Source of the DNA: Candidatus Gastranaerophilales bacterium
GTDB lineage: Bacteria; Cyanobacteriota; Vampirovibrionia; Gastranaerophilales; Gastranaerophilaceae
Direction: 5' to 3'
Assembly (NCBI GenBank): GCA_910587175.1
Contig: CAJULH010000001.1
Coordinates: 971 to 64,970, forward strand
Length of the DNA: 64,000 bases
Shown: one piece after another, positions 1-64,000 of the stretch
Position numbering within the stretch: position 1 is the first letter of the stretch
How the letters are laid out: each line of letters starts with the position of its first letter
Made by a program: the position numbers and the translations under genes
Notes under the pieces: model-generated
The model's input: the letters and a program-made list of their open reading frames with translations, nothing else
Database searches by the model: none
Told to the model about the DNA's origin: nothing

Positions 1-1
1 A

Positions 2-1099
2 AATTGGATTAAGGAGAATGCTGAATATACTGATGAGTGTAGTTATTGTGGCGAGTGTCACGACATTGTTTGTATGGAAACCTTAATGGAAGAAGTTATA
101 ATGAAAGGCATACGACATTATTATAGTAATGCCGAAGGCAATTTATACTGGGATAATGAAGATGATGAATTTTTCGGCACAACTTATGATATTCACGATA
201 TTATGTATGATTTTGAATGTGATATAAGTTCAAACCCTGAGGTTATAGAAGACATAAAAGAAGCAATAGGTTGTGATATCACATGGTGTAGAAGAAATCC
301 ATACTCTTCTACAGAAAGAGAAATATGTGAATATTCTTGGAAACATTTTTCAGATTTAGTTAAATATGAAAATAGATATTTTTTCTTAAATGAAGATAGT
401 GACGAAGATATGGAAATTTACTCGCCGCTGGATATACTGGATGCCATTGCGGATAAAGCAGATGGGCTTGGATTGATTAAAGCTCTACCTGTAAATACTG
501 ATTTTTATAGAGTTCGCATTTTTAAAGATAAAAAAGACTTAATTCTTGATGATGCAAATCTTGGGTCGCCACCAAAAGAAAGCGCTAATATTGACAGAAT
601 GAGTGCTTGCGGCATTTCTGTTTTTTATGCTTCGGATAAAATAGAAACTTCAATATTAGAAGCTTGCAATAAAGATTGTAGAGCCGATAAGGATATTATT
701 GCGGTAGGGCATTTTAGAAATGTGCGTGAGTTAAAATATTTAGATCTGACAGCAATTTCTACGCTAGGATTTCCCAGTATTTTTGATTTGGATAAATATA
801 AGGAAAGTGAAGATACGCTATTTTTTAAAAATTTAAATACCAGCTTGACAAAACCAATTGAGGAGTTGACTGCTATAGAATATGTTCCAACGCAAATATT
901 TGCAGAGTATTTTAGAAAAGTTAAAAACTTGGATGGAATAAAATACAATAGTTCAAAAGATAAAAATGGCATATGTTATGTTTTATTTTTTAATAATAAG
1001 CAGTGTATAAGCGATGCAAAGAAAACATTTTTAGGAAAAAGAAATAAGTGCGAATTGAAGTTAATCAATGCAAGGGTTTATTCTGGCAATGGTAATTAA
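2..1099 (+). CDS. RES-domain protein with a Cys-rich N-terminal extension (5'-partial; gene starts upstream of the window)
   Basis: The frame of ORF 74..1099 has no stop between nt 2 and 73 (NWIKENAEYTDECSYCGECHDIVC precedes METLMEE). The C-terminal half has RES-like blocks FYRVRIF, DRMSACGISVFYASDKIETSILEA and GIKYNSSKDKNGICYVLF. Confidence 0.7.
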   Translation, partial: NWIKENAEYTDECSYCGECHDIVCMETLMEEVIMKGIRHYYSNAEGNLYWDNEDDEFFGTTYDIHDIMYDFECDISSNPEVIEDIKEAIGCDITWCRRNPYSSTEREICEYSWKHFSDLVKYENRYFFLNEDSDEDMEIYSPLDILDAIADKADGLGLIKALPVNTDFYRVRIFKDKKDLILDDANLGSPPKESANIDRMSACGISVFYASDKIETSILEACNKDCRADKDIIAVGHFRNVRELKYLDLTAISTLGFPSIFDLDKYKESEDTLFFKNLNTSLTKPIEELTAIEYVPTQIFAEYFRKVKNLDGIKYNSSKDKNGICYVLFFNNKQCISDAKKTFLGKRNKCELKLINARVYSGNGN

Positions 1100-1138
1100 T
1101 AATTAATAATTAATAATATATTTATTTTAGTTATGGAG

Positions 1139-1330
1139 TTTTCCAAAATAATCAAAGTATCCGTAAAAAATAATCAAACTAAGTGTTCGTTTACAAATGC
1201 ACAAAACGAAGGCAATGTATAAAACGAAGGCAATGCATAAAACAAATTTTTGCAATCTTCAACAATCACTGTTTTTCCAAAATAATCAAACTAAGTGTTT
1301 GTTTACATCTTCAAACAATCACTATTTTCC
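1139..1330. repeat. Imperfect direct repeats (unit about 52 nt; one full copy, one partial copy and one split copy)
   Basis: ttttccaaaataatcaaa (1139-1156) plus aaaataatcaaactaagtgttcgtttaca (1167-1195) recur as tttttccaaaataatcaaactaagtgtttgtttaca (1272-1307). atcttcaacaatcactgtttttcc (1255-1278) recurs as atcttcaaacaatcactattttcc (1307-1330). Confidence 0.75.
1203..1238. repeat. 18-nt tandem duplication
   Basis: aaaacgaaggcaatgtat (1203-1220) is followed immediately by aaaacgaaggcaatgcat (1221-1238). Confidence 0.9.
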
Positions 1331-1483
1331 TTTGGGTCAAGGATTACTGCTTTTGCAAACATTGAAACAATTTTCTTTTTTATGTAATAACTTTGGACAT
1401 TTTATTTTCGTGCCTTATAAATACAGCTTTTACAATTATATATTCCGGCTATATTAAAAATAAACCTTGGTTGTTGTCCTTAT

Positions 1484-2332
1484 TTACCGAAATAAAATTA
1501 TTTTGGATACAAATCTCTTCAGCCTTACGAAAAACGGAACTATTCTTCTTGAAACAATCTTTTTTTGTATTGTTTTACCTTTGTGTGCTTCAGCAAGTTT
1601 TATTAATTTTTCTTTCTTTGCCGTCAACAAAAAAGGATAGCAGTACGAATCAATGGTTTTACCGTGTTCTGCCTCGTCTATTCTAAACGTATTTATGCAG
1701 GTATTTTTAATTAGTTCGTATTGCCTGTTATCAGCGTCAGATTTTCCAGGAAAGAAATAAAATATTCTCTCATCCGGAAATTTGGAACCTGAAATCAAAC
1801 TTATAAGTGAAAAATATTTCCCATCATCCTTATGTTGAAAAATTAAAGGATTTTCATTACTTATTTTATCCATAATGTCAAACTGCCCCGAAAAACTGAA
1901 TATTTTCTCTGCATTCATTTTTACACCACAAAGAACTGCCATATATCCGCCTGCAGAATTTCCGCATACGCTCACTTTATATCCTTTTGTTTCTTTGCAT
2001 AAAAATTCAATAACCTTATCCCGGGTGTTAATTTCAGTGTTAATACCGTCAATATACCATTGTTTGTAAATATCCCGCACAAAAATAATAAGTTTATAAT
2101 ATTTTCTTATTTTCTTGTTTTTTGCAATATTTTCCCATTCGTATCTGTCACTGTTTAAGATAACATTTTCAAAAACTTCTTTTGTATTTGGAAAATAAAG
2201 ACCATTCCCGGAGAAGAATACTATTGCATTATTTGTCCTTGCTGAAGTTTCCACAATCCGGTAATTTAAAGCTTTGTACGCCTGTCTGATAATTTCATTA
2301 CTATTTTGGAGAAATTTTTCTTCTTTTTCCAT
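1484..2332 (-). CDS. Alpha/beta-fold hydrolase-like protein of unknown specificity
   Basis: 282-aa ORF with a nucleophile elbow GNSAGG (G-x-S-x-G) followed by candidate Asp (FPGKSDADN) and His (DEAEHGK) in Ser-Asp-His order. There is no signal peptide. Confidence 0.6.
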   Translation of the reverse strand: MEKEEKFLQNSNEIIRQAYKALNYRIVETSARTNNAIVFFSGNGLYFPNTKEVFENVILNSDRYEWENIAKNKKIRKYYKLIIFVRDIYKQWYIDGINTEINTRDKVIEFLCKETKGYKVSVCGNSAGGYMAVLCGVKMNAEKIFSFSGQFDIMDKISNENPLIFQHKDDGKYFSLISLISGSKFPDERIFYFFPGKSDADNRQYELIKNTCINTFRIDEAEHGKTIDSYCYPFLLTAKKEKLIKLAEAHKGKTIQKKIVSRRIVPFFVRLKRFVSKIILFR

Positions 2333-2488
2333 CTTTTTAATCCGTTTTTCAAAATTATACTATTGAAATCTTTTTACCGTATTGCTGTAACATATTTTCA
2401 CACTATATAAATACAAACGGGTGTTCATGCTAAAATTAGTTTTAATATTTCACAACAAGAAAAACAAAAGTGATATAAAAATAAAAAC

Positions 2489-3109
2489 ATGCTAAGCAAG
2501 AAAAAAATATATACTGCAGTATTTTTAACGGTTTTTGGCATATGTCTTTTTGGTTTTATATGGTCATGGATAGTAACAAAAGACATACGTTCAAATGCTG
2601 TTTCAGACGATGTCAAATCAAGAAAAGTAACTGTCGGAAATCTTATTTTGACAGAGACAAAAGATGAAAAAGTATACTGGGAACTTTATGCTAAAAAAGG
2701 AAGTTACGACAGCGCAACAGGGCTTGTTGTCCTGGAGGATGCAACAGGAAACTTTTACAATAAAGAAAATGAAGTAGTATTGAGCATTGAATCAAACAAA
2801 GGCACATATAAAGAGGATGAAAGAATAATCACCCTTGAAGGAGATACTTTCATAGTAGCAAAAGAGGGGTATTCGATAAAAGCTGACAAAATAGTGTGGA
2901 AAGGCAGAGATGAGGATATTATAGCGGAAGGAAATATAATAGTCCAAAGCAAAGACCAATTTGAAGCCACCAGCGAAAAAGCAATTTTCAACTATGATTT
3001 TACAAAATTCCGGATTGAAGGCAATTGCAAATCCTCTGTTTATGAGCCGTACAAAGAAGGAGAAGGCAAAAAATCTTCATTTAATTTAAGCTTGGGAGCA
3101 AAAAAATAA
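2489..3109 (+). CDS. lptC: LPS export system protein LptC-like
   Basis: 206 aa with a single N-terminal TM helix (IYTAVFLTVFGICLFGFIWSWIV) followed by beta-rich LptC/OstA-like repeats. Its stop overlaps the start of an OstA-like gene, in an lpxI/lpxB context. Confidence 0.7.
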   Translation: MLSKKKIYTAVFLTVFGICLFGFIWSWIVTKDIRSNAVSDDVKSRKVTVGNLILTETKDEKVYWELYAKKGSYDSATGLVVLEDATGNFYNKENEVVLSIESNKGTYKEDERIITLEGDTFIVAKEGYSIKADKIVWKGRDEDIIAEGNIIVQSKDQFEATSEKAIFNYDFTKFRIEGNCKSSVYEPYKEGEGKKSSFNLSLGAKK

Positions 3110-4086
3110 TGAATTTAAAGAAAAAACTATGGGTATCTTTCATAATAATGTCATTTTCATTTGCAGCAGCACATGCAGCAGGTGTGGTGATTGAAGCTGC
3201 AAAACAGCAGATAAATGTGGATAAAAATAAAGGTTTCTTTTCAGGTGATGTAAAAGTAACCGTAGGGGATGTGGTTGTAAAAAGCCCGAGGGCAGAGCTT
3301 GATTTAGAACCAAAGTCTAAAAAACCTTCTCTTGCCGTATTTTTCGATAATCCATACGCTTTTCAAAACAAAGACAATAAAAAACACGAAATTAAAGCAA
3401 ACATTATGAAGGTATCATTGATAAACAAAACCCTTCGTGCAGAAGGGAACACCCAATCTATTATGATGAAAGACCGTCAGCCTCTGGTAGTTATAAATTC
3501 AGATTCACAGGAATACAACACAACAACAAAAGTTATGAGAGCAGATGGCTCTGTAATTGTGCACTACCAGGATGTTGAAACGTTCTCTGATTCCGCAAGT
3601 GCCATTATAGACAAAGGAGGAGAAATTCAAAATCTGAAACTCTCAGGAAACGTTGTTATGAAAGAAAAAACCAACGTTTTAAAAGGAAATAAATTTGAAT
3701 ACAAACCCGAAAAACAGGAATATCAAATGTCCGGAAATACAAGTACCGATGTAACATTTGATGATGGTTCAAGATTATATGTTACAGCAAGATTTCAACA
3801 GTATAATAAAAATGCAAATAATATAATAGCCGGCGGCAATGTAAAAATTAAATATAAAGACTACACCGCTGTCGGTCCAAAAGCCCAGGTATTCATAGAC
3901 TCCGCCACACAAAAACCAAACAAGGTTGTATTCACAGGAAGGTCTAAAATTACCCAGAATGCAAGTACGGTAGAGGCTGATGTTATAACAATGACTATGA
4001 ATCCAAAAGAATTTAATGCCACAGGAAATGTAAAGACAAGCATTTCAGGCTCAGACGACAATGAAGATATGGAGATAATGCCCTAA
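3109..4086 (+). CDS. lptA: LptA/OstA-like periplasmic LPS transport protein (double length)
   Basis: Signal peptide MNLKKKLWVSFIIMSFSFAAAHAAG. Repeated OstA-type motifs (GDVKV..GD..V....AELD; A.GNV.I.Y.D). Sits directly after lptC. Confidence 0.6.
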   Translation: MNLKKKLWVSFIIMSFSFAAAHAAGVVIEAAKQQINVDKNKGFFSGDVKVTVGDVVVKSPRAELDLEPKSKKPSLAVFFDNPYAFQNKDNKKHEIKANIMKVSLINKTLRAEGNTQSIMMKDRQPLVVINSDSQEYNTTTKVMRADGSVIVHYQDVETFSDSASAIIDKGGEIQNLKLSGNVVMKEKTNVLKGNKFEYKPEKQEYQMSGNTSTDVTFDDGSRLYVTARFQQYNKNANNIIAGGNVKIKYKDYTAVGPKAQVFIDSATQKPNKVVFTGRSKITQNASTVEADVITMTMNPKEFNATGNVKTSISGSDDNEDMEIMP

Positions 4087-4087
4087 G

Positions 4088-4906
4088 ATGAGTATTACAC
4101 TTGAAAATAAACAGTGCCTTATGGCAGGAGACGGAATGCTGCCTGTTAAAATGGCTCAGGCGGCAAAAGAAAACGGTTTTGATGTGGTTGCAATCTCGCT
4201 TTCAGGAGACAATTACAAAGACCTTACAAAGTACTGTTCAAAAGTCCTGTCCTTTGGTTTTGGTCAGGCAGACAGCATAAGACAGGCTCTCATTGATGAA
4301 AACATAAAACAGCTTACCTTCCTTGGCAAGGTTTCAAAAACTATGCTTTTAAAAAGACCAAAGCTTGAGCCTATGGCGATAGAATTTTTAAAGGAAGCGC
4401 CAAAATTGAACGATGACGCCATTATGCTAAAAATCGTTTCTTTAATGGAAGATATCGGCATCACAATTTTGGATCAGACTATCTTTATAAAAAGTCTTAT
4501 GGTGCAAAAAGGCATTATGACAAAAACCCAGCCCACAGAAACCCAGATGCAGGATGTTGAATACGGCTATAAAATTGCAAAAGAGATGGGAAACCTTGAT
4601 ATCGGGCAATCTGTTGTTATGAAAAACAAGATGATAATGGCAGTAGAAGCAATTGAAGGCACAGACAAATGCATTAAAAGAGGTGCAAAACTTGCACGTC
4701 ACGGCGGAGCTGTTGTGGTAAAGGTTGCAAAACCAAATCAGGACAAACGTTTTGATATTCCGACCGTTGGGCTTAAAACCTTAAGGGTAATGAAACATTA
4801 CGGTGCATCAGTTTTAGCCCTTGAAGCAGGAGAGACCATCATAGTAAACCAGGAAGCTATGGTAAAATACGCAGACAAAAATAATATGGTAATACTTGCA
4901 GTATAG
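4088..4906 (+). CDS. lpxI: UDP-2,3-diacylglucosamine pyrophosphatase LpxI (DUF1009 family)
   Basis: 272 aa with a C-terminal block RFDIPTVGLKTLRVMKHYGASVLALEAGETIIV typical of LpxI. Located immediately upstream of lpxB. Confidence 0.8.
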   Translation: MSITLENKQCLMAGDGMLPVKMAQAAKENGFDVVAISLSGDNYKDLTKYCSKVLSFGFGQADSIRQALIDENIKQLTFLGKVSKTMLLKRPKLEPMAIEFLKEAPKLNDDAIMLKIVSLMEDIGITILDQTIFIKSLMVQKGIMTKTQPTETQMQDVEYGYKIAKEMGNLDIGQSVVMKNKMIMAVEAIEGTDKCIKRGAKLARHGGAVVVKVAKPNQDKRFDIPTVGLKTLRVMKHYGASVLALEAGETIIVNQEAMVKYADKNNMVILAV

Positions 4907-5017
4907 AATTTTTAGAGCGCAGGCTTTTTTAGTTAGGGAGTATTTCAGCCTTATAAAGCCAAAACAGCGAACACAAAGGTTTTTAAACAAGCCTTTCGAC
5001 AAAATGAGGAAGTTAAT

Positions 5018-6133
5018 TTGAAAAAGGTCTTTATAATAACAGGAGAAGTTTCAGGAGACAAGCACGCAAGCGGAGTTGTGCGTGAACTTTTGCAGCTGAA
5101 TTCCGATATTCAAATTGAAGCTGTCGGCGGCGAAAACCTTCAAAAAGCAGGGGTGAAACTTTTCCACAACCACGATAAAATGGGCGCTGTGGGGCTTACA
5201 CCTTCTGTTATATTAAATCATTTTTTCCTTGGGTTAAAGATTGTAAACTATCTAAAAAACACCTTTAAGCCTGATTTAGTGCTCCTTGTGGACTACGGCG
5301 CTTTTAACCTTTCTGTTTCAAAACACCTGAAAAAAGCCGGAATTAAAACCTTTTATTTCATTCCGCCCCAAATCTGGGCATCAAGGAAGTGGCGCCTGAA
5401 AACAATGAAAAAGAATATTGACAAAGTTTTAACCATCTTCCCGTTCGAAGGAAAAATGTACGATGAAGCAGGAATTAAAAACACATACGTCGGGCACCCG
5501 CTTGTAAAAGAGCTGCCGTCTCCTGCAGACAAATCCGAATTTTTCAAAAGACACAATCTTAATCCAAATAAAAAACTTGTTTCCGTATTTCCGGGCTCCA
5601 GAATGTTTGAAATCCGGTTCCTTTTTAATATTTTTCAGCGTGCCGCAAAAATAATTGAAAAGAAAAGAAATGATGTACAATTTGTAGTATCGTATGCTGC
5701 AAATCTGCCTGACAATGCCTTTAAGACAGATTTAAAAACAATAAAGGGCGAAAACCACGCACTTTTATCGGTTTCAGATGCTCTTATCTTAGCCTCAGGC
5801 ACCGTTGCACTTGAAGCAGCGCTATATAAAACGCCTATGATTATTGCATACAAAGGACCGCTCTTTTTCTATCTTGTATATCTTCTTGTGCGGTCTATTA
5901 AAAAAGCCTGCCTTGTAAATATTATTACGGGAAAAGACATTGTGCCTGAATTTTTAATGTTTGATGCAAAGGCAGAAAAAATTGCAGAAAAAATAATCAG
6001 CATCCTTGACAGCGAAAAAGAAAAAATGCTGCAATTGAGCGGTTTTAGGGAAACAGAAGAGCTTCTGTCACAAAAACACTGCGTAGAAGAGGCTGCAAAA
6101 ATAATTAATGAAGAACTAATAAAAGAAGGATAG
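5018..6133 (+). CDS. lpxB: Lipid-A-disaccharide synthase
   Basis: TTG start, 371 aa. N-terminal ITGEVSGDKHAS, central YFIPPQIWASRKWR and SGTVALEAALYKTPMIIAYK are LpxB hallmarks. Confidence 0.9.
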   Translation: MKKVFIITGEVSGDKHASGVVRELLQLNSDIQIEAVGGENLQKAGVKLFHNHDKMGAVGLTPSVILNHFFLGLKIVNYLKNTFKPDLVLLVDYGAFNLSVSKHLKKAGIKTFYFIPPQIWASRKWRLKTMKKNIDKVLTIFPFEGKMYDEAGIKNTYVGHPLVKELPSPADKSEFFKRHNLNPNKKLVSVFPGSRMFEIRFLFNIFQRAAKIIEKKRNDVQFVVSYAANLPDNAFKTDLKTIKGENHALLSVSDALILASGTVALEAALYKTPMIIAYKGPLFFYLVYLLVRSIKKACLVNIITGKDIVPEFLMFDAKAEKIAEKIISILDSEKEKMLQLSGFRETEELLSQKHCVEEAAKIINEELIKEG

Positions 6134-6138
6134 AAAAA

Positions 6139-6720
6139 ATGGCAAATATCATCACACTTTCAAGAATATTCCTTGCATTCATTGCAATGGGGCTTTTATT
6201 TGCAGGAAACAAATTTGCCCCGATTTCGCTTGTTTTAACCATTTTTGTTATGTGGTTTGACGGGTTGGACGGATACATTGCAAGAAAATTTAATGAAACA
6301 TCAAAACTTGGTGCAGTTTTAGATATTATGGGCGACAGGATTGTTGAAAACCTTTATTGGATTTGTTTTTCGGCACTTGGCTGGATAAGCCCTGTTATTC
6401 CTGTTATTGTCCTGACCCGTGGTATAATTACAGACTCCCTAAGGTCTTTGGCTCTTGAAAAAGGATTCACACCCTTCGGCGAAAAGACTATGATGCAGGG
6501 CAAAATTGCTAAATTCATTGTGGCATCAAACTTTTCAAGGTTCACATACGCCGTATGCAAGGCTCTTGCTTTTCTGCTTTTAATTGCGGGTCATTTCAAC
6601 AGCCAATATGACCACAGTCTCTATATTGCAGGTTTAATATGCACGTATATTGCAGTCATATTCTGTGTTTTAAGGGGTTTACCCGTAATATTTGAGTCAA
6701 AAAGATTTTTAAAAGATTAA
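6139..6720 (+). CDS. pgsA: CDP-alcohol phosphatidyltransferase (PgsA-like)
   Basis: Complete D-G-x2-A-R-x8-G-x3-D-x3-D motif in DGYIARKFNETSKLGAVLDIMGD. Multi-TM protein of 193 aa. Confidence 0.7.
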   Translation: MANIITLSRIFLAFIAMGLLFAGNKFAPISLVLTIFVMWFDGLDGYIARKFNETSKLGAVLDIMGDRIVENLYWICFSALGWISPVIPVIVLTRGIITDSLRSLALEKGFTPFGEKTMMQGKIAKFIVASNFSRFTYAVCKALAFLLLIAGHFNSQYDHSLYIAGLICTYIAVIFCVLRGLPVIFESKRFLKD

Positions 6721-6756
6721 TAGAAAAATGCCACCGGAGCACGGAGCACATAATAA

Positions 6757-7251
6757 ATGAACACAAAAGACGGCAGCAAATATTTAAATATTGTGATGTT
6801 TGAACCGGAAATTCCGCAAAATACAGGAAATGTAGCGAGACTCTGCGCCTGCACTAATGCGAAATTATACCTGATTGGCAGGCTTGGCTTTTCAATGAGC
6901 GATAAATACCTAAAAAGGAGCGGGCTTGATTATTGGGATAAGCTTGAAATTGAACATATAATCGATTTTGAAGAATTTGAAAATATGTTCCCTGAAATTG
7001 ACAACCGCTGCAGATTTCACCTTTTTACCACAAAAACCGACAAGCTTTATACAGATGTTCAATACAAAGAAGGAGATTTTTTAATCTTTGGACCGGAAAC
7101 AAGGGGGTTGCCTGAAACCATACTTCAAAAATATAATAAAAACTGCACCACAATCCCAATGAATAAAATGACACGCAGTTTAAATTTATCAAACAGCATT
7201 GCAATAGGCGTATACGAAGCTATAAGGCAGTTTGGCGGCATAAAAGAATAA
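6757..7251 (+). CDS. trmL: tRNA (cytidine/uridine-2'-O)-methyltransferase TrmL (SpoU/TrmH family)
   Basis: 164 aa. NIVMFEPEIPQNTGNVARLCA at the N-terminus and LIFGPETRGLP plus SLNLSNSIAIGVYEA at the C-terminus. Confidence 0.85.
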   Translation: MNTKDGSKYLNIVMFEPEIPQNTGNVARLCACTNAKLYLIGRLGFSMSDKYLKRSGLDYWDKLEIEHIIDFEEFENMFPEIDNRCRFHLFTTKTDKLYTDVQYKEGDFLIFGPETRGLPETILQKYNKNCTTIPMNKMTRSLNLSNSIAIGVYEAIRQFGGIKE

Positions 7252-7297
7252 TTTATTTTAAACCCGCAGGCAAAGATGGTATTTTGGAGAAAAAATT

Positions 7298-8218
7298 ATG
7301 TTTTTTAAGAAAAAAGAAATAGAAGAGACAAAAAGAGAAACTGTAACCCTTGAAAAAAACTTTATTCGAAATCTCTTGCCCATCCGTTACCCGAATTCAA
7401 ACAAAGGAACATACGGCACGGTTTTAAACATTGCAGGATGCCTCTCATACCCCGGAGCAGCGTATTTGAGCTCTGTTTCTGCACTTAAGGCTGGTGCCGG
7501 GCTTGTATGCCTTGCAGGAGAAAGCAATACACTTTCAATAGTGGCTTCAAACACTCCGGATATAATATTTAAACATCTGGGCACTGCTGAAAAATTCACC
7601 ATACCAAAAGATGGCGTAAAAATTTTAAAAGATATATCAAAATATAAGGCAATATCAATAGGCTGCGGGCTTTCAACCGAGCGTTCTGCAAGAGATTTTA
7701 TTTTGAAATTTTTGAAGAATAATTTAAAATCAGAAAAGCCTTTTATAATTGATGCTGATGCCATAAATGCGCTTGCAAGCACAGACAATATGCCAATTCC
7801 CGCAAATGCTGTCATTACTCCCCATCCTCTGGAATTATCTCGTATTATGGATATGGATGTCTCAGAAATTCAGGAAGACAGGGTAAAAGCGGCATCATCT
7901 GCGGCTGATTATCTAAACTGCATAGTTGTTTTAAAAGGAAAAGATACAGTAATTGCAGCACCTGTGGAAAACATTGCATATATTAACCCGACAGGAAATT
8001 CTGCCCTTGCAAAAGGAGGAAGCGGCGATGTGCTCACAGGAATGATTGCAGGTTTTGCAGCACAGGGCTTAAAGCTCGTAGATGCTGTACTTTTAGCAGT
8101 ATACCTGCATGGAAGAGCCGGGGAGATTGCCTCAAATACTTTAACCGAATACAGTATGCTTGCATCAAACCTTGTAAACTACATACCTATTGCAATTAAG
8201 GATTTACAAGGATATTAA
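7298..8218 (+). CDS. nnrD: ADP-dependent NAD(P)H-hydrate dehydratase (YjeF C-terminal type)
   Basis: 306 aa. Motifs KGTYGTVLNIAG, IDADAINAL, VLKG..T.I and GNSALAKGGSGDVLTGMIAG. Confidence 0.85.
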   Translation: MFFKKKEIEETKRETVTLEKNFIRNLLPIRYPNSNKGTYGTVLNIAGCLSYPGAAYLSSVSALKAGAGLVCLAGESNTLSIVASNTPDIIFKHLGTAEKFTIPKDGVKILKDISKYKAISIGCGLSTERSARDFILKFLKNNLKSEKPFIIDADAINALASTDNMPIPANAVITPHPLELSRIMDMDVSEIQEDRVKAASSAADYLNCIVVLKGKDTVIAAPVENIAYINPTGNSALAKGGSGDVLTGMIAGFAAQGLKLVDAVLLAVYLHGRAGEIASNTLTEYSMLASNLVNYIPIAIKDLQGY

Positions 8219-8661
8219 AATATATAAAATATCTGCCGAAATCTTCCTGCGGGAAATACAAGCATTGTGGCACCCGGGCACAAAACGCCGCAAAATAAAG
8301 CATTGGGGTTTTTTACTCCCAAAGATACAACTATCGCAGCACCCAAATGCAGTGCAGAATATGTGGCGGAAAAATCCTCACTCTGGCACAAAAAAAACGG
8401 CTATCTTTAAAATAAAGAGGTCGCCGTGATGGATAGAATTAGTATTACGGAGTTTATAGAGGAGTTTACATCTCTATAATTCACCTCAAAATTTTTTTTT
8501 GCTAAAGTTTTAATTTTTTGTCAACTATTTTTACAAAAGTTTACAAATAAAGATTAAATACTCAAAAGCGTTGTACTGGCGGCTTTTGACAAATAAAACT
8601 TTATAGGCTTATACCTGCAGACTGCTCTTTTTAAAAGATGCAATCATAAAAACCATGCCAT

Positions 8662-9903
8662 TTACTGCTCATTTAAAACACTATCAAGCGTTAAAACTTC
8701 GGAAGAATCGCTCAAATACTTTTCATCAATAGGATTAGAAGGATTAAATCCTAAATCTTTAAACTTTGCAATCTGTCCAAAAAGTCCGCCTTTACCCTTA
8801 AGAGAGGTAAATGTGCTGTCGAATTTTTTTCTAAGAGTATCAAAGCCTGTGGAAAGCTCTTCCAGCTTGCCAATCAGTGTTTGACACTTAGTATAAATCC
8901 CCTCGCCCGTCTTTAAAATTTCTTTTATATTATCATTCCGGTTTTTATTCATCCAGGTGTAATTCACCGTCCGAAGCGTCGCAAGCAAAGTCGAAGGTCC
9001 CACAATCACAATATTTCTTTTGTTTGCCTCTTCTACAAGCTGGTTGTTTGCATAAATAAGCCCCATGCAGGCTTCAAAAGGAATGAACAAAAGCGTAAAA
9101 TCAGGAGCCGAGAGCCCTTCCAGGTTTGAATACTTGTTTTCAAGCTCTCTTATCCTGTCTGAAATATTTTGATAGAATTTTTTGACAAAATCTGCCGCCT
9201 CATCTTCATTTTGGGCATTTGTATACTCCAAAAAATTCACAATGGACGCCTTTGAATCCACAATAATGTTTTTATCACCCTGGGCAAGGTATATCACAGC
9301 ATCCGGAGTGATTTTACTACCGCCCGGTGCATCAAGATTCCTAAACCCGGCTTGCAAAATATAATTTCCCTTAATTGGATCATCTTTTTTGTTTATAAGT
9401 CCTGAAATCTTTAAAAGCCTCTCTAGAATCATCTCCCCGAAAGAGCCCCTGAATTTTGAATTCGTGCTGATTGCATTTGCAAGCTTTTCCGTTTGGGTTG
9501 TTATAAGTTTATTTTGTCCGGAAAGATACTCTATTTGCTCCTTTAGGGTCTGCGTGTTTTTAATCCCCGTAATATTATACTCTTCAATTTTAGTTTGAAA
9601 ATCTTTCAAATTCTCCTTTAACGGCTTTAAAAAACTTTCCAGATTCTTCCTGTTTTCTTCATCCAACATTTTATTTTTTTCAATGAGAGCCTGGTTTGCA
9701 AGGTTTACAAACTCTTTTTTAATAAGGGCTGAATAGTCTTCGGAATTTTGAATTTTTTCTTTGATGGAATTAAATTTTTCCTGAAGTTTTGCATTTTCAA
9801 TTTTAAGGTTTGTGTTTTTGTTTTTTTGTAAAATAAAAGCTGTCAAAAACCCGAGAACAAAGGTTAAAACACCAACTATAGCAATATATATAGCACTCAT
9901 CAA
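8662..9903 (-). CDS. rmuC: DNA recombination protein RmuC
   Basis: 413 aa with an N-terminal TM helix, a long coiled coil, then an RmuC nuclease-like core (PDAVIYL..., IVDSKASI, LLFIPFEA). Confidence 0.9.
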   Translation of the reverse strand: MMSAIYIAIVGVLTFVLGFLTAFILQKNKNTNLKIENAKLQEKFNSIKEKIQNSEDYSALIKKEFVNLANQALIEKNKMLDEENRKNLESFLKPLKENLKDFQTKIEEYNITGIKNTQTLKEQIEYLSGQNKLITTQTEKLANAISTNSKFRGSFGEMILERLLKISGLINKKDDPIKGNYILQAGFRNLDAPGGSKITPDAVIYLAQGDKNIIVDSKASIVNFLEYTNAQNEDEAADFVKKFYQNISDRIRELENKYSNLEGLSAPDFTLLFIPFEACMGLIYANNQLVEEANKRNIVIVGPSTLLATLRTVNYTWMNKNRNDNIKEILKTGEGIYTKCQTLIGKLEELSTGFDTLRKKFDSTFTSLKGKGGLFGQIAKFKDLGFNPSNPIDEKYLSDSSEVLTLDSVLNEQ

Positions 9904-9920
9904 ACTCTCCTTATAAAAAA

Positions 9921-9994
9921 TGTGTCTGACGTGATTCGAACACGCGACCTTCGGCTTCGGAGACCAACGCTCTATCCAGCTGAGCTACAGACAC
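9921..9994 (-). tRNA. tRNA-Arg (anticodon CCG)
   Basis: The reverse complement reads GTGTCTGTAGCTCAGCTGGATAGAGCGTTGGTCTCCGAAGCCGAAGGTCGCGTGTTCGAATCACGTCAGACACA. It has a 7-bp acceptor stem, canonical D and T arms, and anticodon loop CTCCGAA. CCA is not encoded. Confidence 0.9.
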
Positions 9995-10144
9995 AAATTC
10001 AATTTTCAACATTTCATCTGCAACCGGCTGGATAGAGCAAAATCGTATTTCGCCGAAGCTTTACTATCGTAAACCATTCGACAGCCCAGCTTGCGCTACA
10101 GAGAAAGTTGTAAATATTGTAGCACAAAATGACGCTAAATACAT

Positions 10145-11467
10145 TTAGTAAAAATCCTTAAAAATCTGCCCCAGCATATAAATTGACCCGCAAACCACAA
10201 CTAAATCAGCCCCCGCATCACTCATCTCCCCAAAGGGGTCAGCTGACTTTTTTGCAACTTCTTTTATTTCAGGCGGCAAATCCTCATACTTCAAGGCATT
10301 TGGATAATCAAATTCATAAAAACAAAGTTCTCTGCCATTTAATTTGACAGACTTTTGCACTGCACTGCAAGGCACTGTAAAATAATTTTCATCCCCGCCG
10401 AATAAATACCCTAAGACTTTCCGGTAATCTTTATTTTTAAGGCAGCCGAATATAAATTTTATCCTCTTGTTTTTATAATTTTCATCCAGATATTCGGCTA
10501 AAACTCTTGCCCCATCAGGATTATGACAGGCATCAACTAAAATTTTTGTGCCATTGTAATCCGTCTCCTCCAGACGAAAACGCCATCGGACAGATGATAG
10601 CGCCTTTTTTACGGTATTAAAATCTATCGCATCTGCCACAGAAATCCCGCTGCAACCCCTGTTTTTAAGTAAAGACAGCACTCCGCTTTTATTTACAACT
10701 TCAACCGCTTTAAGTGCAAGGGCAAGGTTTTCCCCCTGGTGTCTGCCTTTAAGTGCAAATTCAATATTTTCGCCGTTTATAATTGCACAATTATCCTCAA
10801 TTTCAATAGCTTCAGCCTCATGTATTATCCCGCCGCGTTTTTGCGTTTCACGTGCCAAAGTTTTATAAGCCTTATTTTCCTTTAAAAACACAACAGGACA
10901 GCCTTTTTTCACTATGCCTGTCTTTTCTGCGGCAATTTTTTCAATTGTATCCCCAAGGCGCTCTTTATGCTCAAGACTTATGGATGTTATGATTGAAACC
11001 AAAGGTTTTTCTATAACATTTGTAGAATCAAGCCTTCCGCCAAGCCCTGTCTCTAAAATCACAATATCGCAGGCTTTTTCTTTAAAATATAAAAATCCGG
11101 CAGCAGTTAAAATTTCAAATTCCGTGAGTTCTATTTTAAATTCCTCATCAAGTGCAGAAATTTTTTCCACAATGAAATCAAATTCCAAATCGCTTATCGG
11201 AAGCTTATTTACAGTTATCCTTTCGGTGTATGAAAAAAGATGCGGACTTGTAAATTTACCCGTCTTAAAGCCAGCCTGAACAAAAATTTCTTCCAAAATA
11301 GCACAAGTAGAACCTTTTCCGTTCGAACCCGCAATATGAATAATATTCAAATCCTTTTCAGGGTTTCCTAAAAGTTCCAGAATTTTTTTTATTCGCCCCA
11401 AACCAAGCTCTATATGGAATTTTCCAGATGAGGTTAATATACTTTCAGCCAGCGATTGATTTTTCAA
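10145..11467 (-). CDS. folC: Folylpolyglutamate synthase / dihydrofolate synthase
   Basis: 440 aa. Mur-ligase P-loop HIAGSNGKGST, SPHL, ILETGLGGRLDSTN and DACHNP. Confidence 0.9.
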   Translation of the reverse strand: MKNQSLAESILTSSGKFHIELGLGRIKKILELLGNPEKDLNIIHIAGSNGKGSTCAILEEIFVQAGFKTGKFTSPHLFSYTERITVNKLPISDLEFDFIVEKISALDEEFKIELTEFEILTAAGFLYFKEKACDIVILETGLGGRLDSTNVIEKPLVSIITSISLEHKERLGDTIEKIAAEKTGIVKKGCPVVFLKENKAYKTLARETQKRGGIIHEAEAIEIEDNCAIINGENIEFALKGRHQGENLALALKAVEVVNKSGVLSLLKNRGCSGISVADAIDFNTVKKALSSVRWRFRLEETDYNGTKILVDACHNPDGARVLAEYLDENYKNKRIKFIFGCLKNKDYRKVLGYLFGGDENYFTVPCSAVQKSVKLNGRELCFYEFDYPNALKYEDLPPEIKEVAKKSADPFGEMSDAGADLVVVCGSIYMLGQIFKDFY

Positions 11468-11481
11468 AAACCCTCCTATGC

Positions 11482-12600
11482 TTAAGCCTTATCAACATCG
11501 GCAGCATTCAAAATTAATTCCAGAATTTTGCCGGTCGGATTCTCTGTAACGCATTTTGAAGCATTCAAGGCAATTCCATCAAGCTTTTCTCTGTTGGAAA
11601 TTAAACCGGATATTATTTCTATGAGCGTATCTCCGTTTAGTTCTGAGTCTTCTACGTATAATGAAGCCCCCAGCTTCTCGATTTCGCGCGCATTTACCCT
11701 TTGGTGGTCGGCGGCAGCATACGGGTATGGGACAAGAACAGAAGGCTTCCTTGCAGCAAGAATTTCGGAAATACTCAAAGACCCCGCCCTTGATACAACA
11801 ATATCGGCAGCCAGAACCGGCAAATACATTTTATCAAAATACGGTGCAGCTATGGTATTTTCAGGGATATCCCCGAGAGATTTTTTCACATCATCAAAAT
11901 TTTTCTTTCCGGTCTGAAAAATAATTCTTACATTTTCATCATACTTAAAATGTTTTATAAAGCCAATTGCCGCTTCATTTATGGTCTTTGCACCCTGTGA
12001 ACCGCCCATAATTAATACACAAAATTTATCCAAAGGAATGCCAAGTTCTGCCCTCGCTTCATCCCTTGAAACTGTGAAAAACTCATTCCTTACAGGGTTT
12101 TTAAAATTTGTAATTTTCTTTGCTTTAATAAACTTATTTGCTTCCAAAAACGCTAAATTCACAACCTCTGCCCCGAAAGAAAACGATCTTGTTACAATCC
12201 CGGGGTGAGCATCGGAATCATGCATAACGTATGGAATTTTTAACATATTTGCGCAAATTACCATAGGTGCACTCACATATCCGCCTGTTGCAAAAACTAC
12301 ATCAGGCTTATGTTTTATGGCATAGCCTAAACATTTAAATATAGATACCAGCAAAAGCACAATCCATTTTAAAAGTTTTAAACCCGGTTTTCTTGGCATA
12401 CCAAAAACAGGAACATTTAAAAACGGAACATTCAAAGCTGTAATAATATCAAATTCAGGGTTCTTGGAATTTCCAATATAGAAAATATTTTTAAAACCGT
12501 TGTTTTTAAGCTCATTTATGATGGAAACGCAAGGGTATATATGCCCGCCGGTGCCCCCGCCTGTCAGAAAAAATGTTTTAGTATGCTGCTTTTTTTGCAT
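11482..12600 (-). CDS. murG: UDP-N-acetylglucosamine--N-acetylmuramyl-(pentapeptide) pyrophosphoryl-undecaprenol GlcNAc transferase
   Basis: 372 aa. Motifs TGGGTGGHIYP, IMGGSQGA and SRAGSLSISEI, in a dcw-cluster context. Confidence 0.95.
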   Translation of the reverse strand: MQKKQHTKTFFLTGGGTGGHIYPCVSIINELKNNGFKNIFYIGNSKNPEFDIITALNVPFLNVPVFGMPRKPGLKLLKWIVLLLVSIFKCLGYAIKHKPDVVFATGGYVSAPMVICANMLKIPYVMHDSDAHPGIVTRSFSFGAEVVNLAFLEANKFIKAKKITNFKNPVRNEFFTVSRDEARAELGIPLDKFCVLIMGGSQGAKTINEAAIGFIKHFKYDENVRIIFQTGKKNFDDVKKSLGDIPENTIAAPYFDKMYLPVLAADIVVSRAGSLSISEILAARKPSVLVPYPYAAADHQRVNAREIEKLGASLYVEDSELNGDTLIEIISGLISNREKLDGIALNASKCVTENPTGKILELILNAADVDKA

Positions 12601-13840
12601 ATGGTCTTATCCTTTGAACTCTTTTTTTAGAAATATTTAAAAGTACCCCAAACATACACAGGGAAACAAAAAGCGAACTTCCGCCGTAACTTATAAAAGG
12701 AAGCGGAATACCTGTTGCAGGAATAAATGAGCTTGCAACTGCCATATTCATAAATGCCTGGAACCCAACAGAAAACGCAATACCTATGGCAAGAAGTTTT
12801 CCAAACATATCCGGACTGCGGGAAGCTATGACAAAGCTTCTGTGTAAAAACATAGCAAAGAGCATAATTATGAAAAAACACCCCAAAAAGCCGAATTCTT
12901 CAGCAATCACGGCAAAAATAAAATCCGTATGCCCCTCCGGAAGCCAGGATAATTTTTGTTTTGAATTCCCAAAACCCACCCCAAAAAATCCGCCTTCAAC
13001 AAAGGCCACAAGAGATTGAATAATGTTATATCCCGCATTAAGAGGATCTTTATTCGGATCAAGCCACACCATAAATCTTTGTTTTTGATAATCCCTTATT
13101 GTAAAAACAACCACTGCTGCAGCACTCAAACCCGATACAAGAAGCTTTTTAAAGGAACCGCCCGCCATATAATACAGGGCAGCAAATGTAAAACACAATA
13201 AAATTATCATAGAAAGGTTTGGCTGCTTGTAAATAAGCAAAAGGCTTGCCCCGAAAATAATATAAGCAGGAATTTTCTTATCATCAAGCAGAGTAGCGTT
13301 TTCACTAAAAAGAGATGCAAACATAAGTATTATGGCAGGCTTTGCAAGCTCTGAAGGCTGAAACTGTATGGGACCCATAACAAGCCACCTTTTTGCCTCG
13401 TTTACAGTATGACCAAGCGGGGTAAACTGTACAAGCGCAAGCAATACAAGTACAACAATCGGCAGCTGATATGTATAGGCACGAAGTTTTCTGTAATCAT
13501 AGTTTGCAAAAAACATAGCTCCAAAAATGCCGCCAACAAGCCATGCAAGCTGTCTTACCGTAAAGAATACAGGATTAACACCCTCTGCTATTGCCCTTGG
13601 CGAACCTGCAGAAAATATTGCCATAAGCCCGATTACAATAAGGGCGCCTATTATCCAGATAAGTGTTTTATCCGGAGGAGAAATTATGTAATTTTTGGGA
13701 GTGTAGCCGCCGCCGGAATTCCCGCCGCCGTATCTTTCACGATGCGTATCTCTGTCAAAACTTCTTCTGTTCTGGTTTTGAAGAAATCTGCTATCGCCGT
13801 ACCCCTGATTTCTTTGATAGTACATAATCTCTGAAAGCAT
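12578..13840 (-). CDS. ftsW: SEDS-family peptidoglycan polymerase FtsW/RodA with a low-complexity N-terminal extension
   Basis: 420 aa. About 10 TM helices, SEDS motifs (QPSELAK, PEGHTDFIFA, GIPLPFISYGGSS), located between murD and murG. Confidence 0.85.
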   Translation of the reverse strand: MLSEIMYYQRNQGYGDSRFLQNQNRRSFDRDTHRERYGGGNSGGGYTPKNYIISPPDKTLIWIIGALIVIGLMAIFSAGSPRAIAEGVNPVFFTVRQLAWLVGGIFGAMFFANYDYRKLRAYTYQLPIVVLVLLALVQFTPLGHTVNEAKRWLVMGPIQFQPSELAKPAIILMFASLFSENATLLDDKKIPAYIIFGASLLLIYKQPNLSMIILLCFTFAALYYMAGGSFKKLLVSGLSAAAVVVFTIRDYQKQRFMVWLDPNKDPLNAGYNIIQSLVAFVEGGFFGVGFGNSKQKLSWLPEGHTDFIFAVIAEEFGFLGCFFIIMLFAMFLHRSFVIASRSPDMFGKLLAIGIAFSVGFQAFMNMAVASSFIPATGIPLPFISYGGSSLFVSLCMFGVLLNISKKRVQRIRPYAKKAAY

Positions 13841-15242
13841 CCCCTCTTACTTCGTAATTTTTAAACATATCAAAACTTGCACAGGCTGGTGAAAACAAAA
13901 CAACATCCGGTTTTTCGGATTCCGCTTCATCTATTGCACCTTCAAGTGTTTTTGAAAAAGCAATATTGTTAAAACCTGCATCATCCAAAGCCTCTTTAAA
14001 TCTTTGTGCTGCCTCCCCTATAAGAACCACCTTTTCTATGTGTTTTTTTATAAGAGCGCAAAATTCATCAAGAGGCGTATTTTTATCCCTGCCGCCTGCA
14101 ATTAAAACAACTCTTTTTCCGTTAAATGCGCCTATTGCGACGTTTGATGCCTCAGGGTTTGTTGCTTTGGAATCATTATAATATGAAACCCCGTTAAGTT
14201 CCAAAATAAACTCACACCTGTGTCTTGGCGCCTTAAAAGACATTATACCGGCTTTTATAATATCGTTATCCAAACCCGCAGCTTTTGCCGCAATTACGGC
14301 ACACATCACATTTTGCAGATTATGCGCCCCCACTATCGGAACATCTTTTACATCAATCACAGGGGTGGCACCATAGTAAATTTTTCCATCCTTAATATAG
14401 CTGTCATTCAACCCAGGCTTGAATTCCGGTTTTTTAGCACCCAACATCGCATCATTCAGCGCAAAATAATGCTTGTCTGCGGCTGTTTCTATCCTGCAAA
14501 CGCGCTCGTCATCAAAATTTAAGACACCATGGGCGCTTTTACCCATATTTTTATACATTTTTGCCTTATCTTCAAAATATTTTTGAATCCCGCCGTGCCA
14601 GGAAAGATGATCAGGGGTCAAATTGCAAAATATTGCAACATCGGGAGCAAAATCTTTTGCATAATGGAGTTGATATGAACTTGCTTCAATAACAAGAAAA
14701 TCAGGTTCAATATCAGACATTGCCTTAATTTCCGACATAACATCCAAAGAAATCCCGCTATTTGCGGCAGTACATAGATAATCCAGAGGAGAAACCCCGA
14801 CATTTCCCGCTGCAGGCGCAAGGTATTTTTGGCTTAAAATGTGTGAAACAAGCATTGTAGTTGTAGTTTTACCATTTGTACCCGTAATTGCAACAATTTT
14901 TGTCTTTTCCGGCTTAATGCGCCATGCAAGCTCAATATCAGAAAAATAAGGTATTTTAAATTCATCCAAAAGCTTTAACACTTCAGCATTCGGAGGAATC
15001 GACGGACTCAATACGCAAAATTCCGCATTCTTTATAAAATCTGTTGAATGACCGCCAAATTCAAGCTTTGCTCCGGCTTTTTTTAAAACTTCAGCTTTTG
15101 GTTTATTCTCATCAGAAAGTGCATTTGAATCACTCAGATAGCAATCAGCACCGGCTCTTAAAAGAAATTTTGCCGCAGCAAACCCGGTTGTCGAAAGCCC
15201 GAGCACCAATATTTTTTTACCTTTTAAATCTGAAATTTTCAT
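13791..15242 (-). CDS. murD: UDP-N-acetylmuramoylalanine--D-glutamate ligase
   Basis: GKKILVLGLSTTG Rossmann, GTNGKTTT P-loop and NDSKATN. I prefer the ATG at 15242 (MKISDLKGKK, preceded by gggcggg) over the ORF-track start at 15263, which has no SD-like sequence. Confidence 0.93.
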   Translation of the reverse strand: MKISDLKGKKILVLGLSTTGFAAAKFLLRAGADCYLSDSNALSDENKPKAEVLKKAGAKLEFGGHSTDFIKNAEFCVLSPSIPPNAEVLKLLDEFKIPYFSDIELAWRIKPEKTKIVAITGTNGKTTTTMLVSHILSQKYLAPAAGNVGVSPLDYLCTAANSGISLDVMSEIKAMSDIEPDFLVIEASSYQLHYAKDFAPDVAIFCNLTPDHLSWHGGIQKYFEDKAKMYKNMGKSAHGVLNFDDERVCRIETAADKHYFALNDAMLGAKKPEFKPGLNDSYIKDGKIYYGATPVIDVKDVPIVGAHNLQNVMCAVIAAKAAGLDNDIIKAGIMSFKAPRHRCEFILELNGVSYYNDSKATNPEASNVAIGAFNGKRVVLIAGGRDKNTPLDEFCALIKKHIEKVVLIGEAAQRFKEALDDAGFNNIAFSKTLEGAIDEAESEKPDVVLFSPACASFDMFKNYEVRGDAFRDYVLSKKSGVRR

Positions 15243-15275
15243 CTTCCCGCCCAAATTTAGCATAATTTTAACAAA

Positions 15276-16259
15276 TTAAAACTTTGACATCAACAAAATT
15301 TTTCCAGCCAAAAATCCCCATACTGCAATGATGCCGCCAATTGCAGACACCATAGAGAATACAAAAACGATCTTTTTTTCATCCCACCCTGAAAGCTCAA
15401 AGTGGTGGTGAATCGGGCTCATCTTAAAAATTCTTTTGCCGGTGGTCTTAAAGCTTGCCACCTGCAGCATAACAGAAAGAGTTTCAGCAATAAACACAAT
15501 GCCAATCGGAATAAGCCAAAGTTCAAATTTGCCCATTATTGCAATTGTTGCAAGAAGCCCGCCCAAAGCCAAACTCCCGGTATCTCCCATAAATATTCTT
15601 GCAGGGTTTTTATTAAAATAGAAAAACCCTAAACAGGCAGCAGAAGCTGCTATAGAAATTATTGCAAGGTCTGTACAGGCGTTAAAATAAGATATCAGAG
15701 CGCATGCCAAAAATGCAAAGAATGAACATCCTGCAGCAAGCCCGTCCAGCCCGTCTGTCAGATTTAGCGCATTTGAAGAACCCACAATCATAAACACGGC
15801 AAAAAATGGGTATAGATACATTAAATCAACACTGAAATTGAAGAGCGAAATCTCTGTATGTCCCTGATAGACAAGATATACAGCAGGAAGCATAGAAACT
15901 GCAATCTGCAAAGCAAGCTTGGCTCTGGGGCTCAAACCCTCATTTTGACAACCTTTTATCTTTTTAATATCATCTTCAAAACCCGTAAACGTATAGAATA
16001 CGAGAGTCATAAGCACAATGAGCGCGCGGGTGGATATCGCCTGCGCCATAAAAAGAGCTATCAAAGAACCGACTAAAAGTGCCGCTACAAGAAAAACTCC
16101 GCCTGTTGTAGGAGTTTTATTTTTCTTGGCATGAAGCATTTGTACTTCTTCTCTTATGTACTGCCCATACATTTTCTTTTTCATAAAATCAAGATACGGA
16201 ACGCCGAAAAGCAGGCATAAAACAAGAGTTATAAGCGCTGCAACACTCATCATAATCAT
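15276..16259 (-). CDS. mraY: Phospho-N-acetylmuramoyl-pentapeptide transferase
   Basis: 327 aa. Motifs PTTGGV, NLTDGLDGLA, MGDTGSLALGG and PIHHHFE. Confidence 0.95.
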   Translation of the reverse strand: MIMMSVAALITLVLCLLFGVPYLDFMKKKMYGQYIREEVQMLHAKKNKTPTTGGVFLVAALLVGSLIALFMAQAISTRALIVLMTLVFYTFTGFEDDIKKIKGCQNEGLSPRAKLALQIAVSMLPAVYLVYQGHTEISLFNFSVDLMYLYPFFAVFMIVGSSNALNLTDGLDGLAAGCSFFAFLACALISYFNACTDLAIISIAASAACLGFFYFNKNPARIFMGDTGSLALGGLLATIAIMGKFELWLIPIGIVFIAETLSVMLQVASFKTTGKRIFKMSPIHHHFELSGWDEKKIVFVFSMVSAIGGIIAVWGFLAGKILLMSKF

Positions 16260-17575
16260 ATATTCTTCACCATCTCAATTATTTCTTCAAACTTCATCAT
16301 TCTGGATGCTTTCAAAAGCACCGTAGTGCCCTTTTCCAGGTTATTCTTTATATATTCTGCGCATTCTTTTTTTGAATTAAAATGTTCTGATTTTAAAGAA
16401 CATGCTCTTGATATAAATTTTGCCAATTCTCCCACTGTAAGCAAGGTTACACCGTTGTATGAAGATAAAAATTCGCCGATTTTTTTATGGTATGCAATCT
16501 CATCCTTTCCAAGTTCGCCCATATCCCCCAAAACGAGTGCCAAAGGAGGTTTGTAAACAGACAAAAAAGTTTTTAAAACTGCTACCATAGATTCAGGGTT
16601 CGCGTTATAACTGTCATTTATAAAAGTTAAACCATTAATTTCACTAATCTCCCAGCGTTTTTCAATTGGTCTGTATTCCAAAAATCCTTTTTTAATATTA
16701 TCAACACTTACTCCAGCCCATTTTGCAGCTTCTATTACCAGCATGGCATTTTCAATGTTATGTTCGCCTTCAAGCGTGAGTTCATACGTGTTTCCGGCAT
16801 ATTCAAAAACGGTCTTGCCAATTTCAATATTAACATTTCTGCAGTCTGAAAGTTTAACAAGCACCTGCTTTCCTGCGTATTTCAAGTTTTCCCTTAAAAT
16901 CTCAGAATCACGACCTATAAAAAGTCCTTCAGGGTTTAAATTTGCAGCAATTTCACATTTTGCAAGCGCAATATTCTTAAGATTTCCAAGCTTTTCCACA
17001 TGTGCAGAGCCGATATTTGTAATTATACCTGCATCAGGAAGCGAATAGCTTGTTAAAAGCTGGATCTCACCAAGATTTCGCATCCCCATCTCAACCACAA
17101 GAATTTCTGTATCCAAAGGCATGGAAAACATAGTCTCACATAGCCCGATTTCATTGTTATGATTGAGTTTTGACTTGTGAGTTTTAAAAGTCGTGGAAAG
17201 CACTGATGCAAGCATCTCTTTTGTCGTGGTTTTGCCTGAACTGCCAGTGATTGCAATCACTTTCGGGTTGATTTTTTCTCTTATATATTTTGCCAGCTGA
17301 AGATAAGATACAAGCGTATTTTGAACATATAATACAAAATCCGCATCTTTATTTACCTTGTATTTTTCCTGGGTAAAATAGCCCGCAGCACCATTTTCAA
17401 GAGCTTTATCTATAAAATTATGCCCGTCATAATTTTCGCCCCTCAAAGGCAGATATATATTGCCCTTTTCAAGCTTTCTTGTATCGGTTGAAATTTCAAA
17501 AACCCCGTCAGTCTTAGTTTTATGGAGGATTTTTGCTCCGGTTACTTTAACAATTTCATCTATATTAAATTTCAA
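16256..17575 (-). CDS. murF: UDP-N-acetylmuramoyl-tripeptide--D-alanyl-D-alanine ligase
   Basis: 439 aa. Motifs ITGSSGKTTTKE, VVEMGMR and NDSYNANPESM. It overlaps the mraY start by 4 nt. Confidence 0.9.
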   Translation of the reverse strand: MKFNIDEIVKVTGAKILHKTKTDGVFEISTDTRKLEKGNIYLPLRGENYDGHNFIDKALENGAAGYFTQEKYKVNKDADFVLYVQNTLVSYLQLAKYIREKINPKVIAITGSSGKTTTKEMLASVLSTTFKTHKSKLNHNNEIGLCETMFSMPLDTEILVVEMGMRNLGEIQLLTSYSLPDAGIITNIGSAHVEKLGNLKNIALAKCEIAANLNPEGLFIGRDSEILRENLKYAGKQVLVKLSDCRNVNIEIGKTVFEYAGNTYELTLEGEHNIENAMLVIEAAKWAGVSVDNIKKGFLEYRPIEKRWEISEINGLTFINDSYNANPESMVAVLKTFLSVYKPPLALVLGDMGELGKDEIAYHKKIGEFLSSYNGVTLLTVGELAKFISRACSLKSEHFNSKKECAEYIKNNLEKGTTVLLKASRMMKFEEIIEMVKNI

Positions 17576-17706
17576 AATATTTAACTCCTAAACTGCTTTA
17601 AATAAGCTAATTCCCCAAAAGCCCGGGCTTTTTCTTAAAATCCGGTCGTCCGGATTGCCATCTAAAGCTTCTCACATATTGTAAACTAAACAGAATTTGA
17701 TGTAAA

Positions 17707-19131
17707 ATGATTTTTATGAAAAAAATAGCAGTAATTCCAATAGACAATAGACCAATTTGTTATACACTCATAGAGCAGATTTCAGCCATAAATAAAAATA
17801 TGGAGCTTTATCTTCCCGAAAGAAAATTTTTGGGCGGCTTGTACGATACTGCAAACATTTCAGCCATATTGGAATGGCTAAAATCCCTCCCCAAGGTAGA
17901 TTATATGGTTATTTCCCTGGATACCATTGCCTATGGCGGACTTGTGCCGTCAAGACGCACTTCTGACAGCTACGATGAAATAAAAAAAAAGCTGGATGAA
18001 TTCAAAAAAGCCATAAAAGCACTTGGTGCAAGGGTTTTTGCTTTCTCAAGCATTATGCGCATATCGAATAACAACATAAACGAAGAAGAAAAAGAATACT
18101 GGAACCCTTGGGGGAAGCGCATTTTTGAGTATTCTTACCACCAGCACAAATCCCGCGCACTAAGACAAATGAATTGCGTTATAAACACAGTTCCTGCAGA
18201 CATTTTAGAGGACTATCTAAATACAAGAAAAAGAAATTTTGAAATAAACAGAATGTATTTAAATTGGCTCTCTGAAGGAATTTTGGATACACTTGTATAC
18301 TCAAAAGATGATACAGGAGAATACGGGCTTAATGTTGAGGAAGCTCAAACCCTTGAAAGAGAAGCGTTTGAGAAAAAATTAAACGCCGTAATTAAAACGG
18401 GCGCGGATGAAATCCCGTTAACTCTTCTTGCAAAAGCAATTGCAGAAAATGAAAATGTTAAAATCAAGCCATTATTTGTTTTTGAAGATTCAAAAGGCTT
18501 AATTTCAAAGTACGAGGACATTTCAGTCGAAAATTGTGTCAAATCCCAGCTTTCTCTTGCAGGAGTTGAAGTTGACACGTCGCAAAACCCTGAAATTACC
18601 ATGGTTATTAATAATTTTGCCATCGAACAAGGAGATTTAGTACTTGGAAATGTTATAAATTCACTCTCAACAAACTTTGAATTTCCAAAAACCCCCTATT
18701 TTATCGCAGATATTAACAATGCAAACGGTGCAGATGGCAATTTAACAGAAAAATTAATGAATGAAAAATTAAAAATAGGCGCCCTGCTTGGCTATAGCGC
18801 GTACAATACAAGCGCAAATACAATAGGAAGTTCTGTTTGCATAGCCTTAAATACCGCATTGGCACTAAAATACGGACATTTTAACGAAGCCGCTTTTAAG
18901 AAACTTATGGCAATAAGATTTCTGGATGACTGGGCATATCAGGCAAACATTAGAAAAGCAGTAAGGGCGGGGAATCCGGATTTTGAAACCGCTTTATGTG
19001 AACATATATCTGACTTCCACGTATTTGAAGAAAAAATTTCAAAATTTTTAGATTATAAATTTGAAGCCGATTATTCTCTTCCATGGAAGAGAAGTTTTGA
19101 AATTGAGATAAATTTAACCCGGAAAGATTGA
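17707..19131 (+). CDS. Conserved protein of unknown function (DUF4127-like)
   Basis: 474 aa, no TM helix or signal peptide. N-terminal IAVIPIDNRPICY and SLDTIAYGGLVPSR resemble my recollection of DUF4127. The start could instead be the ATG at 17716. Confidence 0.65.
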   Translation: MIFMKKIAVIPIDNRPICYTLIEQISAINKNMELYLPERKFLGGLYDTANISAILEWLKSLPKVDYMVISLDTIAYGGLVPSRRTSDSYDEIKKKLDEFKKAIKALGARVFAFSSIMRISNNNINEEEKEYWNPWGKRIFEYSYHQHKSRALRQMNCVINTVPADILEDYLNTRKRNFEINRMYLNWLSEGILDTLVYSKDDTGEYGLNVEEAQTLEREAFEKKLNAVIKTGADEIPLTLLAKAIAENENVKIKPLFVFEDSKGLISKYEDISVENCVKSQLSLAGVEVDTSQNPEITMVINNFAIEQGDLVLGNVINSLSTNFEFPKTPYFIADINNANGADGNLTEKLMNEKLKIGALLGYSAYNTSANTIGSSVCIALNTALALKYGHFNEAAFKKLMAIRFLDDWAYQANIRKAVRAGNPDFETALCEHISDFHVFEEKISKFLDYKFEADYSLPWKRSFEIEINLTRKD

Positions 19132-19197
19132 CTTCCGGTTGATTTTTCAAAAAAATTGCTATAGAATACAGCTTGTAGCTTATTAAAACAGGTTAAA

Positions 19198-20010
19198 ATG
19201 GATATAAAATTTGAAAAATGGCAAGGGCTTGGAAACGATTTTATAATACTTGAAAATGCTGATGCCACAAGCGATTTAGCCAAAGTTATGTGCGACAGAA
19301 ATTTTGGAGTAGGGGCAGACGGTATTTTCTCCGCCGTAAAATTTGACAGGTCTCCAAGTGCTGAAAATGCAGATATAGCTTGGAAATTTTATAATTCAGA
19401 CGGCTCAATTGCCCAGATGTGCGGAAACGGCATGAGATGTTTTGCAAAATATGTCTATGATAAAGGCATAATGAAAAAACAAAAATTTTCCGTGCAAACC
19501 CTTGCAGGAGTGATAGTTCCGGAAATTCTTGAAACCGGAAAGGTGAGGGTTGATATGGGAAAACCTGTCTTTGAAGCAGGCAGGATTCCTGTAACTGTAG
19601 ATAACCCGTTTGACTTTGAAGTAGAAGGCTTTAAAGCCTGTGCTGCAAGCATGGGAAACCCTCATTGCGTTATTTTTACAGACGGAAATACAAAAACACT
19701 TGCAGCCAAAATTGGTCCTGCTATTGAGGTTTCACCACTTTTTCCGGAAAAAACCAATGTGGAATTTGTTGAAATCAAATCGAGAAAAAAAATAAAAGTT
19801 GATGTCTTTGAAAGAGGCTGCGGCATTACTCTTGCCTGCGGTACAGGCGCATGTGCAAGTGTTGCTCTGGGGGTTAAAAAAGGGCTTCTTGATGAGGAAG
19901 TAGATGTCATTCTTCCGGGCGGAGAGCTGCAAATTCAGTATACAGAAGGCGGACACGTATTTATGACGGGCGAAGCACAAAAGGTATATTCAGGAATTTG
20001 GTGCAAATAA
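19198..20010 (+). CDS. dapF: Diaminopimelate epimerase
   Basis: 270 aa. F.KWQGLGNDFI, both catalytic Cys motifs (QMCGNGMRC and LACGTGACAS) and MGNPH. Confidence 0.95.
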   Translation: MDIKFEKWQGLGNDFIILENADATSDLAKVMCDRNFGVGADGIFSAVKFDRSPSAENADIAWKFYNSDGSIAQMCGNGMRCFAKYVYDKGIMKKQKFSVQTLAGVIVPEILETGKVRVDMGKPVFEAGRIPVTVDNPFDFEVEGFKACAASMGNPHCVIFTDGNTKTLAAKIGPAIEVSPLFPEKTNVEFVEIKSRKKIKVDVFERGCGITLACGTGACASVALGVKKGLLDEEVDVILPGGELQIQYTEGGHVFMTGEAQKVYSGIWCK

Positions 20011-20040
20011 AAACCTGTTTGTTTATTTTGCCACAAAATA

Positions 20041-21357
20041 CTATTTATCAACACTCTTGTGCTGCAGCATATCGTACATCTCAAGTATATTGCCCATTTC
20101 GTCCTCGCCGTTTGAATTTACATTTGCAAAAAGATCTTCATTTCCGGCATCTTTGATATACAGCGAAAAGCGTATCATATCACGGATTAAGGCAAATTGT
20201 TCAGATGTATTCATAGTATAAAAGTTTTTAGCCACCTGAATTCTTTTTGTATGCTTTTCTTTTGGAAGACTGCTAAAGCCCTCTTGGCGAAGAATATTGC
20301 TATACCTGTATAATGGCGATTTTTTTATCCTGTTTACAAATTCGGCATCAAAATTATTTTCTACAATTTTACCAGAGCGGACAAGCTCAACAAACATGGC
20401 AGTTTTATAAAACTTATCCCTGGTTTCAGTATCAGATGGCAGGCGCTCAGCCAGTCTGATATTAAATTCTGCAGCTTTTACAAAATCTTTTGAATCATCC
20501 TTCAGATTTGCCTCAAAACGGTTGAAATCAGAGCTTTTAAAACCTGCCTTCTTATAAGCAGTATCCGCAAGCTCAAGACCCTCTTCAATAAAATCTGTTG
20601 ATAGAACCTCAGGCAGACCACCTGCAGGTGTACAAAGAATTCTCTGGTTTACCAAATCCTTAAATTGCCATCTCATGGCGCCTGCAAACCAAGATTCTTC
20701 GTGCTTTGAAGTATCAATTATCATAAAAAGCGCATCGCAATCACTGCCGGGATAAGCCACATTGCGCCCCATTGAACAATTTTTATCATAGCCGATAAAC
20801 TTTACATCAAAATCATTCTCATCAGCAAGTTGATGAATTGCACCGGTGATTTCGCCTTCCATTTTTTGAAACACGGCATTTAAATTTGGAAAACCGGTTT
20901 CCTTACAAAAAGCATTAATAAAATCTTTTTTCTCGTCTGCACATAATTCATCAAGCACCTTTGCAAATTCTTGCGCCTCAGCGTTTTTCCTTATATCTTC
21001 GCTGAATTTACCATCCTGATGCTCAATAATATACTTCTTTTGCGGATTTTCATACCTTAAGGTATCCAAAATCTTCATGGTACGGTCTGCCCCTTGCGGT
21101 ATTTCATAAGGTTTAGCAGGAACAAAGCAAAAATTATCGCTCTCTATATAAAGTTTTTCCTTGTTTTCTTCCGGTTTGTTCTTCCCGGCAAAACTCAATC
21201 CGGGTGATAAGAGCAACCCGGTTGTACCAGGGGTATTGGCGCTTTTTACAAAAATATCACCATTGGTGTTAAAAGGCTTTTTATTACCAGAAGTGTTTCT
21301 GTCCGGTTTCCTGAATGCAGAAGCAAACCCCGGCGAAAAAGCAAATGTTACATTCAT
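20041..21357 (-). CDS. Orphan protein with a disordered N-terminus and a possible Pol-beta-type nucleotidyltransferase core
   Basis: 438-aa ORF with coding-like composition. Residues 194-213, CSMGRNVAYPGSDCDALFMI, resemble the NTase signature [GS]S-x9-SD-x-D-hhh. The C-terminal half looks helical. Confidence 0.6.
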   Translation of the reverse strand: MNVTFAFSPGFASAFRKPDRNTSGNKKPFNTNGDIFVKSANTPGTTGLLLSPGLSFAGKNKPEENKEKLYIESDNFCFVPAKPYEIPQGADRTMKILDTLRYENPQKKYIIEHQDGKFSEDIRKNAEAQEFAKVLDELCADEKKDFINAFCKETGFPNLNAVFQKMEGEITGAIHQLADENDFDVKFIGYDKNCSMGRNVAYPGSDCDALFMIIDTSKHEESWFAGAMRWQFKDLVNQRILCTPAGGLPEVLSTDFIEEGLELADTAYKKAGFKSSDFNRFEANLKDDSKDFVKAAEFNIRLAERLPSDTETRDKFYKTAMFVELVRSGKIVENNFDAEFVNRIKKSPLYRYSNILRQEGFSSLPKEKHTKRIQVAKNFYTMNTSEQFALIRDMIRFSLYIKDAGNEDLFANVNSNGEDEMGNILEMYDMLQHKSVDK

Positions 21358-21551
21358 ACCTAAAAGCAGACCTTTTGTACATAGTATATGGATTATAAAA
21401 CGCTTGAAAAGTTTTTATTGACAAACAAATATCTCTTTGTATCCAATTGTAACAAAATGTAATACCCCAAATTCAATGTTTTTCTTGTATATGAAAATTG
21501 TTTATGCTACGATTTTTTTCAAACACAACTTTATTTAAGGAGAAAATTTAA

Positions 21552-21842
21552 ATGAAAAAATATGAACTGCTTGCAACCATAAAACCCAATCTGGACAACG
21601 ATGAAGCAGAAAAAGTAGCATCAAAAATAGAAGAAATGGTAAGTTCTTTGGGCGGAAGCGTTTCAGAAACTGAAAAACTCGGCAGAAAAAAGCTTGCATA
21701 TGATGTTCAGGGCTTTAGAGACGGCTTTATGGTAGTTCAGAAAATGAACATTCCCGCTGATAAAATTGTTGAATTCAAACGCAATTTAAAATTAAATGAA
21801 AACATTATCAGAACTATGTTTACAGAAGTAAAGAAGGCATAA
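21552..21842 (+). CDS. rpsF: 30S ribosomal protein S6
   Basis: MKKYELLATIKPNL..., 96 aa, with the SD aaggag upstream, in rpsF-ssb-rpsR order. Confidence 0.95.
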   Translation: MKKYELLATIKPNLDNDEAEKVASKIEEMVSSLGGSVSETEKLGRKKLAYDVQGFRDGFMVVQKMNIPADKIVEFKRNLKLNENIIRTMFTEVKKA

Positions 21843-21843
21843 A

Positions 21844-22311
21844 ATGACCCTTGCAAAGATTACAGTAACAGGAACTGTCACCAAAAATCCTGAAAAAAGA
21901 TTTACACAAAATAACATTGCCATCACAAGTTTTGTGATGGACGTAAATCCTCAGGATGAGACTTTAGTGCGTGTTTTTGCACTTGGCAATTTGGCAGACA
22001 GGGCTGCAGACACTGTAAAAATGGGCGACACTGTTCTTGTGGATGGCAGATTGCAGACTGCAAACGCCAAGACTACAAATGGCAAAGAAAGAAAAATAAT
22101 TGAAATCAGTGCTACAGTTGTTGAAAAAATTTCTATGCTATCAGATGGCTCAAACGCCGGATATTCAAATTATAATCAAAATGCAGCGCCTATGCAGCCT
22201 GCACCCCAGAGTGCTCCTGCAGCACAAGCACCTGCCCAGAAAGAAATTGTACAGTTTGCGGTAGATGAAATTTCTGAAGATTTAATCGATGAGGATGAAA
22301 TACCGTTTTAG
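21844..22311 (+). CDS. ssb: Single-stranded DNA-binding protein
   Basis: OB-fold N-terminus, Q/A/P-rich linker and an acidic C-terminal tip DEDEIPF. Confidence 0.95.
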   Translation: MTLAKITVTGTVTKNPEKRFTQNNIAITSFVMDVNPQDETLVRVFALGNLADRAADTVKMGDTVLVDGRLQTANAKTTNGKERKIIEISATVVEKISMLSDGSNAGYSNYNQNAAPMQPAPQSAPAAQAPAQKEIVQFAVDEISEDLIDEDEIPF

Positions 22312-22398
22312 AAGGTTTTTTAGGTTAAAATTTGCTCACAATTAGCAAATACCGACCAACAGAAAAAAATAAATAATTAAAGGAAAAGGAAAAATATA

Positions 22399-22635
22399 AT
22401 GGCAAGAGAATCTTTAAAAGACAGTAAAAAAAAGAAAAACTGCAGTTTTTGCGCAGATAAGGTATCAGCTTTGGATTATAAAGATGCTTCAAAATTAAGA
22501 AGATTTTTATCAGAAGCAGGTAAAATTCTTCCAAGACGCATCACAGGAAACTGCGCATACCACCAAAGAATGCTCTCAAATGCAGTTAAAAGAAGCAGGG
22601 AAGCTGCTATTATCGGATATGTTTTTGAAAACTAA
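22399..22635 (+). CDS. rpsR: 30S ribosomal protein S18
   Basis: 78 aa. CSFCADK...DYKD...[28 protein letters not shown]. Confidence 0.95.
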
Positions 22636-22670
22636 GTTTTTTCAGATTTTATTAAATTTGCATTATAATT

Positions 22671-22697
22671 AAAAAGCCCTAAAACTTAGGGCTTTTT
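22671..22697 (+). terminator. Intrinsic terminator after rpsR
   Basis: aaaaAGCCCTAAaacTTAGGGCTtttt: an 8-bp stem, 3-nt loop and T-run. The flanking A-run makes it potentially bidirectional. Confidence 0.75.
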
Positions 22698-23054
22698 AAT
22701 TAAACATTTTTATTAAGAATACTGCCAAAACTTTTTTTGCCTTATCCGAAAAAGCTTTAATATCAGGTATTTCTTTATATATACCTCCAATTGGCAAAAG
22801 AAGCAACGTCAATCCTCCAAATTCTAAGTTTTTTGGAGGTATTATTGTTATATTGCGGATTTTGCTATAACTTCTCTTGTTGAAACTTCGATTTTTTCCC
22901 TGCAGCCTTTTGAACACCGGGAACTGCTCCTTGTATTTTTTAATCAGCATTTACAATTTTTGAAATATTCACTTACTCTTCTTTCTTTGATTGTTTCTTT
23001 TTTAAAGCAGTTACACTAATAGTTGTCAAAAAAACTGTTTTTTGTTTGCAATTG

Positions 23055-24989
23055 TTAGCATTTTCCTATATCTTTCCTGTAAATTTTACCGTCAAAACTG
23101 ATGACTTGTGCAGCTTTATAAATATCATCCAGAGTTTTTTTGTCATCCGAACCGGATTTTACAATATTTAAAACCCGTCCGCCGTTGGTTAATAAATTTT
23201 CAAAAGTTTCGCGGTCAAGCCCTGACAGCTTTTTGGTGTTCTCATTAACAGGCATTTTTTTGTCTGCATGATTTGGATTAAAATTGCGTAAAACAACACC
23301 CGGCAAAGCCTTTACCCCTGCAAAATATAACTTGCAGCCAAATTTTGCTGCTTCATTTAAACCAAAAATTTCAGCACCTTTTTTAGGAGATTCAGGATAT
23401 CCGTCAGATGCCAGGACAAGGCAGTAAGCCTTTTTGCGCCGAAATTTCAAATCGACATCAAAAAGTCTCTTTTGTGTCATTGCTAAAAACACAGATAACA
23501 GATCGTTTTCTAAAAGTTCAAGCAACACCTGGCATTCAGGATCGCCAAAGCGCATATTGTACTCTAAAACCTGCACCCCGTCTTTGGTTAAGATAAGTCC
23601 TGAATATACAACACCGCAAAAATCTGCTTTTTCTTCCAGCAGAGCCATTTCAAGAGTTTTTAAATATTTTTTTATCTGATTCCGTTCTCTTGCTGAAATA
23701 TTACTCGGCGCATACGCCCCCATCCCGCCTGTATTTACACCGTTATTGCCATCCAAAAGCCTTTTGTAATCAGAGGCAGGAGGAAAAGAAGCAAGTGTTT
23801 TGCCGTCCCACAGGGAAATAACAGAAACTTCGCGCCCGAAAAGCCGCTCTTCCAAAAGAATCTTTTTTGAAGCACTGCCAAATTTACCAGCCAAAAATTC
23901 TGACGCTGCCAACTTTGCATCATTGATGTTTTCCGCAATACACACACCTTTCCCAAGTGCCAAACCATCTGCCTTAATTACGGGCACGGCAGCCTTTTTA
24001 AGAAAATAATTAAACGCATCGTCAAATGCTGCACGGTTTTCCCCTGCGGAATAATCTATAATTTTATAATCAGCGGTTTTAATGCCATTTTTTAACATAA
24101 ATTCTTTTGCAAAGCTTTTTGACCCCTCAAGGCGCGCCCAAGCTTTATTTGCACCTATTACCTTTATACCCTTTGCCGCAAAAATATCCGCAATACCCTC
24201 ACATAAAGGATTTTCAGCCCCAACGACAAGTAAATCAATCTTAAGCGCCAAACTTTTTTCTAAAAGTTCTTTATATCCTGTAAAATCAACAGTTTCACCC
24301 AGATGTTTAAAACCGTCATTTGCACCCGCAAGATATAATTTTTCCAGGTAAGGCGAATTGCAAATATTTGCAGCGAGCGCATTTTCCCGGGCACCGCCGC
24401 CCAAAATGAGCACACGTTTTTTAAAAAGCAGATTTTCAATAATTTCAGGATACATTTTGTGCTCAATCTTATGAATAGAATCCTCAAACTGTGTAAAGCT
24501 TAAACCCTTGGTATCAAAGCTTTTTTGTTCGATTATCCACCCTGAATCTACATTTCTGTTTACAAAATGAACTGTAACACCGGTCTTTTTTTCTTTTGCC
24601 TCAAACGCCCTCTTTATAGCATCTTTGCCCTTAAATTTTGGAAGAAGGGAAGGGTGAATATTTACAATATTGCAGCACCCGGCATCGGTGTAAAATTTCC
24701 CAGACCCGGCGCAGATTTTAAGAATTTTTTCAGGCAAAATCCGCATAAAGCCCGCAAGCACATATAAATTATACTTGCCTTTGCGGGCATTTAAAAAATC
24801 GTAAAGGCTTTCAAACTCAACAAAATAAGAAGGCACGCCAAGCTTCTTTGCCCTTTTAAAAACATAGGCATCCTTTTTATCGCATAAAAGCTCAAAAGCA
24901 ACATCCAAACCCTTTCCCTGAAAGTATTTTACGATTGCTTCAAAGTTAGAACCGTTGCCTGATGCCAAAATAAGTACTCTTTTTGGCAT
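23055..24989 (-). CDS. purN/purD: Bifunctional PurN-PurD fusion (GAR formyltransferase plus GAR synthetase)
   Basis: The N-terminal part has PurN motifs (RVLILASGNGSNFEAI, NIHPSLLPKFKG, VHFVNRNVDSGWIIEQ). It runs without a stop into PurD (RVLILGGGARENALA, ATP-grasp GVNTGGMGAY, C-terminal TNGGRVLNIV). I use the ATG at 24989 (MPKRVLIL); the ORF-track start at 25073 would overlap purM by 68 nt. Confidence 0.85.
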   Translation of the reverse strand: MPKRVLILASGNGSNFEAIVKYFQGKGLDVAFELLCDKKDAYVFKRAKKLGVPSYFVEFESLYDFLNARKGKYNLYVLAGFMRILPEKILKICAGSGKFYTDAGCCNIVNIHPSLLPKFKGKDAIKRAFEAKEKKTGVTVHFVNRNVDSGWIIEQKSFDTKGLSFTQFEDSIHKIEHKMYPEIIENLLFKKRVLILGGGARENALAANICNSPYLEKLYLAGANDGFKHLGETVDFTGYKELLEKSLALKIDLLVVGAENPLCEGIADIFAAKGIKVIGANKAWARLEGSKSFAKEFMLKNGIKTADYKIIDYSAGENRAAFDDAFNYFLKKAAVPVIKADGLALGKGVCIAENINDAKLAASEFLAGKFGSASKKILLEERLFGREVSVISLWDGKTLASFPPASDYKRLLDGNNGVNTGGMGAYAPSNISARERNQIKKYLKTLEMALLEEKADFCGVVYSGLILTKDGVQVLEYNMRFGDPECQVLLELLENDLLSVFLAMTQKRLFDVDLKFRRKKAYCLVLASDGYPESPKKGAEIFGLNEAAKFGCKLYFAGVKALPGVVLRNFNPNHADKKMPVNENTKKLSGLDRETFENLLTNGGRVLNIVKSGSDDKKTLDDIYKAAQVISFDGKIYRKDIGKC

Positions 24990-25005
24990 AGCAGTCAAAA
25001 CAGCC

Positions 25006-26004
25006 TTAGTTTTTAAACACCGCTCTGACATCTTTTTTACCTTCTTTTGAATATTCAATACGCCCCAAAACAAAGGGTGACCAAATTTTTGTTATCTCAA
25101 TTATTTTAGAAACATTTTCAGGCTTTGCAATTATACAAAAACCGGCGCCCATATTGAAAGTGCGGTACATTTCATCAACTTCGACAAATCTCTTCATGAC
25201 TTCAAACACTTCAAGTTTTGGAAGAATATTTTTGTCTAAAACCGCCGTATACCCCTCCGGGATTACTCTTGCAAGGTTTGACAAAATACCCCCTCCTGTT
25301 ATATTTGCAAGAGCTGAAACAAGCCTGTTATCACAAAGTTTAAGGATTTCGTCAATATATATGGCAGTAGGGGCAAGGGTTTTTAAAAATTCATCATTAT
25401 TTATAAGTCCGTCTTTATGCAATTTTCTAATCAGGGAAAAACCGTTTGAATGCACCCCGGTTGATTTTAGGGCAATTACAACATCGCCTTCACGGACATT
25501 ATTTTTATCAACGGAATTCGCCTCATCCACAAGCCCCACGGCAAAACCCGCCGCATCAAACAATCCCTCCTTAATAAAGTCGCCAAGTTCAGAGGTTTCA
25601 CCCCCCAAAAGAATGCAATTATATTTTAAAAGGATTGAATTTAATTCGCTGATAAATTTTGCCATATCATCTGCATTGAGTGTATTTACGGCAATATAAT
25701 CAAGAAAAAACAAAGGTCTTGCACCAACGCAGGCTAAGTCATTCAGGTTCATGGCGGCTAAATCCTGCGCCATGGTTTTATAAAGTTTATTTTCTATTAA
25801 CGGAATGATTTTTGTTCCGATACCGTCAGTTGTTGCAGCAAAGAAATATTCGGGAATTGCAGGGTGTTTAAAAATTCCGGCAAAATTTTTAAAATTTGAA
25901 GATTTTAAACCGGAAAATAAAAGTCCTGACAATGCTTCAGCACTTTTTAAATTTACACCGGAATCTTTGTATGTATATTTTTCCATAATATCTCCCAAGC
26001 CCAA
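25006..26004 (-). CDS. purM: Phosphoribosylformylglycinamidine cyclo-ligase (AIR synthetase)
   Basis: YKDSGVN, TDGIGTK, DYIA and GGETSE motifs. The start may be the ATG at 25986. Confidence 0.95.
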   Translation of the reverse strand: MGLGDIMEKYTYKDSGVNLKSAEALSGLLFSGLKSSNFKNFAGIFKHPAIPEYFFAATTDGIGTKIIPLIENKLYKTMAQDLAAMNLNDLACVGARPLFFLDYIAVNTLNADDMAKFISELNSILLKYNCILLGGETSELGDFIKEGLFDAAGFAVGLVDEANSVDKNNVREGDVVIALKSTGVHSNGFSLIRKLHKDGLINNDEFLKTLAPTAIYIDEILKLCDNRLVSALANITGGGILSNLARVIPEGYTAVLDKNILPKLEVFEVMKRFVEVDEMYRTFNMGAGFCIIAKPENVSKIIEITKIWSPFVLGRIEYSKEGKKDVRAVFKN

Positions 26005-26017
26005 TCATACCACAATC

Positions 26018-28372
26018 TCAGGCTTTTCTTTCAAGAGAATTTTGATATATATTATTCAATTCTGAAGTTCTTATCCTTGTAAAACCAAAATCCAAAACCC
26101 CTGTGTCATCTGCCTTTCCAAGGATTTTATACGGCAGATGGTTTTTTCTAAGATAATTTTCTACAACAGCCTTATTTTTGGTTGCAATTAAATACCTGCC
26201 TGTGATTTCGCCAAAAAGAAGATCGATATCAGGCTCCAAAATACCTTTAAAGCCGGGAGTTTGACACTTATCGGATTCACAGGAATTAAACAGCATAATT
26301 AAAAGCGCACCCAGCACGCCGCCTTTTGATACATCAATAGTGCCTGAAAGCAGGTTTTTATTGTGCAGGTAAAAAATGCTTTTTTTCAACTTCATTTCAA
26401 GCTCAAAATCAACAATGTCAGGGGTGCCGCCTGTAAAATCAAAGAAAACCCTTTGATAGAGCGAGCCTCCGGTGTTTGCATTTTTATCAATATCTTTACC
26501 TATTAAAAATATTGAAGCTCCGGGCTGCAATCTGGCATACAGAGGGGTTTTTCCCTTGAGTATGCTCATCATACCAATAACCGGAACCGGATAAATTTTA
26601 ATTTTTCCGTTTTGCACCCCGGGATTTGCAATATTTTCCGGATTGTTTAGACCAAAAATGCACTGCTCTGCTGCAATTCCTTCGTTATAAAAAGAAACAT
26701 TCCCGGAAACAACAGGAATATTAAGCTTTTCAAGAGCATATCTCATTCCTTTTACTGTTTGGATAAATTGCCACGCAATATCAGGATTTTCAGGATTTGC
26801 AAAATTCAAACAATTTGTTATCCCCAGGGGTTCAAAACCGCTTGAGACAGCATTTCTAAAGGCTTCAAAAACAACATTGCAAGCGCCCTGATAAGGGTCC
26901 AGAAAACTCGCATTTTCGCTAGAGTCCATTGAAAAGCCGATAATTTTGCCTTCTTCAAAGATATTCAGGGGCGAAACACCCAGGTTATGAGGATTTTTCA
27001 AAGTTCTTGCACCAACTGTACCGTCATACCTTTGATATACGTATTTTTTGCTTGCAAATTCAGGTACGGCAGCCATTTTAAAGATAAAATGTTTTAAATT
27101 TTCAGGAGTATTTATCGCATCATCTACCAAAAAACGCTTGTTTTGTAATTTATTAATGTATTCAGGCTTTTTGGGGGATAAATCGTACAGCACAGGGTTT
27201 GTCAAAACCTTAACATCAAGAGATGCAAGTGTTTCACCATTTAAAAACAGGCTGTATGTGCTTCCTTTCTTTGTTTTACCGATAACAGAAGAATTGAGTT
27301 CATATTTTTTACATATTTTAAAAATCTCGTCTACGCCTTTTTTATTTGCTGTAAACACCATTCTCTCCTGGGATTCAGAGAGCATAATTTCATACGGGCG
27401 CATATTTTTTTCGCGAAGCGGGACTTTCTCAAGATATAATTCCACAGAAACCCCGCCTTTGTCAGCCATTTCGGATGTAGAACTTAAAAGTCCTGCAGCA
27501 CCAAGGTCTTGGGCTGAAAAAACATTTTTGGATTTTAAAATTTCCAAAGTCGCTTCTATGACATTCTTTTTTACATAAGGGTCACCGATTTGAACGGATA
27601 ATTTATCCTCTTTGTCGCCCGCAAGCTCTTTTGAAGCAAATGCAGCGCCAAAAAGCCCGTCCCTTCCTGTGGCAGAACCGATTAAAACTATATAAGAATC
27701 AGCTTTTGCAGCCGCTGTTTTAACTTTATCTTTATGGCAAATGCCAACAGCCATAACATTTACAAGCGGAGACAGGTTGAAACATTTATTAAAACTTATC
27801 TCGCCGCCGATTGTAGGTACACCCGTAGAATTCCCATAGTCCGAAATACCTTCTGCTACGCCATTTAAGAGATATTTGTTTCTTTTTATTGAATCCAAAT
27901 CAGTATTTACAACCCCCGAATTTGCGCCGCATTTTTCAATTTCGCCAAATTTCAGCGAATTTAAAAGTGCAATCGGTCTTGCATTCATAGCAAGAATATC
28001 TCTTAAAATACCGCCAATTCCGGTTGCAGCACCCTGGTAGGGTTCAACTGCGGATGGATGATTGTGCGATTCTGTTTTAAAAAATATAATATGACTGCCG
28101 ATTTTGATGCCGCCGGAGTTTTCATTCCTGAACAGAGCACCCTTGGATGGCAAAAGCTTTAGATATTTTTTTGAATGCTTGTAACCGCAATGTTCAGACC
28201 ACATGGCAGAAAAAAGATACAGCTCAAGCTCGCTTGGCTTACGCCCCAGGCGTTTTACAATTTCATTATATTCAAAGGCTGAAAGTCCCAAATCTTTTAT
28301 TGAAGGTTCTGTTTTTTTATTCAGACAAACTGCAGAATTCGCTTTGGGGCGTACGCATGATGCTATGGTCAT
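26018..28372 (-). CDS. purL: Phosphoribosylformylglycinamidine synthase subunit PurL (FGAM synthase II)
   Basis: 784 aa. Motifs SEHCGYKHSK, ESHNHPSAVEPYQGAATGIGGILRDI and SESQERM. Overlaps purQ by 4 nt. Confidence 0.95.
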   Translation of the reverse strand: MTIASCVRPKANSAVCLNKKTEPSIKDLGLSAFEYNEIVKRLGRKPSELELYLFSAMWSEHCGYKHSKKYLKLLPSKGALFRNENSGGIKIGSHIIFFKTESHNHPSAVEPYQGAATGIGGILRDILAMNARPIALLNSLKFGEIEKCGANSGVVNTDLDSIKRNKYLLNGVAEGISDYGNSTGVPTIGGEISFNKCFNLSPLVNVMAVGICHKDKVKTAAAKADSYIVLIGSATGRDGLFGAAFASKELAGDKEDKLSVQIGDPYVKKNVIEATLEILKSKNVFSAQDLGAAGLLSSTSEMADKGGVSVELYLEKVPLREKNMRPYEIMLSESQERMVFTANKKGVDEIFKICKKYELNSSVIGKTKKGSTYSLFLNGETLASLDVKVLTNPVLYDLSPKKPEYINKLQNKRFLVDDAINTPENLKHFIFKMAAVPEFASKKYVYQRYDGTVGARTLKNPHNLGVSPLNIFEEGKIIGFSMDSSENASFLDPYQGACNVVFEAFRNAVSSGFEPLGITNCLNFANPENPDIAWQFIQTVKGMRYALEKLNIPVVSGNVSFYNEGIAAEQCIFGLNNPENIANPGVQNGKIKIYPVPVIGMMSILKGKTPLYARLQPGASIFLIGKDIDKNANTGGSLYQRVFFDFTGGTPDIVDFELEMKLKKSIFYLHNKNLLSGTIDVSKGGVLGALLIMLFNSCESDKCQTPGFKGILEPDIDLLFGEITGRYLIATKNKAVVENYLRKNHLPYKILGKADDTGVLDFGFTRIRTSELNNIYQNSLERKA

Positions 28373-29040
28373 CTTTTACCTCCAAAGATTTCATTTTTTA
28401 TGAAATTAAATATTTTAAGACCATTCTCAAGCCCGCATATCTTTGAAACCGCCCTTTCAGGATGCGGCATAAGCCCAAGGACTTTATTTTCACTGTCATA
28501 CAAGCCTGCAATATCATTTAAAGAGCCGTTTGGATTGTCTTTATACCTTAAAAATACCATTTTATTTTCTTCAATTCGCCTTAAATCCGCATCATCAGCA
28601 TAGAAACAGCCTTCTTTATGGGCAATAGGAATTGTAATTTCTTCCCTTGTTTTTTCTAAAACTAAAATCTCATCCCTTGAAATAAACCTTGTTGAGGCAT
28701 TTTCAATAAGTGCACCGGGCAAAAGTCCTGCTTCACAGAGGATTTGAAAACCATTGCATATACCAAGAGTAAAACCGCATTTTGATTTTACATACTTTTT
28801 TAGAGCAAACACAACAGGGGAAAGCTTTGCAAGGCGCCCAGCCCTGATGTAATCCCCAAATGAAAAGCCGCCGGGAAGCACTATTAAATCATATCCCTCC
28901 AGGTTTGTGCAGTTGTGAAAAATATAATCTGTATTGAAGCCTGCTCCATCAAGTGCAATTTTTGTGTCTCTGTCACAATTTGTACCTGGAAAAACTATGA
29001 TTCCGGCTTTTAATTTTTTAAAATATTTCAGAAAATTCAT
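28369..29040 (-). CDS. purQ: Phosphoribosylformylglycinamidine synthase glutaminase subunit PurQ
   Basis: 223 aa. Motifs FPGTNCDRD, LPGGFSFGDY, GICNGFQIL and MPHPER. Confidence 0.95.
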   Translation of the reverse strand: MNFLKYFKKLKAGIIVFPGTNCDRDTKIALDGAGFNTDYIFHNCTNLEGYDLIVLPGGFSFGDYIRAGRLAKLSPVVFALKKYVKSKCGFTLGICNGFQILCEAGLLPGALIENASTRFISRDEILVLEKTREEITIPIAHKEGCFYADDADLRRIEENKMVFLRYKDNPNGSLNDIAGLYDSENKVLGLMPHPERAVSKICGLENGLKIFNFIKNEIFGGKR

Positions 29041-29294
29041 ACAGCTTCTTCAAAACTTAAAACTTCGTATGTTTCAACCACAGGATTCACGAGCACCTCT
29101 GTGCAAATGTTTTCAAGTTTTTTATCAGCCTCGTTTTTATTTTGCGCCGAAATTTCAAACCCGAAAAACTTACCAATTCTGACATTTGCCTCTTCTTCAA
29201 GCCCTATTCTTTTTAATACAACATTTACAGCTTCGCCTTTGGCATCTTTCACAGTGTTTTTAAGTTTTACAATTACTTTCGCTCTAAATTTCAT
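29037..29294 (-). CDS. purS: Phosphoribosylformylglycinamidine synthase subunit PurS
   Basis: 85 aa, V.LK..V.D..G.AV pattern, first gene of the purSQLM block, with a 4-nt overlap with purQ. Confidence 0.9.
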   Translation of the reverse strand: MKFRAKVIVKLKNTVKDAKGEAVNVVLKRIGLEEEANVRIGKFFGFEISAQNKNEADKKLENICTEVLVNPVVETYEVLSFEEAV

Positions 29295-29369
29295 AGGTTT
29301 ATTTTATAATGAAAGAAAATTAGTTTAAAGAGACTTTAAAGTGTTTTAAAGCAACTTTGGAGAAACAAA

Positions 29370-29930
29370 ATGAAAGAAACTTTATATTCGACAAAATTTT
29401 TAAATTTGGTTGCATCAAAACGCAAAGGCAAGGCGGATTGGGTTTATGCACACAGACCAAACGCAAAAAATGTTGTAATTATAGTACCTGTTATACACAA
29501 GACTGACGCTGATTATACGATGTTTTTAACCACAAAAAGACCGCCTTTAATTGAAGAATACGGGGATGTCACTTGTCTTGAATTTCCGGCAGGACTTGTA
29601 GGGGATGAAAACACGAACGAAACAACAGAAGAAGCACTAAAAAAAGAACTCCTGGAAGAAACAGGATATCTGGCAGAAAAATTTGACATAAAGGCAAAAA
29701 ATCTTGTTACATCAGGCGGTATGACATCTGAAAAATCCACCCTTGCAATAGCAGAAGTTTTTGATACAAAGATAAAGGAAAAACCCGTAGATGACGGCGG
29801 TGTAATTGCGGGAAGAATGGAAGTAAAAATTCAGGACATAGGCAGCTTTCTGGATAAAATGGAAAAAGACGGAATTTTCTTATCTGCCCAAACAATCGCA
29901 GGAGTTTATTATCTTGCAACCCGGAAATAA
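29370..29930 (+). CDS. Nudix hydrolase (ADP-ribose pyrophosphatase-like) with an intact Nudix box
   Basis: GDENTNETTEEALKKELLEETGY fits G-x5-E-x7-[RK]E-U-x-EE-x-G-U. Confidence 0.8.
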   Translation: MKETLYSTKFLNLVASKRKGKADWVYAHRPNAKNVVIIVPVIHKTDADYTMFLTTKRPPLIEEYGDVTCLEFPAGLVGDENTNETTEEALKKELLEETGYLAEKFDIKAKNLVTSGGMTSEKSTLAIAEVFDTKIKEKPVDDGGVIAGRMEVKIQDIGSFLDKMEKDGIFLSAQTIAGVYYLATRK

Positions 29931-30038
29931 AAACAAAAATAAGACATTTTTGTAACAAAATATGCTCCAAATACGCAAAAACGCTTTTGTTTATGAAATA
30001 ATTTAAAAAACGGAATTTTATAAAAGAGGAATCAGCGG

Positions 30039-31850
30039 ATGAAATTAGCCAAAACACAAACGGTGAACGCATTTAACTATGCATTTTTATCAAGAAGAAT
30101 TTTTCCATACATAAAACCTTTGATTCCAAGAATGACTATAGCCTTTGTTCTTGCAATTCCCCTGGGGCTTTTGGACGGCGCAACAGCATTTGCCTTGAAA
30201 CCATATATTGATGTTGTCGTAAACGGTAATCCTATGGTTATAAGGGGTTTTGAACTAACAAGAGATTTGCTTGCAAATTTAATTCCCTGGTTAATTGTCG
30301 CCTTCGCTGTTGTTCAGGGACTTTTAAAGTATACAAACTCATATCTTACAGACTGGCTTTCAAATAAAATTTCAAACTCCATAAAAATTGATTTATTTAA
30401 AAAACTCACAAGCCTTGATTCAAAATTTTTTGATGAAAATTCTTCAGGCATTGTGCTTTCAAGGTTTTTAAACGACCCGGATACAGCATCAAAAAGCGTT
30501 ATAGATTCTATTAAAACCCTTATAACCTGTGCCACTGGAGCTATGGGGCTTATAGCTGTGCTTTTATACAACAGCTGGAAATTGGCGCTCGTTGGTGTTG
30601 TGGTGCTTGTTATAGCATTTCTGCCGGTTGCATTCATCAGAAAGAAAATCAAGCAGGTTTCTAACGACACAATGGCTTTAACCGGCGGTATAAACACAAA
30701 CTTTAATGAAACATACCACGGTAATAAGATTATGACAGGCTACAGCCTGCAAAACAGTTTGAATGCCAAATTTCAGGGACAAATCCATAAATTTTTTGCC
30801 CTTGCAATGTCTTTGACAAAAAGGGTGGGATGGATGTCTCCTATAATGTATTTAATTGCAAGCATCGGCGTTGCAATTGTAATGCTTTTTGGAAACCATT
30901 TAATCATTTCAGGCGAAATGACAACGGGAAGTTTTGCAAGCTTTATAACATCGCTTCTTCTTTTATATAAGCCCATCAAGGATTTAGGGCGCACACTTAC
31001 AAATCTTCAAAATGTTTTTGTTGCAATGAGCAGGGTATTTGAACTTTTTGATTTAACACCTGAAATTGCAGATAAAAAAGATTCAAAAGAACTTTCAAAT
31101 ATAAATGAAAGCATAGATTTTAAAAATGTTTATTTTGAATATGAAGAAAACAATCCTGTGCTTTTTGATATAACCCTTAGTGTCAAAAAGGGGCAGACTA
31201 TTGCCCTTGTAGGGAATTCAGGCGGAGGTAAATCAACCATAGTAAGTCTTTTACCAAGATTTTACGATATAAAATCAGGCAGCATAGAAATTGATGGCAT
31301 TGATATAAGGGACTATTCGCTCTCCTCTTTAAGAGGAAATATTTCAGAGGTATTCCAGGATAATTTCCTTTTTTCAGGCACAATAAGAGAAAATATTTTA
31401 ATGGGAAAACCTGATGCAAATGAAGAAGAATTAAACGAAGTTATAAAAGGAGCACATCTGGACGAGTTTTTGCATACGCTTGAATGCGGAGTAGACACCG
31501 TAATCGGAGAAAGAGGAACAACACTTTCAGGCGGTCAAAGACAAAGAGTAGCTATTGCACGCGCCATGATTAAAGACGCACCAATAATTATTTTGGACGA
31601 GGCAACAAGTGCCCTTGATAATAAATCCGAGGCAATAGTACAAAAGGCACTTGAAAATCTGATGAAAGATAAAACCGTTTTTGTAATTGCACACAGGCTT
31701 TCAACCATTAAAAATGCTGATAAAATTCTTGTTATAAACGATGGAAGACTAACAGAAGAAGGCACACACGAAGAACTTTTAAGAATAGAAAACGGACAGT
31801 ATAAATACTTATACGAAATGCAGTTCCAAAACACGGGCATATCTGCATAA
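30039..31850 (+). CDS. ABC exporter, fused permease/ATPase (MsbA-like lipid exporter family)
   Basis: 603 aa. Six-TM N-terminal half, Walker A GNSGGGKST, signature LSGGQRQR and Walker B IIILDEATSALD. Confidence 0.8.
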   Translation: MKLAKTQTVNAFNYAFLSRRIFPYIKPLIPRMTIAFVLAIPLGLLDGATAFALKPYIDVVVNGNPMVIRGFELTRDLLANLIPWLIVAFAVVQGLLKYTNSYLTDWLSNKISNSIKIDLFKKLTSLDSKFFDENSSGIVLSRFLNDPDTASKSVIDSIKTLITCATGAMGLIAVLLYNSWKLALVGVVVLVIAFLPVAFIRKKIKQVSNDTMALTGGINTNFNETYHGNKIMTGYSLQNSLNAKFQGQIHKFFALAMSLTKRVGWMSPIMYLIASIGVAIVMLFGNHLIISGEMTTGSFASFITSLLLLYKPIKDLGRTLTNLQNVFVAMSRVFELFDLTPEIADKKDSKELSNINESIDFKNVYFEYEENNPVLFDITLSVKKGQTIALVGNSGGGKSTIVSLLPRFYDIKSGSIEIDGIDIRDYSLSSLRGNISEVFQDNFLFSGTIRENILMGKPDANEEELNEVIKGAHLDEFLHTLECGVDTVIGERGTTLSGGQRQRVAIARAMIKDAPIIILDEATSALDNKSEAIVQKALENLMKDKTVFVIAHRLSTIKNADKILVINDGRLTEEGTHEELLRIENGQYKYLYEMQFQNTGISA

Positions 31851-32113
31851 AAATAAGCTCTTTTCCCGGCAATGCAAAACTTTTTTAATACAATTATTTT
31901 AAAGTTTCAGAATTTTTGTTAATTAATGTAACAAAAACACTTAATTTTTGATACAAACTAGCAAAAAGGTTATTTTTTGTTTTTTAATATAGTGTACATA
32001 ATACACATAAAAAACATAGCAGATTTTATAATTTAAGCATTAACAATTTCTTAAAAAAGAAGCAACCCCTTAACAACACAAAATAAATTATACCTAACAC
32101 AAAAACTCAATTT

Positions 32114-32145
32114 AAACGCTTTGAAATCGAAGCGTTTTTTATTTT
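32114..32145 (+). terminator. Orphan intrinsic terminator in the msbA-like/ugd spacer
   Basis: aaaCGCTTTGaaatCGAAGCGttttttatttt: a 7-bp stem including one G-U pair, a 4-nt loop and a long T-run. It lies about 265 nt beyond the stop of the ABC gene. Confidence 0.6.
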
Positions 32146-32229
32146 GCATATAAAATCAGACTGCATCAAAGTATAATGCCGCATGGAAGAATATTTTAAT
32201 GAATGGTTATTTAAAATTACCGGAAAGCC

Positions 32230-33564
32230 CTAGCCTGCAATGCTACTTTTAGCCGGAAGTTCGGGTTTTTTACCTATACAGTAATATTCAAACCCTTTCT
32301 TTGCAAGACGCTTACCATCATATTGGTTTCTGCCGTCAAAAATAACAGCATGCTTCATCAAGTCTTTTATTTTTTCAAAGTTTGGACGCCTGAATTCGTT
32401 CCATTCTGTTAAAAGCAGCATGGCATCAGCATCTTCCAGGGCTTCGTATGATGATTTAGCATAAATGATTCTATCACCGAATATCGGCTCGGCACAATCA
32501 TACGCCTTTGGGTCATAGCCTTGAATTTTTGCCCCTCTTTTTAAGAGTTCGTTTATGATTGTAATAGAGGGCGCTTCACGCATATCATTGGTTTTAGGTT
32601 TAAAAGCAAGCCCCCATACGCCAAATGTTTTGCCTTCAATATCGCTATTATATCTTTCAAGAATTTTATTTATGAAAAGCACCCTCTGCTCTTTATTTGC
32701 TTCATCTGCGGCTTCAAGAAGAGAAGACGAACAGCCGTTTGCTTTTGCTGTTTTAATCATAGCCTTAACATCTTTCGGGAAGCAGCTTCCGCCATACCCA
32801 AGCCCCGCAAATAAAAACTGCGAGCCTATTCTTTTGTCGGAACACATTCCGATACGAACCATTTCAGCATCCGCGCCTACTTTTTCGCAAATGTTCGCAA
32901 TTTCATTCGCATAGGAAATTTTCACAGCCAAAAACGAATTTGCAGCATATTTTGTCATCTCTGCAGATTTAACATCCATAATAATTACAGGGTTTCCAGT
33001 GCGGAGGAACGGAGAATACAATTCCTGCATAATTTCTGTTGCCCTTTGGGAGTTTGAACCAATAACAACTCTGTCAGGTTTTAGAAAATCATCCACAGCA
33101 GCACCCTGCTTTAAGAATTCCGGATTCGAAACAACATCAAATTCAAGGTCTGTTTTTGATTTTATAATCTCTGTAACCTTTTCTGCAGTGCCCACAGGAA
33201 CGGTAGATTTATCAACAATAACCTTGTAACCGTTCATATATTCACCAATGTTTGATGCAACATCATAAACATAAGATAAATCTGCAGAACCGTCCTCTCC
33301 CTGGGGAGTGCCGACTGCAATAAAACATACTGTTGAAATTTCAACAGCCCTTTTAAGATCATTTGTAAAAGTCAGCCTGTTTTCTGAAACATTCACATTT
33401 ATAAGCTCTTCAAGCCCGGGTTCATAGATTGGAACTATACCTTGCGCCAATTTTTCAAGCTTTTTTAAATCTTTATCAACACAAATAACCTCATTTCCCA
33501 TCTCTGCAAGACAGGTGCCGGCAACAAGACCTACATATCCGGTTCCTATAACACAAATTTTCAT
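32230..33564 (-). CDS. ugd: UDP-glucose 6-dehydrogenase
   Basis: 444 aa. [14 protein letters not shown], catalytic GGSCFPKD and the GLAFKP.TDD/MRE block. Confidence 0.9.
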
Positions 33565-34505
33565 TTATCTTTCCTTATTTTCTTTTCAAAATATTTAATA
33601 GTTTTTAAAAGCCCTTCTTTAATATCAACCTCAGGCTCCCAACCGAGCTCTTTTTTTGCAAGAGCAATATCCGGTTTTCTTTGGGTTGGATCATCATTTG
33701 GAAGCGGCATATGAATAATTTTTGAGTTTGAATTAGTAAGTTCAATGATTAATTTTGCAAAATCCAGAATAGTTCTCTCTGATGGATTGCCAAGATTAAC
33801 AGGACCAATGAAACCCTGTTTATTGTTCATCATCCTTACCATACCTTCAACTAAATCTGTAACATAGCAGAACGAGCGCGTTTGCGTGCCATCGCCATAA
33901 ATTGTAATATCTTTATTTTGAAGTGCCTGAACTATGAAATTTGAAACCACTCTTCCGTCATTTGGATCCATATTCGGACCATATGTGTTAAATATCCTTA
34001 TAATCCTTGTATCTACACCGTTTTGCCTGTGATAATCCATCATAAGAGTCTCGGCACAGCGTTTACCCTCATCATAACAACTTCTGATTCCTATGGGGTT
34101 TACATTTCCCCAATAATCTTCTCTTTGCGGATGCACAACAGGATCGCCGTATACTTCACTCGTTGAAGCCTGCAGAATTGTTGCTTTACATCTTTTTGCA
34201 AGACCAAGCATATTTATCATCCCCAAAACCGAGGTTTTGATCGTTTTAATGGCGTTGTACTGATAGTGCGGAGGGCTTGCAGGACATGCCAGATTATAAA
34301 TTTCATCAACTTCTGCAAAATATTCTTTGGTGATATCATGACGAACAAGCTCGAAATGGTCGTTTCCTATTAAATGCCTGATATTGTCCTTTGAACCGGT
34401 AAAGAAATTGTCAAGACAAATTATGTCATTGCCTTCGTTCAAAAGCCTCTCGCAAAGGTGGGAACCTATAAAACCGGCACCGCCTGTTATTAAAATTCTT
34501 TTCAT
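33561..34505 (-). CDS. UDP-glucuronate decarboxylase (UDP-xylose synthase-type short-chain dehydrogenase)
   Basis: 314 aa. [29 protein letters not shown] (Y-x3-K) and FNTYGP. Overlaps ugd by 4 nt. Confidence 0.85.
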
Positions 34506-34568
34506 TAAATCCTCTTAAAATCCGCAAATTCTTATGATGATATTCTAGCATAAAACGTGGGTTTTAGG

Positions 34569-34928
34569 CTAGTTTTCATTCTTACTGTTTTCTTTAAATT
34601 CTCTCCACATTCTGCTGAATGTTTCACCCGCCGCCTGCTGACCGTTTGGATAAACTTCATCACATCTTTTATAGTAACGCTCTATATATTTAACTTCAAA
34701 ATCCTCCAGATGTTTACCCAGTGCTTTTTTTAAGAATATTACCCTTAAATACGGAAACTCACCGCGTGCAATTTCGCTCATTTTTTCCACAAAATCACCA
34801 TGCTCTTTAAAAGATTCGCTTCTAAGCTGCGCAAACTCAGGATTTTCTTTATAAAAACGCTTTTTGCTTTCTGATATCTTTGCCTTGGTTTCCGCACTGA
34901 GCGTGCTTCCTTTCAGTTGGCAATTATA
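34569..34928 (-). pseudogene. NUMOD3-motif ORF lacking a canonical start for its N-terminal part (possible homing-endonuclease remnant)
   Basis: The frame of ORF 34569..34790 (GTG start) stays open upstream to 34928. It reads YNCQLKGSTLSAETKAKISESKKRFYKENPEFAQLRSESFKEHGDF... with no ATG, GTG or TTG. G.t.S.ETKAKISESKK matches the NUMOD3 DNA-binding repeat of GIY-YIG/HNH homing endonucleases. No nuclease domain is present. Confidence 0.35.
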
Positions 34929-34973
34929 TTAAACCGCGTCAAAAAAAATATTTTCTAAATTTTAAAAAAATAC

Positions 34974-35001
34974 TTGAAATGAAAAATTCCTCATGTATAA
35001 T
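34974..35001 (+). promoter_or_regulatory. Candidate sigma70-type promoter for the tRNA-Val transcript
   Basis: TTGAAA (34974-34979), a 16-nt spacer, then TATAAT (34996-35001). Confidence 0.4.
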
Positions 35002-35069
35002 TAAGTTTATCAAATGCAGGAAGCGATGAGCAAAACTGCACAAAAGACTGGCGTCTTTTGAATTCAATA

Positions 35070-35137
35070 GGGCATTTAGCTCAGTTGCCAGGAGGGGGCA
35101 AACCCCTTAAAATTAGAAAAAGCTCCCTGTGGGCGCG
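35070..35137 (+). other. Non-functional tRNA-like fragment (5' 18 nt of a tRNA, then unrelated sequence)
   Basis: gggcatttagctcagttg matches the 5' end of the downstream tRNA-Val (gggcgtttagctcagttg) at 17 of 18 positions. No anticodon arm, T arm or 3' acceptor strand follows. Confidence 0.35.
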
Positions 35138-35157
35138 AAAAATTAAATAGTTGGTGC

Positions 35158-35233
35158 GGGCGTTTAGCTCAGTTGGTAGAGCGCCTCCCTTACAAGGAGG
35201 ATGTCGGGAGTTCGAGCCTCTCAACGCCCACCA
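35158..35233 (+). tRNA. tRNA-Val (anticodon UAC), CCA encoded
   Basis: GGGCGTTTAGCTCAGTTGGTAGAGCGCCTCCCTTACAAGGAGGATGTCGGGAGTTCGAGCCTCTCAACGCCCACCA. Anticodon stem CCTCC/GGAGG and loop CTTACAA. Confidence 0.95.
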
Positions 35234-35238
35234 TTTAT

Positions 35239-35263
35239 AAAGACCCTCCATAGGGTCTTTTTT
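35239..35263 (+). terminator. Intrinsic terminator after tRNA-Val
   Basis: aaAGACCCTccatAGGGTCTttttt: a 7-bp stem and a T-run. Confidence 0.8.
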
Positions 35264-35321
35264 AGTGCGTTTCAAGCCTGCGTATCGGCACGCGTTTTTA
35301 ATTTCTGCACTTTTTTAAAAC

Positions 35322-35349
35322 TTGAAATTTACAAAACGCTTTGTATACT
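35322..35349 (+). promoter_or_regulatory. Candidate promoter for the riboswitch/btu operon
   Basis: TTGAAA (35322-35327), a 16-nt spacer, then TATACT (35344-35349). Confidence 0.4.
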
Positions 35350-35460
35350 TCACTCGTAAGGCTGATGTTTTAAAAAAGCAGATTAGCGGGCATGTAAAGC
35401 ACTGTTACAAAACCTGCTTATGTTTGCAAAAGAAAATTTTTCTATGCAATAATAAATGTA

Positions 35461-35567
35461 CTTAAAACCAAGGGAAGTAGGGTGCAAATCCCTCGCTGGG
35501 CCGCAACCGTAAAGCCGGAATGCTTGGTTTTAAGAATTGGTTACCTCGGGCACAGGTGGAATATTTA
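35461..35567 (+). promoter_or_regulatory. Cobalamin (B12) riboswitch
   Basis: The core aagGGAAgtaGGGTGcAAATCCctcGCtGGgCCGCAACCGTAAagccgg matches the conserved cobalamin-riboswitch core. A closing helix pairs cttaaaacca (35461-35470) with tggttttaag (35525-35534). The SD aggtgga (35554-35560) and the ATG at 35568 follow, and the downstream genes are B12-uptake types. Confidence 0.8.
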
Positions 35568-37709
35568 ATGAAAAAGATTTATTTTTTAACATTGCCGTTA
35601 GCATCGTTGCTGATATTTTTCTGCACACAAAATGCATTTGCAATTGAAGACATCAAAATTGATGAAAATATATCCCCAAACCAAAAAGAAGAAATGTATG
35701 CACCAATATACATAGACCCCGAAACAAACACTATTTTTAGCAAAATCAGAAAAAATGCTGTTTACACACTGGATAATTACATCGATTCAGAATTATCAAG
35801 CAGTGCAAACATTGATTCCATTTCAAGAAAAGACATCGAAAGACAAAATTCGCCCTCTGTTGCAAGTCTTTTAAACCAGCTTGGAAGTGTTACTGTGCAA
35901 AACTCAAACGGTTCTGATGGAAGCATTACTTCTATGAGAATAAGAGGAACAGACAGGGTGAGGATGACAATTGACGGTATCAGAACAGACAGACCATCCA
36001 TGACCATGCCGGGAGTTGAAACACAATTTTTGCTATCCGATGATATCGAGCTTATTGAAGTCATAAAAGGTCCGCAGGGAAATATCTTAGGCACAAATGC
36101 ATCGGGCGGTGCTGTAAATATCCAGACAAGAAGAGGCGAAGGTCCGTTTGGATTTGAAGCGGCATCTGAAATGGGTAAATACGGCACGTTTAAAGAACGC
36201 GCAGCAATTATGGGCGGAAACGAAAAGGCTGATTACTACCTTTCAACAACCTGGTATAAAACAAACGGTGCAATGCGCACAAAAAATATGGGACGCATTT
36301 TTAATGACAGCTATGAAAATTTAAGCACAGTTTTAAATTCAGGCTTGAGGCTTTTGGATAACAAGGCGGAACTTAGAAATGTTTTCAGGTTTTCAAATGC
36401 AGAAAAAGGTTTAGGCATAGGTTACAGCAACCTTAGTTATAAATATTATAACGACCCTAATAATTATATGAAAAATACGGATGTATCAGATTCGTTATCC
36501 TTTAAACATTCTGTAAACGACATTTATAATTACGGCATAAGATTTGGTCTGTATCATAATAAAAACAATAACTATACCCTCCCCGATTCTGCTGCTCCTG
36601 ATGAAAATTCAATCTCAAAGATTGATTCCACAAGATTAAATTTTATGACCCAGCATGACATAAAATACAAAGATATTAACACGCTATCTATAGGCTATAA
36701 CCTTGAAAATGAATACATAGACGGAAATTCAAGCTCGCTGATGTATGGCTCCTGGAATATGTTTCCGCTGCAAAAGTATAATTCTGGGTATTCAGGCTCT
36801 GCTCTTCAGAATGATGTATATGTAAACGATGTTGTTAATATTAAAGATACTTTTTATTTAAGAGGCGGTGCAAGACTTGTAAATAACAATGAATATGGTA
36901 CATATGTTTCCCCAAACGGGTCTGCTGCCTTAGTATTGCCAACATTCAAACTGAATGGTGCAAAGACAAAATTCAGAAGTTCCTGGGGAAGAAGTGTAAA
37001 CACCCCGACACTTTATCAAAGATACGGTGGCTTTAGGGACAGCTGGATGGCATGGAGCGGAAACAAAAATCTGGATGCAGAAAAATTAACAAGCTGGGAT
37101 TTGGGCATTGAACAAAATTTTATGGATGAAAAACTGAAATTTGAATTCGGATATTTTAACAGCAAATACAAAGACTACATCTCGGATTATTATGTTATAG
37201 ACCCGGTAACATACTATACTTCAGGATACTATGACAATATAGACTCTGCCAAAATCCAAGGATATGAAGGTAAGATAACATACGAACCCAATGATAAATT
37301 TAAAATTCTTGTAAATTATACATACACAGATTCAAAAGATAAATCCACAGGGTTTGCCCTGCCTGCTACACCAAAAAACAGAATAAACGGCACACTATAT
37401 TGGACACCAAATGACAGATTAAGCCTCTATGCAGGAATTGAGACCGCCTCTTCAAGAACTTTAAGCTCTGCCTCAAAAGATAAAGTCTCAGGGTATGTAG
37501 ATGCAAAAATAGGTACCCAGATAAAGCTTTTCAGCATCAAAGATGTGGATTTTTACGCCAGAGGAAATATTTATAACCTCTTTAATCAAGATATTTGTAT
37601 GTATAAAAACACTCTTGCAAACGATTATTACTACAGCCCAAAAATCCGCTTTAATACAGGGCTTTTCATAGAGTACGCACCGGGTAAAAAGCTTAAAGAG
37701 AGAGTATAG
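35568..37709 (+). CDS. btuB: TonB-dependent outer-membrane receptor (BtuB-like)
   Basis: Signal peptide MKKIYFLTLPLASLLIFFCTQNAFA, plug-domain motifs (IRGTDRVRMTIDGIR, IEVIKGPQG) and a long beta-barrel. The start is set at 35568 because the ORF-track start at 35520 lies inside the riboswitch. Confidence 0.8.
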   Translation: MKKIYFLTLPLASLLIFFCTQNAFAIEDIKIDENISPNQKEEMYAPIYIDPETNTIFSKIRKNAVYTLDNYIDSELSSSANIDSISRKDIERQNSPSVASLLNQLGSVTVQNSNGSDGSITSMRIRGTDRVRMTIDGIRTDRPSMTMPGVETQFLLSDDIELIEVIKGPQGNILGTNASGGAVNIQTRRGEGPFGFEAASEMGKYGTFKERAAIMGGNEKADYYLSTTWYKTNGAMRTKNMGRIFNDSYENLSTVLNSGLRLLDNKAELRNVFRFSNAEKGLGIGYSNLSYKYYNDPNNYMKNTDVSDSLSFKHSVNDIYNYGIRFGLYHNKNNNYTLPDSAAPDENSISKIDSTRLNFMTQHDIKYKDINTLSIGYNLENEYIDGNSSSLMYGSWNMFPLQKYNSGYSGSALQNDVYVNDVVNIKDTFYLRGGARLVNNNEYGTYVSPNGSAALVLPTFKLNGAKTKFRSSWGRSVNTPTLYQRYGGFRDSWMAWSGNKNLDAEKLTSWDLGIEQNFMDEKLKFEFGYFNSKYKDYISDYYVIDPVTYYTSGYYDNIDSAKIQGYEGKITYEPNDKFKILVNYTYTDSKDKSTGFALPATPKNRINGTLYWTPNDRLSLYAGIETASSRTLSSASKDKVSGYVDAKIGTQIKLFSIKDVDFYARGNIYNLFNQDICMYKNTLANDYYYSPKIRFNTGLFIEYAPGKKLKERV

Positions 37710-38690
37710 ATGACAAAAAAGAGAGGGTTGATATTTTTAATACTAATTTTTGGATTCATTTTGAGCCTCTTTTTGTCTTTATTTTACGGACTTGATAACT
37801 TTTCAGACATATTAAAAGGATTTTTAGATGGCAGCATAAAGAATTCAAACACAGAAATTATTTTATCCTTAATCAGAATCCCTTCTGTTATAAAAGCAAT
37901 TGTTGCAGGCTCCTGCCTTGCATTATCCGGCATGTTTTTACAGACGGTATCCAAAAACCCGCTCGCAGACCCCTATTTAACGGGGCTTTCATCAGGTGCA
38001 GGACTTGGCATTGTAATTTCAATCCTCCTTTTTAACAGTATAAATTATTCACTCTTTGGCTTTTTAGGCGCATTGGTAAGTGCAGCCCTTGTTATATCAT
38101 TGAGCGGATTTTCAAAATTTTCTGTCACAAAACTAATTCTTATAGGGCTTTCTTTGAATTTGTTCACAAGTTCCATAATATCTTTTTTAATACTTCTAAA
38201 CCCCGATAAGGCATATTCTATGACCCTTATATTAACAGGCGGGTTCTCCAGTGCCGACATTTCAAATAGAATGCTTTTTTTAATATTTTGCATTCTGCTT
38301 TTATCCTGTGCGTTTTTCATCCCAAAGTTAAACATTATGAGGCTTGATAACCGGTTAATCTTTAAAAATGAAAAAGCTGCAAATAAATACAGCATAATTT
38401 TCATAATTCTATCTGCACTTTTAACATCTTTAAGCGTATACAGCGCAGGGATTTTAGGCTTTGCAGGAATTATCTGCCCGCTTTTGGTTCGCCTGCTTTT
38501 TGGAGGAGATGCAAGAATACTCTTTTTTGGAAACATTTTAACAGGTTCCACTCTGCTTTTATTTTCAAACTTCCTTGCAAATAATTTAATCTATCCAATG
38601 CAGATTCCTTTGGGAATTGTGGTTGCAATAACAGGAGCACCTTTCTTTGTGTTCTTTCTTTTAAAGAAAGGAGGCGCGCTTTTAAAATGA
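37710..38690 (+). CDS. btuC: FecCD-family ABC permease (BtuC-like)
   Basis: 326 aa, about 9-10 TM helices, with PLADPYLTGLSSGAG typical of FecCD/BtuC. Confidence 0.8.
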   Translation: MTKKRGLIFLILIFGFILSLFLSLFYGLDNFSDILKGFLDGSIKNSNTEIILSLIRIPSVIKAIVAGSCLALSGMFLQTVSKNPLADPYLTGLSSGAGLGIVISILLFNSINYSLFGFLGALVSAALVISLSGFSKFSVTKLILIGLSLNLFTSSIISFLILLNPDKAYSMTLILTGGFSSADISNRMLFLIFCILLLSCAFFIPKLNIMRLDNRLIFKNEKAANKYSIIFIILSALLTSLSVYSAGILGFAGIICPLLVRLLFGGDARILFFGNILTGSTLLLFSNFLANNLIYPMQIPLGIVVAITGAPFFVFFLLKKGGALLK

Positions 38691-39406
38691 TAAAAATTGA
38701 AAATCTAAACTTCAAATTTGATAATGAAACAATCTTTAAAGATGCTGTTATTGAAATATTGAATAACCGCCTGACTGTTATTACCGGAACAAACGGAGCA
38801 GGAAAATCAACCCTTTTAAAAATTATTACAAAAAATATCCGGACAAATTGTAAAATTCAAAATGCATTTAAAAATATTTTCTATCTTCCGCAAAATCCTT
38901 ATTATCCAAAAGATATCACAACTTTTGATTACCTTTCATCCGTATTTTACAAAAATAACTGGAAATGGTTTTTAGATAAGGATGAAAAAGAAAAAATAGA
39001 CAATGTACTGAAAAAAGTAGAGCTCTATGAAAAAAAGAACCTGGATATTGAAAATTTAAGTGCAGGAGAAATACAAAAGGCAAATATTGCGCTCGGGCTT
39101 TTATCCGGTGCAGATTTATTTTTATTGGATGAACCGGCATCAAATATGGATTTAATAAATGAACTAAAGATTCTTACAATGCTAAAAAACCTTACCAAAG
39201 ATGGCATCACAAGCGTTTTAATTATGCATAATTTAAACATTGCAGCAAATTTCGGAGATAATTTTATAGGAATTAAAAAGGGAGAAAAGATAATTCAGAC
39301 AAATAAAGATGAATTTTTCAAAAAGGATGTTTTAAAAGAAATTTACGGCATTGATTTTGAAATTGTAAATTCAGGCGGGAAAATATATGTTCAGGTTCTT
39401 GGCTAA
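38687..39406 (+). CDS. btuD: ABC transporter ATP-binding protein (BtuD-like)
   Basis: Walker A GTNGAGKST, signature LSAGEIQK and Walker B LFLLDEP. Overlaps btuC by 4 nt. Confidence 0.8.
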   Translation: MIKIENLNFKFDNETIFKDAVIEILNNRLTVITGTNGAGKSTLLKIITKNIRTNCKIQNAFKNIFYLPQNPYYPKDITTFDYLSSVFYKNNWKWFLDKDEKEKIDNVLKKVELYEKKNLDIENLSAGEIQKANIALGLLSGADLFLLDEPASNMDLINELKILTMLKNLTKDGITSVLIMHNLNIAANFGDNFIGIKKGEKIIQTNKDEFFKKDVLKEIYGIDFEIVNSGGKIYVQVLG

Positions 39407-40205
39407 AATATTTATTCTCCTTCTTTTTGTCTTTGAAACGATTTGTCCTTCGTATTCAAAATGCGACAATGAATGTCAAAAGACACAAAATAAAACATTT
39501 GTAAGCATTTCTCCGGCAATGACGGAAATTATGTATGCAATAGGTGCCAAAAATTCCCTTACGGCTGTTTCAAATTATTGTACATACCCTGAAGATGCAA
39601 AGAAAAAGGAAAAAATCGGAAGTAATTATTCAATAAATTATGAAAAAATAATAAAGCTTAAACCCGACTACCTGCTGGCACTTGATATTTCAGAAGGTTT
39701 AGTGAGCAAAGTCAGGCGTTTTGGAATAACACCGCTGTGCTTTAAATATCCAAACATAGAAAGTATCTATCAAAATATTCTTGAGGTTGGAAAATTAACC
39801 GGAAAGATAAAAGAATCAAGGGAAGTTGTTGAATTTTCAAAGCAAAAAATTACTGCTGCAAATATACGGAATAAGAAAAATGCAGGGAAAAAGATTTTAT
39901 ATCTTGTACAGGTGCAGCCTATGATTGCTATCGGGAATAAAAGCTTTATAACAGATATTATTGAAAAATCAGGAAACTATTCCGTAACTTCAGGTTTAAG
40001 CTCATTTTATCCTGTTATATCTGAAGAATATGCAATAAAAACAAAACCGGATATTGTTGTCCTTAGTTTCTTTTCGGATGATTCGGAAGTAAAAAGATTT
40101 TTCCCGAACGCAAAGATTATAAAAATGACAAAAGAACAAAATGACATTATAAACCGCCCGGGACCAAGGGTTTATAAAAGCGTTGAATTTTTCTCCAGCC
40201 TTTAA
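39387..40205 (+). CDS. btuF: Periplasmic cobalamin/siderophore-type substrate-binding protein (BtuF-like)
   Basis: 272 aa with a hydrophobic leader. FVSISPAMTEIMYAIGA and KPDYLLA are class III binding-protein motifs. Last gene of the riboswitch-controlled operon. Confidence 0.75.
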   Translation: MFRFLAKIFILLLFVFETICPSYSKCDNECQKTQNKTFVSISPAMTEIMYAIGAKNSLTAVSNYCTYPEDAKKKEKIGSNYSINYEKIIKLKPDYLLALDISEGLVSKVRRFGITPLCFKYPNIESIYQNILEVGKLTGKIKESREVVEFSKQKITAANIRNKKNAGKKILYLVQVQPMIAIGNKSFITDIIEKSGNYSVTSGLSSFYPVISEEYAIKTKPDIVVLSFFSDDSEVKRFFPNAKIIKMTKEQNDIINRPGPRVYKSVEFFSSL

Positions 40206-40272
40206 AATATGGACAATGTTATTATAATAAAGATATAGAAATATATTTTAAAACACCTTTGGAGTCGGCAAC

Positions 40273-40932
40273 TTGAAAAGCGAAAAAGAAATTCAAAATA
40301 TGTTTGATAAAATTGCGCCCGGATATGATTTTTTGAATAACATCATCTCTTTTTGCACCCATATTTTTATAAAAAAAGCTGCAGTAAAAGCTTTAAGGAT
40401 AGAAAAAAGTACCAAAGTATTAGATTTGTGCTCAGGAAGCGGAGACCTGGGAAGGCTGATAAAAAATACTGTCCCCGGGGTTGAAATTTTCGGGGTGGAT
40501 TATTCAACAGAAATGCTCAATATAGCAAAGAAGAAAAATCCGGATATTAAATATTTCAATATGAATGCAACGGCGCTTGATTTTGCAGACAGTTCTTTTG
40601 ATTATGTTGTTATGGGTTTCGGGCTAAGAAATATCCCAAACAGGAATGCTACCATTGCTGAGATATATAGAATTCTGAAACCGGACGGGAAATTTCTACA
40701 CCTTGATTTTGGACAAAAAACAATTTTTTCAAAGATTTTTGATAAGATTGTAATTTTTGCAGCAGGGTTTTTGTCAGGTGAAAAAGATGCATATACCTAT
40801 TTAATAAATTCAAAAAACAGCTTTCCAAACCCTGAAAAATTGGTTGAAATATTTGAGGAGCAGGGTTTTTCTTGCGAAAAAATCAGATATTTTTTATTCA
40901 AAATAATTTCTTTTCAAATTCTTAAAAAATAA
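40273..40932 (+). CDS. ubiE: Demethylmenaquinone/ubiquinone C-methyltransferase (UbiE/MenG family)
   Basis: TTG start. MFDKIAPGYDFLNNIISF, SAM motif VLDLCSGSGD and GFGLRNIP. Confidence 0.85.
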   Translation: MKSEKEIQNMFDKIAPGYDFLNNIISFCTHIFIKKAAVKALRIEKSTKVLDLCSGSGDLGRLIKNTVPGVEIFGVDYSTEMLNIAKKKNPDIKYFNMNATALDFADSSFDYVVMGFGLRNIPNRNATIAEIYRILKPDGKFLHLDFGQKTIFSKIFDKIVIFAAGFLSGEKDAYTYLINSKNSFPNPEKLVEIFEEQGFSCEKIRYFLFKIISFQILKK

Positions 40933-40977
40933 CCTGTTCTTGAAAAATATGGTACCCTTATAGAAAAGGGGCAAGAT

Positions 40978-42414
40978 ATGGTTACATTTTTAATTGGTAT
41001 AGGAATTTTAATCTTAGGATACATTTTCTATTCAAAATATGTTGAAAAGCAATTTGCCCCGGATGATAGAAAAACTCCTGCATATACAAGCTATGACGGA
41101 CTTGATTATGTTCCCTTGCCTTTGCATAAAAATTTATTAATACATCTTTTGAATATTGCAGGCTTGGGACCAATTTTAGGAGTAATTCAGGGAATTTTAT
41201 TTGGTCCGGTTGCTTTTATATTGATTCCCTTGGGTTGTATTTTTATGGGCGGTGTGCATGATTATTTTTGCGGAATGATTTCAATGCGCGAAAATGGTGC
41301 ACAGATAACAGAGCTTATAAAAAAATACCTCGGCAGACGTTTTTTTCAGATATTCATTGTAATTGTAACGATTATGCTGATTTTGTTATCTGTTGTGTTT
41401 ATTTATACAGCCGGCGATGTTATAGCAGAGAGATTTTTTAATCAGACGAATTTTTCCATCAATAACCCTGTAATACTTAGCATATACGCAGTAATTGCAC
41501 TTTATTACATCCTGGCTGCAATGTTTCCGATTGATAAAATTATAGGCAGATTTTACCCGCTATTTACACTGATGCTCATTTTTGGAACACTTTTTATAGT
41601 ATTTGGATTTATTACAAACGGTATCACACTTTTTGAATTAGATTTCCGCCATTTAAATATGCATCCTAAAGGGCTTCATATTTTGCCAATATTTTTTATG
41701 ACAGTTAGCTGTGGGCTTTTATCAGGATTTCACTCCACCCAGTCTACCATTATTTCAAGAACTGTAAAAAGCGAATTTGAAGGAAAGAAAATTTTCTACG
41801 GTATGATGTGCGCAGAAAGCCTTATAGCTATGATTTGGGCAGCCGCGGCAATGCATGTTTACGCAAACAAACTTGTACCTGATGCGCTTATAGGAAGTGC
41901 AAATGTTATAAACATTATTGCAGATACTTTCGTTCTTCCATACCTTGCTTTTGTAGTTACTTTGGCAGTTGTTATTTTGCCAATAACATCCGGAGATACT
42001 GCACTTCGCGCGCTTCGTCTTGCACTTGCAGACATTTTCAAATTAAAACAAAGCACTGTAAAAAACCGTTTTAAAATAATGATACCGATTGTTTTAGCTC
42101 TTGTTTTAATCCTATACTGGGCAAAATGTAACAGTGACAGTTTCTCCCTGATATGGCGCTATTTCACCTTTGCAAACCAGCTCATTGCAATACCGACATT
42201 TTTATATGCAACAATATTTCTTTATAAAAACGGTAAAAATTACCTGATTACACTTCTGCCTGGGCTTTTTTATATCTTTATAACTTCATCATTTATTTTG
42301 AACGCAAAAATAGGATTCAACCTGCCGTACGGCGTTTCGGAAATTTTAGGAATAATTGTTGCTGCTTTAAGCCTATATCTGGTAAAGAAAAACTGGCTTA
42401 AAAAAGTTAATTGA
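40978..42414 (+). CDS. cstA: Carbon starvation protein CstA-family transporter
   Basis: 478 aa, more than 12 TM helices. FMGGVHDYF and GFHSTQS blocks resemble CstA. Confidence 0.65.
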   Translation: MVTFLIGIGILILGYIFYSKYVEKQFAPDDRKTPAYTSYDGLDYVPLPLHKNLLIHLLNIAGLGPILGVIQGILFGPVAFILIPLGCIFMGGVHDYFCGMISMRENGAQITELIKKYLGRRFFQIFIVIVTIMLILLSVVFIYTAGDVIAERFFNQTNFSINNPVILSIYAVIALYYILAAMFPIDKIIGRFYPLFTLMLIFGTLFIVFGFITNGITLFELDFRHLNMHPKGLHILPIFFMTVSCGLLSGFHSTQSTIISRTVKSEFEGKKIFYGMMCAESLIAMIWAAAAMHVYANKLVPDALIGSANVINIIADTFVLPYLAFVVTLAVVILPITSGDTALRALRLALADIFKLKQSTVKNRFKIMIPIVLALVLILYWAKCNSDSFSLIWRYFTFANQLIAIPTFLYATIFLYKNGKNYLITLLPGLFYIFITSSFILNAKIGFNLPYGVSEILGIIVAALSLYLVKKNWLKKVN

Positions 42415-42427
42415 TGATAAATGCAAA

Positions 42428-42457
42428 AATCCTGCCAGGATAAATCAAGGCAGGATT
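42428..42457. terminator. Bidirectional hairpin between convergent cstA-like and ddh
   Basis: AATCCTGCCaggataaatcaaGGCAGGATT: a 9-bp stem with A/T runs on both sides. Confidence 0.6.
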
Positions 42458-42483
42458 AATTAATATAAACACTGTATTTAATC

Positions 42484-43464
42484 TTATAGCATTGTTTTTC
42501 TAAGCTCTTCGCCTGATTTTGGGCTTAAATAAGCAGGTGCAACATCAAATACTGTTTTACAACCCGTTTGTCCTTCTTTTGACATTTTATAAGCTGCTCT
42601 TGCATAAGCCACAAGCACGCTTGACGTAAATTCCGGATTAGAATCAAGTTTCAGGTTGTATTCAATTATATGGTTATTTTCTTTATTTAAGCCTGTTTTA
42701 CCGCATCTAAATACAAAGCCGCCGTGTGGAATTTTTGAATGGTGCTGCTTTAATTCATCCATTGATATAAAATGAACAGTTGTATCATAGTCTGCAAAAT
42801 AGTTTGGCATGGTTTTAATTTCTTCTTCAACCTTTTTAGCGTCAGCTCCCTCTTTTAAAACAACATAACATTCCCTTGTATGTTTTTCTCTTGTTGAAAG
42901 CTCGGGGTTTTTGCAGGCTTTTACAGTTTCAAGCGCAGATTCCACAGGAACAGTATACTGTTTGGCATCTGCCACCCCTTCAATTCTTCTGATTGCATCA
43001 GAATGCCCCTGGCTTACACCCTTACCCCAGAATGTATAGTCCTTTCCTTCCGGAAGAATGGCGTTAGCATACATTCTGTTTAAAGAAAACATACCAGGGT
43101 CCCAACCCACTGATATTATCCCGATATTATTTCCTTTTTTTGCAGCCTTGTCCACATTTTCAAAGTGTTCGGGAATTTTAGCATGGGTATCAAAGCTATC
43201 TACCACATTAAACATTTCGGCATATTTCGGGGTCTGAACGGGTAAATCTGTAGCACTTCCACCGCAAAGGATTAAAACATCAATCTTATCTTTCCAGTTT
43301 TCAATTTCTGAAACATTTAAGACTTTTGCCGTCTTTGAATTTATTTTTAAATCTTCGGGATTTCTCCTTGTAAACACTGCAACAAGCTCTGTATCAGGGT
43401 TTTGTAAAACAGCATTTTCTACCCCTCTTCCAAGGTTTCCATATCCCAATATTCCTATTCTCAT
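42484..43464 (-). CDS. ddh: meso-Diaminopimelate D-dehydrogenase
   Basis: 326 aa. MRIGILGYGNLGRGVE, GWDPGMFS and WGKGVSQGHSDA are typical of Ddh. Confidence 0.9.
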   Translation of the reverse strand: MRIGILGYGNLGRGVENAVLQNPDTELVAVFTRRNPEDLKINSKTAKVLNVSEIENWKDKIDVLILCGGSATDLPVQTPKYAEMFNVVDSFDTHAKIPEHFENVDKAAKKGNNIGIISVGWDPGMFSLNRMYANAILPEGKDYTFWGKGVSQGHSDAIRRIEGVADAKQYTVPVESALETVKACKNPELSTREKHTRECYVVLKEGADAKKVEEEIKTMPNYFADYDTTVHFISMDELKQHHSKIPHGGFVFRCGKTGLNKENNHIIEYNLKLDSNPEFTSSVLVAYARAAYKMSKEGQTGCKTVFDVAPAYLSPKSGEELRKTML

Positions 43465-43591
43465 CTGGTGCCTCGCTAATTTCTACTACAATCTACATAG
43501 AAAATTTTACAATAAAAATACAGACATGATGGCAATAATTTTCCTGTTTTGGTTTTGTATCATCATTAGACATTCAAACGGAGAAAAAATT

Positions 43592-44074
43592 ATGACAATA
43601 TCACCCGCTGGCGCACAACCTGTATATTATGCCCCTGCTGCATATACCATGCCTGTGCAGAATGCACAACAAAATCCCGTTTATACTACCCAAATGCAAG
43701 CCCAACCCGCAATGAACGTAGGTCCAAATGCAAAAGGAGAGCCTGATTTGGTTTGCAATGCACAGTATGATGCAAAAGAAAAAATAATTCGATTAAGCTC
43801 TTTTGAAAGAGGCTGGCTTGATTCGAACATTTGGTATGCAATAAAAGCGGATGGCAGCGGGGAAACAATAAGCGCTTGGGGTATCGGTGCACAATATCCA
43901 GCAGGAACTTTTTCAAACGTCTTTAACAAGGCACAGGGAATTTATTATACACAAGGTAATATCCCCGAAGGTGCTGCACTTGATTTAGTGAAAGACACAA
44001 GGGCTGCAGTAGATGTTGCACGTCAAAACGGTACGGAAGTTGTTTTAGATGAAAGCAAATCAATAATAACGTAA
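43592..44074 (+). CDS. Orphan protein with a P/Q/Y/A-rich N-terminus
   Basis: ATG at 43592 is preceded by the SD ggaga. MTISPAGAQPVYYAPAAYTMPVQNAQQNPVYTTQMQAQPAMN is followed by a globular part of about 115 aa. The ORF-track start at 43526 adds an implausible hydrophobic stub. Confidence 0.6.
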   Translation: MTISPAGAQPVYYAPAAYTMPVQNAQQNPVYTTQMQAQPAMNVGPNAKGEPDLVCNAQYDAKEKIIRLSSFERGWLDSNIWYAIKADGSGETISAWGIGAQYPAGTFSNVFNKAQGIYYTQGNIPEGAALDLVKDTRAAVDVARQNGTEVVLDESKSIIT

Positions 44075-44100
44075 TTTCTAAAATCACAGTAAAATATTAA

Positions 44101-44134
44101 AAATGCGGACTCTTATTTTTGATGGTCCGCATTT
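44101..44134. terminator. Bidirectional hairpin between the orphan gene and gdhA
   Basis: AAATGCGGACtcttatttttgatgGTCCGCATTT: a 10-bp stem. Confidence 0.65.
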
Positions 44135-44182
44135 AAAGTTTATATGAATTTTGCACTTTGTGTAAATTGATACAGCTGAAAA

Positions 44183-45565
44183 CTATATCAAACCTTGAGA
44201 TTTCATTGCTTTTGCAATTCTTCTAAAACCGGCAATATTTGCACCTGCAACATAATTATTGCCATATCCGTATTCTTCTGCAGCTTTTCTGGCGTTATTA
44301 AAGATATTTGTCATAATACCGTCAAGCTTTTTATCTACTTCATCAAAGCTCCAGAAGTATCTCATTGAATTTTGGCACATTTCAAGCGCTGAAGTTGCAA
44401 CACCGCCGGCATTTGCAGCCTTACCTGGCGCAACAAGAACATTATTCTTTAAGAAATATTCAACCGCTTCGTTTGTGCAGGGCATATTAGCGCCTTCGCC
44501 CACTGCCTTCGCACCGTTTTCAACAAGAACTTTTGCAGCGCTCAGGTTGATATCATTTTGGGTTGCACAGGGAAGAATAACATCCGCCTTAATTGTATAA
44601 ACAGCAGGAATGTCACCGTTATTTTCCTTGTATTCTGCCGTCGGAACATAGTTTAAGTATTCCTTGATTCTTGCGCGTTTTTCTTCCTTTAATTCTTTTA
44701 CAATATCAAGCTTTATACCGTCTTTATCGTAAACACAGCCATTTGAATCGCTCATTGCAACAACCTTTGCGCCGTAAGTTTGCGCTTTTTCGCAGGCATA
44801 AATTGCAACATTTCCTGAGCCTGAAATTATAACGGTTTTACCATTTAAATCCATATTGTTTGCTTTGAGCATTTCTCTCATAAAGTAGATTAAACCATAT
44901 CCGGTTGCTTCTTTTCTTGCCAAAGAACCGCCGTAATCCAAACCTTTTCCTGTTAAAACGCCTGCTTCATAGTTATTTTTAATGCGTCTGTATTGACCAA
45001 AAAGATATCCTATTTCTCTTGCACCAACACCAATATCACCGGCAGGAACATCAACATCCTGACCTATATGTTTTTGAAGTTCCGTCATAAAACTTTGGCA
45101 AAAACGCATAATCTCATTGTCGGATTTCCCTTTGGGGTCAAAATCCGAGCCGCCTTTGCCGCCACCGATTGGAAGCCCCGTAAGAGCGTTTTTAAAAATT
45201 TGTTCAAACGCCAAAAATTTCATAATACTTTGGTTTACAGTCGGGTGAAACCTTAAACCGCCTTTGTATGGTCCAAGTGCACCGTTAAATTGAACCCTGA
45301 AGCCTCTGTTTACCCTTGCCTGTCCCTTGTCATCAATCCAAGGTACACGGAAAGAAATAATTCTTTCAGGCTCTGTTACTCTTTCTAAAAGTGCAAGCGC
45401 CTTATATTCATTTTCATGTTTTAAAACAACAGGTTCAAGTGAGGTTAAAACTTCTTTTACTGCTTGCAAAAATTCAGGTTCATTCGGGTTTTTTGCTGCA
45501 GTTAAATTTAAAATATCATTCAAATAAGCAGATTTTGTGCTTACATCAAGGGTACAGTTGCTCAT
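44183..45565 (-). CDS. gdhA: NADP-specific glutamate dehydrogenase
   Basis: 460 aa. Motifs GGLRFHP, LPIGGGKGGSDFDPKG and GSGNVA. Confidence 0.95.
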   Translation of the reverse strand: MSNCTLDVSTKSAYLNDILNLTAAKNPNEPEFLQAVKEVLTSLEPVVLKHENEYKALALLERVTEPERIISFRVPWIDDKGQARVNRGFRVQFNGALGPYKGGLRFHPTVNQSIMKFLAFEQIFKNALTGLPIGGGKGGSDFDPKGKSDNEIMRFCQSFMTELQKHIGQDVDVPAGDIGVGAREIGYLFGQYRRIKNNYEAGVLTGKGLDYGGSLARKEATGYGLIYFMREMLKANNMDLNGKTVIISGSGNVAIYACEKAQTYGAKVVAMSDSNGCVYDKDGIKLDIVKELKEEKRARIKEYLNYVPTAEYKENNGDIPAVYTIKADVILPCATQNDINLSAAKVLVENGAKAVGEGANMPCTNEAVEYFLKNNVLVAPGKAANAGGVATSALEMCQNSMRYFWSFDEVDKKLDGIMTNIFNNARKAAEEYGYGNNYVAGANIAGFRRIAKAMKSQGLI

Positions 45566-45676
45566 AAGGCTTGTTCTCCATAATAATACTTTTATGGAAA
45601 AATTATACCATAAAGGGTTTGTGCTGAAACCGGCATATTAAATTTTTACATTAGTTAAAAATATTTTTAAAGGTCA

Positions 45677-45719
45677 CAAAAAGCAGGAAAGTCTTTTTTT
45701 GTGACTTTCCTGCTTTTTA
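45677..45719. terminator. Intrinsic terminator downstream of oadB (strong, bidirectional)
   Basis: A 12-bp stem, AGCAGGAAAGTC (45682-45693) paired with GACTTTCCTGCT (45703-45714), with T-runs on both strands. Confidence 0.8.
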
Positions 45720-45738
45720 AAAATGTATATCAAGGTTA

Positions 45739-46911
45739 TTAGTGGCAAAGAGCCAGTAATACACCTGCTGCAACAGCTGAACCAATTACGCCTGATACGT
45801 TTGGACCCATAGCGTGCATTAAAAGGTAGTTGTTCTGGTTGTATTCTAAACCCACTTTGTTTACAACCCTTGCTGCCATAGGAACAGCTGATACACCAGC
45901 TGCACCAATCAACGGGTTAATCGGGGTTTTGGAGAATTTATTCATAATCTTACCAAATATTACGCCCATTGCAGTCGCAAGACCAAACGCTACAATACCC
46001 AGAATAAGAATAAAGAGTGTTTGAATGGTTAAGAATTGGTTTGCTGAAAGTTTTGAACCTACTGATAACCCTAAGAATATCGTTACAATATTAATAAGTT
46101 CATTCTGCAAGGTTTTTGACAACCTTTCAACAACGCCTGATTCCTTACATAAATTACCAAATGCTAAAGCACCGATTAGGGGACAGGCGTCAGGAAGAAG
46201 CAAAATACAAAGTCCTAAAACCAAAAGCGGAAATACGATTTTTTCCCTTTGTGAAACTTCCCTTAACTGCACCATCTCAATCTGACGTTCAGCCTTTGTT
46301 GTTAAAAGTTTCATAATTGGTGGCTGGATTACAGGAACAAGTGCCATATAAGAATAAGCCGCAACCGCAATTGCACCTAATAATTCAGGAGCAAGCTTGC
46401 TTGTTACATAAATTGAGGTTGGACCATCCGCACCGCCAATGATACCGATTGAAGCAGCCTGCGGCATTGTAAAACCGAACACGCAAAGCGCCAAAAGTAA
46501 AGCACCAAAGATACCAAACTGTGCTGCACCGCCAAGGAGAGCAGTTTTCGGGTTTGCAAGCAACGGACCAAAATCCGTCATAGCGCCAACACCCATAAAG
46601 ATAATCAAGGGAAAAATTCCCTGGTGAATACCTGCTTCATAAATTATTCCTAAAAAACCTGTGGGTTCTGCAATTCCTGCAAGAGGAATATTTGATAATA
46701 AGCCGCCGAATGCAATCGGAACCAGCAAAAGCGGCTCAAACTGTTTTTTAATCCCAAGCCAAAGAAGGAACAGACAAACTAAAATCATAATCGGAGAGCC
46801 GAATTGATATAGAATCTGTTCTGCACCCTGTAAATCAGGGTTTGCAGGCAAAATCATATTTGCAATACCCGTCGAGCTCCAAAGGCTTTGTAAACTTTCT
46901 GTAATATTCAT
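45739..46911 (-). CDS. oadB: Na+-translocating oxaloacetate (or related) decarboxylase beta subunit
   Basis: 390 aa polytopic membrane protein of the OadB/GcdB family ([13 protein letters not shown]; [14 protein letters not shown]). Confidence 0.9.
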
Positions 46912-46921
46912 CTCAAGCCTC

Positions 46922-48712
46922 CTAACCCAAAGTTACCATTACCTGACCGTTTTTCACCTGGTCACCGACACTAACGTCAACCGAAGCTACAACGCCTGCT
47001 TTTGGAGATTTAATTTCGGTTTCCATCTTCATGGCTTCAAGAACCAGGAGCACATCGCCTTCCTGAATATTATCGCCTTCTGCAACGTTAATTTTAAGAA
47101 CGGCGCCCGGAAGTGCTGCCTTAATCGGTGTAGCATCAGAGTTTGAAACACCTGCTTTTGCTTCAATGCCTTCTTTAACGTTGATATCATATGTTTTTCC
47201 GTTAACAACAGCTTTTGAGCCTTCAATTCTAACGGAATATTTTTTATTGTTAACTGAAACCGTATAACCTTCGGGTTTTTCACCTGCAACTGAACATTGT
47301 TTAACATCTGCATTTTTTCTAACGCCGATTTGTCCTTTACCCTGAAGGAACATAATACCTTTTTCTTTACATGCGGCTGCAATGAAAATGTTTTCTTCGG
47401 TTTCTTTCAGGTTTGCTTCTTTAAGCATTTTCTTAGCAGCCTCAATGCCTTTGTTCGGGTCTTTATCATTAAGGTCAACAACTAATTCTGTTGTAGGCTG
47501 CAAACCTAATTGTTCGGATGCCATTTTAACAAGCTCTGCATCAGGTTCGCAAGGTGTTTTACCAAAATAGCCAAGAACCATTTTGCCGTAGCCTTCTGTA
47601 ATTTTATTCCATTTACCAAACATAACGTTTGAATAAGCCTGCTGGAAATAGAATTGTGAAACAGGAGTAACGCTTGTTGCAAAACCGCCCTTTTCAACAA
47701 CTTCTTTCATAGCAGCAACAACTTCAGGGAATTTATCCATTGTACCGTTATCTCTCATCATCTGCGTATTTGCAGTTAATGCACCACCCGGAAGCGGAGA
47801 AGAAATGATAACAGGGTTAACTGCCATTGCTTCTGGGGGCAGGAAGTAATCTTTCATGGCTTCTTTGAAGATTTCCTCTGTTTCCAAAATCTTTTCAACA
47901 TCAATTCCAAGGTCATATTCACTGCCTTTCAGAGCATGCCACATAGAAACAATGTCAGGTTGTGCAGTTCCGCCTGAAACCGGCTTCATAGAAAGGTCGA
48001 TACCATCAGCCCCGCCATCAAGAGCTGCCATATAAGCAGCTAAACCTGTTCCTGCGGTTTCGTGGCTATGGAATCTTATGTGCATATCGGGACCAAGAAT
48101 TTCTCTTGTCCTTTTTATTGTTTCAAACACTTTTCTTGGAGCTGATGTTCCTGAAGCGTCTTTGAAAGCAAGACTGTCAAACGGAATACCGGCATCTAAA
48201 ATGCTTCTTAAAACTCTTTCATAAAAATCAACATCATGTGCGCCCGTACAGCCTATAGGAAGTTCCATCATAGTAATTGTAACTTCGTGTTTTAAGCCGT
48301 TATCCTTAATGCATTGTCCTGAATAAATCAGGTTGTTAACATCATTTAGAGCATCAAAGTTTCTGATTGTTGTCATGCCGTGTTTTTTAAACATTTTGGC
48401 ATGGAGATTAATAATATCTCTCGGTTGGGAATCAAGACCTACAACATTTACGCCGCGCGCAAGAGTTTGAAGGTTAATATCAGGACCAACGGTTTTTCTG
48501 ATTGTATCCATCATATCAAAAGCATTTTCATTACAGTAGAAAATAGGAGACTGGAACCTTGCTCCGCCGCCCACTTCAAAGTGCTTTAAACCTGCAGCCA
48601 CTGCAGACTCTAAAGCAGGAAGAAAATCTTTTGTGAATACTCTTGCCCCGTAAACGGATTGAAAACCGTCGCGGAACGAGGTATCCATAACTTTAATCTG
48701 TTTTTTTGCCAT
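46922..48712 (-). CDS. oadA: Oxaloacetate decarboxylase alpha subunit (carboxyltransferase plus biotinyl domain)
   Basis: 596 aa. [13 protein letters not shown]-barrel carboxyltransferase and a C-terminal biotin-attachment motif EAMKME. Confidence 0.9.
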
Positions 48713-48756
48713 TTTTTTATCCTCTTATTTTGTATCACGTAATAAATTCATTTTTT

Positions 48757-49347
48757 TTAAACCGTTGCAGGTTTTATTTTTAAATCTTCCGAAATCCCCT
48801 CAGGAAGACCGTTTTTCAGAAAATCATCATATTCTTTTTTAAAGTTTGTCACAAGTTTTTTTAAAAAAACATCCTTATCAACATTTTTACCGGTCTCCAA
48901 AAATACTGAGGTCGCCGGAATATCTATGCGGGCAGCATCTTCCATTGTAAGGTTCAGGTTTATTCCTATCCCTACAATCACACCCTTGAATTCACTCCCT
49001 ATAAATACTGATTCTGCAAGTATTCCGGCTATTTTTTTACCGTTAATCAAAATATCGTTAGGAAATTTAAACTTTGGCTTAAGTCCGTATTCTTCAAGAG
49101 TTTTTGCGCCTATATAGCTTGTGTATCTTGTAAGTTCGTTTAAATGTTCAATATTTTCAGGTTTTAAAACTATGGATATATAAATATTTCCGCCATTATC
49201 AGAGGTTGAATACCATTTTCTTTCAAACTGACCATGACCTTCAGTCTGAACATCGGCACTGATTACCTTAAAGTCCTCTAAATCCTTTAAGTTCTTCCTC
49301 GCCCATATGCTTGTGGAATCTAATTCTTTGAAATTCAAAATATCCAT
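48757..49347 (-). CDS. birA: Biotin--protein ligase (group I, no HTH domain)
   Basis: 196 aa. QTEGHGQFERKW (GRGRxGR-like loop) and KFPNDILINGKKIAGIL. Confidence 0.85.
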   Translation of the reverse strand: MDILNFKELDSTSIWARKNLKDLEDFKVISADVQTEGHGQFERKWYSTSDNGGNIYISIVLKPENIEHLNELTRYTSYIGAKTLEEYGLKPKFKFPNDILINGKKIAGILAESVFIGSEFKGVIVGIGINLNLTMEDAARIDIPATSVFLETGKNVDKDVFLKKLVTNFKKEYDDFLKNGLPEGISEDLKIKPATV

Positions 49348-49561
49348 AATTACTTTTAATTATATTTCAAACAAAATTTAAACAAAATATTTTTTAAAAT
49401 TTTTAAAATTTTAATTAAGCAGACAATATTAAAAACCCATAAATATTATTAAATTTAATTGCAAAAATTTATATTTTTTTAATATAAGTGTTATTTGACA
49501 AGTTGCATATTTATTTTTAGAATATCTAGCTGTCACAACTTAAGTTAGATTAACAACAATT

Positions 49562-50932
49562 ATGAATATAGCCGAAGCAAAAAACTCTAATTCCATAGTG
49601 TTTAAGATGTCTGTTCCAATTTTTATTGAGCTTCTTTTACAAATGCTTGTAGGAAATGTGGACCAGATAATGATTGGGCATTTTAACGAAAATTCAGTTG
49701 GTGCAATAGGCAATGCCAATCTTATAATGAACCTTGTAATTATTGTTCTAAGCGTTATGAGCGTTTCAACCACAATTTTAATTTCAAGATATCTTGGGTC
49801 AAAAAATACCGGAAAAATTTCTGAGGTTTTTAATACATCCATTGTTATGCTTGGCGTTGTGAGTATTTTAATAACGGCAGCCATTTTCCTGTTTGCAACA
49901 CCGGTATTTAAATGGATGCAAGTGCCTGACATAATTTTCAACGAAACAAAAATCTATCTTTTGATTGTAGGTGCATTCACAATAATTCAAGGTCTCTACA
50001 TGACATTTGCAGCCGCACTTAGAAGCTATGCTTTTATGAAAGATGTGATGCTTGTTGCAGTAATTATGAATATTGCAAACATTTTAGGAAATCTTATATT
50101 AATAAATGGTTTTTTATTTATTGCTCCAATGGGTGTTGCGGGTGCTGCAATTTCAACCACATTTAGTAAAGTTTTCGGTCTTATTTTAATGATTTATTTA
50201 TTCTGCAGAAAAACCAATATTCATATATCAAAAAAATATCTAAAACCATTTCCTTGGCACACCATGAAAAACCTTTTACACATAGGTGTTCCATCGGGCG
50301 CGGAAGAATTATCTTATAATTTATCCCAAACCGTAATAATGAAATTTGTAAATTATTTTGGAACAATGGTTATAACAACAAAGGTATATTGCAGTATCCT
50401 TGCAAATTTTGCATACATATATTCCGTTGCAATATCCCAAGCTTCACAAATTGTTGTAAGCTACTTAATAGGCTCTAATAATTTAAAACTTGCAAGCAAA
50501 AAGGTTTGGTCAACCTTAATTGTGTCGATGGTTGTTTCTTTATCCATAACACTTTTATTGTATATCTTTAGCGACAATATTTTTGGCATATTTACAAAAA
50601 ATCCTGAAATTTTAGCACTTGGAAAGAAAATCATACTTGTGGAATTTTTCCTTGAAATAGGGCGATCTATAAATATAGTAATGGTGAGATGCCTCATAGC
50701 TGTTGAAGATGTAAAGTTCCCTGCATTTATGTGCATGTTTTCAGCCTGGACATTTGGCGTAGGGTTTGGATATCTCTTCGGTGTTGTTATAAATATGGGG
50801 CTTGTCGGTATTTGGATTGGAATGGCGATGGATGAATGCATACGTGGTTTTATATTAATATTGAGGTTTAAAACTCTTGGATGGGTTAAAAAGGTGAAAA
50901 ACAAAAGAAAAGAAGAGCTTGCATTAGGTTAA
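49562..50932 (+). CDS. MATE-family efflux transporter
   Basis: 456 aa, 12 TM helices, with an N-terminal PIFIELLLQMLVGNVDQIMIGH typical of MATE/NorM. Confidence 0.9.
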   Translation: MNIAEAKNSNSIVFKMSVPIFIELLLQMLVGNVDQIMIGHFNENSVGAIGNANLIMNLVIIVLSVMSVSTTILISRYLGSKNTGKISEVFNTSIVMLGVVSILITAAIFLFATPVFKWMQVPDIIFNETKIYLLIVGAFTIIQGLYMTFAAALRSYAFMKDVMLVAVIMNIANILGNLILINGFLFIAPMGVAGAAISTTFSKVFGLILMIYLFCRKTNIHISKKYLKPFPWHTMKNLLHIGVPSGAEELSYNLSQTVIMKFVNYFGTMVITTKVYCSILANFAYIYSVAISQASQIVVSYLIGSNNLKLASKKVWSTLIVSMVVSLSITLLLYIFSDNIFGIFTKNPEILALGKKIILVEFFLEIGRSINIVMVRCLIAVEDVKFPAFMCMFSAWTFGVGFGYLFGVVINMGLVGIWIGMAMDECIRGFILILRFKTLGWVKKVKNKRKEELALG

Positions 50933-50969
50933 GTTTAATTCTTAAAGCAAGATATAACCATATAAATTC

Positions 50970-51848
50970 TCAAACAAGCTTAAGCCCGACAGGAACAATA
51001 GTATTATTTGCCCCGTGGGTAATATTCATATCAAAAGCATACGGGACATTTAAAGTATCCACAAATTCTTTTAAAATTTCGTTTAAATATTCTCCTGCAC
51101 CTTTAAATTCACCAAAAATAACCGCTTTTATCTTGTTCTTCAAATAGATATTTCTTAAAATTTGCGTCAGCATCCTGTCTATTTTATAATCCGGCTCATT
51201 TATATCCTCCAGAAATAAAACTATATCTTCATTTGGAACATAGCTTTCAGCAGGTGAGCCAAAAAGAGAAACAATTGTGGCAAGATTGCCTCCCCAAAGG
51301 ACAGCGCCATCTCCGGGATACAGACCTCCTTTTTTCCAAACGCGTTCGCTGCAATTAAACTTTGGCATAGTATAGATATTGTTCTCTATGGCATTTTTAT
51401 ACTTTAAAAATTCTCTTTCATTCATTTTAGAGATACCGTTTAAAGCCATTTTGGCATGGTATGTTATAAGCCCGGTGTTTTTAAAAACAGATACCAAAAG
51501 TGCCGTAATATCAGAACTTCCAATGAATTTTTTAGGATTATTTTTTATAATATCGTAATCAATTTTATCCAAAAGCCGGATGGCGCCATAACCGCCTCTG
51601 GCGCATATTATTGTGTCTATGCCGGGGTCAAGAAAAGCATTGTGCAAATCTTCAAGCCGGGTGTTGTCATCCCCAGCCATATATCTGAATTTTTGCCCGC
51701 AGCCTTTGAATATTTTTGCAGCAACATTTTGCGAAAAAAGAAATTTTTCTGCTTCATAAAGACCGTCGATTTCATCTATATTACCCGCAGGCGCTATTAT
51801 TGCAACATTTTTCATAAAACATATTGTATCATATTTTTTGAGTGCCAT
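50970..51848 (-). CDS. ldcA: LD-carboxypeptidase (peptidase S66, LdcA-like)
   Basis: IAPAG, GYGAIRLL and the nucleophile motif GSSDITAL, with Glu (LEDINE) and His (ITHG). The start is ambiguous (51848 or 51815), and the ORF-track start at 51962 overlaps the divergent gene. Confidence 0.8.
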   Translation of the reverse strand: MALKKYDTICFMKNVAIIAPAGNIDEIDGLYEAEKFLFSQNVAAKIFKGCGQKFRYMAGDDNTRLEDLHNAFLDPGIDTIICARGGYGAIRLLDKIDYDIIKNNPKKFIGSSDITALLVSVFKNTGLITYHAKMALNGISKMNEREFLKYKNAIENNIYTMPKFNCSERVWKKGGLYPGDGAVLWGGNLATIVSLFGSPAESYVPNEDIVLFLEDINEPDYKIDRMLTQILRNIYLKNKIKAVIFGEFKGAGEYLNEILKEFVDTLNVPYAFDMNITHGANNTIVPVGLKLV

Positions 51849-51861
51849 AATAGTGTAAGTT

Positions 51862-52500
51862 ATGGTATTAGTTAAGAAAATTTTATTATTCCTTGCGGCG
51901 CTTTTTCTTACCGCATTGGGTATCGCAGTCGGAACTTCGGCATATCTGGGCACAAGCCCCATCGGAAGCTTTCCTTATGTTTTAACATTTATTTGCCATC
52001 TGTCTTTTGGAACAACAACTTTTATTGTAAATTCATTTTTTATACTTTTTCAAAGAATAATCCTTGGAAAAGAATTTAAAAAGAGAGATTATTGTCAGTT
52101 TTTTGTAATATTCTTCTTTGGAATTTTTATTGACTTTGGTATGCATATTGCAAGCTTTTTTGTATCACAGATTTATTGGAAACAGTTTATAATGCTTATA
52201 GTTGGCGCAATTATTTTAGCTTTTGGCGTGGCACTTGAAATAATCGCGGATTTAATTTATATCCCCGGAGAAGGAGCAGTCAGGGCGGTTTCTAAAAAAT
52301 TTGGTTTTGAATTCGGAAAAGCAAAAATTATTTTTGATATTGCACAATGCATTATAGCAGTTTTGCTTGGATTGATATTTTTGCACAAAATTGAAGGTAT
52401 AAGGGAGGGCACCCTGATTACGGCACTTTTGGTTGGTCCCTTGGTAATGGTTTTTTGCAAACCCGCAAGAGCTGCACTTTCAAAAATTAAATTTTTATAA
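51862..52500 (+). CDS. Small polytopic membrane protein (YczE/YitT-like)
   Basis: 212 aa, about 5-6 TM helices. LTALGIAVGTSAYLGTSPIGSFPYVL resembles YczE-type proteins. Confidence 0.55.
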   Translation: MVLVKKILLFLAALFLTALGIAVGTSAYLGTSPIGSFPYVLTFICHLSFGTTTFIVNSFFILFQRIILGKEFKKRDYCQFFVIFFFGIFIDFGMHIASFFVSQIYWKQFIMLIVGAIILAFGVALEIIADLIYIPGEGAVRAVSKKFGFEFGKAKIIFDIAQCIIAVLLGLIFLHKIEGIREGTLITALLVGPLVMVFCKPARAALSKIKFL

Positions 52501-52536
52501 TACTGCATGCAGCCAATTTTATAATATAATATTTCT

Positions 52537-54747
52537 ATGACTGAAAAATATTTGCCTTTATTTAGAAAATACAGACCACAAAGTTTTAAAGATGTCGTAG
52601 GACAAGAAAGCCTTGTAAAAGCACTTTCAAATGCTATTGAATTAAACCGGATTGCAAACGCATACCTTTTTGCAGGACCAAGAGGAACCGGAAAAACCTC
52701 CTGCGCAAGGATTTTTGCAAAATCTTTAAACTGCATAAACGGTCCGACGCTTGAACCATGCCAAAAATGCCCGAGCTGTCTTGATATAACAAATGCCTCT
52801 GGACTTGATGTCATTGAAATTGACGCTGCCACAAACAGAGGGATAGATGATGCCAAAGAATTAATTGCCCAGACGCAGTATGCACCGATGAATGGCAAAT
52901 ATAAAATATTTATAATAGACGAAGTTCATATGCTCTCAAATGAAGCATTTAACGCACTTTTAAAGACCTTTGAAGAGCCTCCTGCCAATGTTATTTTTAT
53001 CCTGGCTACAACAGAACCGCATAAGGTAATAGAGACGATTGTTTCAAGATGCCAGAGATTCGATTTGAGGCGCATTACAACTGATGATATTGTCAAACGC
53101 TTAAGAGAAATTTCAGATATTGAAAAAATAAAAATTACGGATGATGCCTTGCATACAATTGCAAAAAATGTATCCGGCGGACTTAGGGATTCTCTTGCCT
53201 TGCTCGACCAGGTAAGCATTTTGGGCGCAAGAGAAGAAATTACAAAAGAAGATATTGAAAGCCTGCTTGGCAAGGTAACGTTTGATGTGGCATTTGATTT
53301 TTTGAATAAGATATTGTCTAAAAATATAGAAAATGCGTTGTCTTCTTTAGACAAGATATATAATAAAGGCTTGGAGCCAAAGAATTTTTGCGAAAATTTT
53401 ATAGAATTTTTAAGAAACCTGATTTTTACCCTTAAATCTTCTGCTACAGATAGCATTCTAAGATTTACAAATTTTAACCAGGGTGATATTGATAAAATAA
53501 AAAGTGCAAATTTTAATACAGCGCAAATTTTCAGAATTCTGGAAAAAGTTATTGAATATTATAAAGAAATCCGCTTTACAACAAACCCCTATCTTTGGGC
53601 AGAACTTATGGTGATAAACCTGTGCAAAGACGAGGTATTTGTTGCTCAAAATGCTGAAATTGCTGCAGCCCCTGCAATCTCAGCAGCATCATTCGCCATA
53701 AACCGGACAGAATTGTCAAAACAAGCGGAAACATTAAAAGAACAGGAAAACAATTTTAATACTGGTACTTCTGCACAAAAACCGGCAATCACAGCAGAAA
53801 GCAAACCGGCATTTAATACTGAACCGCAAAATGCAGGAGGCAGCATTGTAAAAGAAACCCTAAAAGAGGTTGATATTCCTGAAAATATACCGGTGAAAGA
53901 AAGTGCGGATGACGAAGTTCAAAATTTAAGCGAATATAAAGAAACTTTATACCAAAATAAACCAAAGGAACCTGAAAACAGTTTTTCCGTAGAAGTTTTG
54001 GATGCATCTTTGGCAGCTGAAGAAAATAAAACTGCAAAAGAGCCGGCATATGCTGCAGAACCCATAAAAATGCCCGAAGAAGAACCGGTTATGCCCGAAG
54101 TTCCAACATCTATAATGCCTCAGACAGGTGATATCGACCCCATCGCAGCCTGGGCAAACGTTTTGAATGTAATTGAATCTATACCGGCAAAATTTTTCTA
54201 TTCCGGCGTTGGAAAGCTTGTGGGGATTGAAAATAAAAAAATTACACTCGGGTTTGTAAATGAAAATGCCATAAATCAGGCAAAATCCGAATCAAAGTTT
54301 AAACATCTTTCAAAGGCTGTTCAAAATACACTCGGAGAAGATTATTCAACAGATTTTATTTTAATTACCAAAGATACAAAAATAATAGATGTCAAACTGA
54401 CAGCAAAAATTCAGGACAAACCAAAACCATCTTATGCAAGAGAGCAGCAAAATAGTAGCCCTGATTCTTTTAACGGATATCAAAAATCGCAAAATGCTGC
54501 ATCCGCACAAAATGAAGGATCTAAAAACAGCTTGGAAGACGCAAATACTGAATTTTCCACAGGTGTAACACCTGAAATAGCTTCATTTACTGTAATTGAG
54601 GATTCTGCATCAGGTGAAGCTCCTGTTATGCCGGAAGTTCCGACAGAAGAGAAAAAAGACGGGCATGCTAAAAAGAATATTCTTGCAAACTACGGACAAA
54701 AAACGAGAGAGATGCTTGAGGCTTTTAATGGCAAGGTTATCGACTAA
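52537..54747 (+). CDS. dnaX: DNA polymerase III subunits gamma/tau
   Basis: 736 aa. YRPQSF.DVVGQE, GPRGTGKTS, the zinc module CQKCPSC, IIDEVHMLS and SRCQRF, with a long low-complexity C-terminal half. Confidence 0.95.
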   Translation: MTEKYLPLFRKYRPQSFKDVVGQESLVKALSNAIELNRIANAYLFAGPRGTGKTSCARIFAKSLNCINGPTLEPCQKCPSCLDITNASGLDVIEIDAATNRGIDDAKELIAQTQYAPMNGKYKIFIIDEVHMLSNEAFNALLKTFEEPPANVIFILATTEPHKVIETIVSRCQRFDLRRITTDDIVKRLREISDIEKIKITDDALHTIAKNVSGGLRDSLALLDQVSILGAREEITKEDIESLLGKVTFDVAFDFLNKILSKNIENALSSLDKIYNKGLEPKNFCENFIEFLRNLIFTLKSSATDSILRFTNFNQGDIDKIKSANFNTAQIFRILEKVIEYYKEIRFTTNPYLWAELMVINLCKDEVFVAQNAEIAAAPAISAASFAINRTELSKQAETLKEQENNFNTGTSAQKPAITAESKPAFNTEPQNAGGSIVKETLKEVDIPENIPVKESADDEVQNLSEYKETLYQNKPKEPENSFSVEVLDASLAAEENKTAKEPAYAAEPIKMPEEEPVMPEVPTSIMPQTGDIDPIAAWANVLNVIESIPAKFFYSGVGKLVGIENKKITLGFVNENAINQAKSESKFKHLSKAVQNTLGEDYSTDFILITKDTKIIDVKLTAKIQDKPKPSYAREQQNSSPDSFNGYQKSQNAASAQNEGSKNSLEDANTEFSTGVTPEIASFTVIEDSASGEAPVMPEVPTEEKKDGHAKKNILANYGQKTREMLEAFNGKVID

Positions 54748-54872
54748 TTTATTTATTAAGATTTACAACTAAACTTGATTAAAAACTTGTTTTTTGTATC
54801 ATAAATATTAAGGGTCTTCGTAATAAGGTCTTTGGTGTTTGTAAAGAAAAGAAAGTGTTTATTTTAAGATAA

Positions 54873-55562
54873 ATGTCTAAAACTTTTACGGAAACAAAAA
54901 CTCATGAAGTCACGGTCGATGTTGTAATTTTGACCATTGTTGAAAACAAACTTAAGGTGCTTTTGTTAAAAAGGGTAAATGAACCTTTCCGCGGAAGATG
55001 GGCAATACCCGGAGGTTTTATAAGGCTGTCTGAAAACCTTGACGATGCCGCGCTTCGTGTTTTGAAAGAAAAGACAAACGTTCAGAATATTTATCTTGAG
55101 CAGCTCTATACATTTGGCGACCCTTTAAGATACCCGAACACTAGGGTTATTACCTGCGCATACTTTGCGCTGCTTCGGGCTGAAGATATTGACGTAAAAA
55201 TTGTGGATGAATCCCAGGTAGCAGAAATTGAATGGCATTCTGTAGAGAATTTGCCGCCATTAGCGTTTGACCATAAAGAAATCATTGAGTACAGTTTAAA
55301 AAGAACACGTGAACGTTTAGAGCTTTGCCCTATTGCATTTCAGCTGCTTCCGAAAAAATTCACCCTGACAGAATTGCAAAAATCATATGAACTTATCTTA
55401 AAAAAAGATTTAGATAAAAGAAATTTCAGAAAAAAAGTTCTTGCAACAAATATGTTGATTGATTTAAATGAATGCACAAAAACAGGTTCAAAACGCCCTG
55501 CAGCTTTGTATTCTTTTGATGCAATCACCCTTGATTCAAAACGCGGACACTTCTTTTCTTAA
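54873..55562 (+). CDS. NrtR-like protein: Nudix-fold domain with a degenerate Nudix box plus a C-terminal winged-helix domain
   Basis: 229 aa. The box region GFIRLSENLDDAALRVLKEKTNV keeps G-x5-E-x7-R, but REUxEExGU reads RVLKEKTNV (E to V, E to K, G to N). The C-terminal 80 aa (FTLTELQKSYELILKKDLDKRNFRKKV) look like the NrtR wHTH. Confidence 0.7.
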   Translation: MSKTFTETKTHEVTVDVVILTIVENKLKVLLLKRVNEPFRGRWAIPGGFIRLSENLDDAALRVLKEKTNVQNIYLEQLYTFGDPLRYPNTRVITCAYFALLRAEDIDVKIVDESQVAEIEWHSVENLPPLAFDHKEIIEYSLKRTRERLELCPIAFQLLPKKFTLTELQKSYELILKKDLDKRNFRKKVLATNMLIDLNECTKTGSKRPAALYSFDAITLDSKRGHFFS

Positions 55563-55690
55563 ATTCTAGCATGCGCCACGGGTTATAGCAGGCGATGTTT
55601 TGTTATATTTATTTACATTATCTTAAAATTCAGCAATTTATAGAAGGCATATATCCTTTATATAATTAAGAGAGTTTTCAAGAGAAAAAT

Positions 55691-64000: not shown

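Follow-up and report, generated by a model that had tools for sequence, protein, structure and literature searches.

It has been known since 2008 that the Nudix box of NrtR-type regulators can be dead, and Pfam has a separate domain for this type. According to the founding study of the family, an impaired signature (GX5EX7REUXEEXGU) is typical but not universal, the operator is a palindrome of about 21 bp with a GT-N7-AC core that is located near target promoters, and linkage to NAD genes, or a regulon of such genes, was found in 42 of 62 cases (Rodionov 2008). BtAraR from Bacteroides thetaiotaomicron (BT0354; PDB 5bs6, 5dd4 and 5deq) is an L-arabinose-responsive repressor of this family, and its DNA-contact residues (PMC4666351) served as the reference for our comparison. 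SoNrtR from Shewanella oneidensis (SO1979; PDB 3gz5, 3gz6 and 3gz8) is the ADP-ribose-responsive repressor of prs-nadV. The idea that NrtR regulators are linked to ADP-ribosylation is not new. For the Streptomyces pair nrtR1-draG, a connection with protein ADP-ribosylation was described in 2008 (PMC2330246), and Pseudomonas aeruginosa NrtR represses the type VI secretion system (H1-T6SS) that delivers the NADase Tse6 (PMC8865458). These precedents for an association with ADP-ribosylation or NAD-consuming toxins rest on conserved operons and predicted sites, or on ChIP-seq and EMSA.

The gene analysed here is located on the forward strand at 54873-55562 (ATG at 54873, stop codon ending at 55562) of the window, by which we mean the complete 64-kb stretch of DNA under study. 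It comes from a gut Melainabacterium and codes for a protein of 229 aa that belongs, as an ordinary member, to the established NrtR family of transcription repressors derived from Nudix proteins. More than 7900 homologues were found, with orthologues in about 58 species of the Gastranaerophilales. A Nudix-like effector domain (aa 16-139, 54918-55289; Pfam PF00293, 4.3e-18) is combined with an NrtR-type winged helix-turn-helix domain (wHTH; aa 155-215, 55335-55517), which is matched by PF19368 and by PF21906 (NrtR_WHD), the latter with 5.1e-27 and 94 bits against a cut-off of 27, over the full profile from 1 to 61. For the NCBIfam model NF050029 ('ADPR responsive transcriptional repressor NtrR') the score is 156 bits, with an equivalog cut-off of 400, so that the protein is a family-level relative and not an equivalog. 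Sequence matches in PDB are 5bs6 (1.6e-47, 40% identity over the full length) and 3gz5 (1.9e-32). Over its entire length, the AlphaFold model (pLDDT 70) can be superposed on BtAraR 5bs6 (E 2.5e-22, TM 0.78) and on SoNrtR (TM 0.76-0.77, with 0.76 for the DNA complex 3gz6), and its Nudix part aligns with the Nudix domain of 3gz8. The NrtR architecture that had been assigned in a preliminary description of this locus is thus borne out by both domain profiles and by the superpositions, and profile search and structural model agree on its winged helix at the C-terminus. We consider it likely that the gene codes for a non-catalytic transcription repressor of the NrtR family and that it is a conserved stand-alone chromosomal gene of the Gastranaerophilales.

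The Nudix box, GFIRLSENLDDAALRVLKEKTNV (aa 48-70, 55014-55082), is visibly degenerate. As had been described, G48-x5-E54-x7-R62 is kept and the REUxEExGU segment reads RVLKEKTNV; both can be read directly in the sequence. R62, L64, E66 and V70 remain, and E63, E67 and G69 are replaced by V, K and N, respectively. Across the 58 Gastranaerophilales orthologues these three positions are occupied by V/I63, K/R67 and N/A/D69, while about 20 of 21 distant homologues still have E63, E67 and G69. One alternative is that such a protein works mainly as a Nudix pyrophosphatase, for ADP-ribose or another substrate, and that it has no regulatory role, the C-terminal domain being a vestige. Some sources annotate members of the cluster as 'NUDIX hydrolase' or '8-oxo-dGTP diphosphatase', E54, R62 and E66 are retained, and enzymatic activity is known for related NrtRs whose box is intact, for example NuhA (PMC2330246). 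However, 58 of 58 orthologues have other residues in place of the box glycine and of two of the three glutamates in REUxEE, and comparable changes in the box of Slr1690 lower its kcat to about 1e-4 per second (PMC2330246). Moreover, conservation within the protein is strongest in the wHTH, where every DNA-contact residue is invariant. A purely enzymatic role is therefore extremely unlikely.

In the wHTH, DKRNFRKK is the recognition helix and GSKRPA the wing. Residues K182, R183, N184, K187, K207 and R208 are identical to the six DNA contacts of BtAraR and do not vary among the 58 orthologues. The conservation of the domain, together with its invariant contacts, points to selection for DNA binding, and as all six contacts are identical to those of BtAraR, the same GTGT-N7-ACAC operator core is predicted. 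The corresponding residues of the recognition helix are K, R, N and K in the regulator but G, K, S and R in SoNrtR.

The effector is less certain than the preliminary description had assumed in naming ADP-ribose, since the best structural relative is an arabinose sensor and a contact to ADP-ribose appears to have been lost. With SoNrtR, the regulator shares the architecture, the fold and the degenerate Nudix box, and the phosphate contacts Arg41, Asn43 and Lys76 of SoNrtR correspond to R34, N36 and K67. The equivalent of Lys76 is K or R in the whole clade, and the sugar-binding triad R34/R86/H134 is invariant there. In contrast, the ADP-ribose contact Arg98 of SoNrtR corresponds to Asn89; its equivalent is lost in the Gastranaerophilales clade, where position 89 is variable, and ADP-ribose thus may not be the effector. 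As judged from sequence, this clade has lost the two catalytic glutamates, the box glycine and the Arg98-equivalent contact.

The alternative is a pentose sensor in the manner of AraR or XylR, i.e. a sugar-responsive repressor of the NrtR family as in Bacteroides that does not sense an NAD metabolite. BtAraR is the best match by sequence as well as by structure, the Pfam AraR_C score is 1.4e-14, and the two proteins have in common the two-domain architecture, the impaired Nudix box, the triad Arg34/Arg86/His131, the residues G47/G48/F49/V92/F129 and all of the DNA contacts. The missing Arg98-equivalent fits this alternative as well. But the residues that fill the cleft in BtAraR (Phe36, Leu67, and Gly89 backed by Tyr5) are all different in the regulator, which has N36, K67, N89 and F5. 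As the cleft-filling residues are replaced by N, K and N, the phosphate site of the regulator is not blocked. Residue 36 is polar throughout the clade and never Phe, the residue that blocks this site in BtAraR; polar 36 and K/R67 rather resemble the phosphate contacts of SoNrtR. Unlike BtAraR, which belongs to a different phylum, the regulator has no linkage to arabinose genes: genes for arabinose or xylose utilisation were found beside it in none of about 58 species, and for its nearest phylogenetic relatives outside the order, the regulated genes are pncB, nadA and pncA. We therefore regard a pentose sensor as unlikely. For the NAD-type repressor that we prefer, the effector would, by analogy, most likely be ADP-ribose or a related phospho-ribosyl NAD metabolite.

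Outside the order, the closest relatives form a subfamily with an intact Nudix box (48-55% identity) that occurs in Acidobacteriota, Chloroflexota, Planctomycetota, Omnitrophota and other MAGs. These genes are found within or beside pncB-macro-pncA-nrtR, pncB or nadA loci which carry perfect copies of the palindrome AGTGTA-N5-TACACT. There are 13 such perfect sites in about 22 loci of distant homologues, against a chance expectation of about 0.07 (a uniform-base estimate over all of the approximately 1.2 Mb of regulator-bearing loci). The sites are often arranged in tandem and are located directly upstream of the regulator gene or of pncB and nadA. The subfamily has the same recognition helix as the regulator, and its operator fits the best site in the window. 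It retains E63, E66, E67, G69 and R89 as well as NAD loci with perfect operators, a combination that is not found for the Gastranaerophilales protein; the retained residues suggest that the intact-box relatives are probably bifunctional.

The situation within the Gastranaerophilales is different. SoNrtR adjoins NAD genes but the regulator does not: pncB, nadA, pncA and macro genes are present neither in the window nor at the 58 Gastranaerophilales loci. The true conserved neighbours of the regulator gene are housekeeping genes (dnaX, secG, SLT and minCDE). At the Gastranaerophilales loci, secG is found at position +1 in 39 cases, and position -1 is occupied by SLT in 36 and by dnaX in 13 cases; minCDE, ThiF and SDR genes are further neighbours. 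The regulator would descend from an intact-box subfamily that represses pncB, nadA and pncB-macro-pncA-nrtR operons, and as the linkage to NAD genes has been lost in the Gastranaerophilales, its regulon is expected elsewhere in the genome. In analogy to BtAraR and SoNrtR, a dimer would bind via recognition helix and wing to a palindrome of about 17-21 bp of the AGTGTA-N5-TACACT (GTGT-N7-ACAC) type. A ribose-containing small molecule would bind to the crippled Nudix pocket (R34, R86, H134 and K67), and this binding would change the arrangement of the domains so that the DNA is released.

The region upstream of the regulator gene contains, according to our scan, a promoter-like element TTGATT-16-TATCAT (54775-54802, forward strand), which is kept in the relatives L007, L008 and L017. 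Abutting its -35 box is a weak operator-like 17-mer, AGATTTACAACTAAACT (54759-54775), with 4 mismatches to the 12 defined positions of AGTGTA-N5-TACACT, which is chance level by mismatch count. The positional homologue of this site in L008 and L174 is a perfect palindrome, AGTTTTG-N3-CAAAACT, and better operator-like sites overlap the -35 box of the regulator gene in L001 and L015. The 17-mer may thus be a degenerate autoregulatory site. Another palindrome, TGTTAA-N6-TTAACA, is absent upstream of the regulator and was discarded as an autoregulatory site for the species of the window; it is enriched in another clade.

An imperfect direct repeat had also been reported in this region. Its copies, TAAGGGTCTT (54809-54818) and TAAGGTCTT (54824-54832), are indeed in the sequence (54809-54832, forward strand), where the 5' UTR is predicted to start, and they were missed by a gapless repeat finder. 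As an operator, the repeat TAAGG(G)TCTT was rejected. Only the first copy is kept in the close relatives L007, L017 and L008, and the geometry does not suit the palindrome of a dimeric wHTH. With one copy kept and a position just downstream of the promoter-like element, the repeat is not a conserved operator.

When the window was scanned for GTGT-N7-ACAC, 11 sites were found where about 9 were expected, so that the total is at chance level. Only a pair of sites at 31.9 kb stood out. The first, AATGTAACAAAAACACT (31925-31941), has 2 mismatches, is identical in the sister species L092 and is located there within a conserved island of 29 nt. The second, AGTGTACATAATACACA (31991-32007), has 1 mismatch, and no site in the 64 kb of the window matches better; its counterpart in L092 is AGTGTAATTAATACACA, where the half-sites are kept, the spacer is changed and the flanks have diverged. 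Both sites are located between two convergent 3' ends and neither precedes an annotated gene. Within the window, these two are the only credible candidate targets of the regulator. In a more speculative reading, this orphan lineage of NrtR would no longer act on NAD genes but, by way of the conserved pair of operators, on a small transcript at 31.9 kb that is not annotated. An sRNA at this position could not be established: an Rfam search of 31700-32400 gave no match, the small ORFs in the same region have just 20-46 aa and none is supported, and a terminator-like hairpin (32114-32137; z -3.4 for a stretch of 139 nt) is not conserved in L092.

Downstream of the regulator gene, in the same orientation and separated by 128 nt, a gene for a protein of 543 aa starts with an ATG at 55691 (55691-57322, forward strand), which confirms the arrangement reported before. 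The end coordinate of 55690 that had been given for the regulator takes in this spacer, while the ORF itself ends at 55562. The neighbour has a Gly-rich module at its N-terminus, which is conserved, and at its C-terminus a toxin domain, which varies. Its 152 homologues align in the N-terminal 45-60% alone, and their C-termini match PF03496, PF04607, PF24390 or nothing. This combination is the one expected of polymorphic toxins, and with its constant N-terminus and recombining C-terminal toxins the gene resembles the systems described by Zhang, Aravind and colleagues in 2012 (PMC3482391). A further parallel is a small ORF of 142-145 aa that is found 3' of the toxin gene in L175 and L176 and is a candidate immunity gene. 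In two respects the gene differs from these systems. Its N-terminal module belongs to no Pfam family, and in the window copy, as in that of L174, an immunity ORF would not fit between toxin gene and RR gene; directly downstream of the toxin gene of the window there is none, as its stop (57322) and that of the RR gene (57328) are 5 nt apart. Paralogy with a Gly-rich protein of 483 aa (59929-61380) was considered, but there is no similarity. The GC content in the middle of the toxin gene is 0.44 compared to 0.30-0.38 in the flanks; this is due to the Gly/Ala/Thr-rich module, and compositional evidence for a horizontal origin is weak.

The neighbour had been described as PARP-like. Its C-terminal domain (aa 340-543, 56708-57319, forward strand) is plausibly a PARP-like ADP-ribosyltransferase (ART) of the H-Y-E type. 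The top fold matches in PDB of the model (pLDDT 84) are all ARTs of the DT/PARP type, and two of 12 remote relatives have sub-threshold Pfam PARP matches. On the other hand, all of the fold matches are weak (E 1.6e-3 to 0.1, TM 0.35-0.41). There is no Pfam match for the toxin including this domain, and no PDB match in a sequence search with the domain. The candidate triad is formed by the histidine of SHATS, the tyrosine of GVYF and the glutamate of SNEIAVLD. The histidine is invariant in the family and the tyrosine is present in 7 of 8 aligned sequences, P0241 having Phe. The strand NEIAVLD is conserved as well, but its glutamate not in all relatives.

From this arrangement, a self-contained module of an ADP-ribose-sensing regulator and an ART had been proposed. 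In such a module, the regulator would sense the ADP-ribose produced, or the NAD+ consumed, by the adjacent ART and would control the toxin, either directly or by read-through from an autoregulated promoter. Several observations are in favour. The genes are co-oriented and close, the neighbour is a plausible ART, the slot in L174 is occupied by a toxin with a different ART domain (PF03496, 1.6e-12), and the pair is fixed in all 24 of the long contigs with an identical regulator; nrtR1-draG and the NrtR/H1-T6SS/Tse6 case are precedents. No terminator was detected between the two genes, the sole hairpin after the stop codon of the regulator being insignificant (z 0.39). Given this and the adjacency in three close lineages, co-expression by read-through is possible.

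The spacer and the comparison of genomes argue against such a module. The spacer (55563-55690) harbours a conserved 5' region that belongs to the toxin cassette itself and is common to the window, L174, L175 and the regulator-less L176. It contains a promoter-like element TTTATA-18-TATAAT (55637-55666, forward strand), which includes, at 55661-55666, the TATAAT-like box that had been noticed near 55660. An NrtR operator was not found by scanning the spacer: in the range 55545-55710 the best site before the toxin gene has 6 of 12 mismatches, where the typical chance minimum is 4-5. Nor is the adjacency conserved. The toxin gene is beside the regulator gene in none of 80 GTDB species representatives, and it is missing from the context of orthologues with 97%, 94%, 85%, 84% and 77% identity, the first three of which have the same synteny as the window. 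Adjacency is restricted to the species of the window and two near-identical lineages, L174 and L175. In L175, the slot toxin has a non-ART C-terminal domain with only a weak RelA/SpoT match, so that ART domains occur in two of the three cassettes behind the regulator. In L176, the same cassette with the same 5' region lies beside the RR gene with RuvC upstream, and there is no regulator. The pairing is far younger than the regulator and much less widespread. Thus, apart from these close lineages, orthologues of the two genes are not neighbours in the related genomes compared, which is essentially the outcome that had been named in advance as contrary to the proposed module. Unlike nrtR1-draG and the H1-T6SS case, the pair in the window has an adjacency that varies between strains, and the toxin gene is not preceded by a site. 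We consider it quite unlikely that regulator and ART act as a sense-and-respond pair.

It appears that a toxin cassette carrying a promoter of its own was inserted into a variable slot, which lies between the regulator gene and a convergent cluster of RR, HK and mini-RNase III genes, so that the adjacency is incidental. The ART-like toxin gene would then be a strain-variable insertion and not a conserved functional partner. A broader version of the module seems equally improbable to us. According to this version the regulator, maybe autoregulated at its -35 site, is co-transcribed with whichever toxin occupies the slot, and senses the ADP-ribose or NAD products of resident ART toxins. If it were true, co-transcription would tie toxin expression to the NAD/ADP-ribose state of the cell itself, and it would explain why ART domains of different classes are found in two of three cassettes.

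The pairing as originally proposed therefore carries little weight, the ART-like neighbour being an accident of a variable toxin slot. Of modest value are results that emerged as by-products. One is the palindromic operator AGTGTA-N5-TACACT together with the pncB-macro-pncA-nrtR operon type for an intact-Nudix subfamily of NrtR from several phyla. Another is a family of polymorphic toxins that is specific to these bacteria and has PARP-like, exoenzyme-ART and weakly RelA/SpoT-like heads, the last perhaps of the toxSAS type. Finally, in the Gastranaerophilales, which are uncultured gut bacteria, a derivative of the intact-Nudix subfamily is universally conserved as an orphan, and this derivative appears to have lost catalysis, one ADP-ribose contact and the linkage to NAD genes.

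The regulator gene lies exactly where the preliminary description had placed it, with its ATG at 54873 and its stop codon ending at 55562 on the plus strand (229 aa), and the next gene (543 aa) begins on the same strand at 55691, 128 nt downstream. Residues 16-139 match the Pfam NUDIX family (4.3e-18). The Nudix box region (residues 48-70, GFIRLSENLDDAALRVLKEKTNV) is indeed degenerate: G-x5-E-x7-R is retained and REUxEExGU is reduced to R62, L64, E66 and V70. Residues 155-215 match PF21906, the dedicated NrtR winged-helix domain, with 94 bits (5.1e-27; cut-off 27 bits). By sequence, the nearest solved structures are the Bacteroides thetaiotaomicron arabinose repressor BtAraR (5bs6, 1.6e-47) and the Shewanella oneidensis ADP-ribose repressor SoNrtR (3gz5, 1.9e-32). 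The whole chain of the AlphaFold model (pLDDT 70) can be superposed on 5bs6 (TM 0.78) and on SoNrtR bound to DNA (3gz6, TM 0.76). Profile search and structural model thus agree on the NrtR architecture that had been proposed. The protein scores 156 bits against the 400 required by the NCBIfam equivalog for the ADP-ribose-responsive repressor. A direct repeat at 54809-54832 and a TATAAT box at 55661-55666, both described previously, are present in the sequence.

In BtAraR, arabinose is bound by Arg34, Arg86 and His131, and the nucleotide cleft is filled by Tyr5, Phe36 and Leu67, with Gly89, while SoNrtR binds the ADP-ribose phosphates by Arg41, Asn43, Lys76 and Arg98 (PMC4666351). The regulator retains the sugar triad of BtAraR (R34, R86, H134). 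It resembles SoNrtR at N36 and K67, but has N89 in place of Arg98. Throughout the Gastranaerophilales clade, Lys or Arg is found at position 67 and a polar residue at position 36, and position 89 varies, whereas relatives with an intact Nudix box carry E63, E66, E67 and G69 and an invariant R89. These residue changes suggest that the ancestral-type NrtR was probably bifunctional and that the Gastranaerophilales lineage turned it into a pure sensor. Replacement of the metal-binding Glu67 by Lys or Arg parallels SoNrtR and would favour a phosphorylated ribosyl ligand. ADP-ribose is our best guess for the effector, with the loss of R89 leaving room for other ligands.

DNA binding by BtAraR involves Lys179, Arg180, Asn181, Lys184, Lys204 and Arg205 (PMC4666351). 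The regulator has the same six residues, none of which varies among 58 orthologues, and in distant homologues, too, the recognition helix is unchanged. The loci of these distant homologues contain 13 perfect AGTGTA-N5-TACACT palindromes, where about 0.07 would be expected by chance from a uniform-base estimate over all regulator-bearing loci (ca. 1.2 Mb). The motif shares the GTGT-N7-ACAC core with the BtAraR crystal oligonucleotide. Many perfect sites, some in tandem, are located 34-214 nt upstream of the regulator gene; others occur kilobases away, directly before pncB or nadA. The genes directly downstream of perfect operators code for NAPRTase (pncB) and NadA, and a pncB-macro-pncA-nrtR operon is found in four loci, which argues that the intact-Nudix subfamily is a bona fide NAD-regulon NrtR. 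The homologues with intact boxes and perfect operators (L070, L073, L080 and L085; also L071, L076, L082, L086 and L089) come from Acidobacteriota and other phyla and are encoded in such operons or beside pncB or nadA. A macro-domain gene within an NrtR-controlled NAD-salvage operon provides a neat link to ADP-ribose.

A cluster present on 481 contigs is 100% identical to the regulator protein, whose close relatives carry the labels Candidatus Gastranaerophilales or Melainabacteria. When species-representative genomes were scanned, orthologues with 60-94% identity turned up in about 58 species of Gastranaerophilales, and Acidobacteriota, Chloroflexota, Planctomycetota, Omnitrophota and other MAGs yielded about 22 homologues with 48-55% identity. 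Housekeeping genes make up the conserved neighbourhood: 39 loci have secG directly downstream, 36 have an SLT transglycosylase gene upstream, with minCDE further out, and 13, which represent the clade of the window, have dnaX upstream. The proposed pairing with the PARP-like gene is not conserved. The 97% orthologue is directly followed by a response regulator gene, with nothing in between. The 85% orthologue shares the synteny from dnaX to the response regulator/histidine kinase/mini-RNase III cluster, the regulator stop codon overlapping that of the convergent response regulator gene. In the 94% orthologue HTH_3 and TM2 genes fill the slot, and dnaK or a Fe-hydrogenase cluster follows in the 84% and 77% orthologues. 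When the full-length toxin, its N-terminal module and its C-terminal domain were compared by tblastn to the complete set of 91 regulator-bearing loci, matches were restricted to the species of the window.

The 543-aa toxin has no match in Pfam or NCBIfam. Its 152 homologues have only the N-terminal 45-60% in common, a Gly/Ala-rich module, while their C-termini vary (PF03496 ADP-ribosyltransferase exoenzyme, PF04607 RelA/SpoT, PF24390, or unrecognisable), a combination typical of polymorphic toxins. An exhaustive profile search with the C-terminal domain (residues 340-543) retrieved 12 remote relatives, two of which have sub-threshold Pfam PARP matches. In the alignment, a His (SHATS/YHGT) is found in all members and a Tyr (GVYF/GTYF) in seven of eight, with Phe in P0241. 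The window toxin also has SNEIAVLD, a segment similar to the catalytic strand of PARP1. The model of the domain is confident (pLDDT 84), and its PDB matches are exclusively ADP-ribosyltransferases (ARTs) of the diphtheria-toxin and PARP types, all of them weak (E 1.6e-3 to 0.1, TM 0.35-0.41). The earlier label "PARP-like" is therefore plausible, short of proof, and the protein is probably ART-like.

The slot between the regulator and the response regulator (55563-57327) is a toxin hot spot anchored on the response regulator side. In L174 (regulator about 97% identical) the same N-terminal module is fused to a PF03496 ART (1.6e-12). L175 (regulator 99%) has a split toxin with a third type of C-terminal domain and a 142-aa candidate immunity gene. 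In L176 and L177 this third type (weak RelA_SpoT match) occurs with a 145-aa partner, likewise a candidate immunity gene, next to the response regulator cluster; RuvC is upstream and the regulator is absent. Neither the window copy nor L174 has space for an immunity gene downstream of the toxin. Outside the slot, a family member of 564 aa (P0144 in L172) is located between an OAD_beta gene and a downstream flagellar/T3SS-type ATPase gene. The hot-spot toxin family is specific for Gastranaerophilales, with C-termini that are PARP-like, PF03496 ARTs or weakly RelA/SpoT-like (possibly toxSAS). Four slot variants (window, L174, L175, L176) have the toxin upstream region GGCATATATcCTTTATATA...AAGAGAG in common, which in the window includes a promoter-like TTTATA-18-TATAAT, and thus the cassette carries its own expression signals, independent of the regulator gene. 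No convincing terminator was found between the two genes in the window, so that some read-through into the toxin gene is possible.

The conserved cluster at 57328-59771 (minus strand) codes for a response regulator (two receiver-like regions and a partial GGDEF domain, the latter probably degenerate), a cytoplasmic HisKA/HATPase kinase without obvious sensor domain, and mini-RNase III. Adjoining the latter throughout the clade (syntenic in L001, L007, L008 and L017; 34-72% identity) is a 483-aa Gly/Ala-rich protein (59929-61380, plus strand) without Pfam family and with at most a weak glycine-zipper match. It was considered as a relative of the toxin's Gly-rich module, but the sequences are unrelated.

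The spacer upstream of the toxin contains no operator site, its best match having 6 mismatches at 12 positions, poorer than the typical chance minimum. Upstream of the regulator, the best match (54759-54775) has 4 mismatches. It abuts the -35 box. At this position, L008 and L174 have a perfect palindrome, AGTTTTG-N3-CAAAACT, and L001 and L015 have better sites. Autoregulation via this candidate site is possible. L174 has one copy of the palindrome (AAGTTTTG-TAC-CAAAACTT); in L008-L010, some 100-170 nt upstream of the regulator, a segment of about 38 nt is duplicated in tandem, which results in two copies of AAGTTTTG-TTC-CAAAACTT before the promoter. Another palindrome, TGTTAA-N6-TTAACA, occurs at a fixed position (ca. 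-73 to -107 relative to the start of the regulator; e.g. TGTTAATAAATATTAACA in L044) in the divergent SLT/regulator gap of 24 of 58 species (L027-L069). It is enriched 12-fold, was the top dyad of an unbiased search, and differs by 1 bp in geometry from the AGTGTA-N5-TACACT operator. An N5 variant is found in the window at 31917, overlapping a candidate operator.

This candidate (site 1, 31925-31941, AATGTAACAAAAACACT, 2 mismatches) is 66 nt from site 2 (31991-32007, AGTGTACATAATACACA), which with 1 mismatch is the best in the whole window. Both lie in a 380-nt gap (31851-32229) where the 3' ends of an ABC-transporter gene and a UDP-glucose dehydrogenase gene converge. In a sister species (L092, 4800-5345), whose transporter is 85% identical, a 29-nt conserved island contains site 1 unchanged, and site 2 retains both half-sites with an altered spacer and diverged flanks. 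This conservation pattern argues for a function of the putative pair. The gap contains neither an Rfam family nor a credible ORF, and a hairpin downstream of the pair is not conserved in L092; the pair may control an unannotated small transcript. Just upstream of the transporter gene is a second Nudix gene, small (186 aa) and stand-alone (29370-29930, plus strand; weak PF00293 and Nudt16-like matches). Near the UDP-glucose dehydrogenase 3' end, L092 carries an inserted inverted repeat, long and perfect (GATAATATGCTTTTTAGGAAC ... GTTCCTAAAAAGCATATTATC, ca. 5200-5330), which the window lacks and which may be either MITE-like or a large terminator.

Impaired Nudix boxes in NrtR regulators, variable operators with a GT-N7-AC core, regulons drifting from NAD metabolism, orphans without known regulon, and a tie of nrtR1-draG to protein ADP-ribosylation were described in 2008 (PMC2330246). 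The NrtR of P. aeruginosa is a direct repressor of the H1-T6SS, among whose effectors is the NADase Tse6, as well as of the sRNAs rsmY and rsmZ (PMC8865458). The preliminary description was right in its observations and in the family call, and the neighbour is probably ART-like. The proposed sense-and-respond module of an ADP-ribose-sensing regulator and an ART is without support, as the spacer has no operator and the pairing is not conserved; the regulator belongs to a kind of NrtR already described. We consider it quite probable that it is an orphan, non-catalytic NrtR-family repressor, which would stand only incidentally beside a strain-variable polymorphic-toxin cassette.
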